From: Eledone cirrhosa
Taxonomy: Eukaryota
Reading direction: 5' to 3'
DNA: 64,000 nt
Assembly: GCA_964016885.1 (NCBI GenBank)
Contig: OZ024745.1
Span: forward strand, 131,130,001 to 131,194,000
This document shows, in pieces, positions 1 to 64,000 of this stretch. Every line of letters starts with the position of its first letter. The stretch's first letter is position 1. A program made the position numbers and the translations under genes. The notes beneath the pieces are model-generated. The model ran no database searches, was not told the origin of the DNA, and was given only the letters and a program-made list of their open reading frames with translations.

Positions 1-83
1 GCAGAAGGGCACCCAGAAGTTATGACCTGGATGTGGCCCGGCCCCCTTAGAGTGTAAGAAGTTAAGGGCTGAAACACTCGCTT

Positions 84-578
84 GTGGTGGTGATTGTGAT
101 GATGATGATGGTAGTGGTGGTGGTGGTGATGATAATAGTGTTGGTGGTGGTGATGATAGTGTTGGTGGTGGTGGTGATGATGAGTTGTGTTGGTGGTGGT
201 GATGATGATAGTAGTGTTGGTGGTGGTGATGATGGTAGTGGTGGTGATGACGATAGTAGTGGTAGTAGTGGTGGTGGTGGTGGTGGCAGTAGTAGTGTTG
301 GTGGTGGTGATGATGGTGATGGCAGTAGTGGTGTTGGTGGTGGTAGTGGTGGTGATGATGGTGATGGCAATAGTAGTGTTGGTGGTGATGATGGTGATGG
401 CAGTAGTAGTGTTGGTGGTGATGATGGTGATGGCAGTAGTGGTGTTGGTGGTGATGGCAGTAGTAGTGGTGGTGGTGATGATGGTGATGGCAGTAGTGGT
501 GTTGGTGGTGGTGGTGATGGCAGTAGTGGTGTTGGTAGTGGTGGTGGTGATGGCAGTAGTGGTGTTGGTGATGATGAT
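84..578. repeat. (GGT/GAT/AGT)n compound trinucleotide low-complexity repeat in a SERAC1 intron
   Basis: Visible GGT/GAT/AGT reiteration; explains the spurious Pro-, Gly- and Val-rich ORFs. Confidence 0.95.
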
Positions 579-623
579 ATTTTAACCATGCTGATTTTTT
601 TTTCCTTTTGTTTTCATTACTAG

Positions 624-721
624 ACGCTCATTATATATTCGAGCTAAGACAATTCTTCAAAAGTTGCGGAAAGCTGGTGTTGGGGAACGGCCTCTTATCT
701 GGATTGGACATTCAATGGGCG
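624..721 (+). CDS. SERAC1: SERAC1 internal coding exon with the lipase nucleophile motif
   Basis: tag|A CGC...GGC G|gtaag; RSLYIRAKTILQKLRKAGVGERPLIWIGHSMG matches recalled SERAC1 [20 protein letters not shown]. Confidence 0.93.
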
Positions 722-1542
722 GTAAGTTGAAATACTCACTTTTCTATCATCTTTTTTTTTTTTTTTCTCATTTTGAATTATTATTTTTTCCTGATAAAAG
801 GCAATCATCATCATCATTATAATCACCATCCCATTACTGTCAAATATTTTCAATGGCGGTGCCCCAGCATGGCCTCAGCCTGTCAGCTGCAATACATAAT
901 AGAGTAAGTAATACATGACCATAAAAGTACGTTACAAGAAATCCAAATGACTAATTCTGAATTTTAAAATAAAATCAACAAAGACAACCTACAAAAATTA
1001 CTGATTTTCCAACTCCCCACTTATTTCACCCTTGTTAGGGACCTTGTTAAAGTGTTAACTGCCCCTTTGCTTCCAGCTTCTTTATACTTGTCCAAAAAAG
1101 TACATTAGTAGAAATCCCATGTTATAAAATAAATAAGATGGGATGGGGGTTTAAATATGTAAACTAAATGACTAATTCTGGATTTTAAAAAATCAATGGT
1201 GACAACCTAGAAAAATTACCGATTTTCCAACTCCCTGCTTATTCCACCCTCCACCTCACCCCTCTCAAATATGAAGTAGGCAGTACAGAGTTATGTACCT
1301 TGTATTTTGTCACAAACTCAGTAAAGTCTGAGAATTATGAACATTGAGCTCTCTCTTCTGCACACACACACACACAACTTAACTCTAGCGCAATCAGCCA
1401 ATAAGGGAGTCTCTATGTGGTCGCTCAACCTGCTGGAAATAGCAACCATATTTCCCTCAAATCACATCCTACCTTAAAAGGGTGAGGGTATGTTGGATAA
1501 TGTGGTTCTAGATGCATACACTATGCTTAAAAAATACATGGG

Positions 1543-2295
1543 ATGGTCATGACAGTAAGTACCCATTCCACACTGTAAAGTGGCCATGTAGGTGTCACAA
1601 CAGTAAGTACCCATTCCACACGGTAAAGTGGCCATGTAGGTGTCACAACAGTAAGTACCCTGTCCACACTGTAAAGTGGCCATGTAGGTGTCACAGCAGT
1701 AAGTACCCTGTTCACACTGTAAAGTGGCCATGTAGGTGTCACAACAGTAAGTACCCATTCCACACTGTAAAGTGGCCATGTAGGTGTCACAACAGTAAGT
1801 ACCCATTCCACACTGTAAAGTGGCCATGTAGGTGTCACAACAGTAAGTATCCTGTCCACACTGTAAAGTGGCCATGTAGGTGTCACAACAGTAAGTACCC
1901 TGTCCACACTGTAAAGTGGCCATGTAGGTGTCACAACAGTAAGTACCCTGTCCACACTGTAAAGTGGCCATGTAGGTGTCACAACAGTAAGTACCCTGTC
2001 CACACTGTAAAGTGGCCATGTAGGTGTCACAACAGTAAGTATCCTGTCCACACTGTAAAGTGGCCATGTAGGTGTCACAACAGTAAGTACCCTGTCCACA
2101 CTGTAAAGTGGCCATGTAGGTGTCACAACAGTAAGTATCCTGTCCACACTGTAAAGTGGCCATGTAGGTGTCACAACAGTAAGTACCCTGTCCACACTGT
2201 AAAGTGGCCATGTAGGTGTCACAACAGTAAGTACCCTGTTCACACTGAAGTGGTCATGTAGGTGTCATGACAAAACGCACCCAGTCCACCCTGTA
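1543..2295 (+). repeat. 48-bp minisatellite (~15 copies) expanded from an RTE/SINE 3' module
   Basis: Unit cacactgtaaagtggccatgtaggtgtcacaacagtaagtaccctgtc; runs directly into the retroposon tail at ~2296-2450. Confidence 0.92.
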
Positions 2296-2933
2296 AATGT
2301 GGTTGGTATTACGAAAGGCATCCAGCTGTAGAAACCAAGGCAGAACCAGTTCTGTATGAGCAAGGCATGGTCACCTGACCTGGCTTGTCTCACATTAGAG
2401 ACAACTCGTCAACCCATGCTTGTGTGGGAAAATGAATGTTAAACGATGATGGTGGTGGTGATGATGGTTACAAGTCAACTGGAACACTTTTTGTCATCAG
2501 TCTGCTTAATCAGGGCTGACATACTTTACAGTGCTTAATCAGGGCTGACCACTTTACAGAGTAGGCTCGGTGCTGTTTTGTCGTGACACCTCCACGACCA
2601 CTTTGCAGTGGGAGGGGTGGGGGCATATTGCCTATATGCTTCGGCTTGTTTCCGTGGGAAGTCGTATATATATATATACTGATGTATTTTCATGGTAACA
2701 CCTTTATCTCATGTAATATCAAATCTATGAGATTTTGATATTATTTATTTTGAGAACAATACCTTAACATCAGTATGAGTGGCCAGTTACAATCGGTTTG
2801 AACAGAAAATGGGGAGAGAATTCTGACTGGATATGTTGGTTTAAATGCTAAAGGGTTAAAGCAAATAAAGTTTGTTTCTTTTAATTTAAATTTGTTTGTT
2901 TATTTATTTATTTATTTATTTATTTATTGACAG

Positions 2934-3110
2934 GTCTTTTAATAAAACAGATGTTGTTATTAGATGAAATTACGGATCGAAAAATCATCAAAAGTACCAA
3001 AGGAATTTTATTTTACAGCGTCCCACATCGTGGCTCCACCTTGGCAACATTATGGAGACAAGCCTGGTTTTTGTTGTACCCTTCCATTGAGGTTAAAGAA
3101 CTTGATCCAG
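2934..3110 (+). CDS. SERAC1: SERAC1 coding exon
   Basis: cag|GT CTT...CCA G|gtggg; GLLIKQMLL...TKGILFYSVPHRGS...LLYPSIEVKELDP; phase continuous with the 624-721 exon. Confidence 0.93.
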
Positions 3111-3149
3111 GTGGGTAGAACAAATAACATTTCTATCATGAACACAAGC

Positions 3150-3500
3150 AGCCGAAATGGTGTTCCTCTGAAAGTTTCTTTGGAATAACATTACTTGATA
3201 AAGAGAATAGTTCAGAGATGAGAGAGTCACTCCAAGTAGAGCTGTTACTTCTCCGAATTGAGATATCACACCTCTGCTACTATATGCATGTGGTTAGAAT
3301 ATCTCAGGAATCTCGCTGGACAGGTTTTACAGGCAAAACTAACCAGCAGGAGACCCAGGGGTAGATCCGCGAACATGTTGAAGCTCTGCTGGTCTTGCTT
3401 GAGGATCCAACCAGCTCAGTTAAAGACAGTTGTTTCAGACAGGACCTGCTGGAAGGAGTGTTTGGGCACTCTGTCCCCACGACCCTCTCAGGAATAAGTG
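3150..3500 (+). mobile_element. RTE-clade LINE 3' fragment
   Basis: Degenerate ...RRPRGR... C-terminal RT region; related copies at ~46680-47520, ~51610-51740 and ~53230-53590. Confidence 0.65.
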
Positions 3501-4192
3501 GGTGAAGAAAAAGATCACCACCATCATTGTTGTTTTAATGTCCACTTTTCCTGCTAGCAAGGGTTGGACAGATATTCTCCCAAATTGTATTTCTGTATTT
3601 CTTGAAACAAATCTCATTCCTAATTGTGGAAATACTTTTTTTTCACCCTTTGCTTACATCCTCAGAAAACTCTCAGTCAATGTTTGGCATGTATTTCATA
3701 ATTGGTATTGCCCTGAGTTCTTACTTGTGGTGGCATTCAACTGGGGTTGGTTCAGCCGGCTCCATTGAAGGAATTCACGTTGTAAGTTCATTTCAATGGA
3801 GTTTCTCTGGGTAATTTGTTTCACAAGTGGTGCCCAGTTGCAAGTATATGCACTTTATGATAGTGCAATACAAGCATTGCATTGGGTATAGCGCCAAACT
3901 CTCGCTTTCACAACCAACCCAATTACGTGGAGCCAGTGCCATGATGGTGACAAATAGGAAGGAGTTTGGCCAGCAGAGGTGATAAACAACCTATTTGAGT
4001 CATTTTGTCGGCCAGCAGGAGCTCACTCCACTGACCAACTCAGGTATACCGACTCTTGGCATCTTACAAATTGAGTAGGCCTATTATTCCGTCTGCTATC
4101 TATTATCCAAATTATCTCTCTCTCACATTATTTGCTATCTATTTTATTTTCTCTTTTTTTAATTCAATTTTATTTTTTCTCTCTTTTTCTAG

Positions 4193-4336
4193 ATTCTTTG
4201 TTTCTTAGAACACTTCATAAGAACTTTCAAGAACTGATAGTTTCTAGTGAAATAAAATGTGTTAGTTTTGGTGAGTTGCAGAAGACACCTCTTGGGATGA
4301 AAGTTCAGGCACTCATTGTTCCTCCTCATTCAAGTG
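4193..4336 (+). CDS. SERAC1: SERAC1 coding exon
   Basis: Polypyrimidine tract, tag|AT TCT...AGT G|gtatg; DSLFLRTLHKNF...SFGELQKTPLG...IVPPHSS. Confidence 0.9.
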
Positions 4337-4976
4337 GTATGGAATCATTTTTTACTAATTTCTTTTTTTATATGTATTCTCAGGTCCCAAATAATTGGGA
4401 TGGGGGAATAAGTAAGGATGTTGGACATTTGCTTAAATTCCTATAAGCAGGAAGGGGGGAGGGGGGTCGGTAATTGTATAGTGTACATTTGTAAATTTCT
4501 TGTAATGTTTGTTTTTTTCTTACATATATGTTTTTTTAATGTAAAATAAAATTATTATTAGATTCTCCAGTTGCTGTATTAATATGAATCACTTACAATA
4601 ACATTTCACCAGAGATCATCATCAGGAAGGGGGGGGGGGAGTCTGAAAAATTAATAAATTTGGGAGAACGATTATTCAAGACCTGAGAGCATATAGGGGA
4701 GTTTTGTGAAGTAAAGCCGTTACCATGAAAATACAATAGTAAATATAGAGTAATGTAAATGCTAAAAGGTTCAAAGGCTTAATTTATTATTGAATTTAGA
4801 TTTTATTGTAAAAATATTTCACCAATTTGTTATCATTCAACAAATCAAAAAATATTCCATGCTAGCGTGGAAGATGGATGTTAAATGAAAATGATGATTC
4901 GAGTGCTTGTTTTTTGTTTGTTTTTTTTTATTTTTATTATATATTTTCCCCATGCTTTTCACTTTATTTAATGTAG

Positions 4977-5164
4977 ATCCCGGTTTTGGAATGTTTTATG
5001 GAATTGAGGCTAATCATGTGACCATCTGCAAGCCAATCAACCCTCAGTCTCTGCTATATACTGTAACATTAAAATGTGTGCAACAATGGGCCAATCAGAA
5101 ATTGGTAGATAGTGTAATGGAAGCAGGACTTTCAATTGAAGACCAACTGATTGGCATATTCTAA
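4977..5164 (+). CDS. SERAC1: SERAC1 terminal coding exon
   Basis: tag|AT CCC; DPGFG...ANHVTICKP...LLY matches recalled DLGIG...NHLNICKP; stop TAA ends at 5164. Confidence 0.9.
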
Positions 5165-5176
5165 GAAATGGATTCA

Positions 5177-5405
5177 TACACACACGCACATACACAAATA
5201 CGCACATACATATACACACACATGCACATACATATACACACACGTGCACTTACATATACACACACACTCACATATACACACACATACATATACACACACG
5301 CACAATCACTTACACACACATATATATATAGACATATATACACACTGACTCGCACTAACACACAGACACACACACACATACATACACTAACACACACACA
5401 CACAT
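5177..5405. repeat. (CA/TA)n microsatellite in the SERAC1 3' UTR
   Basis: Direct reading. Confidence 0.9.
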
Positions 5406-5702
5406 GTTTCAAAAGTTGTCTTAAGTGGAAATTTCTCTTCGGTATATTCTTGTAATTCTTTCTTTCAAAGTAATATTTATAAATGTCTACCACTCCATAT
5501 TATATTGAATAATGTTAAATTATTAAGTTATTTCTGTGTTCACACTTTAAAGCTTTGGGTGTAGTCATGTATGAGTGAGATGTGGTTGTCCGTCCCATCT
5601 AAGGAAGCAGTATCTCTGAATAAGAGCTGACTTGGACCATAAAAACCCTTCCAAACCATGACAGCATTGAATGCAGATGTAAAGAGTTGATGATGATGAT
5701 AA

Positions 5703-6012
5703 CAAGATAATAACCATTTCTACTGAGCATAAATGATTGCATTCAAACTTTTATATAAGGACTTTATATAAAGACTTTACATAAGGACTTTATATAAAGA
5801 CTTTACATAAGGACTTTATATAAAGACTTTACATAAGGACTTTATATAAAGACTTTACATAAGGAGTTTGCATAAGGACTTTACATAAGGAGATTGCATA
5901 AAGAGTTTGAATAAAGACTTTACATAAGGAGTTTGAATAAGGTATTTGCATAAGATAATAACCATTTCTACTGAGCATAAATGATTATATACAAACTTTT
6001 GCTTTTGCATAA
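5703..6012. repeat. Short-period tandem array (ataaggactttac-like) bracketed by a ~40-bp direct repeat
   Basis: aagataataaccatttctactgagcataaatgatt occurs at ~5704 and ~5952 around the array. Confidence 0.8.
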
Positions 6013-6589
6013 GAAGTGTGATTACAATTCAACCTTCAGTAAAAGAAGTCTAATTGGAATGTTCTTTCTTTATTTTTAACATATTTTTGTTCACTCTTTC
6101 TTTCTTTGATTCTCTCCGTCTTTTTTGTTCTTGCTCTAGTGAATCTATTGTTTAATTCAATCTGTCAATAAATGTGGACTCACTAGCTGTGACAAGGTGG
6201 CTTTTGGTTAAATTTAGGACATGCCATGCTTTCCTTTTGGATTGCTGCAATGAAAGAATAGAAAAAATTTGAAAAATTTGATAGCAATAAATCTAAAGAA
6301 ATGAAGGAATTCGCACATAATAATGCATTTAATATTAATGTTTGTGTTAATAGCTACTTTTAATTAAAACTGTTGTTACTAACAGGAACAGCTTAAAATC
6401 TGTTATTTAAATCGATTTATATTGTATTGTATAACATTTTTAGAAACGGATAAATTATCAGCTTTGCAGTAAATTGTGTTGGGTTTTCTTTTTATATATG
6501 TTATATATATGTACTGATGAGGATGATGATGCTGTGTTGTATATGTACTGAGGATGGTGATGATGATGTATTTGAAATGACACTGGTGC

Positions 6590-7350
6590 ACTTAGCATCA
6601 CTGAGACTCAAAAGAAAGGCCTGGAAATGCTATTATGAAAGTAGAGAATGAATGGGAGGAAGAGAGACTACCCCTAACTGACCCAACAGAGAGACCAACT
6701 ATCGAAATTATCAGTTATAGGGTCAAAGAAGTAATCAAGGAGATGAAAAATGGTAGTCGGGGGACCATCTGAGATAGGTGCTGAAAGCATCTGGGAAAGG
6801 AGTTGAACTAATGACCCACATAGTCAATCAGATAATACAGGGTGGGGCCATACCCAATGACTGGTGCAGCAACAATCATCAATTGCTACAAGAGAAAGGT
6901 GATGCTCTAGAGAGGAGCAGCTACAAGGGAATAAAACTAATGGATCAAGTTATGAAATTGACAAGAAGAGTTCTTGCATAACAAGTACTATAGCTGCCCT
7001 CTTCTTAGTGAGACAACTACAAAAGACGTTCTTAGCTAAGAGTAAACCTGTATATCTAGCCTTTGTTGATCCAGAAACAGCCTTTGACAGAGTACCCCCG
7101 ATCTGTCATCTGGTTGTCCTTAACCCTTTACCATTCACATTATTCTATATATACTATTATATTTTCATGGTAAAGGCTTTACCTCACATAATATCGAATC
7201 TATGAGATTTTGAAAGTATTTATTGAGAACAATACCTTAACATCAGTTTGAGCGACTGGTTACAGCCAGTTTCAACAGAAAGAGGTAGAGAATTCTGGCT
7301 GGTTTTGGCCAGTTTTAACATTAAAGGGTTAAGGAAATTAGGTGTAGCAC
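6590..7350 (+). mobile_element. RTE-clade LINE RT fragment interrupted by a MITE
   Basis: IPNDW..KGDALERSSYKGIKLMDQVMK..LAFVDPETAFDRVP; the frame WLS-L-RKLGV resumes after the MITE. Confidence 0.85.
7120..7332 (+). mobile_element. piggyBac-like MITE family A, complete, with TTAA TSD
   Basis: TTAA-CCCTTTA...TAAAGGG-TTAA; its removal restores the RTE reading frame. Confidence 0.9.
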
Positions 7351-8715
7351 CAACCAGCCAGCCAGAAACCCATGAAAAATGTAGGTATGGTACAGGTCTT
7401 GTTACTTGCTTCATCAGAAGATTCTTTTCTGCTGACCAGTTAAATAAGTCCGCAGTAAAGGCACTTCGTCTTTTACAAGCACGTGAGCAATACACTACTA
7501 TGTATCTTTAGAAATGTCTATTTTGTTTCAAGCAATGGGACCAGATATCTGACCCGTTACTAGCTTATCTTAATGTATTACTTCCTGCTGCAACAACCCT
7601 ATAAAATATAAAACCATTGTATAAATGGTGTTTTTTTTTTCCTTTTTGCACTTCTATCAATTCGGGTGGCCTTTCATGATAGGTTCTGCCATGTATCATC
7701 TATTCAGCAAGCTGCTTGCCAGTAGAATGTTTCAAATAATGCACTTCGGCCCTGCCCAAAAGGGATTCATTAACCCTTTAGCATTTACATTACTCTATAT
7801 ATACTAGTGTATTTTCCTGATAAAGGCTTTATCTCACATAATATCGAATCTATGAAATTTTGAGAAAAATACTTTAACATCAGTATGACAAGTCGACCCC
7901 TGGTTTTGGAGAGATATTTTTAGGCTCCAAATGACGACTTGTACGCCATTACATATATATATGACATGCTTTCACAGATTCTGTCAAGCAAATTTAACAC
8001 ACAAGAAGCTGGTCAACTACAACACTGACCAAATCGCTGTAGCGCTCAAACCAGGAATCATGTCAATGCCAAACCTTAGTCATTTGGGTGACAGACATTA
8101 ACTAATATGCTTTCAATTCGTAATCTTACGATTTCAGGCAGTATGAGTAGAAAAAATACTTTGGTAGTGAATTAGTTATCAATTAAATCTGTCAAGGGAG
8201 ATAACTCATTTTATTTCTAAGAACATTAAATACATTGTTCTGATTTATCCAAATGTACAATAATTGTTGTGCTTTTGACAAGATACAATATCTTCTAAGA
8301 GGGATATCGTTCAGTAATTTATTCAATATGCAATCAGTTGAAAAATATACCCAAATTTAACATGATAAAATAGATACAAAACATTTTTTTCTCCAAATAT
8401 TTTCCACTTGTAGTGTCGGAAGAAATGAAAGTCACTTGTAAAATATCAAAATAAGCCTTTCAAATACTAATTACATTTAATATTTGGGATTGTAGAAATA
8501 GGGAAACACTGTAACTGTGTATCCAGCTTAGAATAAGAACAAATATATTCCTGTGAGTCATAAAAGATAACTAAAATGTTGGCATCAGGAAAGGCATCTT
8601 GCTGTAAAACATTGCCTCAAAAAGGACCCAGAATGAGTGACAAGTTTAATCATACTCATTTTGGGTCCTTTTTGAGTACACAATGCTAATGCTTACTTTT
8701 GCAGGGAAAATAGAT

Positions 8716-8950
8716 TTAACCCCTTTCATGACCGTATTTCTAATGAAATACACTATTTCAGTTAATTAATGAAGAATTTTGTGGGATTCACTAAAATTAT
8801 TATTTCATTACTAAGATAGTAACTTAATGTATGGTTCTTATGTAAAATTATGTTGGGATATTATAATTTAAATTGGAAACCTTTCAGATGGGAGGTTTTA
8901 TTTCATAGAACCAGAACTGGTTTTGGCTGGGTTGGTAACTAAAGGGTTAA
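8716..8950 (+). mobile_element. piggyBac-like MITE family B
   Basis: TTAA-CCC...GGG-TTAA termini; further copies at ~13892, ~42840-42958, 45138-46235, 53931-54398 and 63611-63815. Confidence 0.85.
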
Positions 8951-9129
8951 AAAAACTGTTGTTTCAAAAATAATCAAACAACTGCTTAAATATGCTCTTC
9001 AACTGGTATATCTACCCCAAACATCATTCCCTTCTCCAGATAGTCGGGGCTAATATCGAGAGCAGACATAACTAAACTTGCAACACATTTCAAGACCTTG
9101 AGATTGTGTAGAGCAGAGACGACTGCATA

Positions 9130-9320
9130 CCAAGAAGTCCATTAACCTCGATGGCAAACGTCTCCCATATAATGCCACACCAACCTATCTTGGAGTGACA
9201 GCTGACTTAGACAAAACCTCCAGTCCTTATATGTAAAAGTTGGTAGGTACATCACTTGGTAGATTCCTCGTGGGGTACTAGCTTATCCCACCTACATACC
9301 AGTGCCCTAGCATTGATCCA
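9130..9320 (+). mobile_element. Degenerate non-LTR RT fragment (Ingi/I-like)
   Basis: LDGKRLPYNATPTYLGVT and ...LHTSALAL remnants. Confidence 0.45.
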
Positions 9321-9741
9321 AAAACCCTTCAGAGGGACCCCATTTCGGTCGCTTGTATTTGTAATCATATTCTTTCGGTTATTAACCAAGATTCACAACT
9401 AATCTCTCTGAAATATAACTAACAGAACAGCTAAGTCTAAAAAATACTGAAATTATTATAAAATAAAAGGAAATAAAGATAAAACAAGGTTAAGAAAAAA
9501 AAATTGTTTAATGAGTTTTTCACAAAAAATGTTAGTTTTTAAATACAATATATAAAGAACGGTTTTCAGTATGTACATATGGTAGAGAGAAAAAAAAAAA
9601 TGAAAAACCATGAAATTATAACTTGCATTAATCCTTTTAAATCACTTAAATACAGTTGTTGAGCTGATCAATCTTGAAACCCAAACACACACAAACATAC
9701 TTGATTGTTATTTTCTTTGGCAATGATCTGTGATGAAACTC

Positions 9742-11199
9742 TCATCCAACATTAGACTTTGTGTAGTAAAGAGTACCAAACACTGATGTAGTAAACCAAG
9801 CAGCAATAATCCACCAATTCAAAAATGACAGTAATCCACGATACCAAATGGAAGTAAAAATACCACGAATATTTGCTATAGCTGATGTGACCTGTGCCAC
9901 AGGATCTGCATTAGTGTTATTTAATTGTGGCAGTACCATTGTTGGTTTCATAACATGTTCTATGCCTATGATGCTCTCCCAAGAATAATCTCCCAAAGTC
10001 TTCAATAGAAATGTCAAGAACAATATAAGTAGAATCGGTGTGAAGTATTGAAGAGCCACAAAACAAAGATAGTAGTAAACGCGAGCAATCATCTTTTGGA
10101 TTTCAATGTTAGTGATGCGACCGCTCTCTTTACGCATAATTTCAATACGCTCATAAGCTAGATTCAAATGGGACTGTAGGTATGTCTTCATAAGGCCAAA
10201 GCGAAACAGAAAAAAAACAGCTATACTTATTAAGCGAGCTGTTTCAAATGCTGATTCACTCATAAATTTTGCAGGAGATCTCCAATGAAGTCCACATAAA
10301 AGATCTCTGGCCATTGGTTTCACCCACATTAACAAAATAAACATAGGAAAGACAAAACTAATATAGAGAAATGACTGTAAAACAGGTTGCCCTTGACTAT
10401 AGTTTAAAGCATCTACATGCATCTTACCTAGACGAAGTCCAGGGAAAGTAACAAATGCTCCTATAAAGGCGCATAAAATTGCAAGTATTATTTTAAAAGT
10501 CAAAAGGCTCATTGGGCCATCAGACCCAACCCCTTGTTGTTTCATGAAGACCAAAGCATTTTCTGAGAAATTTTTATAGCCTTTTTCCAAACCAAATTCC
10601 AAATTATCTTCACTGACAATTAACACACCCATTGCTGCCACTAAAAAGAAAAATGAGAAGGTGATACACAGAATTCTTTCACCTCCATCTTCAGTTTGAA
10701 AATAAACAGAAGTCTGCATAAGAAGGATTCTAAAACAGAAACCAAGAACCAACAAACACCAGAGAATGCTGATATTCAGTTCTGGTCGAGAGAATACAGA
10801 ATAGTAAATTTCAGTTATAATGTAGACTATTAAAGCACATAATGAAAAATCCATGAGCCACTGGAATTCACCAAAGTAGTGCAGGGGTAAAAGATCTTTT
10901 GCTTCAACTTTAGCAGTCTCTAGGGTAATAGAAACACTCCTAGGCACAGTAAAAGACTCTGTTTTTATTGATTCTTGGTTGTTATTCCGTCGGTAATCCC
11001 TTCGATGTCTTGCTTTAGTTCCCCCACCTGCACCAGTAGGTATTCCAGCAGCAATCTTTAGTTCTTCATTGGTTGGATGGAGGTAACGCACAAGACAATT
11101 TGACAGAATCCATTTTCCAAAAGAGTAATAGCGAGACAGCTTGTACAGAAATGTAAAAGCTATTAAACTAAAAATCAACTGCAAACCGAGGACAGCCAT
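9742..11199 (-). CDS. TMEM161B: Transmembrane protein 161 (TMEM161B-like), single coding exon
   Basis: 485-aa ORF with MAVLGLQL, RYLHPTNEEL, FQWLMDF, EDGGER, LEFGLE, TFPGLRLGKMH, VYYYLCFVALQY, typical of TMEM161; the A/B paralog label is not strictly applicable in invertebrates. Confidence 0.95.
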   Translation of the reverse strand: MAVLGLQLIFSLIAFTFLYKLSRYYSFGKWILSNCLVRYLHPTNEELKIAAGIPTGAGGGTKARHRRDYRRNNNQESIKTESFTVPRSVSITLETAKVEAKDLLPLHYFGEFQWLMDFSLCALIVYIITEIYYSVFSRPELNISILWCLLVLGFCFRILLMQTSVYFQTEDGGERILCITFSFFFLVAAMGVLIVSEDNLEFGLEKGYKNFSENALVFMKQQGVGSDGPMSLLTFKIILAILCAFIGAFVTFPGLRLGKMHVDALNYSQGQPVLQSFLYISFVFPMFILLMWVKPMARDLLCGLHWRSPAKFMSESAFETARLISIAVFFLFRFGLMKTYLQSHLNLAYERIEIMRKESGRITNIEIQKMIARVYYYLCFVALQYFTPILLILFLTFLLKTLGDYSWESIIGIEHVMKPTMVLPQLNNTNADPVAQVTSAIANIRGIFTSIWYRGLLSFLNWWIIAAWFTTSVFGTLYYTKSNVG

Positions 11200-11218
11200 G
11201 TTTCAAAACTTCAAAAAC

Positions 11219-11239
11219 TTAACCAGCCAATGACATCAT
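11219..11239 (-). promoter_or_regulatory. Short uORF (MMSLAG*) just upstream of the TMEM161B ATG
   Basis: Minus strand ttttattttatag|attttc ATG ATG TCA TTG GCT GGT TAA, inside the exon that starts at the acceptor near 11246. Confidence 0.55.
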
Positions 11240-12949
11240 GAAAAATCTATAAAATAAAAATGTGAAAATAAGATATTTCAATAACAAAATAAAAGGAAAT
11301 TGTATTTGACACATTTACAAAACATTAATTTTCATTAACTCTTAATAACCTGTATCATATCAAAATGCAAGCCTTTACTGAAATATTGCAAATTTTCACA
11401 ATGAACTGTCCACTAGTAAAGATATTATACACATTTGAATTAAAAAGCCTCTCTTTTACATATTTTCCAAATCATTGCAGGATGTTAAGAATTAATTAGT
11501 TTTTACTCAAATGTAAGCCGATCTCCCTAATTTAGGTCTGAGAAATGGGTAAAAATCGAAAGCCTGTTTATAAACCAAGTCAGTTAGTGAACACATTATG
11601 GCTTGGTTTTGAAATGCTCATTTGTGGAGAAAATATTTACAAAATTTTAATATTTTGATATTTTAAATGTTTTAATTGTCCTTTAGAGAATAGTTTTTGT
11701 TTGACAAGTGAAAACAAGACATACCTATGTAAGTTTAGCTGGCATGTGAGGTTGTATTGCATTAATTTTCATGCTAGGGCCCCCAGTCTTATCATGAAAA
11801 GCAATTGAAATAAAGCATCTTGCTGAAGATTGCAAGGTACCTTCTAGTCCAGCAATTGAACCCTCAATCTCATAAGTCCAACACTTGCTTGTCTGGGTGA
11901 ATTTTCTTTAGCATTTATAACATTTTGGCTTTTCTTACATGTTCCATTGGAATCCCAATTATTTAATTTACACTGCTCATCACTGAGGGAAATATATTCA
12001 AGCTATACAGAAGAGATTAAATGCAATATTTTCTCCTAAAACATCTGTTGAATGGAGAAAGTATTATCTCCCTTAGACAAGATTTACATTATAGTTAAAG
12101 TGAAAAAGACAGCAGCACAAACGGGAATTTATATTAATCTATGCTATAATATATAATAAAATTACACATTCTGTTTCCAAACTGTGTAATTGGCACACCA
12201 TGAAAACCTCGTCTTTAAGCAGCGTATTATACTCAGTTTATACTCATGGGGATAGTTTACTAAGTACTGCAAGCTAACAAAACATTGGCTTATTTATACA
12301 ATGCTTCTCAACCTATATTATAGAGCTATTAATGGGTCATATTAGCTGCAAGGTGAAATGGGAAAATTTAGTGTTAAGTATATTTGCTATGAAGTCGTTA
12401 GAACGTCAGATACAATGCTTTATGATATTCGTTCCAGCTATCTGAGTTCAAATCCCGCCAAAGTCAACTTTGCCTTTCATCCATTCAAAGATAAAAAAAA
12501 GTACCAGTCTAACAATGAGTCAATAAAATGTCTTAGAAATGCTGTTAATACAGCACCTCCACAACTCCCTCAGGAGTTATGGGACCATACATACACATTT
12601 GCTATGTACTAAGATATGAACCACCAACTTTTCAGGTAGCTACAACTCACTATCAATACACATACATCAAAATATGAAAATAACAGTTCTTTACAAAGCC
12701 ACAATTTTATAGATGACCATCTCTTTTGTGAGATTCAGTGTTTTGAGATCCACTCTCACCACTTCTTGCAAGTCTTCCTTGGCCTTCCTCTACTGCAGCT
12801 TCCCTCCACTAGGCAAATAATCCTAGAGGAAGCAATAGAGAAATAGTGTAGTGTATCTACAGCTGAATCGCTGAAAGTTGTCAGTGGTGTCTTGTAAATA
12901 AAAGTTAAAAGATTCAGCAAATTCAGAAACATCCAGACTGTGGTGAGCC

Positions 12950-13292
12950 ACTTATCACCGTTTTACGTCCGTTCTTCCATGCTAGCATGGGTTAGACGGG
13001 TTGTCCTGTTGTGGGCAGTGTCCGGTCAGCTGACCTTATCTTGCTCATACGGGAACTGATTATGGCATGATTTCTACAGCTGGATGCTTTTTTTACTGTG
13101 GCACCTCCACAACCACTTTGCAGTGGAATGATATGGACCCCAGTCCTATCATCTCATTTCTATAGGTGAGTAAACTGGAGCAATGTGAAATAAAGTGTCT
13201 TGCTCAAGGAAACAACACATCACCCGGTCCGAGAATTGAACTCACAACCTTTCGATTGCAAGCTCAATGCTCTAACCACTAAGCCATGCGAC
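12950..13292 (-). mobile_element. tRNA-derived SINE head plus RTE-type SINE tail
   Basis: A/B boxes (ggcttagtggttagagc...gagttcaattctc); similar heads at ~33695-33850 (+), ~37250-37405 (-) and ~52038-52300 (+). Confidence 0.75.
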
Positions 13293-15111
13293 TAGTTGAA
13301 TATCTACAGAAACATGTAACTTTCTCACACAATTATAGCTATTTCCTTCACTGACACATCGCAACACCTGAATGAGAATGTTAAACCATGTAGTACTAAT
13401 ACATCTAAACTAAAATACACCTACTATACTTAACTGATAGTTTGCATGTAGAAACAAAACAGTTAGTCCTTGGTGTGGTGTTAGAAGTTGCACTTTATAA
13501 GACATATCAGTAAAATTTAGGTAATAAATATTTTGAATAAGATACTCTAATCAAAGCTAGGAATAAAAATACAAGTTGAATAATTCCAAACACAAATGCA
13601 TCCAAAATGTTTTAAGACTATTCCACAGGTAGATAACATAACATAAGCACTGTTGTATTCTCTTCTTTTGAAGCACAGGAGAGATACATTTTTCTTTTTT
13701 TTTTAAACCAAAAGAAATAAGACAGGATACAAAATATAGCTAATAAAACCACCTTTGAAACTTTGATATATAAAAATGTACTGCCATTCACAGATGTAAT
13801 CTACTTGCAGGAGAAAACACTTCAAAAGATCTCTACCACTGTTTACTTTAATAATATAATGGTAAAGTTTGAAAAAACTCTTGAAAAAATATTAACCCTT
13901 TCATGACCACATTTCTCATGAAATATACTCTTTTTAATTAATTAAGAATTTCGAAGGATCTACTAAAATGATTTCCTTATTAACTCTTTCATGACTGCAT
14001 TTCTAATGAAATACACTATTTTGATTAATTAATGATGATGCAGAGCAACTTGTCATATTTGCTGAGGGACTGGCCTGCAAAACCTTCTGTTGGTTTACCC
14101 CAATTGGCTCACATATAGCTTGCCACCCCTTGTTCAAGCATACTACGCCCTCATCCTTTCAATGCCACCCTCCCAGGGAATGGAAAGTTCTATATAATTC
14201 GAAACCATGCAAATAAATGAACATACAAATAAACCATAGAAATCTTATCATGAATAACTGGAAATATATAATGCTTGCTCTCAAAATATTAGATCCTATG
14301 GAAAAGACATGCTTCTGACTAGCATTTCATTTTACAACGGAATGCAAAACTTTCGACAACTGTAGTTGACACTGATGTCCTTGCTATCAAAGTCATATAT
14401 GTCATCGTCATCAATTGATATACAAAAAAGAAATACATTAAAATTATCATAAATTCTCTTTAGTTTTAACATATAAGGATCTAAAATTAATTGTAAGGAA
14501 AATACATCAATTGTATATACAAATACATTGTCATCTACTGATGTACGTGAAACATTCTTAATTGTAATTTCCCTTTTTGTAAAAGAAAATAAACTGGAGG
14601 TAGAAAATAAGGGAGCACATGTTTCGATTTCTTAATTGGATCCAGTTGACTAGGTGTAAGTTTCCTCTCGAAAAAGAAATAATTGAACATCACAGAATCT
14701 CCTTTCCCTTCAAAGAATGCAGGAGGCCTTGTGTGTATGAGAAAATCAATATTACAAATAAAGACTGCTACAAAAATAAGTGGCAACTATAAATAAACTA
14801 TGAAACTGAGCCGTCCTAGTCGACTAATGCCTACATTTGGCCCTAAAGTTGATGAAGGCTTGTGTTGCATAAGCTGGAGCAAAAGGGCTTCTAATGTACC
14901 AAGTAACAAGGGTAACAAAACATTTGTCAGATTTAATACACTAACCTCTTACAGAACCTGGAATAAAATTAACGGTGCCACATACTAAGATTTATAATTT
15001 ATAGATACCTTCATTAAAACTATATATGGTAAAGAAAAACATCTTAAAATACTCAGAGTAACGTAAAATCTAATTATCCTGGTGTTAGAAACTTTAAATA
15101 TATTTATTATA

Positions 15112-15420
15112 AACTAGCAGTGGTACCCGGCGTTGCTCGGGTTTGTTCATTTGCTATGAAAAGTTACATACAGGTAAACGTGGCTTGAAAGCGAATAAAC
15201 TTATCAATTAAGTGCATAAAGCAGATACATTATATTAGCAGGTGAAATAAACATATGCTCTATCCTTACAGCTCATTTTACAGTAGAAAAGCACCAAAAG
15301 GTGACCATTGCCATTGTCGGCACAAAGTAATGTTTTAGTTAGGGGAGAAATAAGTTCTCGGTTTCAAATCCCGACTATAGACTTTTCAGTGCACTTATTT
15401 CTATAAAAATACATGAGGAT
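15112..15420. mobile_element. Possible Helitron/Helentron-associated element end
   Basis: actagcagtggt followed by the hairpin acccggcgttgctcgggt; internal extent uncertain. Confidence 0.4.
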
Positions 15421-15630
15421 CACACTCTCCATTTAAGGTCCCCTACAAGTCAGACTACATAAGTAATCCTTAATAATAATTGCATTAGAGACGAGTTACA
15501 CAAACGTTCGCAGCTATATTAAATGGACATATTTTCCCCTTTCTTCAAACGGTTCTATGGAAGAATGGTGTTTTTAATTTCTTTTTACAAGAAAAGAGTA
15601 AGAAAAAAGAGAAAGAGAGAAGAAGTTTAC

Positions 15631-15775
15631 CTGTGAAGTGCACATGGCCGGTTTGGACTTAACGATGTGGACCAACTCTCACTGAAGGTTACACAAGTTG
15701 TTTGTAAAAGTGATTGTCATTGGTTGTTTCTCAAGAAAATCACAGTAATTACATTGAAACTTCCGCTTCCGGTTA
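15631..15775 (-). promoter_or_regulatory. Candidate TMEM161B promoter and non-coding first exon
   Basis: Tandem ETS/GABP-type motif CCGGAAGCGGAAGT (15759-15772, - strand) followed by the donor cag|gtaaac at 15631/15630. Confidence 0.5.
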
Positions 15776-16171
15776 TTCGATCCTCAAAATGTTATCTTTA
15801 AATGATGGAAACACTGTAAAGCAGTTTTTGTATTAGATATAGTCCTATTTTAGGGTTCCATTAAAGGGGAAGTGGAATTTTTAGATAGTATAACTAAGAA
15901 AAATAAAATGTAAATACAAACATGATGAAAGTTATATATATGACATGTCAGAATTATATTAATATATATTCTGGCATATGTTAGAATTATATTAATATAG
16001 AAAAACAGACAGCTGTAATGAAAGCTATAGTTGAAACAGAAATAAGGAGATTATTAATTGTGATGGAAATTGTAATTATAATTTGTTCTTTCTGCTGGCA
16101 GCACTTGTATTCAAAAGTTAGAACGTCAGTATCCATATAAAAAAGGCATATTTCATTATTTCCATCAGAAA

Positions 16172-16370
16172 GTAAATAAAGTACCAGTAATACACTGAAT
16201 TAATTGCTGGCCTTGTGCTAAAAGTAGAAACAATTATTAAGCCCTTTATGATCTGAGTTCAATCTCGCCGAGGTTAACTTTGCCTTTCATCCTTATGGGG
16301 TCGATAAAATAAAGTACCAGTAATACACTGGAATAATTGCAGGCTTTGTGCCAAAAGTAGAAACAATTAT
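16172..16370 (+). mobile_element. SINE (gcctttcatccttacggggtcgataaa core) with ~16-bp TSD
   Basis: attatttccatcagaaa on both sides; same family at ~12420-12510, 42392-42553 (TSD attattagactgttttata), ~55465-55630 (-) and ~55745-55985. Confidence 0.8.
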
Positions 16371-18133
16371 TTCCATCAGAAACTACTTTCGTTCCGTTCT
16401 TTACGTTATGGTTTTCGATTTTCCGTCTGAAAATTTCGTTGTTAGTTTAATCGAACTTAAAATAGGAATATACCTTCTTTTTTTCTTCTTCTTCGTCTTT
16501 AACGGTTAGTTTTTTTGTATTAGTGTTGATTGGTTCTATTGCAGTATACCCAAGTAAAATAATGTTCTACTTGGGATTTTAATACTCAGAACATTAATTA
16601 AATATGCCAACACAAACTTAACTATTGTTTTTTCATGCGGATGATGTATCTGAAAAATTAATACCTACGTTTCTTTGATTGTTTAATCTTTCCCTAGAGT
16701 TGGTAGAATATATATCGCTATTGCCCTACCTTCACCATAATCTCATCTTTGCCTTTCAGCTCTCAGTGATGATCGATAAAATATGTTGTAGGCTCACCTG
16801 TCAATTGCGGGTTTGACACAGTGCTAACTTTAGCTATTGGTGACCCAGGACGTGGAGGGCCAATACTTGCGAGGGGGGGACATCCAAAGTTAACATCGAA
16901 GGAATTCAATACCGCAATAATTTATATGAATATCAAAGACCTTTTTATCTGGTTCTGTAATGACTATAACAATTCGCCACCTTTCATCGATCTGTAGTTA
17001 GTAACACTATGTATCAATGATATACTGATTCGATTTGGTCAAGTGTTTACTTAAAAGAAATTAATAACAGTTTATATAATTTATTAATGTAAGTAAACAA
17101 CAACAATTAGTCGAAAAGGCAAATACACTTTCTATTACACATTGCAGCAGGGAATTTTTAAGTAACTCCAAACACTGACAGTATTATCGTAGGTGATGGC
17201 GATACTAAGGTGCTAAAACAGACAAGCACCCTCACAAACAGCAACTGATACTTCGGTAAGACGAAATGTTGACGATGACAAAACTTCGTTGTCACAGACA
17301 GGTATTCCTCACCTGAACGTCACTAATTGAAAAATGTAATTATATTTCAGGAAATACGGGACTTTATTTTGCTCCTTTTCACGTCCCGTCGAGTAAAGGT
17401 GAACCTCACTGCATCCGTAACAGAACAGAATAAAATTCTAATTATTATATATTATCAGTAAACTATTTTTCCAGCCTGTGGAGTTGCAGACGTTTAGGGA
17501 AGCTGAGCCATTGATAAGTTCTTGTTAATGTTAGCGGCTTGTCTTGCCGCGAGGATGCTTGGTTATTCCAGCATCTTGGTCTCGCTATCACCAGCGGCAA
17601 TGCCTGCCTACAGATTATTAAACGAAACCCCCAGCGCCCTTTTTCTTTTTCTAGTACTGCATATATATATGCGAATAGGCTTAGTAGCCGGTAAACCCTA
17701 AAGGCACACAACACACATCGCTATAGTGTTTCACCAGCCCCTTCTGTTGTCTGTATGCAACTAAAGTTAATGTAACTTACGAATGGACGACTAAAAGATT
17801 TCAAATTGTCTTAACTCGGGCCACAACTGATGGTGTCTGACACTCTTACCGGCTAAATAGCCTCTTCCATATATATATGTGTGTGTGTGTCCCATTATAT
17901 AAATTATATCGGTACGTTTATTGATATATAAATATCAATACAAATAGTATCGCAGACACTACCCACAACTTGAAATCCAGTGATCTTCTTCGTTACAAAG
18001 TTTGGTTGAGCTAATTGACATTTCTCATTGACAAGTTTTTCTTCGGTAGGATAGCCAAGTAAATAAAACTCTTGGAACACTTATAATTTATACGGCTTCC
18101 AAGGAATTAAGAAATATTATTGTTAAGAATGTG

Positions 18134-18372
18134 CAGAGTGGGATTTACGTATAAGCTAAACAAGCTATAGCTTAGGGCCCCCACTTTCTTGGGACCCCGA
18201 AAAAATTGAAAAAAAAAACGGTATTTATAGTTCCAAAATATAAGATAAAAAAGAACTAAAATAATGCAATAGTTTTGAACGTTTTTCAGTTTTTATAACA
18301 TTTTTTATAACATATAAAAGGCCCCATTATCTCAAATAGCTTAGGGCCTCATCAAATCTAAATCCGGCCCTG
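18134..18372 (+). mobile_element. hAT-like MITE
   Basis: CAG...CTG termini; 8-bp TSD agaatgtg/agaatatg. Confidence 0.85.
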
Positions 18373-19133
18373 AGAATATGACTCAAGTGGATCTAATGAC
18401 CAAGTCTTCGATGACAGTACTAGCAACAATATTAATTAATCCTCTGTTAGCCACATACAGCTGGTTAAAAGTCACAGGAAAAAAACATTTTGTAAAGCCA
18501 ACTGGTTTGATGCGATTAAAAACATGTTTGTATGTGTATGGTGTATGTGTATGGTGCGTGTGTATGGTGCGTGTGTGTTTGTGAGCTTTCTTCCATAAAT
18601 GTATCGCTCCATTTTATTGGCTCCATCATGTTGATGTCTACAGCATGTTCAGACATGGGATCTGGTTACAGTGGAATTATAAAGTACTGCTACTGCACCA
18701 CTATGGTCGTTATCGCCATTATTATTAATAATATTATCATTCATTTGTCTAGAAAATTACATTTTTTTTTCTTCAAGTCAGACATCGACCAGTTGAAATC
18801 CGTTCATGCTCTCATGTAAAATAATTACTTTTACCATTATACAACTTTTTAATACTTCAGAGTAAGTTTTTGGATGTTTACATTTTCCTAAATTTTATCA
18901 TTATTTTTAGTTTATTAGTATATATTAATTTTCTTTTTTACTAATTTGTTTTCTCCTTCGAAATTTTGGAAAGTTGTAAAAGTTTTCGGGTCAAATTGAG
19001 CCCCAAACAAAAAAAAAAGGGTGAGATAGTTAATTTTATTTGCTGACACTATAAAATCACAATATTTTCATATTTTAGTTAACTACAACACACAGAAAAA
19101 TAAACTTACAGAGGCCTTGCTGCAAGCTTTGGG

Positions 19134-19381
19134 CAAGGCCGAATTTAGATTTGATGAGGCCCTAAGCTATTTGAGATAATGGGGCCCTTTATATGTTATA
19201 AAAACTGTAAAACCTTCAATATTAAAGCAGAAAACTGTTTAAAACTATTGCATTATTTTAGTTCTTTTTTATCTTATATTTTGGAAATGCACGCCGTTTT
19301 TTTTTCAATTTTTTCGGGGCCCCAAGAAAGTGGGGGCCCTAAGTTATAGCTTGTTTAGCTTTTACGTAAATCCCACTTCTG
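19134..19381 (-). mobile_element. hAT-like MITE, same family, inverted
   Basis: Perfect 8-bp TSD gctttggg; reverse complement of the 18134-18372 copy. Confidence 0.88.
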
Positions 19382-19739
19382 GCTTTGGGGAAGGAGAAAA
19401 ATAACTAAAAGAAGAGGAGTTGAAGGAATATGGCACAAGTATATGAAAGACTGTCCAGGACGAAACATACTACTGGGACTCTTATTCCCTGGCTAAAAAG
19501 CAATATCATTGATACCTAAAGAAATATTTTGTTTACTTGAAAAAGAATACAAATATTATATCGTTAAAGTTTTATTTTCCTGTTTGGTGTCCTGTCCACA
19601 TTCATATTAAGTTGGGGAAATTATTATTCGAAGTTATCAGCTCAAGATAGCAACTATAAAGCGTTTTACAACTGAACCAAACACAAACACTGTTGCTATT
19701 TCACATATCAGCTGGAGATCCATAGCCTCTTTCTACCTG

Positions 19740-20440
19740 TGTGTGGGTGACATTGTGAGTGTGTGACGTTTTGTCTGTATTTATTGTGTGTGTGACGTTT
19801 TGTCTGTATTTATTGTGTGTGTGTGTGACGTTTGCCTGTATTTGTGAATATGTGTGTGACTTGCTACCTGTATGTGTATGACTTGCTACCTGTATGTGTG
19901 TGACTTGCTACCTGTATGTGTGTATGACTTGCTACCTGTATGTATATGTGTATGACTTGCTACCTGTATATGTATGACTTGCTACCTGTATGTATATGTG
20001 TATGACTTGCTACCTGTATATGTATGACTTGCTACCTGTTATGTATGACTTGCTACCTGTATGTATATATGTATGACTTGCTACCTGTATGTATATATGT
20101 ATGACTTGCTACCTATATGTGTATGACTTGCTACCTGTATGTATATATGTATGACTTGCTACCTATATGTGTATGACTTGCTACCTGTATGTATATATGT
20201 ATGACTTGCTACCTATATGTGTATGACTTGCTACCTGTATATGTATGACTTGCTACCTGTATGTGTGTGACTTGCTACCTGTATGTGTATGACTTGCTAC
20301 CTGTATGTGTTATACTTGCTACCTGTATGTGTGTGACTTGCTACCTGTATGTGTATGACTTGCTACCTGTATGTGTGACTTGCTACCTGTATGTATATGT
20401 GTATGACTTACTACCTGTATATGTGTGTGTGTGTGTGACA
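19740..20440. repeat. Variable-period minisatellite (gtatgacttgctacctgtat...)
   Basis: Core gacttgctacct separated by variable TG/TA runs. Confidence 0.9.
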
Positions 20441-21020
20441 CTCCACCTGAGTTTATGTGGTTCTTTTTATTGTTACTATGACAACCACCCATGAACTGAA
20501 TATTACACAATTCTCTTAATACTTAAGCCAAACACACACTTTCATATATATATATATATATGAATATATATATATATATATATTTTAAGCATCCTAGAAT
20601 TACTGGAAATATTCTTATATAATTTGACATTTTGAGATGTTTACGTTTCTTGAAGAAAATGACGTTTAAAAGTGCCAACAAAATATAAGATGTGAAATAA
20701 TCTGACCAATTCTACCAGAATTTTCAAAAGTGAGCTCGAAATAAGTTTATATTTTATCTATTTAAATCTTTGATTTACTGTAAATAACGAATTAGATTGA
20801 AATGTCTTTTCTCTTTCTATTAAACTAATTCGAAAATGTATTGTTTACTGTTGAAAAATATTCTCTGTAAATGATATATCTTTGTTGACTTTCAATTTCC
20901 AGGAGAGAGAAGTTTATTCACAATTGTATAAATAACATTATAGATTCAGTAAATTTTATTTCATAAATATATATATACTTCATAGTTGTATAAATAACAT
21001 TACAAATCGTTACCAATTCT

Positions 21021-22224
21021 TTCAGAATGAAAATATAAACAGAGCATATAAATAAATTTACAGTAGAATAACATTTATGTTTTAAATATATACATAAATA
21101 ACATTACAAATGCCTCGGTAACACTACAAAGGATGATATAATGAAAGATATATTCCTTCAATGTTACAATATTAAAGAAAATGTAAAGGAGGGGGTGAAC
21201 AACGGAGTCAACACCAGAGCAAAAGACAGCAGTGAGGGGTACTGGGCAACCTCTCTAATGAGTTTTGAGGCAAGCCAGCACACTGGCAGTGTTACCTCGG
21301 GTGATGGCGAGGCTGATGCGCTGAAACAGCCAAGCACCCTCGCGAGATTCGCCAGTTACCTCTATTAGGCGAGCCATCAGTGAGGAAAGGAACATCGCAA
21401 TCAGCGGCCCACTGCTCAGAGTGGGAGCTGACGTCTGCATGGGTTTGAGGTGCCGATGCGGCAAACTCATCGACTCCACAGTCTTTCTTGCAGTCTGAAT
21501 GACGGCCGCGTCACACGGAGCTAAACCTCATCCCCAAGAGAGCTTTGGTGCGGGCGAACACCCCCTCAATCTTGGAACCATCTGGGTTGTCCAGAAGTGA
21601 CGGCAAAAGACCTGACTGTCTTACCCTGTGTCCCTGGTCGAGAGGCAGGTGCCTTGTCTTGGACGTCACTGTTAGTGACTCTTTTGCTCTTTCCCACATC
21701 CTGGATGCTGCGGTTAGGACGAGAGCCACAGCTTCTGCAGCCGAGCGGAGTAAGACCCTCAAATATTCTGATCTGTCGGCGGCCAGCTACATTTTTCACC
21801 CTGTGGCTTTCGAGACGTTTGGGGGAGTCGGGCCGATGACTGTGAGGTCCCTCTCTTCACTGGCGGCTCGCCTAATAGAGGTGACTGGCAAATCTCACGA
21901 GGACGCTTGGCTGTTTCAGCGCATCAGCCTCGCCATCACCCGAGGTAACACTGCCAGTGTGCTGGCTTGCCTCAAAACTCATTAGAGAGGTTGCCCAGTA
22001 CCCCTCACTGCTGTCTTTTGCTCTGGTGTTGACTCCGTTGTTCACCCCTTCCTTTACATTTTCTTTAATATTGTAACATTGAAGGAATATATCTTTCATT
22101 ATATCATCCTTTGTAGTGTTACCGAGGCATTTGTAATGTTATTTATGTATAAATTTAAAACATATTTGTCATGTTATTCTACTGTAAATTTATTTATATG
22201 CTCTGTTTATATTTTCATTCTGAA
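21021..22224 (+). mobile_element. CRE-like (restriction-like endonuclease) non-LTR retrotransposon 3' portion with an inverted duplicate of its 3' end
   Basis: CRCG Zn-knuckle remnant, then EP..DGKRPD...LDVTV...KY...FHPVAFETFGG...FQRISLAITRGN; 21021-~21413 is the reverse complement of ~21826-22224. Confidence 0.8.
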
Positions 22225-22642
22225 GGAACTTATCCACTTGTGTTGATATAAGTGATTTTATGATTTTCCTGTAAACATTATAGATTGTATATATTTCTTA
22301 CAGAATGAAAATATAAACTCAAATATAATTTAATATTCAGTTGTATAAATAACATTGTAAATTGTAAGCAATTGTTACAGAATGAAAGTATAGCTACATA
22401 CAAGGGAAAACTAGTTCTTATTCTATATTTCCATTTTATTTATCTTTAACTAAGGATATTTACAAACGTAAATAGACAATATTTGACAATAACAATTTAA
22501 ATTATTTCTTTCGTTAACACATTTCTAATAAAAAAAAAAACACTGCTTAAAGTAGTTAAACTTTAGAGGAAGTTAATAATATAACTTTAAAAAAAACACA
22601 TATAAATACAATTAACTATTGCTAGGAACCTCACAACTATAA

Positions 22643-23128
22643 CATATAATAATAATAATGATAATAATGAAAATATTGTGTACAGTGCTCAGGTGCACTA
22701 CAACTCATCAAAAGTGTATGTATAGTATATAGGGTAATGTACAAATGTCAGGAAAATTAACAGGGCATGAGTCATGATATACACATGTGTACATGTGTAT
22801 GGAAGGGTGACATCAGGTGTAGTTTTGGTGAATTTCGGGAAGCATGGGGGTTATAAAGGATGCAGTGTCTCGGCAGCTAACCACTGATGCAGGCAGTTTG
22901 TTCCATGCTTCAGCAACTCTAAGCGTGAAAAAATGTTTACGAAAGTCATGGGAGCTGTGCTGTTTTCTGACTTTGTAGGCATGTCCACGTGTGTTAGACA
23001 TGTGGAGATCAAAAAGATGCTCAGGGTTGTTGTTGGCGAGATGGTTAATAACTTTGTGGGTGTTTACCAAGTCCATTGCCAGACGTCGGGGCTTCAATGA
23101 ATCCATCCCCAAGGAAGCAAGGCGTAAC
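22643..23128 (-). mobile_element. CR1-clade LINE 3' end with (TAT)n tail
   Basis: NTRGHAYKV...RKHFFTLRVAEAWNKLP; a homologous 3' UTR piece lies at ~54143-54375 (+). Confidence 0.85.
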
Positions 23129-23529
23129 TACAATTAACTATTGCTGGGAACCTCACAAATATAATGCACAAAAATTTATAATCGAAGCTTTGGTGTGTTT
23201 ATATTTGTGAGGTTCCTAACTATAATTAATTGTATTTTATGTGGTTATATTTTCATTCTGAAAGAATTGTGAACAAATATAAACAATAAATTCAAAAGCT
23301 TTAGTTTTTGCAGAAGCACAGAGCTAAAAAATATAGACAAATAATTTTTAAAATATTCTTTAAAGACGAATATCAACAAGTGTTTTACTTTATAAAAATA
23401 TTTCAATTTTTTATTGACAAACATATTTATTAATCAGTCGGATGGTATTGTTAAATCTCCAAGTTTGCTTAAATTAAGGACTGTCAATTCTCGTTTTCAT
23501 CCAAGATTGAATAACGATTGTATTCTATA

Positions 23530-23910
23530 TATGGGCTTATATATGTATAAGTTTATATATGTATAAGTTTATATATGTATAAGTTTATATATATGTATAA
23601 GTTTATATATATGTATAAGTTTATATATGTATAAGTTTATATATGTATAAGTTTATATATATGTATAAGTTTATATATATGTATAAGTTTATATATATAT
23701 AAGTTTATATATATATAAGTTTATATATATATAAGTTTATATATATATAAGTTTATATATATGTATAAGTTTATATATATATAAGTTTATATATATATAA
23801 GTTTATATATATATAAGTTTATATATATATACGTTTATATATATATAAGTTTATATATATATAAGTTTATATATATATAAGTTTATATATATATATACGT
23901 TTATATATAT
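23530..23910. repeat. AT-rich (tatatataagtt)n tandem repeat
   Basis: Direct reading. Confidence 0.9.
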
Positions 23911-23999
23911 AATGTGGGTGCGTTTATTGATATAACTTATTTTTATTGTCAGGAAAAAAATATATTTATGCTCATCTACTACTACTGCTAGTAGTAGTA

Positions 24000-26130
24000 T
24001 TCAACTGTTGTAACCCCCTTATAATGATTTCATTTATTGGTCACAAGGGGACAATACAAAGACACGGACAGTGAGGGTTTACAATTAGATTGAGTAAAAG
24101 TGCAAAACACCAATTTAACAATGAAAAAAATATAAAAATAACTTCCCCAATGGGGGGGGGGTGAACTACCCAGGGGCGACTCAGGTACCCCACCAATCCT
24201 GAACCACCCAACGTTTCTAGGGCACTCCTCTCATCCTCAAATTAACCAGCCTACAGGCGCATGGTCAGAGTAAGCCCACTCACACTGGCCATTCTCACCA
24301 CATTCATCCACATTTTAGCAAATGTACTGGAAGGCAGCACTTCTCTCTCCACCCTTACCCTCCTTTCCAAGTGAAACTTGAAGACGTTGATGAGGTATTG
24401 GCCGAAGAGAAAAGTGGCTGTCTTCAGTCCTTTCAACCTGGTCCACCATATAACCTCTTTCGCAACCGCCACCGGACAGTAAAATTGCCTGCCTTTCCTG
24501 GCCAAAAAAAGGTGGCGGGTCGATCTTCACTATGGACACGGCCGATAGCCAGATCTGTTCTACACGTGACAGCAGCTGTTCGACATAACTCCACAAGTCA
24601 GTAATGCGCGGACACTGGACGAGTGCGTGCAGAATAGTTTCGTTGTTCTGCACACATCTCAGGCAGGTCCATCTGACAGCACCTCCGTGCCTGTAGAGTT
24701 TATCTCGAACCAGCAGTAACCCCTGGTAGTACTGCCAAGTGAGGGATTTCTGGATGTTATCCATTGTCCCTAGCTCGAAAGTCCTCTGGAACAGACTGGT
24801 CATGCCCAAAGCCTCTCCGAGTGCGTCGTTGCACTTGCCCACCACTAATTCTCTATAGAACTCGAAAGTGGAAGTTCCATTGACCGCATTGTCCACCTGG
24901 TAGAGGGCAGTGAGTGCCTGGCAACATTCCAGATGTCAGTCACCAAGTTTCGGTCTCTTGTTGATCCAAAGAGACGAGTTGTGGAACGGCCCATCTGACA
25001 AATGGCGACTACACCTGTTCACCATTTAGGCAGAATATCTGGAGCTGCCGCAGCCTCAGCACATGTCTGCGCATCATTAGTCATGGCATGCCCATCCCTC
25101 TGCGTAAAGAATGCTGGTAGCAGATGGATTGCCTCACCAATGGAACTTATTCCCTCCACAAGAAGTTGAAGAGGAGCCGTTCCAACTTGGTGAGGTGTGG
25201 ATGAGGGCAAGACACGACGGTCAGGCGGCAGTAGATAACGGACGCGATGTACGCATTCGCCACCTCCGCCTGACCTTTCAATGACAGCTTCTTTGCAGCC
25301 CATTTCGGGTGAGTCTGGCTACACTGATCGTCACCTCGTCCCAATTCTTATCCATCTGGAGGTCTGGCCCAAACCAAACCCCAAGCCAGTTTACTGGTCC
25401 GTCCATCCAGCGCCCAATGACACTGTTGGACGGCATGGACTTGCCTCTTCAGGTGCCAAGCTGCAAGCCCACTGACTTTTCTGGGTTAAGTTTCGCTCCC
25501 ATCAACCTTTCATATTCCTCCAATAAGTTGCCGACCACCTCGATTTCCGAGGTGTCTGACACCATCATGGTCATGTTGTCCACATAAGCCGTCACAGCCC
25601 TTCCACGTCCTGGTTCAAGCGGGATGCCCTGCAACAGCTCCAGCTTCTGCAGTAAAGGCTAGAGAATCAATACGTAGAGAAAGGAGGAGAGAGGGCACCC
25701 TTGACGGACCGATCAGGAGACCCGAAATGGTTCCGAGAAGTGGCCATTAACTTTGACCACCGAGCAGATGCCACTGTGCATTGCAGCGATCCAGCTTCTG
25801 AAGATGGATCTGAAACCAGCTGCCTTGAGGACAGGTATCGAATGCTTTCGATTGATCTAAATTGATCAGAGCCCCACTGAAGCCAGGTTTACACTTACCC
25901 TCCCTATGATGTATCACATGAGGTGGAGGTTGTTGTGTATGGACCTGGTTAGGATTGCACAAGTTTGGTCCTCCCCAACCAAATCTTCGACAAAAAGCGC
26001 CAACCTCTTCACTAACACCTTGGTCAAAATCTTAAACTCTGTGTTGAGCAGAGTTATGGGCCTGAAGTTATCTGTGTCCCTCTTGTTCTCATCTTTCCTT
26101 ATCAGCATCACTACGCCCCGGCTGACATTA
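24000..26130 (-). mobile_element. L1/Tx1-clade LINE, 5'-truncated and frameshifted
   Basis: NFRPITLLNTEFKILTKVL, DQSKAFD, RQGCPLS, AYVDNM, LNPEKS and C-terminal C..C..ETILHALVQCP. Confidence 0.88.
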
Positions 26131-26184
26131 TAATTAAAAGAGATCTCTGTTGATACCATTAGCAATTTTAATTATATTGCTTTT

Positions 26185-27970
26185 TAAAATCGACATAACA
26201 CATAGCATTGACATAACACATAACATTGACATAACACCTAACATTGACATAACACCTAACATTGACATAACACATAACATTGACATAACATTGACATAAA
26301 ACATAACATTGACATAACACATAACATTGACATAACACATAACATTGACATAACACATAGCATTGACATAACACATAACATTGACATAACACATAACATT
26401 GACATAACACCTAACATTGACATAACACCTAACATTGACATAACACCTAACATCGACATAACACATAACATCGACATAACACATAACATTGACATAACAC
26501 ATAACATTGACATAACACATAACATTGACATAACACATAACATTGACATAACACCTAACATTGACATAACACATAACATTGACATAACACATAACATTGA
26601 CATAACACATAACATTGACATAACACCTAACATCGACATAACACATAACATCGACATAACACATAACATTGACATAACACATAACATTGGCATAACACCT
26701 AACATTGACATAACACCTAACATTGACATAACACCTAACATTGACATAACACATAACATTGACATAACATTGACATAAAACATAACATTGACATAACACA
26801 TAACATCGACATAACACCTAACATTGACATAACACATAACATTGACATAACACCTAACATCGACATAACACATAACATCGACATAACACATAACATTGAC
26901 ATAACACCTTACATTGACATAACAGCTAACATTGACATAACACATAACATTGACATAACACATAACATTGACATAACACATAACATTGACATAACACATA
27001 ACATTGACATAACACAACATCGACATAACACATAACATTGACATAACACCTAACATTGACATAACACATAACATTGACATAACACATAACATTGACATAA
27101 CACCTAACATCGACATAACACCTAACATCGACATAACACCTAACATCGACATAACACCTAACATCGACATAACACCTAACATCGACATAACACATAACAT
27201 TGACATAACACCTAACATTGACATAACACCTAACATTGACATAACACCTAACATCGACATAACACCTAACATCGACATAACACATAACATCGACATAACA
27301 CATAACATCGACATAACACATAACATCGACATAACACCTAACATTGACATAACACCTAACATTGACATAACACCTAACATTGACATAACACCTAACATTG
27401 ACATAACACCTAACATTGACATAACACCTAACATCGACATAACACATAACATCGACATAACACATAACACCGACATAACACATAACATTGACATAACACC
27501 TAACATTGACATAACACCTAACATTGACATAACACCTAACATTGACATAACACCTAACATCGACATAACACATAACATTGACATAACACATAACATTGAC
27601 ATAACACATAACATTGACATAACACCTAACATCGACATAACACATAACATCGACATAACACATAACATTGACATAACACATAACATTGACATAACACCTA
27701 ACATTGACATAACACCTAACATCGACATAACACATAACATTGACATAACACATAACATTGACATAACACATAACATTGACATAACACCTAACATCGACAT
27801 AACACATAACATCGACATAACACATAACATTGACATAACACATAACATTGACATAACACATAACATTGACATAACACCTAACATCGACATAACACATAAC
27901 ATCGACATAACACCTAACATCGACATAACACATAACATTGACATAACACATAACATTGACATAACACCTA
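26185..27970. repeat. 18-bp satellite (acattgacataacacata, ~99 copies)
   Basis: Two main variable positions (att/atc, cata/ccta). Confidence 0.97.
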
Positions 27971-28032
27971 TGTAAGAATTTTAAGGAAGCGGAGAATTAT
28001 GCCTCCCCCCCCCCCCATCTAACTTTTTTTCC

Positions 28033-29038
28033 TTAACCCTTTAGCATTCACATTAGTCTATAAATACTCTTATATTTTCATGGTAAAGGCTTTACCTCAC
28101 ATATCTCACATAATACCTCACATAATACCTCACATAATATCTCACATAATACCTCACATAATATCTCACATAATATCTCACATAATACCTCACATAATAT
28201 CTCACATAATATCTCACATAATATCTCACATAATACCTCACATAATATCTCACATAATACCTCACATAATATCTCACATAATACCTCACATAATATCTCA
28301 CATAATACCTCACATAATATCTCACATAATACCTCACATAATACCTCACATAATATCTCACATAATATCTCACATAATATCTCACATAATACCTCACATA
28401 ATATCTCACATAATATCTCACATAATATCTCACATAATATCTCACATAATATCTCACATAATATCTCACATAATACCTCACATAATATCTCACATAATAT
28501 CTCACATAATATCTCACATAATATCTCACATAATACCTCACATAATACCTCACATAATATCTCACATAATACCTCACATAATATCTCACATAATATCTCA
28601 CATAATACCTCACATAATACCTCACATAATATCTCACATAATACCTCACATAATATCTCACATAATACCTCACATAATATCTCACATAATACCTCACATA
28701 ATACCTCACATAATATCTCACATAATACCTCACATAATATCTCACATAATACCTCACATAATATCTCACATAATATCTCACATAATACCTCACATAATAC
28801 CTCACATAATATCTCACATAATATCTCACATAATACCTCACATAATACCTCACATAATACCTCACATAATATCTCACATAATACCTCACATAATACCTCA
28901 CATAATATCGAATCTATAAGATTTTGAAAGTATTTATTTTGAGAACAATACCTTAACATCAGTTTGAGTGACCAGTTACATCCTGTTTCAACAGAAAGAG
29001 GTAGAGAATTCTGGCCGGTTTGAACATTAAAGGGTTAA
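28033..29038 (+). mobile_element. piggyBac-like MITE family A containing an internal 12-bp array
   Basis: TTAA-CCCT...AGGG-TTAA; flanks collinear with the 7120-7332 copy. Confidence 0.9.
28095..28908. repeat. 12-bp tandem array (ctcacataata[t/c], ~67 copies)
   Basis: Direct reading. Confidence 0.97.
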
Positions 29039-29279
29039 ATGAATACATAAATAACAAATGTGTAAATAACATTATAAATTGCTTGCAATTCGTTCAGGAG
29101 AAATATAATGTCTAAACTGTGTAGAACGACACAATAATATAAATTCATTGAACAAAAAATGATAAAGGAAAGAAAGAAAAAGGAAAGGTGGGGTAGGGCA
29201 ATAGCAATTCAGCACCAAGTGCGATAGTCGGCTGCACCTCGCACTTTAGAGGTTAGCTGCACACTTTCAGGCAAGCCAA

Positions 29280-29430
29280 CACGCTCACAACATTACCATG
29301 GCTGATGGTGAGACTAAGGTGCTGAAATAACCAGGCACCGTCATGGGTATCAACTGGCACCCCAGTAAAGTGAGCCGCCACTGAAGACAAGAACCAAACG
29401 TCTCAAACGCCACAGGCTTGAAAAAATACT
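29280..29430 (-). mobile_element. CRE-like endonuclease C-terminal fragment
   Basis: FFKPVAFETFG; related fragments at ~17170-17300 (-) and ~36790-36965 (+, EPVAVETSGVLGP). Confidence 0.65.
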
Positions 29431-30156
29431 TATTTGATATTAAACGCCAAGTCAAGGAGTACCATGTTATCTGGAACTGGTGTTTCACAACTGCAATTCT
29501 CCTTAGACAGACTGCAGGTTCAGTATACCAAAGTCATGTAAATTTAACATCAATAAATAATGCCCTTTGTCAAAGTAACACTACATTCTTCATGTTATAA
29601 CTTGCTTACAATTTGTTTACAACTCATTGAGATGTGCTGTGAGCATAATTATCTTAAGTCTCCTTTATGTGGAGAAAGCCTTGTTAATAATGCTGGTAGC
29701 AGTTCTCTCCATATTTCTCCTATCCACATCAAATACTAACCACCATGCTATCACTAGCTCTACTTTCAGCATTATCTATTACCATTTAATGTTTGTTTAT
29801 ATTTTTTACACGACTGTATGTAAAATCCCCGGCATGTCTTTGTATTGTCCCCTTTTCTTGTGTGCCCTTCTGGCAAATAAAGAAATCTATCTATTACCAT
29901 TTAATGTCCATTTTCCATGCTAGCATAAGTTAGACGTGGCATTGTGAGACAAGCCAAGTCAGGTGACCATTGTGAGACCAGTCAGACCTGACCCATCTAA
30001 CAGATCAGTAGCTCTAATTAAATACTAACTTGGTCTTTCACTATCCATCCAACCATTACTAACAGGGAAAACACATTAAATGATATTGATGATGTTGATA
30101 TATATATGCAGTCTAACCTATGCAAACATGGAAAAATGAACGCTAAACAGTGGTGA

Positions 30157-30190
<34 letters not shown>

Positions 30191-30444
30191 GGTTCAAGGT
30201 GAACCATAGGAGTTTTGTCGTGGTGATGCGACAAAACTCCTATGGGTCACCTTGAGCTAATCCTCTGCGAAACGTGTGTAACAGGTTGATACGCAATAAA
30301 CATTTTTCATATGTAAACAAAACTTCCTCGTTTTTTCTATTATATATATATGTTAAGTATTTCCGTGGAAAAGGTAAAGAAAAGAAGAGTGTTCTATATA
30401 TAGTACAGAGCTATTTAATTATGTAATAAACAACACAATATAAT

Positions 30445-30515
30445 TATTTAATTACCAAAGGTTTCACGAAGTCAGACGACTCCAGCAGAGGCGTCTGAAA
30501 TCGTTCATCAGACAG
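30445..30515 (-). ncRNA. Hammerhead ribozyme core with weak stem I
   Basis: CUGAUGA-ACGA..UCAGACG/CGUCUGA..UCGU-GAAA-CC-UUU-GG-UA; stem I poorly supported. Confidence 0.5.
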
Positions 30516-30529
30516 AAAAATAAAAAAAA

Positions 30530-32880
30530 TGTTCTCTTCCCTTTATGCTTTGCCATTCATGTTTAACACATCCATCAAAGCAAGTCAGCTTCATTTCTTT
30601 CCTATCTTCACATGCACACAACACCCAGGACTCACTACCATGCAACATTGCTGTTTGTATACATGCATCATACAATCTACCCTTCAGTTTGTGGGAAAAA
30701 ACCTTTTGTAGCTTGCAGCGGTAGTAGCTCCCTAAACTTTTTTCATCCCATTCTCACTCTGGCTACTGTACCTACAAAACATCCACCTTCACTGCTGATT
30801 TGGTCACCCAGGTAACAAACTATCAACTACTTCTACCGAGCCCTCTGTGTATTTAAAGGCGCTAGTATCCTGTAGGCTACTTACTGCACCTGTGTAACAA
30901 CCACATATAAAAACTGTGTTCTTTGTTAACCTGCCAGAGATTCCACTACATCTCTTGTATACCCATAGCTTGCATTTGGGGCATAGGATAGAATTTCTAC
31001 CTACTCTTTTCCTGCACACTGAGTAAAGCCATTTTCTCGAGGGAATCTGGGCCCTTTTTTTCCTCTCTACATTCTTTGGATTTTGTCAAGTTGACTTTAA
31101 GGCCATGCTTTCAGATTTGGAATTTCTTCTCTAGTTTTGCCATAGATTCAGCTATAAAGCTTAGATCATCTGCATGCAGAAGTTCCCATGGGAAGCCAGT
31201 CTTAAACTCTTCTGTTATAACCTGCAGGTGATGATAAACAGGAGAGGGCTAAGACTGGAGCCTTGAAGGACTCCTACCTGCATCTTAAATTCTTCACTTT
31301 AGTCGTTATTAATTTTGAGCTTGCTGACTGTTCCTCTATAAATGGCTTGTACTGTCCTCATAAGCCACTCATCTGGTCCTAGTTTACTAGGAGCCCACCA
31401 GATAATCCAAACTGCATTTCATCTAGGTTAACTTTGTCCTTAATTAGCTATGCTATAACTTTTTCTGTTACCTTCATGACCTAGTCAATCAACTTGATGC
31501 CTCTATAGTTTTCTCAGTCTAGAGCAGGCATGTCAAACTAAGGGTTCCCCGAGGGCCACGTGGGTCGCATATGTGTTGTCTGAGGGCAACATGACAACTA
31601 ATTGTGCACATTACAAATAATATTTTTTATTTTATATTATGCTCGCTCTGTAAAAAACTTTTGTGTGGGCCGCAGTTGTGCTTGTAAAGGGCCACATGCA
31701 GACCATCTCCTTTACCCTTGTAGCAATTAATGATGATGCTGCTATACCAATCATTAGGAATGACACCATTTTGTATTACTTGGTTTACAATACATGTGAT
31801 TAAGACATGACCCACCATCTCAGATGCTTTCAGCATCTTGACATCTATCCTGAAAGGTCCAGCAGCTTTGCCTGTCTTCATAACCTTGATTGCCTTACTA
31901 TACTACTGCTGACTCATGCAGCTGGTCCCTCTGTTGGGTTTACTTGGGGAAAACTATCTTCTACCCATACATTCTCCTCTTTCAGTGTCAGTTAGGGCAA
32001 GCATCTCATTATCATCTCAGACATACTTCTCTCCATCAACATCACAATTTTCCCTGACACACTGCTTTGCTATCCTGAACATCTCATGCTTTTGGTCCTC
32101 GTGTTGCAATGCAGAACATGCTTAAATTTTTTTTATTTTCTGCTTCCCTTCTTGCAAAGTATACTTGTCACCTAGCTTCTCTCCTCCCCCATCCCGCCAT
32201 TCTTTCCAATCCCGCCTTTTAACCTTAATTGTCTCCTCCACCCTACTGTTCCACCACCGAGTCACTATCCTCCTCCCTGAAGGTCTGCTCCAACCACAGA
32301 TTTTGTTTGTTTCCATCAGTAGGTTGTCTTTCAGGAATTCCCACTGCTCCTCTATATTGTATGTCTCTATTTGCACTTCCTTACTGTCAAAATCATCAAG
32401 CAACATGCCACTAAATTTGTTACTGGCTGCGAGATCCTTTAACTAACATATTCTTCTCCTCCAGCCTGTCCTCTATCATTGAGTTTATCTAGCCCTAACT
32501 ATATGGCTGCTGACCACTAGGTTATGTTGGGAAGTGCATTCTTCACCAGGGAGGGACTTTGTGTTTACAACTGTCCCTTTATCTCATCTTCTGGTCAGGA
32601 TAAACTTTATCTGGCTGGCATGCTCACATGATCTATAGGTGATCAAGTTATTGTCTGTTTTTTTTATGTTTATGTTACAGACAGATAGATCATTGGCATC
32701 ACAGAATTCCAGAAGCCTGAAACCTTCCACATTTCTAGCACCAAATCCATAACCTCCATGGATCCCTTCAAAACCATCACAATATTGCCCAACAATGATT
32801 ATGAAGTCACTATTGCTTATTTGGGAAGTCGTGTGTATTAGGGATTTGTAAAACTTGTCTTTTAGTCCGTCTGAAAATCC
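30530..32880 (-). mobile_element. RTE-clade LINE (APE + RT + PHD-like insert), degenerate
   Basis: GYGFGARNVEGFRLLEFC, WWNSRVEETIK, MKTGKAAGP, CRKRVGRNSILCPKCKLWV.KRCSGI; interrupted by a hAT fragment at ~31525-31700. Confidence 0.88.
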
Positions 32881-34110
32881 TGATTGAATCAGATAAAATG
32901 GAGCTGGGAAGTGAAATGTAGTTTCAACAACTTCTCTAGTTTCATGTTGAGAGGCTGAACTATCATAAATATAATGCAATCAATGATTCTAAACAATTGA
33001 ACAGTACTGATACAGTCATTTCCAACATGTAAAATATGATCAATAAAAATTGATTGGTTCAATTGTTTAGAATCATAATCAATAATAAATTCATTAAAAA
33101 TATTTCATATTTTTATTATTACAATGACAAAGGAATTTTAAACATAAAAGATAGCATGTGAAAATTGTTGTTCAATATTACTAAGTTGTGAAGATCTCAC
33201 TAACACACATGCACATTGGGTATGGTTGTTGTGGCTTATGGTCATTAACATTAGTACATAGTACACAGCTGTGATGAAATACATGTCCGTTATATGTGTG
33301 TATGTGTGTAGGTAGCTATGAAATTAAATACATATGGTTAGTGATAGGAAGGGCATTCAGCTATAGAAGGGTTGGAAGAGAGCCCTTCAGTTGTGTCAAA
33401 GACATGACAACCTCTCCTGTGCACTTGGTAGAATGTGAGACCATATGTTATAATAGACCCCTAGCTTGTCTGGGAGGTCAGTAGTAGCTCTACTTTAGTA
33501 CTGACTTGGCCTATATAGACCTGTCTAACCCTTGCTAGCAGAGAAAGCAGTTGTTAATATGACAATGGTGATGGTGTTGATTTTTTACAGGTATCCAAAT
33601 TGATATCAGTAATCCTCAGAGGATGGGAAGCACAGTCAGGAATAGATTCCTGTTTGAAACCATTGTATGAATTTAATTAGAGTTATTAGACCTAGGCACA
33701 TATGTTAGTGGTTAAAGCGCTGGGCTTACAATTGTGAAGTTGTGAGTTCCATTCTCGGACTGGGTGATGTGTTGTATCTTCCAGCAAGACATTTTATTTT
33801 GTGTTGCTTTGGTTTACTCAGCTGTAGAAATGAGTTGCAACATTACTGGTGCCAAGCTGTATCAGCTATTACCTTTCTCTTGGACAACATTGGTGGTGTG
33901 GAGAGGAGAGACTGGCATGCATGGGTAACTGCTGGTCTTCCACAAACACACCTTGTACAAATTGTGCCTTGAACGTTAACTTTCTAGGTACAAATCTCAT
34001 GGTCATTCCTGACCGAAGGGGGTCCTTTTCCCTTTCTTAGACCTATGACACACACACATACACACACTATAATGTAATATTATAACTTTATTTATTTTTT
34101 ATTTTACAGG

Positions 34111-34313
34111 ATGGAAGCTAAGAATTCCGACCCATTTCCATCCTACCGAAATGTTGAACAGCGACGAACCAGTGCTGATATAATTCGAGATGCAAAGAAG
34201 ACTATACGGAGTTTATCTACAAAGAGGCCATTTACACCTCGAGATGAAAAACGAACCTTGTTTGGTGAGATGAGCAATCGGAGTCGGGAAGCTCGACCTG
34301 CTAGTACCTACAG
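34111..34313 (+). CDS. ARMC2: ARMC2 coding exon 1
   Basis: cag|G ATG; TSADIIRDAK..RPFTPRDEKRTLFG..RPAS matches recalled ARMC2 TSAEIISEAR..RPFTP..LFG; AG|gtaat. Confidence 0.9.
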
Positions 34314-34889
34314 GTAATACTGTGCTTTTGTTTGTATAGAAACAGAAATAGAGACAATAGTCTTTTCTAAAAGATATCAGAATAACTACTTAATATTAAT
34401 GGTGTTTTTGTTCAGATTTCATTGTTATAGGCTGGATGAAAAAAGATGGGGAATTATTCAGTTTTATTGTTGTTGTTGTTACTAGTCTGGGAGATAATGG
34501 ATAGTAGAAGTGAAGAGACATGGAAAAATGGATGAAGTTGGATTAGGTTGGAGTAGAAGAGAGTTAATGAGTTTAAAGAGCAGAACATGTAGCTGCATGG
34601 TGGTGTGTGGGGGAGACAGGAGCCACAGTTTTACTGAGGATGGATCAACATTTCTAGAGTGAAGACCTGTTTATTATGCAGACAGCCCTTTTTGGAGGTT
34701 ACAGTATTGAACAACGAGATCCCAACAGCAATACTAAATGTTCACAACTCCATTATCCTAAAGCAGGGGTTCCCAACCTTTTGTGCACCATGGCCCACCT
34801 CAACATCTCAAACATTGTTATTCCCCCCTCCCTTTTGATATGGAAACAGTGATGATCAACTGCAAAGTGTAAACAAATTGGTCTATAGG

Positions 34890-35535
34890 TGGTGTTAGAT
34901 ACACAATGTCATATAGAGAAGGTCAGACAGGAGTTTCTGACAGTGATATGTACCATATAGGTGGTGCCAGATATACAATAACATGTGGAGGAGGTGAGAC
35001 AAGAGTTTCTGACAGTAATGTGTACCATATAGGTGGTGCCAGATATACAATAACATGTGGAAGAGGTGAGACAGGAGTTTCTGACAGTAATGTGTACCAT
35101 ATAGGTGGTGCCAGATACACAATAACATGTGGAGGAGGTGAGACAGGAGTTTCTGACAGTAATGTGTACCATATAGGCGGTGCCAGATACACAATAACAT
35201 ATGGAGGAGGTGAGACAGGAGTTTCTGACAGTAATGTGTACCATATAGGTGGTGCCAGATACACAATAACATGTGGAAGAGGTGAGACAAGAGTTTCTGA
35301 CAGTAATGTGTACCATATAGGTGGTGCCAGATATACAATAACATGTGGAAGAGGTGAGACAGGAGTTTCTGACAGTAATGTGTACCATATAGGCAGTGCC
35401 AGATACACAATAACATGTGGTGGAGGTGAGACAGGAGTTTCTGACAGTAATGTGTACCATATAGGCGGTGCCAGATACACAATAACATATGGAGGAGGAG
35501 GATGAGACAGGAATTTCCGACAGTAATGTGTACCA
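34890..35535. repeat. 72-bp minisatellite (~8.5 copies)
   Basis: Unit gagacaggagtttctgacagtaatgtgtaccatataggtggtgccagatacacaataacatgtggaggaggt. Confidence 0.93.
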
Positions 35536-36063
35536 AAGTTGCCTTGGTGTAAAAGTAATAAAACTTCAAGACTTCTCATTAACGCCATAGCTCCAATTGC
35601 CTTGTGTCCTCAAGCATTAGCCAAAAGAGTAGCTAACACCATAGAATAGGAAATCCCAAGTAATTAAGTGATTAATAGTAAAGCCAGGAATATGTAACAC
35701 TTAAGTAAATACAATAGTTGTTTAAATCATGTAACACTGCTCACAGTGTAGTCTACATATTCTGGTAGTAAGATATACATTGATACTTTTAGAAGCAAAC
35801 AACTACAATTTAGAAGGATTGGAGGGAATATAAGCAGATTGAGTGCTATATGGCAGTGGAACTGTGTCAATGATAATGTTGATTTATAACATAGGCACAA
35901 GGACAAACATTTTTTCAAGGACGTTATGGTTGATTATATTAACCCTAACAATGTGACTAGTACTATTTTATGAACCCCAAAAAGATGAAATGAAAATTCG
36001 ATCCTGATGGGTTTGAACTTAGAATGTAAATGGACATAACTAAGAACGTTTTTGTAAAAGTGT

Positions 36064-36277
36064 TTAACCCTTAAGCATTTAAACCGGTCGTATCTGACTA
36101 GAATTCTCTCATCTCTTTCTGTTCAAACCGGCTGTAACTGACCACTCATACTAACGTTAACATATTTTTCTCAATAAATAATATCAAAATCGCATAGATT
36201 CGATATTATGTGAGGTAAAGCCTTTAATGCAAAAATAAAATAGTAAATACAGAGTCATGTAAATGCTAAAGGGTTAC
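36064..36277 (-). mobile_element. piggyBac-like MITE family A
   Basis: Reverse complement of 7120-7332; other copies at 48345-48570, ~2670-2858 and ~7770-7890. Confidence 0.8.
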
Positions 36278-38309
36278 ATGGTCTGGAAAGGAGCAAAGAC
36301 ATTATAGAGTTGAAGAAGAGTGAGTATGTTTACACATCATTAGTGAGTTAGTGGTTGTAGTATGTTGTTGGAGGAAGATTTAGACCCAAATGTTTAGGTG
36401 TTTGACAGCAGACTCCCAGATTTATGAATATTGTTCTAATGTGGGGCACACTGGTGCTTAGCAGAAATTCAACAACTGCTCACTGTTGATGTATTTTTTC
36501 ATCTTAAAGGGAAAAACCTAGTTTTTATTTATAGTGTCAGTGAGAATGAAGGTTTGTCATTTAGGTGGGAAGCTTGTTTCTTCTGAAAGTAATACATGAT
36601 GTGAAAAATATGGTGAATGCACTGTTTCCAATTATTTGGTTAATTCTTATATATTGTCCTTTAAGTATAGAATTTTATCTATAAATATCCATGAACGAAC
36701 CTGGTTCGTTTGGTTACCAGCCCAGGCTCTGCTGCCCACCAGGCCAAAGAGGACAAACTGTCTAAATATCAGTAATCACTCTCTGATAAGTTTGTGGTAG
36801 AGCCTGTAGCAGTAGAGACCTCTGGTGTTCTTGGGCCTTGGGCCACAATCACTGCTATTGGAGTGGAGTTGGGTGTCTGCAGGTGCAAGCCCTATGGAGT
36901 GACTGTTCCAGGACATCTCCCACACCATCCTCCAGGGCAATGTATTCTTCATCCTGTTGGCCAACACACAGAGTCAGAAGGTAACTTAGATACAGAGGAA
37001 AAGATTTGAATTTCTTCACATACATCAACCTAACTGAGTATACTTGCAAACCAAACCAAGGTATATCATCATCATCAACATCATTTTACGTCCACTTTTC
37101 CCCATTGCAAGGGTGGGATGGGAACTGATTCTGACTTGATTTCTACAGCTGGATGCCCTTCCTAACACCAACCTCATTTACAGTGAGTGCTGGGTGCTTT
37201 TTAGCCGTGGCACCTCCACGACCACTTTTCAGTGGAATGATAGAGACCCCAGTCCCTATCATCTCATTTCTACAGCTGAATAAACTGGAGCAATGTGAAA
37301 TAAAGTGTCTTACTCAAGGAAACAACACATCACCCAGTCTGAGAATTGAACTCACAACCTTTCAATTGAAAGGCCAATGCTCTAACCACTAAGCCATGTG
37401 CCTCCATATATATATATATAAAATACAGAAGACCCAACTTTCCATGGGTACAAACCGAAGCTGAAGCATATAGACAGTATGCCGCCCTCCCACTGTAAAG
37501 TGGTCGTGTAGATGTCACAACAAAAAAACACCCAGCCCACACTGTAAAGTGGTCGTGTAGGTGTCACGACAAAAAGCACCCAGTACTCACTGTAAATGAG
37601 GTTGGTGTTAGGAAGAGCATCCAGCTGTAGAAATCAAGCCAAAATCAGTTCTGTATGAGCAAGACATGGTCACCTGACCTGGCATTGCCCACAACAAGAC
37701 AACCCGTCTAACCCATGCTAGTGTGGAAGAATAGACGTAAGACGGTGATGATGATGAAAATAGGTATTTTCACTCCATGAACCATAGTTTGCAGTTAGTA
37801 ATTTCACAAGAGGCTAACAAATAGAGAGAGTATAGCCAGACTAAATACATAACAACAGTCATTTCTAACTAAAGCAGGTACTAGTGGACCAGATTAGTGG
37901 AATTACTTGTAACATATGAAGGCATTAGATTTATTGTTAATGCTTTGAAATTTACTGTTATTTATTTTTATAGCTTTATATGACCCACTTGCCTGGTTAA
38001 TTTTATAGAGTAGGAGGCAAAGCAGTAGATATCCTATATAGAGTAGGAGGCAAAGCAGTAGATATCCTATATAGAGTAGGAGGCAAAGCAGTAGATATCC
38101 TATATAAAGAGGCAGATGATTACAAAAAAGGAGTGGGAATCCTAGCTCTACACCAGATACGTTTGCCCTCCTCTAGGCTCTATAGTCAAAACCAGGGTAT
38201 ATTCTATTTTTATATTAGTAATACACTAAGAACAATTCACTTGATTCTACAGCTCTCTTATGAAACTGGTCTGGTGCCTGAAGTAATCACTACAGGAGAG
38301 ATAATCATT

Positions 38310-38356
<47 letters not shown>

Positions 38357-38471
38357 TTCACTTTATTTCACGTTGCTCCTTCTACCTGGAGTTTATTAGC
38401 AATTGGAAAGACCAATGGAAACATTGTTTCCTCGGTCCAATTTTACGAAAGTCGATCGTTCCAAAAATAAA

Positions 38472-38534
<63 letters not shown>

Positions 38535-38655
38535 GGAGGTGAGTTTTATTGTAGTACAATAAAGCAATGCAGATATCGGATAAGAAGCACTCTACAGTTT
38601 GTAGGACTGGAGTATACATAATATAAGATCAAAAGATGGTTAAAGGAGTTCCATG

Positions 38656-38726
38656 TATTTTATTATGCGCATTTCAAAAACAAACATCATCATGCAATAG
38701 TATTTGTGTTTTCATCAGATAAAACA
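38656..38726 (-). ncRNA. Type I hammerhead ribozyme motif (mirror copy in the palindrome)
   Basis: Reverse complement of 38847-38917. Confidence 0.72.
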
Positions 38727-38846
38727 GGAAAACATGATATGAAGGCTAAAAAACACTTGTGGATAGTGCAGTTTTAAATCAACATATATGTTGATTTAAA
38801 ACTGCACTATCCACAAGTGTTTTTTAGCCTTCATATCATGTTCTCC

Positions 38847-38917
38847 TGTTTTATCTGATGAAAACACAAATACTATTGCATGATGATGTTTGTTTTTGAA
38901 ATGCGCATAATAAAATA
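38847..38917 (+). ncRNA. Type I hammerhead ribozyme motif, minimal Penelope-type stem III
   Basis: Stem I UGUUUUAU/AUAAAAUA, CUGAUGA (38855-38861), stem II AAACACAAAUA/UGUUUGUUUUU, GAAA, palindromic UGCGCA, AUA cleavage triplet (cut after 38909). Confidence 0.75.
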
Positions 38918-39299
38918 CATGGAACTCCTTTAACCATCTTTTGATCTTATATTATATATATATATATATAACGGAGGAAGTGTGGTAAGGAACCAGATGG
39001 ACCATAATGCACCAGAGTACTCAATACTTAGGGTAGTAGAGTGGGTAATAGGAAAATGTTTAACCCCGACGGCTTGAGCTCTGCCGTTGGAGTTAAACAT
39101 ATATATATATGTATATTCAATACATAAACAGAGAAAGCCTTAAGCGATACTCTCACCAACTCCATCTCACTCAACAAACATTAGGATATACCTAAGTATT
39201 ATCCCAATTTAGTGTTTGGGGTGCTAACTAATCAGTATTTCGTGGATAATTGGTTGTATTATTTTATATGAGACATTATTAAATAAATATCTCTTTCCT

Positions 39300-39423
39300 T
39301 CCAGACGGCCATTTCGTTATAAGATTTCTACAATTTGGGATAAATAATTTCCAGGTTATGTAGAAACTTGTATATAATCCATAGTTTTATACACAAGCGG
39401 GCTCTTATAAACTCATCAGTGGA
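39300..39423 (-). ncRNA. Type I hammerhead ribozyme motif with branched stem II
   Basis: UCCA-CUGAUGA-GUUUAUAAGA...UCUUAUAAC-GAAA-UGGCCG-UC-UGGA; GUC triplet. Confidence 0.75.
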
Positions 39424-39855
39424 TGCCCAAATAATATCGATATAAGAATTATATCGACATTAATAGATTAGTGATGGTCTCCCTCAGCGCTAAGAAGAGA
39501 CTGGTAGATTAGAAAATCCAGCAGTCCTCTCAAAGATAAAATACACGCTGTCCCCAAAAGGGTAACGGGAGGTCATCTTAAAATAAAACAATATACACGC
39601 TGGTCATTTAAACCTGTTAGGTATTAACCACGTGTATAAGAACTCAATTGGATATTAAGAGAAAAACCATATGTATACACAACCAAAGCACACACAGAGA
39701 TATTAAAACATAATAAATACATGCATGGATCCCCCATATACACACACAGCCATTCTCTAAGGCTAAATCAGACATGGGATACAAGGAAGATCAATCAGTA
39801 TTTCATATAAAAAATAATAATAATAAAGAGTCATACCTTATATCTGGAAATCATA

Positions 39856-39906
<51 letters not shown>

Positions 39907-39939
39907 ATATATGTATATATATATATATATATATACATA

Positions 39940-39988
<49 letters not shown>

Positions 39989-40249
39989 GTCCAAACCCAT
40001 GCAAGCGTGGAACACGGACGTTAAACGTTGATGATGATGATGATATATATAAAGAAAGATATCTATCTATCTGTCTATATATCTGTCTGTCTATATATCT
40101 TCCTTCCTCACTGTATATCTATCTTTCTGTTTCTGTCACATGGAATCTTTCTCTATAATAAATTCAAAATGAATAAATAAACAAATAAAAGCTAGAATTG
40201 TAATATTATTTATTTTATTAATTTATTCATTCCTTTATTTATTTTCAAG

Positions 40250-40322
40250 TATTGGCTCCCGTCATTTTGAAGGTCTGGAATCTAGGCCAGTCTCTGGAAC
40301 CAGACTCTCTCCTATCAACAAT
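40250..40322 (+). CDS. ARMC2: ARMC2 coding exon 2
   Basis: aag|T ATT..AAT|gtaagt; SIGSRHFEGLESRPVSGTRLSPINN matches recalled FESSDSRPISGTRL. Confidence 0.9.
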
Positions 40323-40559
40323 GTAAGTAAAAAGAGAAAAAAAACCAACAAGCAAATAAAAAATAAGTTACTTACATCTATTCCTTCTTATATTAGTAGA
40401 AGATATAATCTGAAGTTTTTATAACAACAATGAAGAATCTATTCCATAAAACTAGAGATCCCTTAATAAACAGAAATTTGCTTTGCCTTAGGATACTTTA
40501 AGCAAAAGAGACAATGATAAAAGTATTTTTTTAAAGATTTATTAAAATATTTTAAAAAA

Positions 40560-42065
40560 GCGCTTATCCCACACCGTAAAGTGGTCATGTTGGTGTCACA
40601 ATAAAAAGCACTCAGCCCACAGTGTAAAGTGGTCATGTTGGTGTCACAATAAAAAGCACTCAGCCCACAGTGTAAAGTGGTCATGTTGGTGTCACAATAA
40701 AAAGCACCCAGCCCACACCATAAAGTGGTCATGTTGGTGTCACAATAAAAAGCACTCAGCCCACAGTGTAAAGTGGTCATGTTGGTGTCACAACAAAAAG
40801 CACTCAGCCCACAGTGTAAAGTGGTCATGTTGGTGTCGCAACAAAAAGCACTCAGCCCACACCGTAAAGTGGTCATGTTGGTGTCACAACAAAAAGCACT
40901 CAGCCCACAGTGTAAAGTGGTCATGTAGGTGTCATGACAAAAAGCACCCAGTACACACTGTAAAGTGGTCATGTAGGCGCCATGACAAAAAGCACCCAGC
41001 CCACAGTGTAAAGTGGTCATGTTGGTGTCACAATAAAAAGCACTCAGCCCACAGTGTAAAGTGGTCATGTAGGCGCCATGACAAAAAGCACTCAGCCCAC
41101 AGTGTAAAGTGGTCATGTAGGTGTCGCAATAAAAAGCACTCAGCCCACAGTGTAAAGTGGTCATGTAGGTGTCACAATAAAAAGCACTCAGCCCACAGTG
41201 TAAAGTGGTCATGTTGGTGTCGCAATAAAAAGCACTCAGCCCACACTGTAAAGTGGTCATGTAGGTGTCACAATAAAAAGCACTCAGCCCACAGTGTAAA
41301 GTGGTCATGTAGGTGTCACAATAAAAAGCACTCAGCCCACACTGTAAAGTGGTCATGTAGGTGTCACAATAAAAAGCACTCAGCCCACAGTGTAAAGTGG
41401 TCATGTAGGTGTCACAATAAAAAGCACTCAGCCCACACTGTAAAGTGGTCATGTAGGTGTCACAATAAAAAGCACTCAGCCCACAGTGTAAAGTGGTCAT
41501 GTAGGTGTCACAATAAAAAGCACTCAGCCCACAGTGTAAAGTGGTCATGTAGGTGTCACAATAAAAAGCACTCAGCCCACAGTGTAAAGTGGTCATGTTG
41601 GTGTCGCAATAAAAAGCACTCAGCCCACACCGTAAAGTGGTCATGTAGGTGTCGCAATAAAAAGCACTCAGCCCACAGTGTAAAGTGGTCATGTTAGTGT
41701 CACAATAAAAAGCACTCAGCCCACAGTGTAAAGTGGTCATGTAGGTGTCACAATAAAAAGCACTCAGCCCACAGTGTAAAGTGGTCATGTTGGTGTCGCA
41801 ATAAAAAGCACTCAGCCCACAGTGTAAAGTGGTCATGTAGGTGTCACAATAAAAAGCACTCAGCCCACAGTGTAAAGTGGTCATGTTGGTGTCGCAATAA
41901 AAAGCACTCAGCCCACAGTGTAAAGTGGTCATGTTGGTGTCGCAATAAAAAGCACTCAGCCCACACCGTAAAGTGGTCATGTAGGTGTCATGACAAAAAG
42001 CACTCAGCCCACACCGTAAAGTGGTCATGTTGGTGTCATGACAAAAAGCCACCAGCACACACTGT
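40560..42065 (+). repeat. 48-bp minisatellite (~31 copies) expanded from the same RTE/SINE 3' module
   Basis: Unit cacagtgtaaagtggtcatgtaggtgtcacaataaaaagcactcagcc; followed by the retroposon tail and (GAT)n to ~42196. Confidence 0.93.
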
Positions 42066-43154
42066 AAATGTGGTTGGTGTTAGGAAGGGCATCCAGCCAT
42101 AGAAACCAAGCCAAAATCAGTTCTGTATGAGAGAACAGGATAGCTTATCTAACCCAAGCTAGTATGGATGTTAAACAGTGATGATGATGATGATGAATGT
42201 CTGCATGTGTGTGCGTTTGTAATACAATTTTGATTATACGTATAATTGAAACTGCATTACAAACATATGTGTTTGTTGTGTGAGTATGTTGTGTGTGTAT
42301 GTATGCATGTTGTGTGTGCGCATGTATGCAGATACCCATCTTTTTCCATTCAGTGGGTTCATATGCCCTGTTATTATTAGACTGTTTTATAGGCGGTGGA
42401 TTGGCAGAACCGGTAGAGGGTCGGACGCCATGCTCTCTGAGTTCAAATCCCACCGAGGTTAACTTTGCCTTTCATCCTTACGGGGTCGATAAAATAAAGT
42501 ACCAGTAATGCACTGGGTAATTGCTGGCCTTGTGCCAAAAGTAGAAACAATTATTAGACTGTTTTATATTTATTTAGTCAACATTATAGTGAAATCTTAT
42601 ATATATGTGAGAAGATTAAATAGACAAAATTTTTCTTCAAAGTCCTGACTACTGCAGTTTCTCTGACTGGCGTGCAGCTAAAGTGCAATTAAAGTGCACT
42701 GAAGGTGCAAGGTTATGGCTTGTCAAGAGACTCCCTCAGTGTAAGGACCAATTCTCGAACTGATCACTCCCAGTGACATTATTGAAAGGGAAAATTGCCA
42801 CATGGTTTTATGGTTTTCTCTATTTGCTCTTCACGCTTAGATTAAGTTTCTATCTTAGTAATGATATGATAAATAATTTTCGCAAACTCCTCAAAATTAT
42901 TCATTAATTAATTAAAATAGAGTGTATTTCACTAGAAATATGCTAATGAAAGGGTTAATGTTTGATTTGGTCAATAATAACCTATCCAACCCATACCTAG
43001 ATGATATAAAATAATAACAATAATATCATGTGAGAGATGAGATACTATCAATATTTTAATTATTAGGAACTGATGATAATTATTGAAAATATATTTTTTT
43101 AATGGTCCTTTTGTTTTATTGTTTGAATTTTAAAACCTTGAAATACTATTGCAG

Positions 43155-43287
43155 CCTCCTGCTTTAAACACTGAATCAGAACCAAAATTCTTACCTCCAA
43201 AACCACCTCCTGAAGAGTGTAAACATTCCAATCATAAGAATATTCGTCCTCACACTAAACTAGTTCAGCCAGGCTCTGAAGGATCAG
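43155..43287 (+). CDS. ARMC2: ARMC2 coding exon 3
   Basis: cag|CCT..TCA G|gtgag; FLPPKPPP matches recalled FPKPP; phase 0 to 1. Confidence 0.8.
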
Positions 43288-43398
43288 GTGAGAAATGTTG
43301 ATAATATATATGAAATGTTGCTCTGCTGCTGCTGTTCTTCTTCTTCTTCTTCTTCTTTTTCTTTTTTGTTTTTCTTCTTCTTCTTCTTCTTCTTCTTC

Positions 43399-43474
43399 TT
43401 CTTCTTCTTGGTGAACCAACAAACCTAAATATATATATATATATTTAGGTTTGTTGGTTCACCAAGAAGAAGAA
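43399..43474. repeat. 76-bp perfect palindrome centred on (TA)n
   Basis: ttcttcttcttggtgaaccaacaaacctaaa(ta)n tttaggtttgttggttcaccaagaagaagaa. Confidence 0.9.
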
Positions 43475-43924
43475 TATATATATATTAAAATATATATATA
43501 TAAAAGTTTCAGAAGATCCCGTTAAGGGTGAAAGCAGCGATTCTTTACTTAAACTTTAATCTGTTATTTTAATAAATATTTGCTCTAGGGTTCTTATATT
43601 TTTTATATATATTTATCCTTATCGAGCCCTCTTTGGAATTTAGTCTTCAAATTTATTATTATTACTATATATATATATATAAATGAAAATATAGAAATTA
43701 ATGTGAGCAAGAAGCCAACAGTATTTCATAATAAGTGACTATAACGTCAAAATGGAAAATATTTAACGTAAGATATGGGAAAATAATTCAAACTCAATTA
43801 AAAAAAAATCAAGACAGAGATTTTATCCACAGATTTTGTGAAATCCAGGGAAAAAAACCAATAGAGTCTTAACTCAGAATAAAAAGTTTAAATACTCATC
43901 CTTCAATTTGGAAAAACTACAAAT

Positions 43925-44005
43925 GCTCTATATAGTCTTAAAAAGACTATTTCACGAAACTTTTCAGTGGGGTTAGTCACTGTTGGAGTCGTTCATCAGT
44001 AGAGC
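43925..44005 (-). ncRNA. Complete type I hammerhead ribozyme motif with 7-bp stem III
   Basis: GCUCUA-CUGAUGA-ACGA..CAGUG/CACUG..UCGU-GAAA-UAGUCUU-UUU-AAGACUA-UA-UAGAGC. Confidence 0.85.
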
Positions 44006-44059
44006 TCAACACGATAACCAAAAGCCACTCCTAAAAATTGTCAGAAAGGGAATTTAAAA

Positions 44060-44270
44060 GCAGGCTAGTTCACCTTGTGCGGAATTATGAAAATAAACAC
44101 ACAGGGAGAACATGGCTGGTGACGTCAGAATGAGACGAATGTCTGTTTACAAGAAACAGCAGTCAATACATTCCAAAAAAAACTCTACAAAAATGTATGG
44201 AGTTCAGCATATAGCAATATTACATATGATAGAATTTTATTGTATTTTTTTTCTATATTTTTACATTAAA
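44060..44270 (+). mobile_element. Possible Penelope-like GIY-YIG endonuclease remnant
   Basis: Degenerate ...TG.T...RRMSVYKKQ resembling R.RM..H..Q; adjacent to the hammerhead. Confidence 0.35.
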
Positions 44271-44639
44271 TATTGTATATATATCATCATCATCATCGTT
44301 TTACGTCGATTCTTCCACGCTACGTCTTACATCGATTCTTCCATGAGTTAGACAGGTTGTCCTGTTGTGGGCAATGTTAGGTCGGCTGACCTTGTCTTGC
44401 TCGTACGGGAACTGATTTTGGCTTGATTTCTACAGCTGGATGCCCTTTTAGTGCTCTGCACCTTTTAATGCAGCTGTCATCTTTCATATGCATCACATGT
44501 CCATACCAATGCATCCTCCTCTTCTGCACACAGCATTTGATTCCTCTTTTGCTCAGTCTCTCTCTCAGTTCGTTTATGCTTTGCCATTCGCATCTGTTGA
44601 AAAAGTGTCTGATGCGGTACAACCACAAGTTGAAAGGAG

Positions 44640-45030
44640 TTATATCTAGAGAGAAGGAAGCCTAGTGATTGAGCAAAATACTTTGTCAAAAAAAACAACA
44701 ACCTTAAATTAACTCCAATGAAGAAACCAGGGCATTATCATGGTGCAGCTGTCAGTTTTGCATGGCTTACAGATCCTGTCTCCTATGACGACAACTTCTT
44801 CATAGTACTGTTTTCTAACTGTTTGTATTCATGTTACACAATCACTTGGTAGTCGAAGAAAACAGTCAGCATCACATTGATGTTACTCCACACTTGACCT
44901 GCCTCTTTGGGCCTTGGTGATATTGTATCCCCTGTGATGACTGAGCTTTAGTTTCCAAGTTGTACCCATACACCCACATCTCATCTTCAGTTATCACAGT
45001 ATTCCGGAACTTTGTTGGCAGTATTAGGCA
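44640..45030 (-). mobile_element. Mariner transposase fragment
   Basis: VITEDEMWVYGYNLETKAQSSQ matches the mariner ITGDETWVYGYDPETK motif. Confidence 0.75.
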
Positions 45031-45252
45031 AAATGAAAATGTGATGAGTAAGTACCTCACACACTAGCTTCCTGATATGTCCCCATATTGTCACACACTT
45101 TTTTGAGAGATGCCATCAATATAAAATGTAATCTAGTTTAACCCTTTAGTTACCAACCCAGTCAAAAACTGGTTCTGGTTCTATGAAATAAAACCACCCA
45201 TTTTAATAGGTTCTTATTTAAATTAAAATCTTCCAACATAATTTTATATAAG

Positions 45253-46109
45253 TACGCAGACTAGAGAGGAACGAAGCTTGCATGCTCCGCTGGATGTGTA
45301 ATAGTAATATACGCGAACGGCAAAGCATAAACGAACTAAGGAAAAAATTAGAAATAAGAGGGATCAGATGTTGTTTACTCAAGAGAAGGCTACGTTGGTA
45401 TGGTCACGTGATGCGCATGAAAGACGACAGCTGTATAACAAAGTGCAGGGCAATAAAGATAGACGGTAGCCACGGAGTAGGCAGACCCAGAAAAACCTGG
45501 GACGAGCTGATAAATTCCGACCTCACACACTTACACCTCTCCAAGACAATGTCACTGGACCGAGACTTTTGGCGGTACTCAGTAACAGAGAAGACCCGCG
45601 TTACCTAAATACAAAGTAAAACCTACTACAGTCAGTAGGCATCTCTAACAAAATACACCCCCGTCCCACCACCCCCACCCCATCCACACCGCCCCTTTCA
45701 ATGTAAAGTTATGTTGGTGCCACAAAATCCAGGCCGAAACAAATGAGATCGTGTAGGTGTCACGAAAAAAAAACGCACAGTCCACGCTGTAATGTGACCG
45801 TGTAGGCAACACGGTAAAAACGTCCCAGTCCCACACTGTAAATGTGGTTGGTGTTAGGAAGGGCATCCAGCTGTAGAAAATCTGCCAGACAGTCCACGCT
45901 GTAATGTGGCCGTGTAGGCAACACGGTAAAAACCTCCCAGCCCCACACTGTAAATGTGGTTGGTGTTAGGAAGGGCATCCAACTGTAGAAAACCCGCCAG
46001 ACAGTCCTATGCGAGCAAGACAACCACTCTTGCCTCAAGTGGGAAAACTCCCGTCCAAACCCATGCAACCATGGAACACGGACGTTAAACGATGATGATG
46101 ATGATGATG
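45253..46109 (+). mobile_element. RTE LINE 3' end nested in MITE family B (45138-46235)
   Basis: MLRWMC..RRLRWYGHVMR..GRPRKTW, then 3' UTR ending ggacgttaaac(gat)n. Confidence 0.88.
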
Positions 46110-46260
46110 AACCTTACATTAAGTTACTATCTTACTAATGAAATAATGAATAATTTTAGTAAATCTCTCAAAATTCTTCATTAATTAATTACAACAGTGT
46201 TTATTTCATTATAAATGTGGTCACGAAAGGGTTTATAACTCAAGTCTGTCAAATTTTTAG

Positions 46261-46339
46261 AATCTTCAGAAAAGCTGAAAAGAAAGAAAGAAGCAAAAGA
46301 TGAAAAGGACAGAAACTTAAAAACCGCAGTTTCTCATCA
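46261..46339 (+). CDS. ARMC2: ARMC2 coding exon 4 (poorly conserved linker)
   Basis: tag|AA..CA|gtaagt; open frame, phase 1 to 2. Confidence 0.65.
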
Positions 46340-46679
46340 GTAAGTTGAAGAAATCATTCATATCTGTATTTTGTTCTTTTGATATTTTTCTAATTTGTCA
46401 AGGTTTACTCCTATCTAAACCCTCTTTGGGGTCTTGGTATACACAATCTTTGTGTGTCCATCTCACACCTCCCAGGACATGTCACAGGCCCACCGCCAGT
46501 TTTTGTGGAATGAAATGGTGACTGCAATGTACTTTTCAAATAGGTCCCTCTTCTTAAGGCCTGAATGCATCCCTTGTTAACTTGTGTGAAGGATATTGTG
46601 ATATAGTTCTTTCTCGTTCCTTTTACGATATTGCAGTTTTGGTAGTTTTACTTGCAATAGTCACCAATCTGATACTTTC

Positions 46680-47520
46680 TTTGGAGTAATATTCCTTGAT
46701 AGGGTGCTTAGCTCGGAAACCAGAGTGTCATTCCAGGTAGAGCTGCTACTTCTCTGAATTAAGAGATACGGGCATGGGATTAGAATGCCTCAGGAAAGAA
46801 TTACTGGACAGATTTTACAGGCAAAACCAACTGGCTGGAGACCCAAAGCAAGATGGTTGGATAACATCCATGAGCTTGGCTGGTCTCGTTTTGAGACGAT
46901 TGCTTCTGACAGGACCTGCTGGAAGGAGTGTTTGAGGACTCTTCTTCCACGACCGTCTGGATATTGTCCAACCATCTTGCTCGTGATCTACCCCTGGGTC
47001 TCCTGTCGGTTGGTTTTGCCCATAAAATCTATCCAGTGATTCATTCCTGAGACATTCTAACCACATGCCCATAGTATTGGAGCTGTGATCTCTGACATTA
47101 CTCCAAAGACCATTCTGAGCAACTCCATTTCCGCTGTTTGTATTCACAATCTTATTCTTTTCATCATTACCCAAGATTTGTACCATAGGTACGGGTTGGC
47201 ATAAATACCGAATTGAAGAATGGCTTTTACACACATCTCCTTCTCTTCTGATTACTGAATGCTGAAGCCAACACATTACTGCACCAGCTCCTGCAATTCT
47301 TGCATTTAATTCAGCCTCCTGCCTTCCATCACTCATGAACACAGCCCCGAATACTTCAACTTCTCTACCTGCACCAGCGGAACTCCATTCACATGTAGCG
47401 TGCACTGAGCAGGCTTCCTTGAGAGGATGAGTGTCTCAGTTTTCTCAGCACTGGTTTTCATTCCAGCCATGCAGCACTCAGTGTCAAACCTATCAAGTGT
47501 GAGTGAGTGTTGGAGTGATT
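46680..47520. mobile_element. Two RTE fragments joined tail-to-tail
   Basis: + copy to ~46952, then a - copy covering an overlapping RT C-terminal region (GMKTSAEKTETL..QVEKLKY). Confidence 0.7.
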
Positions 47521-47578
47521 CTAGCAACCTATTGTTGTCTGATTCATGGAATATAATCAATTGCCAATATCTTTACAG

Positions 47579-47637
47579 TGTTGATGACGAACATATCAGC
47601 CAAGATGAAACTAAACAACAGTTATTAAATATTGACA
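47579..47637 (+). CDS. ARMC2: ARMC2 coding exon 5 (linker)
   Basis: cag|T GTT..GAC A|gtaagt; supplies the required phase 2 to 1 bridge. Confidence 0.65.
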
Positions 47638-49346
47638 GTAAGTGGTAATCTATGATATTCTACTTGAGTTTTATATATACACAGTCTATCAAAATGGCGA
47701 TATTTCTCAAACAAATGGCCATATAATCATGTGACAACAATACATGTCTGAAGATACAGTTTTATTCTTTTTTATAACTTTTATAAATTTTTATAAAGTT
47801 ATTTACATATTGATCATTTGTAAAAAAAATTGTAAATAAAATCAGATGATTCTTTTTGGTACACCCTGTATGTGTGTGTGTGTCTAAGATATAATGGAAA
47901 GGGCTGGGCTGAATAATTGACAGAATATTTGCTATTACTATAAGATGTTACTATAAGGGGTGTAGGTGGCAGATTTATCAAAACTTAGTTGATGTCTGTA
48001 AGGACTTGGGCCTAATTTGGGAGCAGACATATGACAGGGGTTGCAAATATACTTGGGCGGAGAGCTCTTGCTGCCCAATGACACAGAAGGACCAAGAGAA
48101 GAAGTTTATGTGTGGTGTTGACAACTCTTTCATACTGCATCATCATCACTGTATTAATGTTTGTATTTCTAAATTGGGATGGCTTAAATGGGATGGCAAC
48201 TCTAAACATACTAAAATTGTATCTGTTATCATGGCAAGGAAGAAAGAGAGAGGGAAGAGGAGAGAGTAAGAGACTGTACACCTAGGGGCAGTGTTTTGGC
48301 TGAGCATTATAGACTGGTTCCATGAAACTGAATGTTCATCATCTTTAACCCTATAGGATTCCCATTACTTTATATTTACTATTGTATTTTCACAGAAAAA
48401 GCTTTATCTCACATAATTATCCCTCGTAATATTGAAAATATGAGATTTTGATATTATTTATTTTGAGAACAATACCTTAATATCAGTATGAGAGACCGAT
48501 TACAACTGGTTTGAACAGAAAGTGAGAGGAATCTGGCTGGATATGGCCGGTTTAAATGTTTATGGGTTAAATTGACTTTTCCATGCTGGCATGCGTGGCT
48601 TACTGGTTACTCGTGAGGTTATTATGTCCTTGAGCAAGACACTTTATTTCACATTACTCCTTCTGCAAGGAGTTGTGATCAGTTGATAGTATCAGCAATA
48701 GAAATTGAGCATTGGGAACATTGTTTCCTTGGTCCGATTTGATGAGTTCCACTGTACTTGGTAAGCAATTGTCGATTGACTCCATCATTTGTCGATTGAC
48801 TCCATCATTTGTCGATTGACTCCATCATTTGTTAGGAGTTTAACATTATAATAGTTAGGTGAATATTTTGTATATTTTGTTTATGTGTTTGTATAAAAGT
48901 AGGCAAACATGTAAATATGTGTACACAAACATATACACACATACACATACATACACACTCAAACATAAACACATAAACATACATACACACACAGAAACAT
49001 ATACACATAAACACATACACATACATACACACACAAACATAAACACGCACACACATACATACATACACACACAAACATAAACACACACACACATACATAC
49101 ACACACACATAAACAGACATACATACACACACAAACATAAACACACACACACATGCATACGCACACATACATACATAAACACACAAACATACACACACAA
49201 ACACACACACGCACACACACACTCACACTCACACTCACACACACACACACACATACAATTATTGTTGTAACTGCATTTCAGTAACCAGAACATTAACCCA
49301 TTACTTACCATATCAGTTAATTTAGACCTGACACTTTCTATTGCAG

Positions 49347-49421
49347 AGATCAATGAAGAGTCCACTTTCTTTAACCAGAACATTAATCCATTACTTGATA
49401 ATTTATTTTATCAGAAAGAAA
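49347..49421 (+). CDS. ARMC2: ARMC2 coding exon 6
   Basis: INEESTFFNQNINPLLDNL resembles recalled EVDEVFWNTRIVPILREL; alternative in-frame acceptor gives a start at 49326. Confidence 0.75.
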
Positions 49422-49822
49422 GTAAGTATCATCATCATCATCATCACCATCATTTTATGTCCACTTTTCCCTGCTTGCAAGGGTTGGACGGGTCCTATTC
49501 AGCACAGCATCTCTCCACCCGTCACGGTCCTTCGTCATCTCCTCGGTGAGTTTCAGCGATCAGAGGTCTGCTCTCACCACCTCTGCTCATGTTTTTCGTG
49601 GTCTACCTCTACTGCGTCTTCCCTCCACTGGGACTTCCTGGCACTTCTTCACCCAGTGGTCATCCTCCATATGCATCACATGTCCATACCATCTCAGCCT
49701 TCTCTCCTGCACACCACAACTTATCCCTCTTATTAATAATAATACTTTCTAATCTAGGCATATGGCCAAAAATTTAGTGGGGAAGGGGAAAATTGATTAT
49801 GGTCTGGTCTGGTCCTGTAACT

Positions 49823-50078
49823 CAGTCATGTCAAACTGAGGGTACCCTTGTAACTCAGTCATGTCAAACTGAGGGTACCCTTGTAACTCAGTCATGTCAA
49901 ACTGAGGGTACCCTTGTAACTCAGTCATGTCAAACTGAGGGTACCCTGACGGCCACATGGGTCACATACAACTCATTTTTTTAATTTTATATTACAAAGA
50001 TAAAAGATGCTTGTGCTGTAAAAACTTTTGTGTGGGCCGTAGGTGTGCTTGCAAAGGGCCACAAGTTTGACATGCCTG
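49823..50078 (+). mobile_element. hAT-like MITE with a tandemly amplified left junction
   Basis: TIRs cagtcatgtcaaact/agtttgacatgcctg; 8-bp TSD ctgtaact. Confidence 0.85.
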
Positions 50079-50389
50079 CTGTAACTCCCAATAGAGTTGT
50101 AAGGGTTCTGTAGTAACATATATTTCTTGGGCATTTTAAACATGGCCGACACCATCTCATCTCCAGGCCTGACTACAGCAGATTTCTTCCAGAGAAGAAT
50201 AGAAAGTGGGAGAGAGGAAGTGAGAAAGAAATATAGAGGAAGAATCGACCCCAGTACTCAACTGGTACTTATTTTATTGAGCTTGAATGGATGAAAGGCA
50301 AATTGTGCTGTATTGTTGTTATGAGATGCAAGTTTTATTTTTGTTGTGAGCGGATAGCACGGGGGCCCAAGCTTTAGGTGTACTTTAAA

Positions 50390-50915
50390 GGTGATGCCAA
50401 CACCATTTGGGTAATGCTGATGGAATATTTTCTACATCATTCAGATTATGTAGAGCTCACGGTGGCGTTGGGGAGAATAGAGTTTGAGCTTTTCTAGTCG
50501 ACCCCAATAGTCAGGGCCTGTCATGCCATCTATTTTTTTTTGTGATTGACCTTTGAGGTGCTTCAATTTTTACGATATTTTGTTTTCTGTGGGGAGAGCA
50601 CAGTGGACAACAGTATTCAAGGTGGGGTCGGGCAAAAGTGGAGAAGAGAAGGATAATGGTGTGGATATCTCTCAACTGGAAAGTTCTGAGAATCCAGGAC
50701 CAGTTTCTGTGGGCCATGTCAACTTTGTTGTTTATATGAGTGGCTCAGCTTATGTTGTTGTCAACAATTACTCCAAAGTCTCTGATGTTGTTGGATGCTA
50801 CGAGAGTTTCACCTGAGGGAAGGGTGTATGAGAGTTTCAGTGCATCCTCTTTTCCAAAGTGGATTATTTTCAAATTTATCCTCGTTCAGCAGCATATTGT
50901 TCTTTTCTACCCATT
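50390..50915 (-). mobile_element. CR1-clade LINE RT fragment
   Basis: ILRTF...LFSTFARPHLEYCCPLCSP. Confidence 0.8.
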
Positions 50916-51111
50916 GGATATATATATATATATAAAGTTCACGTGTTTTTATGTAAATAGATAGAAGATATATCTCATATTACTTTGATTTATGAGATAA
51001 TGACGTTTGATGTCTTCTTGAGTGTAATTAAATGTTAATTAAGCTCACAGGTAGTGTTGATTGTCCTGTCCTTCTGACACCTCATCCTTGTTCATTGTTG
51101 TTTTTATCAAG

Positions 51112-51287
51112 AGAAAGCAGCAGACCAGATATGCTCCACAGCTGAATGTTTATACAATTTACTTGAGAAGGAAAATTTATTTGGTAGAAACTACAAACAG
51201 CGTTCACCCATCTTGAAAGCCGTGTTTAAATTATTGGATTTTGATAATGCATCTGTGTTGCTTTCCTTGGCACAGATTATATTAGCA
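51112..51287 (+). CDS. ARMC2: ARMC2 coding exon 7
   Basis: ICSTAECLYNLLEKENLFG..RSPILKAVFKLLD..LAQIILA|gtaagt. Confidence 0.9.
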
Positions 51288-52454
51288 GTAAGTTACTTTA
51301 CATCTTTGTATTTATTTACTAACTGAATATTTTTTTATAATGGAGATTTACAGAATTAAATCTGTATGAATGTGTTTGTTCAAATTTAGAATTAATTTAT
51401 GAATATTTAATTTTGATCAAAAATTGAATTTTAAAAATTTTTGAAATTTGAATTGAAATTTTGTGCATTTTAAAATTCTTTTAGAGATTCTAATTTAAAT
51501 TATAATTATCATAATTATCATTTCCTTAAAATTCATTTTAAAATTAAATTCATAACATTTTCATGATTTTTATTTTTTTTTATTTTTTTACTTTACTAAT
51601 CAATTTTTACCCATGAACTTGGCTGGTCTCGCTTGCGGATCCAGCCAGATCAATTGGTGACAGTGGCTCTGACAGAATCTACTGGAAGGTATGCTTGAGG
51701 GCTCTGCCCCAACAACCCTCCCAGGAATAAGTGGGCAGAGGACTAATCAATTTTTTCTAAATAAATACGTCGCGGGTTTATAAATTTGAATTTAAAATTT
51801 GGAAAATCAAATGTAGAAAAAAAATCTTAAATAAAAATCAACAATTAGTAGTCTAATAAAGTACAGCACTGTAGCTAAGATTACCTCACAGTAAATATGC
51901 ACCATTGCGAATCAGTGTTTGTAATAGGGAATTTGTATAGTTAATGTTTCAATAGCTTGCCATACTGAGCTCAAATATTCCCTTGAGTAAAATGTAATGT
52001 AACTTCAGTTATAAAGTACTGCAGTGAAAAAAAAAGAGGCACGTGGCCTAGTGGTAAGAGTGTTGGATTTATGATCATAATAACGTGGATTCAATTCCTG
52101 GGCTAGTTTGTGTGTTGTGTTCTTGAGCAAAACACTTCATTTCATGTTGGTCCAGTATACTCAGCTGAAAATAAGTACCAGCAATAGTTGGGTCTTTAAC
52201 CCTGTGATGTATTGGCATCCTGTCCAGGGGAGAGTCTTGTACTCTCAATCACTTCATGTCATGAAACCAGGATAAACCTGACAAGCCTCCTGGCTTGAGA
52301 CAGACTTAGAATGAGATTGCTATCTTATGTTCACCACCAGTACACTTTCATGATAATTTATACAATAATATATTTTCATCAAGGGTATCACAGCAAATCA
52401 ACTCTGATTTTTTTTTTTTTTTTTCATGTTTCTTCATTTTTACATTTATTCCAG

Positions 52455-52557
52455 TTTCGAGTCACAGGCAAGAATCTCCTTAACACCTGTAAATTAGTAT
52501 TTAAAGTCAGCCGCAATGAACAGAATGACCCTTTATTTTTGAAAGGACACATCCTAG
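52455..52557 (+). CDS. ARMC2: ARMC2 coding exon 8
   Basis: FRVTGKNLLNTCKLVFKVSRNEQND matches recalled KNLLNVCKLIFKISRNEKND. Confidence 0.93.
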
Positions 52558-54510
52558 GTATTATAGTTTTTTTTTTTCTTTTTCATAATTTTTGCTATAT
52601 AGTTTAAATTTATTCCTAATGAGGCCTAAAATTTTAATGTTTTTCATACAAAATTTTACAATTAAGATTGCTGATATTTCATTACTACCTAATGCTGTGA
52701 CACATTCTCTGCCTTCAATTTAGTCGCTTCGGCCTCAAACCCCAGAATTGTGGCCCACAATACAGAGGCTAGGAAGACAAGAAAATGCAGGGGTTTGTCC
52801 AACCTCTTTGTACTGGTTGCCATTAAGACTTCCGCAAAATTGAAACAACAGTAGTCCATATGAAGAAGGAGCCCTACAGTGGATGTCGCTGCCATTGTCC
52901 ACGGAGCACAGCCAAAACACCAATCTAACACCCTCATCTTTCCTCCTTTCTTTATTCATTGCCTAATAGCCCTTGCTCTTCTCCTCCTTTTCCTCTCATT
53001 TGTGGCACTTATAGTACTTTCATTGCCATCATTTTAACATGTTTTCAATGCTGGCTTGGGTTGGATAGGTCTGCCATTTGTCATATTGCCACTCTTTGTA
53101 GCTCTTTGTCATTTCATTTTTGAGGTCCAACAGCTTTATCTCTCCACTTTTTTCTATGATGTTTTTGGTCTTCTGCTGTTAGAACGGGGCTGTATATGAA
53201 AGCTTGTTTATGTTTAATAAATATACGAAAGTCTCTATGAATGGGATTCCTTTGAAAGGTCTTTGGAGTAACATTATTAGATATACTACATAGCTTGGAG
53301 GTCAGGGAGTTACTCCCAGTAGAGCTGCTACTTCTCCAACTTGAGAGATCACAGCTCTGATTCTACAGGCATATGGTTAGAATGTCTAAGGAAGGAATCA
53401 CTGAACAGATTTTATGGGCGAAACCAAACTGGCAGGAGACCCTGAAGTAGACCCCAAACAAGATGATTGGATAACATCCATCAGCTTGATTGGCCCTGCT
53501 TGGAGATCTAGCCAGATCAATTGGAGAGACTTGTTTCTGACAGGTGTGCTTGAGGACTCTGCCACCATGACCGACCCAGGAATAAGTGGCTGGAGAAGAT
53601 GCTTCTGGCTGGTGAACATGTCACAGCTATCTCAGTAGTGGTGAGAATTCATAGCGAGACTCTCATATGTTTATTATATATAAACATATTGTATATATAC
53701 ACCCTATGATGAATCATGCTACGTTAATATTAAGTAAACTAAACGAATAATTCTAGTTTTAAAAAAAAATCACCGAAGACAATCTAGAAAAATTACCGAC
53801 CTCCCCCCATCCTATTATTTGAGACCTGAAAGTATTTATTGTACAAGTACTTAGCCAATTGTTAAAGGAAAGTGATATAGTAAGCTGAGTCATCCCTAGT
53901 ATATTACTGCTACAGAATAAGATTGCAGAGTTACCCTTTAGTTACCAACCCAGTCAAAACCTGCTCTGATTCTGTGAAATAAAACCACCCATTTTAAAGG
54001 TTTCCAATTTAAATTAAAATCTTCCAACATAATTTTATATAAGAACCTTATATTAAGTGACTATCTTAGTAATGAAATAATTAATAAATTTAGTAAATCT
54101 CTTGAAATTCTTCATTAATTAATTAAAATAGAGTGTATTTCATTCTGCATCAGTTATAAGCTGTCGAGATACTGCATCCTTTAAAACCTCCATGCTTCCT
54201 GAGATTCACCAACACTACACCTAATATTCCTCCTCCATACACATGCACACATGTATATCATGACTCATACCCTATTAACTTCCCTGACATTTGTATATTA
54301 TTCTATGTACTATAAATGCACCTTTGACGAGTTGTAGTACACCTGAGCACTGTACACAATAATTTCATTATTATTAAATGTGGTCAAGAAAAGGTTAATG
54401 GTGCTGGTAGAATTTGAATTGAGGATGTAGAGTAACAGAACTAGAAACTACTGTTTCATGTGCACTTATATCAACATCTGTGTTATAATTAATATCGTTT
54501 TCTGTTTCAG

Positions 54511-54683
54511 CTCAGCTGCTGCAGGTGGTTACTTTAACTGATCCAGGGTCTTGTTCTGAAGCTCTGACATATTGTGTTGGATCTCTGAAGCTTCTCTCTG
54601 GTAACAGCAGTATTATGAAAGAGCTTGTACACAGAGAATGTATTGAGTTACTTACTTCTTTGCTGCAGTCTATCAATATGGCT
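54511..54683 (+). CDS. ARMC2: ARMC2 coding exon 9
   Basis: EALTYCVGSLKLLSGN..IELLTSLLQSIN; cag| and |gtaagt. Confidence 0.92.
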
Positions 54684-57600
54684 GTAAGTATGATATGTAT
54701 ATATTATACATTTATATTATATGATCAGTGATCACGCATGGAAATTCTAATAGTGTGTTCTAGTAAAACAGTCACTTGGTTACAATAAATGTGTTAATAA
54801 TTAACTTGTTAATAATTAACTTGTTAATAATCAATAATTGGTGAGAACCATGTCCTCGGCGTGATTTGGATACAATTTGAAGCCACTTTGTTTATACTAC
54901 CATGTTAGGGAAAGGCATGGATGTCAAAGCTTCTATTAAGAGCATGGAGAAACCATTCTGGTATGCAGAAGCAAAACAGTTAAATGGATAGAATTTGGAG
55001 GCATCAATTCGAAGGCATTCAATTGTAAAAACCATGTCAAATTAATGGTTGAGAGGAGTCTTCCGCTATATCTATGGCATGATAATCTCTCTAGGGTTGG
55101 TGCAACAATATAACTCTATAAAGTGGTTGGTGAAATGAAGGGCATTCAATTGTCAAAACCAGAATGTAAGCAAGAAATCAGCCCTCAAGCCATCGGTGAG
55201 AGGACAATAAATTTGATTAAGTACTGATTTGGTTCATGATGGTCCAACCTGTATCACCATGGACAAACACTGATGCTGATGCTGATGAGAAGGAGAATAT
55301 GTATGATGTGCTTCTACAGAGTTTCCCTCTATTAAAATTCCATTGACAAAGTATTGATCAATTGAAGACTATGATAGAAGACTCTTGCACAAGGTGCCAT
55401 CCAGTGGAATAAAACCTGAAACCATCTGATTACAAAGCAAACATTTTAATTGTTTCTACTTCTGGCACAAGGCCAGCAATTATCTCAGTGTATTACTGGT
55501 ACTTTATTTTATCAACCCCCGTAAGGATGAAAGGCAAAGTTAACCTCGGAGTTGAACTCAGACTGCAAAATGGTCGTAACTCTATGCTGCAAAGCATGGT
55601 GTCTGACGCTCTACCGATTCTGCCAATCCACTGCAAAGCAAACATTTTAATGACACAACTATTGATTTTTACTATTGGAGATATAAGTATTCCTATTTGT
55701 TTCGCTCCAGATGTAAAACAATTGATTAAATATCATTATTATTGTACCAGTAATGTACTGGGTAATTGCTGGCCTTGTGCCTAAAGTAGAAACAATTATT
55801 ATTGGCAGTAATGGTAGAGGCTTGGACGCCATGCTTTGATGCATAGAGTTACGGCTCTTGCCATTCAGAGTTCAAATCCCGCCGAGGTTAACTTTGCCTT
55901 TCATCCTTACGGGGTCGAAAAAATAATTACCAGTAATGCACTGGGTAATTGCTGGCCTTGTGCCAAAAGTAGAAACAATTATTATTGACTATCTGTTTGT
56001 GCATCACTATTTCAAATCAACTGCAAGTGTGTTATGTGTCGTCACTCTGTACAACACTAGTCTACATAACTGTTTACCAGTCGCGGAATAGGTACTAAAA
56101 TATTTGAGAAAGTTACATGTGATAGATTAGATTCCTAGCCAGGGGAAGTTGTGTCTCTTATCTGATTGACAACATACATTCTTTGTATAAAAATGTAAGG
56201 CTCATGAAAAGATGAAAAAAACAAAAACAAACATACAACAAAAAATCCCTTTTGTGTTGCTGTGAAATGACATTATCACAGCAAGAGATGTTAGGTGTTA
56301 AATATGATACTATACTATCTATATAATCAATAATGCTGTCCATATTTGACAATTGGTTGTTATTATCACCATAGTATCAGTTCAATAGACTTTGTTACGT
56401 TGTTTGTACATGTTACTACGTATTGATTGCTCCACCATTCCACTACAATGAAAACAACTCAACCATGCTGGCGGCAAAAGAAGGAAGAGATAGTAAAAGT
56501 ATCCTTCAAATCTTTAATTATATGATTTATTAACACTAGCCACCTCTCATTCAGTAACTGGATTCCTACATTTCCAGCCCATCACCACCCCCCCCATTCT
56601 CCTTCTCCAGTGTCCCTAGAGCCCTTGTCTTCTCCTTCCTTTTCCGTTTTCATAACCACAAAAGATACTTGAATATTTTACAATAAATTTATTATTACCA
56701 ATAAAACACTAGTTAGTTACAACAGTGGCTTTGCCACCAACTATAGCTGTTAACTACTCTTGATTCCCAAATAATGGGAGGTGTCATTTTTCTAGGTTGT
56801 CTTCGTTGGTTTTTTTAAAAACCAGAATCAGTCATTTAGTTTACATATTGAGACCCCAACTCATCCTATTTATTTTATAACATATGGGATATTTTGTAAT
56901 GTATATTTTTAGTCATGTATAATGTTTTTTAATGTCTAAAGAAAATTAATTATCGCAGGAATGCTACCATTTAAAACAAAATTTCATCGGAGATAGAATA
57001 GTAAAATTTCATAAGTGGGGGGTGGTATCTGAAAAATAAATGTGGGAGGGGTGACCCAAGACTATGCATCTTCATGGGTCCATGAAGGTTTTTACCTTGC
57101 AGTACAACATCCAAAAGCTAAATATTAAATATCACATATTCAGCTGGAAGGTCTGTACCCAGTTATATGATCTTCTGTATCCCTCATGACATACATATAC
57201 ATGGTCCCATAACTCTTGATGGAATTGTAGAGGTGCTGTAGAGGTGCTGCTAAGGCATTTTAAACCTGATGGAGCCCATACCTCTCCAGGTATGAACACT
57301 TTACGGTGTGGACTGGGGACTTAGGTGGGGGAGGTGCACCATGTTTGGGGGGTATAACTGTGTGTATCTGGTTTAGAATAGGTACAGTATATCCCTGCAT
57401 ATCGTAAAAAACAGCTAAAAAGGTTAGTGTTAGGAAGGGCATCTTTTCTTTACAACCTTGCCACTGGGAAGTTAGCTGGTCAAAAATAAACTCAAAATTA
57501 AGAGAAAGAGAATCAGATACATACACACATACATATGCATACATATATATATGTATTCATACATATATACATGCACACATACATACATCATCCACACACA

Positions 57601-58513
57601 CCAACTAGATCTACCTCTCCAATCCCCATACACCTCCCCCACCTAAGCCCCCACTCTACACTGTAAATGTGCTTGGCATTAGGAAGTGCATCCTGCCAAA
57701 GAAACCAAGCCAGAAACAGTTGTGTATGAGCAAGACACAGTCACCTGATCTGGCTTGTCTCACAACAGGACAATGTGTCTAACCCATGCTAGCGTGGTAA
57801 AATGGACGTTACATGATGATGATGATACATACATACATGATGACTGCAACTCGATTTTGAGTAATGCCATTGATACTTAATGCTTGGTACTTAAGTATGA
57901 GCATCACGGACATGACTTTTTAGTCCTGCTAGGGACTTGCCTATGGCCAGCAATGCCATGTACCACAAAAAATGTCACATATCAAGTGATGTCTGTGTTT
58001 GAAGCTTTTTTAAGTGAGGAAAGGATTTGCATGGGGCCAACCCCACTCTCTGAACATGGAATGTATTTACCCCCAAAATAAGAACTGGTCTACACCATTG
58101 GATACAAACAAAGTCGCAGGTTTTATATCAGAGCGACCTTCTCCTAGAGAGATGTCTTAATGAAAACTAGGAGTCTCTCGCTCCATATAAATAAAAACAA
58201 AACAAATTATTGGATGGCAGTTGACTCTCCTGAGTTTCTCCGCCCTTTGACGGATTTTGTTTTTCATCCCACAGGGTGGTCAAAATCACCCTCCTCACTA
58301 ACCAAGCTTGGTGGGGTTGTCAGTTTAATCACCAATGACCCAACCATGCACAGCTTGTATTGGGTTACATGTTACCAGTAGCGCTGAAGAACGATCTGAC
58401 AGGCACACACACACACACAATTAACAGCTGTTCTTCCTTGTTAATAATTTTGATTTAAAACATTTAATGTGTAAATTACTTAATTTCTTCTTTTTCATTA
58501 ATGTTATTTCCAG

Positions 58514-58567
58514 GATCCAGCTGTTTCCAGCACCAATACAGAACAACTTGGACATTTACTAATACAG
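58514..58567 (+). CDS. ARMC2: ARMC2 coding exon 10
   Basis: DPAVSSTNTEQLGHLLIQ|gtgaa matches recalled GHLLVQ. Confidence 0.88.
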
Positions 58568-58819
58568 GTGAAATATGTTATATTTTAGTTACTAGTGTGT
58601 ATGTGTGTGTGTAAGTATGTATGTGTGTGTGTGTAAGTATGTGTGTGTGTGGGTGTTTGTAAGTGTGTGTGTGTGTCCAACTCACCTGAGAGTTTCTTCT
58701 TTAAAGACCTTCTGCTGTCCAACTCACCTGACAGTTTATTACCACTTCCTTATATCTCCAATGTCCGACCATCTTTACTGCATGGCTATATCTATAATTA
58801 CTGATCTTTATTACTGCAT

Positions 58820-60360
58820 CATCATCATCTTCCACGCTAGCATGGGTTAGACGAGAGTTGTCCCACTTGAGGCAAGGTTGGTCGGGTGACCGTGTCTCAC
58901 TCATATAGGACTATCTGGCAGGTTTTCTATGGCTGGATGACCTTTCTAACACCAACCACATTTACAGTGTGGAACTGGGAACTTTTTACCGTGTTACCTA
59001 CACGGCCACATTACAGCGTGGACTGTGTGTTTTTTTTTGGGGGGGGGGGGGGGGGGGGTCGTGACACCTACACGATCTCGATCTCATTATCTCATTTATT
59101 TGGACTGGATGTTGTGGTACCAACTTTACAGAGAGAGGTTGGTGTTAGTGGGAGTAGGTAGGGGTAGGAGATTGGGGTGTATATTTGGTTAAGAGGTCCC
59201 TACTGACTGTAGGTTTCGCTTTGTACATAGACAAGGCGGGTCTTCTGTATTACTGCGTAGGGCCAAAGATCTCAGTCCAGTGACATTGTCTTAGAGAGGT
59301 GCAAGTGTGTAAGGTCGGAATTTATCAAATCGTCCAGGTTTTTCTGGGTCTACCTACTCCGTAACTACCATCAATTTTGATCTCCCTGCACTTTTTTATA
59401 CAGCTGTCGTCTTTCATGCGCATCACATGACCATACCAACGTAGTCTTCTCTCAAGTAAACAGCATCTGATCCCTCTTATTCCTAATTTCTCACTTAGTT
59501 CATTTATGCTTTGCCACTCATGTATATTACTACTACATATCCAACGGAGCATACATGCTTTGTTCCTTTCCCATCTGTGCAGGTCCTCTGCACGTAATGC
59601 CCATGTCTCACTGCCATGTAGCATTGCTGTTCATATACAGGCATCATACAATCTGCCTTTCATTTTCAGAGAGAAACCTTTTGTGGCCAACAGCAGTATA
59701 AGCTCGCTGAACTTTTTCCATCCCGTTCTGACTCTGGCTACTGTACTTTCAGAGCACCTTCCACCACTGCTGATTTTGTCACCCAGGTAACGGAAAGTGT
59801 CCACTATTTCTATAGAACCATCTGGGCAATAGAAGGAGCTAGTATCCTGTGGACACTTGCTACTTATTGCACCTGAGCATTGGCCACATATATAGTCTAC
59901 ATTCTTAGATAGTTTACCTGTGATCCCACTACATCTTTTATGTACCCATACTTTGCATTTGGGACATAAAATGGAATTTCTGCCTACTCCTTTCCTACAC
60001 ACTGAGCATGGCCATTTCCCTGAGGGCACCTGTGCCCTATTTTCCTTTCTACAAACTAGAACTTTAGTCTTAGACAAGTTAACTTTAAGGCCTTTTGATT
60101 CTAGGCCATGCTTCCATGTTTGGAATTTCTTCTCTAGTTCAGCCATAGATTCAGCTATGAGCGTTAGATCATCTGCGTATAGAAGTTCTCATGGCAGCCG
60201 GTCTTAAACTCCTCTGTTATAGCCTGAAGGGCAATAATAAATAGGAGGGGGCTAAGGACAGAGCCTTGATAAACACCAACTTTTACACTAAATTCTTCAC
60301 AATATTCATTGTTAATTATAACCTTACTGACTTTTTCTTTATACATAGCTTGTATAGCAT
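58820..60360 (-). mobile_element. RTE LINE, 3' ~1.5 kb
   Basis: GVYQGSVLSPLLF, GLKVNLSKTK, FRYLG, MLHGSETW, RLRWYGHV, plus the 3' UTR shared with the SINE tails. Confidence 0.9.
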
Positions 60361-62011
60361 ACTGCATATTTTATTATATTGTATTTATACACAAACCTTA
60401 TACTTGTGTATTTGTATCTTGTATTATATATATATATATATATCATCATCATCATCATTTTTTATGTATGCTTTTCCACACTTTCGTGGGTCCTTCTCAG
60501 AACGGCATTTCTCCACATGTTGCAATCCTTTGTCATCTCCTCTGTGAGTCTCAGTGATTTGAGGTAATCTCTAATCTCTAACAACCTCTGCCCGTGTCTT
60601 TCTTGATCTACCTCTACTGTGACTTCTTTCCACCAGCATTTCCTAGTACTTCTTCACCCTACAATTATTGTCCATGCACATCACATGTCCAAACCAAGCT
60701 AAAATGAACACTGCAAAGCATACTATCCAATGTTCTAATGACTCCACCTATGTTATAAGATATTATATATTGTTGTTTCAATATCATTTAGAGTATACTC
60801 TGATTAATGGGTTTTTTTCATGTCTAATTTCATTGAATTGTTATGGTATACTCACATACATTAAGATATACTCACATACATCCCAGTGAAATGGACAACA
60901 TTAAAGGAAGCAATCCTTATAAAAATCCAATGAAACTGGAAAACAGAATAGTTAAAGACAATGCTAACAGCCTGAAATTTGGCTGATGGTTCCCCTCCAA
61001 ACTAATTGTGGAGATCTTGAAGATCTATAGCTTTTTTTTAGAACAATGTCGCAAATAGAAAGAAACAAGAATGAAACTATTTGTACATTCATCAATCCAT
61101 ACATGGAATGGTTGAGTTGTATACTGAAGGAGGAGGAAACCAAAGAAACAAGAATGAAGAGGCAGTATGCAGCAGCAGTACAGACTGTAACCACGGATAT
61201 AGAACCAAAGTCATTCACCCCAACATTGAAGACTACCACGAATAAAAGACCCAGGCTGGCCACCACTGACATCCAAATGTCACCCCAGTGCTACTGCTGA
61301 TACCCCAAATGTCACACCAGTGCTACTGCTAAATGTCAGAAGCCTGATAAATCAGCAAAATCTCCTACCTGAGAGCAATCAAGCAATATGCATGGCTCTG
61401 TGTATGAGCGGCCCTCTCCAAACCTGAAGTGCCCTGGGGCCCCCAAGGTCTAAATCCAACTCTGGCTACTGGAAGAGGCTGAAGGAACTAAAGCTCTAAT
61501 CTCTGGAATGAAGAAAGGAGAGATACGCAGTGATATACATATGGAAGATCCTGGAAAGACGATTATGAAACTTTGGCATTAAGAGCTGGACCAACCCTCA
61601 ACCAGAATGCCACTTTGTAGTGACAATGTTCCCATCCATCACCTCTAAAGTAAGGACCAGATACTGCAATATTGTTTTTATGAAGGGCATCCAACTGTAG
61701 AAACCTTACTATAAATGTAATACACTGACCTGTTTAAGGAGCAGTAACTCTGAATTCAAACTGAGCCATACCATGATAACCTGTCCAACCTATACTAATA
61801 TGGAAAGTTGACATAAAATGACGATGATGATGATATAAACTAAATATCAGTAATATTTCTTGGTCAATTGAATTAATTATATTCCCTTCTACAATATTTC
61901 CCTCACCAGTTTCATAAAATACAAAAAATTTATACTCTTCTGTAGTTACTTCATTTTGTTTGTCTGATTAAAAAAAAAATTACAATTTGAAATATTTGTA
62001 TCACATTTTAG

Positions 62012-62157
62012 TTAACTGCATGTCTACGGAATTTAGTGGATGCTAGCAGCAGCCGGAACCGACTTCTCTCATGTAAACTCATTCCAGCTTTAAATACTGC
62101 TATGGAACTTAATTTGGATGATGGTGACCTTATCCTTAATATATCGAGAATATACAG
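62012..62157 (+). CDS. ARMC2: ARMC2 coding exon 11
   Basis: LTACLRNLVD..TAME..NISRIY; AG|gtaaa. Confidence 0.92.
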
Positions 62158-63338
62158 GTAAAAACTATTTTTTTTTAATTATTGCTGTACATACCAAAGT
62201 TTTTTTTTTTATATAGTTTATAGTTAAACTTCAATTTATAGTTTATTAGTTTTACAGTTTATATTTAACTATATGAAAAGAGAGAATATTTAACCTATTG
62301 GGTCAAGAATATGGACTTTATCTTCTACCAAAGTTCATCCTCTTAATACTATTTAAATGAACACATCTGCTCACAATATCAAACTGAGTCTTAATAGTTA
62401 AGTTAGTGTTAACATTAACATATTTAATGTAAGGAATATAAAAGAATTAACAGCAAAATATTATACAATGAGGAAATAACAACATTAGTCATTAACTAGT
62501 AATATTTTGATTCTTTCACCAAGTACAGGAGATAACTAGACCTCCTCATAGCATCAACTTTACTGTACTTGCTGAAGTACTGGTGAAATAATGACTAAGT
62601 AAATGAACAATAACATATGCTTGTTGGCATAGAAAATAGAAATGTTTTGATAATTTATACTATCTACATGAAAATAAATAGGTAGGCTAGTGTTAACAAA
62701 TGTGGTTGGCATTAGGAAGGGCATCCAGCCATAGAAATCTAGCCAGAAACAGTTCTATATGAGTAAGACATGGTCAACTTGCCTCTAATGGGACAATTTG
62801 TCTAACCCATGCTAGCATGGAAAATGGACGTTAAACGATGATGATGAGTATCAAAATGCTGTAGAAAAAGATTATATTATGAAGAAAAATACAATATTTG
62901 TCATTGACTAATATTGTATTGATTCTTTCAGAAAGTATCTCTTTTCAATAAACACTGACCAATGCTAATATACAAATTACTTTGAAAATCAAACACCACC
63001 AAATTTCTCATGTAAAAATAAAAACTATATAGTTGATATGGTTGTCTACAAGGCATTTAGTAAACATAAATAATATCAATTTTTTTTTTGTTGATATTTT
63101 GAATTTAAAAAAAGACTGCTAAGATCAATTGTTGCATTTCATTCTACTAAATGAACAGAAAATAGCTAAAATGTAATGAGATGAATACCAGTAAAATATT
63201 GTGGTTATTTCAGACAACTATACCACTTTTTTCTATGCAAAGATTGCCAAATTGATAAATACTATTATTAGGATTAGGAATATTTTTGCTAATTAAATCC
63301 GTTTTTTTCTTCTTTTTACTTTCTGTTCTATTTTGTAG

Positions 63339-63438
63339 TAAGGTCAGTCTTCACACCGACTGTTGTGCTGTCCTTGCTGCCCAGAGAAAACATTATCATG
63401 TAGCCTTGAGAGCATTAAACAAACATATAACAAGACAG
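63339..63438 (+). CDS. ARMC2: ARMC2 coding exon 12 (gene continues beyond the window)
   Basis: SKVSLHTDCCAVLA..LNKHITRQ|gtaaa matches recalled SKLTSYRDCCTALA..INKYQKKQ. Confidence 0.9.
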
Positions 63439-64000
63439 GTAAAAACATATCTTATTGCTTGTAAATATCTATACCTTTGAACAATTACATATTTTAAAGA
63501 AAAAAAAGGAAACTTTTTACATTTTATTTGAAATATCTTTGGAAACAGTTTTATATGAAATATTTATTTCTAATATATTCATCTGAAAAAAAAAACACTT
63601 GTAATATTCTTTAACCCTTTCATGTCCACATTTCTAATGGAGTACAATTTATTTCAATTAATTATTGAAGAATTTTGAAGGATTTACTAAAATTATTAAT
63701 TATTTCATTACTAAGATAGTAATTTAATGTAAAGTTCTTATATAAGATTATGTTGGAGGATTTTAATTTAAATTGGAAACCTTTAAAATGGGTGGGTTGG
63801 TAACAAAAGGGTTATTAATATTTTCTTTATACAATGAAGAGCTAAAAATTTATTGAAATTTTGAAAACAATGTATTTCTTTGTAAAATATGTAATATTAA
63901 GAAAGTAGTTTTAGCAACCTCCCTCTAATACCTTTTGATGCAAGCCAACACACTGTCAGTGTTACTGCAGGTAAGGCGAAGGTGCTGGAACAACCAAGCA

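What the first reader, a model, noticed from the sequence alone, without database searches (positions are those of the whole stretch)
38618..38955. Hammerhead ribozyme locked inside a 338-bp spacer-less palindrome in an ARMC2 intron
Seen: 169-bp arms with one mismatch and no spacer. Each arm carries a full type I hammerhead (8-bp stem I, CUGAUGA, stem II, GAAA, palindromic UGCGCA, AUA site), so either strand encodes one. Known: minimal hammerheads with a palindromic stem III loop are typical of Penelope-like element pseudo-LTRs and act as dimers. Inference: in the + strand ARMC2 pre-mRNA the antisense arm is transcribed first and would trap the ribozyme in a long duplex. That duplex is also an ideal ADAR or small-RNA substrate, so it could act as a built-in off switch, possibly tuned by editing.
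Basis: partly seen in the sequence, partly recalled or inferred. Interest (0 to 1): 0.8.

Follow-up and report, generated by a model that had tools for sequence, protein, structure and literature searches.

The report
Head-to-head Penelope retrotransposon insertion
The palindrome is two front ends of a very common Penelope-like jumping gene joined head to head in an intron of the ARMC2 gene, one of about 1,700 similar joins in this genome, so it is most likely an ordinary by-product of how the element inserts and not a switch built for this gene.

Summary
The palindrome is real (169-bp arms, one mismatch) and each arm holds a hammerhead motif, in an ARMC2 intron of an octopus-like genome. It is only part of a 424-bp insertion into (TA)n: one arm carries a further 86-bp "tail". 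Both arms are the pseudo-LTR of a young Hydra-clade Penelope-like retrotransposon with many open 821-codon frames. The genome holds 9,984 exact copies of the tail end and 1,730 head-to-head centres like this one. Inverted pseudo-LTRs with a one-sided tail are the published insertion form of these elements. Useful side results: arms start at one fixed base, often behind an extra G (likely the capped RNA start); 60 of 63 partner arms lack the tail; partners often hold sequence the tailed arm lacks, which favours two separate primings over fold-back copying; only 17 of 6,283 copies begin at the ribozyme cut. Cleavage, editing and expression were not tested.

The parts
38472..38531 (.). (TA)n target, left part
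   Evidence: sequence
38532..38617 (-). 86-bp tail of the pseudo-LTR (positions q170-q255 of the element), present on this arm only
   Evidence: matches full-length copy L101; 9,984 exact genome matches to its last 34 nt
38618..38786 (-). left arm: pseudo-LTR q1-q169 of the tailed copy
   Evidence: tailed copy differs from L101 at 3 of 256 positions
38648..38733 (-). type I hammerhead motif, mirror copy (predicted cut after 38664 on the - strand)
   Evidence: mirror of the + copy
38786..38787 (.). head-to-head centre; both copies begin at the family's fixed start, overlapping by AT; inferred transcription start
38787..38955 (+). right arm: untailed pseudo-LTR q1-q169, ending at a TA-like stretch
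38840..38925 (+). type I hammerhead motif: stem I 38847-38854/38910-38917, core 38855-38861 and 38898-38901, long stem II 38862-38897, 8-nt self-complementary stem III 38901-38908, predicted cut 38909/38910
38956..38970 (.). (TA)n target, right part
38971..39097 (.). neighbour, not part of the insertion: copy of a second high-copy (TA)n-flanked family of the same two-arm design
34314..40249 (+). host intron of ARMC2 (approximate ends, GT/AG read from sequence)

Best explanation
This is one insertion of a Hydra-clade Penelope-like retrotransposon, made of a tailed and an untailed pseudo-LTR joined head to head in a (TA)n run, likely formed when both cut DNA ends primed reverse transcription on the element's RNA and both copies ran to the RNA's start. 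Steps. Shown: parentage, architecture, copy numbers, fixed start, one-sided tail. Inferred: the GIY-YIG enzyme cuts both strands of (TA)n; one 3' end primes at q255-259, the other at q165-169 (both are TA-like stretches that can pair with the target); on RNA that begins in the pseudo-LTR both cDNAs end at the capped start and are joined, giving a near-perfect palindrome. The hammerhead is there because it sits inside the pseudo-LTR; it is under selection in the active lineage and would need a dimer or protein help to cut. In ARMC2 pre-mRNA it is predicted to be buried in a 169-bp duplex, a passive consequence with probably no selected role.
For: Full-length copies read pseudo-LTR, 821-codon stop-to-stop frame, about 1.1 kb 3'UTR, pseudo-LTR (10 of 20 fetched, chosen for long frames, have 821 codons). 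The protein has RT motifs and the Hydra marks. 9,984 tail ends, 6,283 exact copies of q124-152, 1,730 centres with 0-8 nt gap. Of the first 90 listed tail matches, 85 are ends and nearly all abut (TA)n; 19 of 85 have both arms at the fixed start, 11 of 85 have a shortened tailed arm beside a partner that reaches the start, and 60 of 63 partners lack the tail. G precedes the start in 12 of 23 asymmetric junctions although the element has C there (19.5% expected, p 0.0005); genome-wide 619 with G against 429 with A. An extra G marks capped L1 templates (PMC11702581). In vitro a Poseidon protein cuts and extends both strands, starts at two internal sites that bound the tail, and uses uncut RNA (PMC11167929). 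Arms of a pair share subfamily letters (42 of 936 differ against 36% between pairs). All 7 common variants in paired ribozyme positions keep pairing and none hits an invariant core base (216 arms).
Against: The start of transcription was not measured; 6 of the 12 G's are also explained by overlap with the partner arm, and the genome-wide G excess is modest. The tail is 86 nt against the published 30-40. The anole enzyme starts at sites not homologous to the target, here both ends look TA-like. No read or contig bridges this exact locus. Copies starting at the ribozyme cut are about twice as many as at three control sites (17 against 9, 6, 9), so some cleavage in vivo is not excluded. Clade assignment is by motifs and by-eye likeness, no tree.
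Confidence: 0.85

Rival explanations
1. One reading: an evolved off switch in ARMC2 pre-mRNA, in which the mirror arm silences the ribozyme and ADAR editing tunes its release.
For: The duplex is predicted to form as the right arm is made. The one mismatch is A.C in the + strand hairpin, a pair that ADAR favours (recalled). Cephalopods edit heavily (recalled; listings only).
Against: 1,730 like centres; very young copy; no extra arm conservation in spacer-less pairs (56 of 4,896 against 35 of 3,318); editing that A would tighten the duplex; the same intron holds other inverted repeats; the motif lacks a stable stem III as a monomer (probability 0.0).
Confidence: 0.04
2. The inverted arm arises by self-priming: one cDNA (or an antisense template) folds back at the small palindrome at the start and is copied back, as proposed for rotifer Penelope (PMC3846280).
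For: The natural start lies in a 6-nt palindrome, many centres overlap there, arms share haplotype and both window arms carry C87, seen in 0 of 109 tail-anchored copies.
Against: In 11 of 85 insertions the untailed arm holds sequence absent from the shortened tailed arm, and the untailed arm cannot template the tail, so one cDNA cannot give both. 6 of 42 short pairs differ at two or more subfamily sites.
Confidence: 0.1
3. The 424-bp palindrome is a non-autonomous element copied as a unit (MITE- or SINE-like).
For: High number and constant outer ends; the tailed arm holds both inferred priming sites.
Against: Centres differ from copy to copy, arm lengths form a continuum up to full frames, and palindromes occur in every subfamily haplotype seen: repeated formation, not one lineage. 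Short RNAs made from such copies could still act as templates; not tested.
Confidence: 0.07
4. Assembly fold-back artefact.
For: No record bridges the locus.
Against: Symmetry stops exactly at the family's untailed end, the tail is one-sided, the arms differ by a base, and junction forms at the fixed start appear in public contigs and in raw reads (table 5; X1 may be the assembly's own sample).
Confidence: 0.02

Closest known systems
Hydra clade of Penelope-like elements (Craig et al. 2021, PMC8557442), e.g. Hydra-1_Obim of Octopus bimaculoides and Penelope-13_HM
   Same: C-terminal GIY-YIG domain without CCHH, DKT, CxCX5C linker, CxxC and CxH, (TA)n target, hammerhead with 4+4 stem III; Penelope-13_HM is listed with an inverted 5'-truncated copy and a hammerhead on both strands
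   Different: RWT for RWK; 3.86-kb monomer against under 3 kb; a different family from Hydra-1_Obim (its ribozyme differs, and three of four short motifs were not found in the supplement); longer stem II, perfect 8-nt stem III palindrome
Inverted pseudo-LTR with one-sided tail of Penelope, Poseidon, Naiad and Adineta Pen elements (PMC8557442 Fig. 2 legend, PMC3846280, PMC2377424)
   Same: Head-to-head inverted copy at the 5' end, tail on one end, palindromes at the junction
   Different: Tail 86 nt; both arms often stop at one fixed base, often behind a G; about 1,700 near-perfect solo palindromes
Minimal Penelope hammerheads (Cervera and De la Pena 2014, PMC4209133)
   Same: Type I, palindromic stem III, dimer-type; pairs on opposite strands 100-700 bp apart were already noted in Schistosoma
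   Different: A-U at the base of stem II instead of the usual G-C (G-C in one diverged copy, L017); zero spacer
Twin priming of L1 5' inversions (PMC11702581, passages)
   Same: Both target ends prime on the RNA; joining by microhomology; extra G at full-length starts
   Different: Here both priming sites are fixed and the two cDNAs cover the same sequence, giving a palindrome

Membership tests
EN+ Penelope-like element | Single frame with RT followed by GIY-YIG domain, flanked by pseudo-LTRs | tested here: met
   RT motifs and LIY..YFG read by eye; Pfam and PDB gave no useful match; 14 unnamed homologues at 32-38%
EN+ Penelope-like element | Tandem and inverted insertions, 5' truncation, optional tail | tested here: met
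Hydra clade | DKT in place of DKG; CxCX5C linker; no CCHH; CxxC and CxH around the conserved E and N | tested here: met
   SDKT, CNCRIKNKC, one Cys between LIY and YFG, CNLC and CLH in the L101 frame
Hydra clade | N-terminal RWK motif | tested here: inconclusive
   RWT at the matching place
Hydra clade | (TA)n target and canonical hammerhead | tested here: met
   82 of 85 ends flagged TA-rich; motif layout as in File S2
Hydra clade | Length generally under 3 kb | tested here: not met
   monomer 3,864 bp; stated as a tendency, not a definition
Hydra clade | Placement in the RT tree | not tested
   reference sequences were seen in the supplement only and compared by eye
Type I hammerhead ribozyme | Core CUGANGA, GAAA, NUH with stems I-III, kept across copies | tested here: met
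   core intact in 199 of 216 arms; 7 of 7 common paired variants keep pairing; only one two-sided change and no excess over shuffles in 15 rows
Type I hammerhead ribozyme | Match to an Rfam hammerhead model | tested here: not met
Type I hammerhead ribozyme | Self-cleavage | not testable with these tools
   indirect only: 17 of 6,283 copies start at the cut
Non-LTR retrozyme | Tandem head-to-tail non-coding monomers with a hammerhead | tested here: not met
   arrangement is head to head and tied to a coding parent

The most novel reading that the evidence does not exclude
The 8-nt self-complementary stem III of the hammerhead serves mainly as an RNA pairing signal that brings two capped element RNAs into one dimeric enzyme complex, each templating one arm from its own fixed priming site. 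The palindromes would then be a genomic record of two-RNA, two-primer integration, which would explain why Penelope elements keep a ribozyme that hardly cuts; the roughly 1,700 perfect hairpins would also be a large, young source of double-stranded RNA in an editing-rich animal. Hints: 6 of 42 short pairs against 0 of 29 long pairs have arms of different subfamily type (p 0.037), fold kept under selection, cut site rarely used.
Probability: 0.15. Interest if true: 0.7.

Novelty: new member of a known kind. Interest (0 to 1): 0.3.

Why it matters
For ARMC2 it probably does not matter. As a family it is a good test bed for an open question, how Penelope-like elements make their inverted ends and what the hammerhead is for: about ten thousand young copies, many open frames, two sharp 3' ends and one sharp 5' end. 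The fixed start with a frequent extra G and the near-strict tailed/untailed pairing extend the 2024 in vitro result to genomic data. My searches listed no paper on this family or on twin priming in these elements; subscription papers and Repbase were not searched.

Tried and rejected
Rfam at E up to 10: only hairpin-driven miRNA and snoRNA matches below threshold. Pfam and PDB on the element's frame: nothing useful. Sequencing runs: no RNA holder listed; laying 8 runs gave no record across the locus and no splice joint, and other-letter tables mix thousands of copies, so they say nothing on editing. Pieces of the family at 93-100% occur in contigs of organisms C, D and E. Cut-site hotspot: 17 matches, 15 true junctions, against 9, 6 and 9 at q119, q128 and q134 (4 of the 15 control matches inspected are substitutions, the 9 at q134 were not inspected, control denominators not measured); p 0.015-0.04; overlap with ATA can explain it, so a weak hint only. 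My first reading, that the tailed arm is the one that continues into the frame, was dropped: either arm can. The BLAST classes misplaced several centres; one search replaces them. Loci were chosen by likeness to the window and were left out. Covariation on 15 rows was uninformative. No parent frame was found for the neighbouring family. One paper fetched for the extra G was irrelevant. No complex or structure prediction was run.

Full report
Observation. The palindrome is as described: arms 38618-38786 and 38787-38955, no spacer, one mismatch. Each arm carries the hammerhead core with an 8-bp stem I and a predicted cut after A38909, or its mirror; a motif scan of the window finds only these two. 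Rfam has no hammerhead match at E up to 10. An exon at 34111 matches an Octopus sinensis ARMC2-like protein at 91%, and ten exons of that protein map on the + strand, placing the palindrome in the intron between 34314 and 40249, about 1.3 kb before its end.

What it is. The arm is a high-copy repeat. In related loci one arm goes on for 86 more bases and then meets (TA)n, the other stops at q165-169 and meets (TA)n (q1 = 38787). The window is the same: the left arm runs to 38532. Wider fetches show an RT and GIY-YIG frame between the arms in some copies. A protein search scored 131 near-identical places, a lower bound. Of 20 places fetched for their long frames, 10 have an 821-codon stop-to-stop frame; the layout is pseudo-LTR, frame, 1.1-kb 3'UTR, pseudo-LTR, monomer 3,864 bp. 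The window's tailed arm differs from copy L101 at 3 of 256 bases. The protein shows SDKT, a CxCX5C linker, no CCHH, CxxC and CxH, and RWT for RWK; with the (TA)n target these are the marks of the Hydra clade (PMC8557442, section 11). By eye it resembles but is not Hydra-1_Obim. The ribozyme has the layout of the Hydra set in File S2, where Penelope-13_HM has an inverted copy and a motif on both strands.

How common. Exact genome counts: 9,984 tail ends, 6,283 copies of q124-152, 1,730 head-to-head centres with a gap of 0-8 nt. I examined the first 90 listed tail matches, all on contig C1: 5 are internal, 85 are ends; 19 of 85 have both arms at the fixed start, 11 of 85 have a shortened tailed arm beside a partner that reaches the start, and 60 of 63 partners that reach q160 have no tail. 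Centres vary in sequence, so the palindromes formed many times.

Mechanism. Published basis: inverted 5'-truncated partners and one-sided tails are typical (PMC8557442 passages; PMC3846280 passages; PMC8969392 passages); Penelope RNA starts inside the upstream pseudo-LTR at an internal promoter (PMC2377424, part 1 of 4); a Poseidon protein cuts and extends both strands, starts at two internal sites that bound the tail, uses uncut RNA, and its ribozyme needs protein (PMC11167929, parts 1-2 of 4). Here the fixed start is exact to the base. The element has C before it, yet G stands there in 7 of 13 tail-anchored and 5 of 10 other asymmetric junctions, against 19.5% G in the partner strand (p 0.006 and, pooled, 0.0005); six of these G's also fit the partner's sequence. 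Genome-wide, 619 starts follow G and 429 follow A. An extra G marks capped templates of L1 (PMC11702581 passages). I infer that q0 is the capped RNA start and that two primings, at q255-259 and q165-169, each ran to it. Fold-back of one cDNA cannot give the 11 cases where the partner is longer at its 5' end. Arms of a pair share subfamily letters (42 of 936 differ, 36% between pairs), so they come from one RNA or one source; 6 of 42 short pairs and 0 of 29 long pairs look mixed (p 0.037; one of the six aligns badly).

The ribozyme. Among 216 arms the core is intact in 199; of 17 variants at 4% or more, 7 lie in paired positions and all keep pairing, 9 are unpaired and one is the free core position. 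The fold is thus kept in the active lineage. As a monomer stem III does not form, while two copies of the 12-nt segment pair at -12.5 kcal/mol, as for the dimer-type motifs with low activity in vitro (PMC4209133, parts 1-2 of 4). Only 17 of 6,283 copies begin at the cut (15 true junctions), about twice the three controls (9, 6, 9): cut RNA is at most a minor template.

The switch idea. Folding supports the trap: 166 of 169 right-arm bases pair with the mirror, at every snapshot of a growing transcript nearly all bases made so far. That is true of any such insertion in any transcribed intron. Spacer-less pairs differ at 56 of 4,896 non-diagnostic sites and distant pairs at 35 of 3,318, so there is no sign that perfection is kept. 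The copy is young and the intron holds other inverted repeats. Editing, small RNAs and presence in other animals could not be tested.

Earlier notes of this scan on other genomes reach the same class verdict; none covers this genome or sequence. The retrozyme preprint was seen as abstract and outline only; its supplements are closed and were not seen.

Verdict. A real feature and an ordinary product of a known class: a new, very active Hydra-clade family. The interest lies in the family's junction statistics, not in this ARMC2 copy. Interest 0.3.

Noticed in passing
window 38971-39097: A second, unrelated high-copy (TA)n-flanked family abuts the insertion; in held loci it shows the same design (tailed and untailed arms of about 60 nt head to head, start at a TTTAGTC motif that resembles an initiator, recalled). 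Parent frame not found.
   Followed up: partly
L034, L041, L105, L112, L145, L157, L164: [quoted passage not shown]
   Followed up: no
window 40555-42000 and beyond; 37474-37596: Long 48-bp satellite in the next ARMC2 intron with related copies 3 kb upstream; 81-nt inverted arms at 37122-37202 and 37571-37651.
   Followed up: no
window 43396-43477: A second spacer-less palindrome, 41-bp arms around a (TA)n centre, beside a (CTT)n run.
   Followed up: no
window 38394-38460: Short very high-copy repeat, also abundant in organism B, with reads that loop back about 35 bases.
   Followed up: no
window 595-819, 2885-3115, 4898-5161: Exons of an alpha/beta-hydrolase gene upstream of ARMC2, PGAP1-like below the Pfam cut-off; looks like SERAC1 (recalled).
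   Followed up: no
L117:2816-5377: The antisense of the tailed arm is an open frame that is fused in frame to the element's coding frame in this copy.
   Followed up: no
window 38004-38109: Three tandem 33-bp copies just upstream.
   Followed up: no
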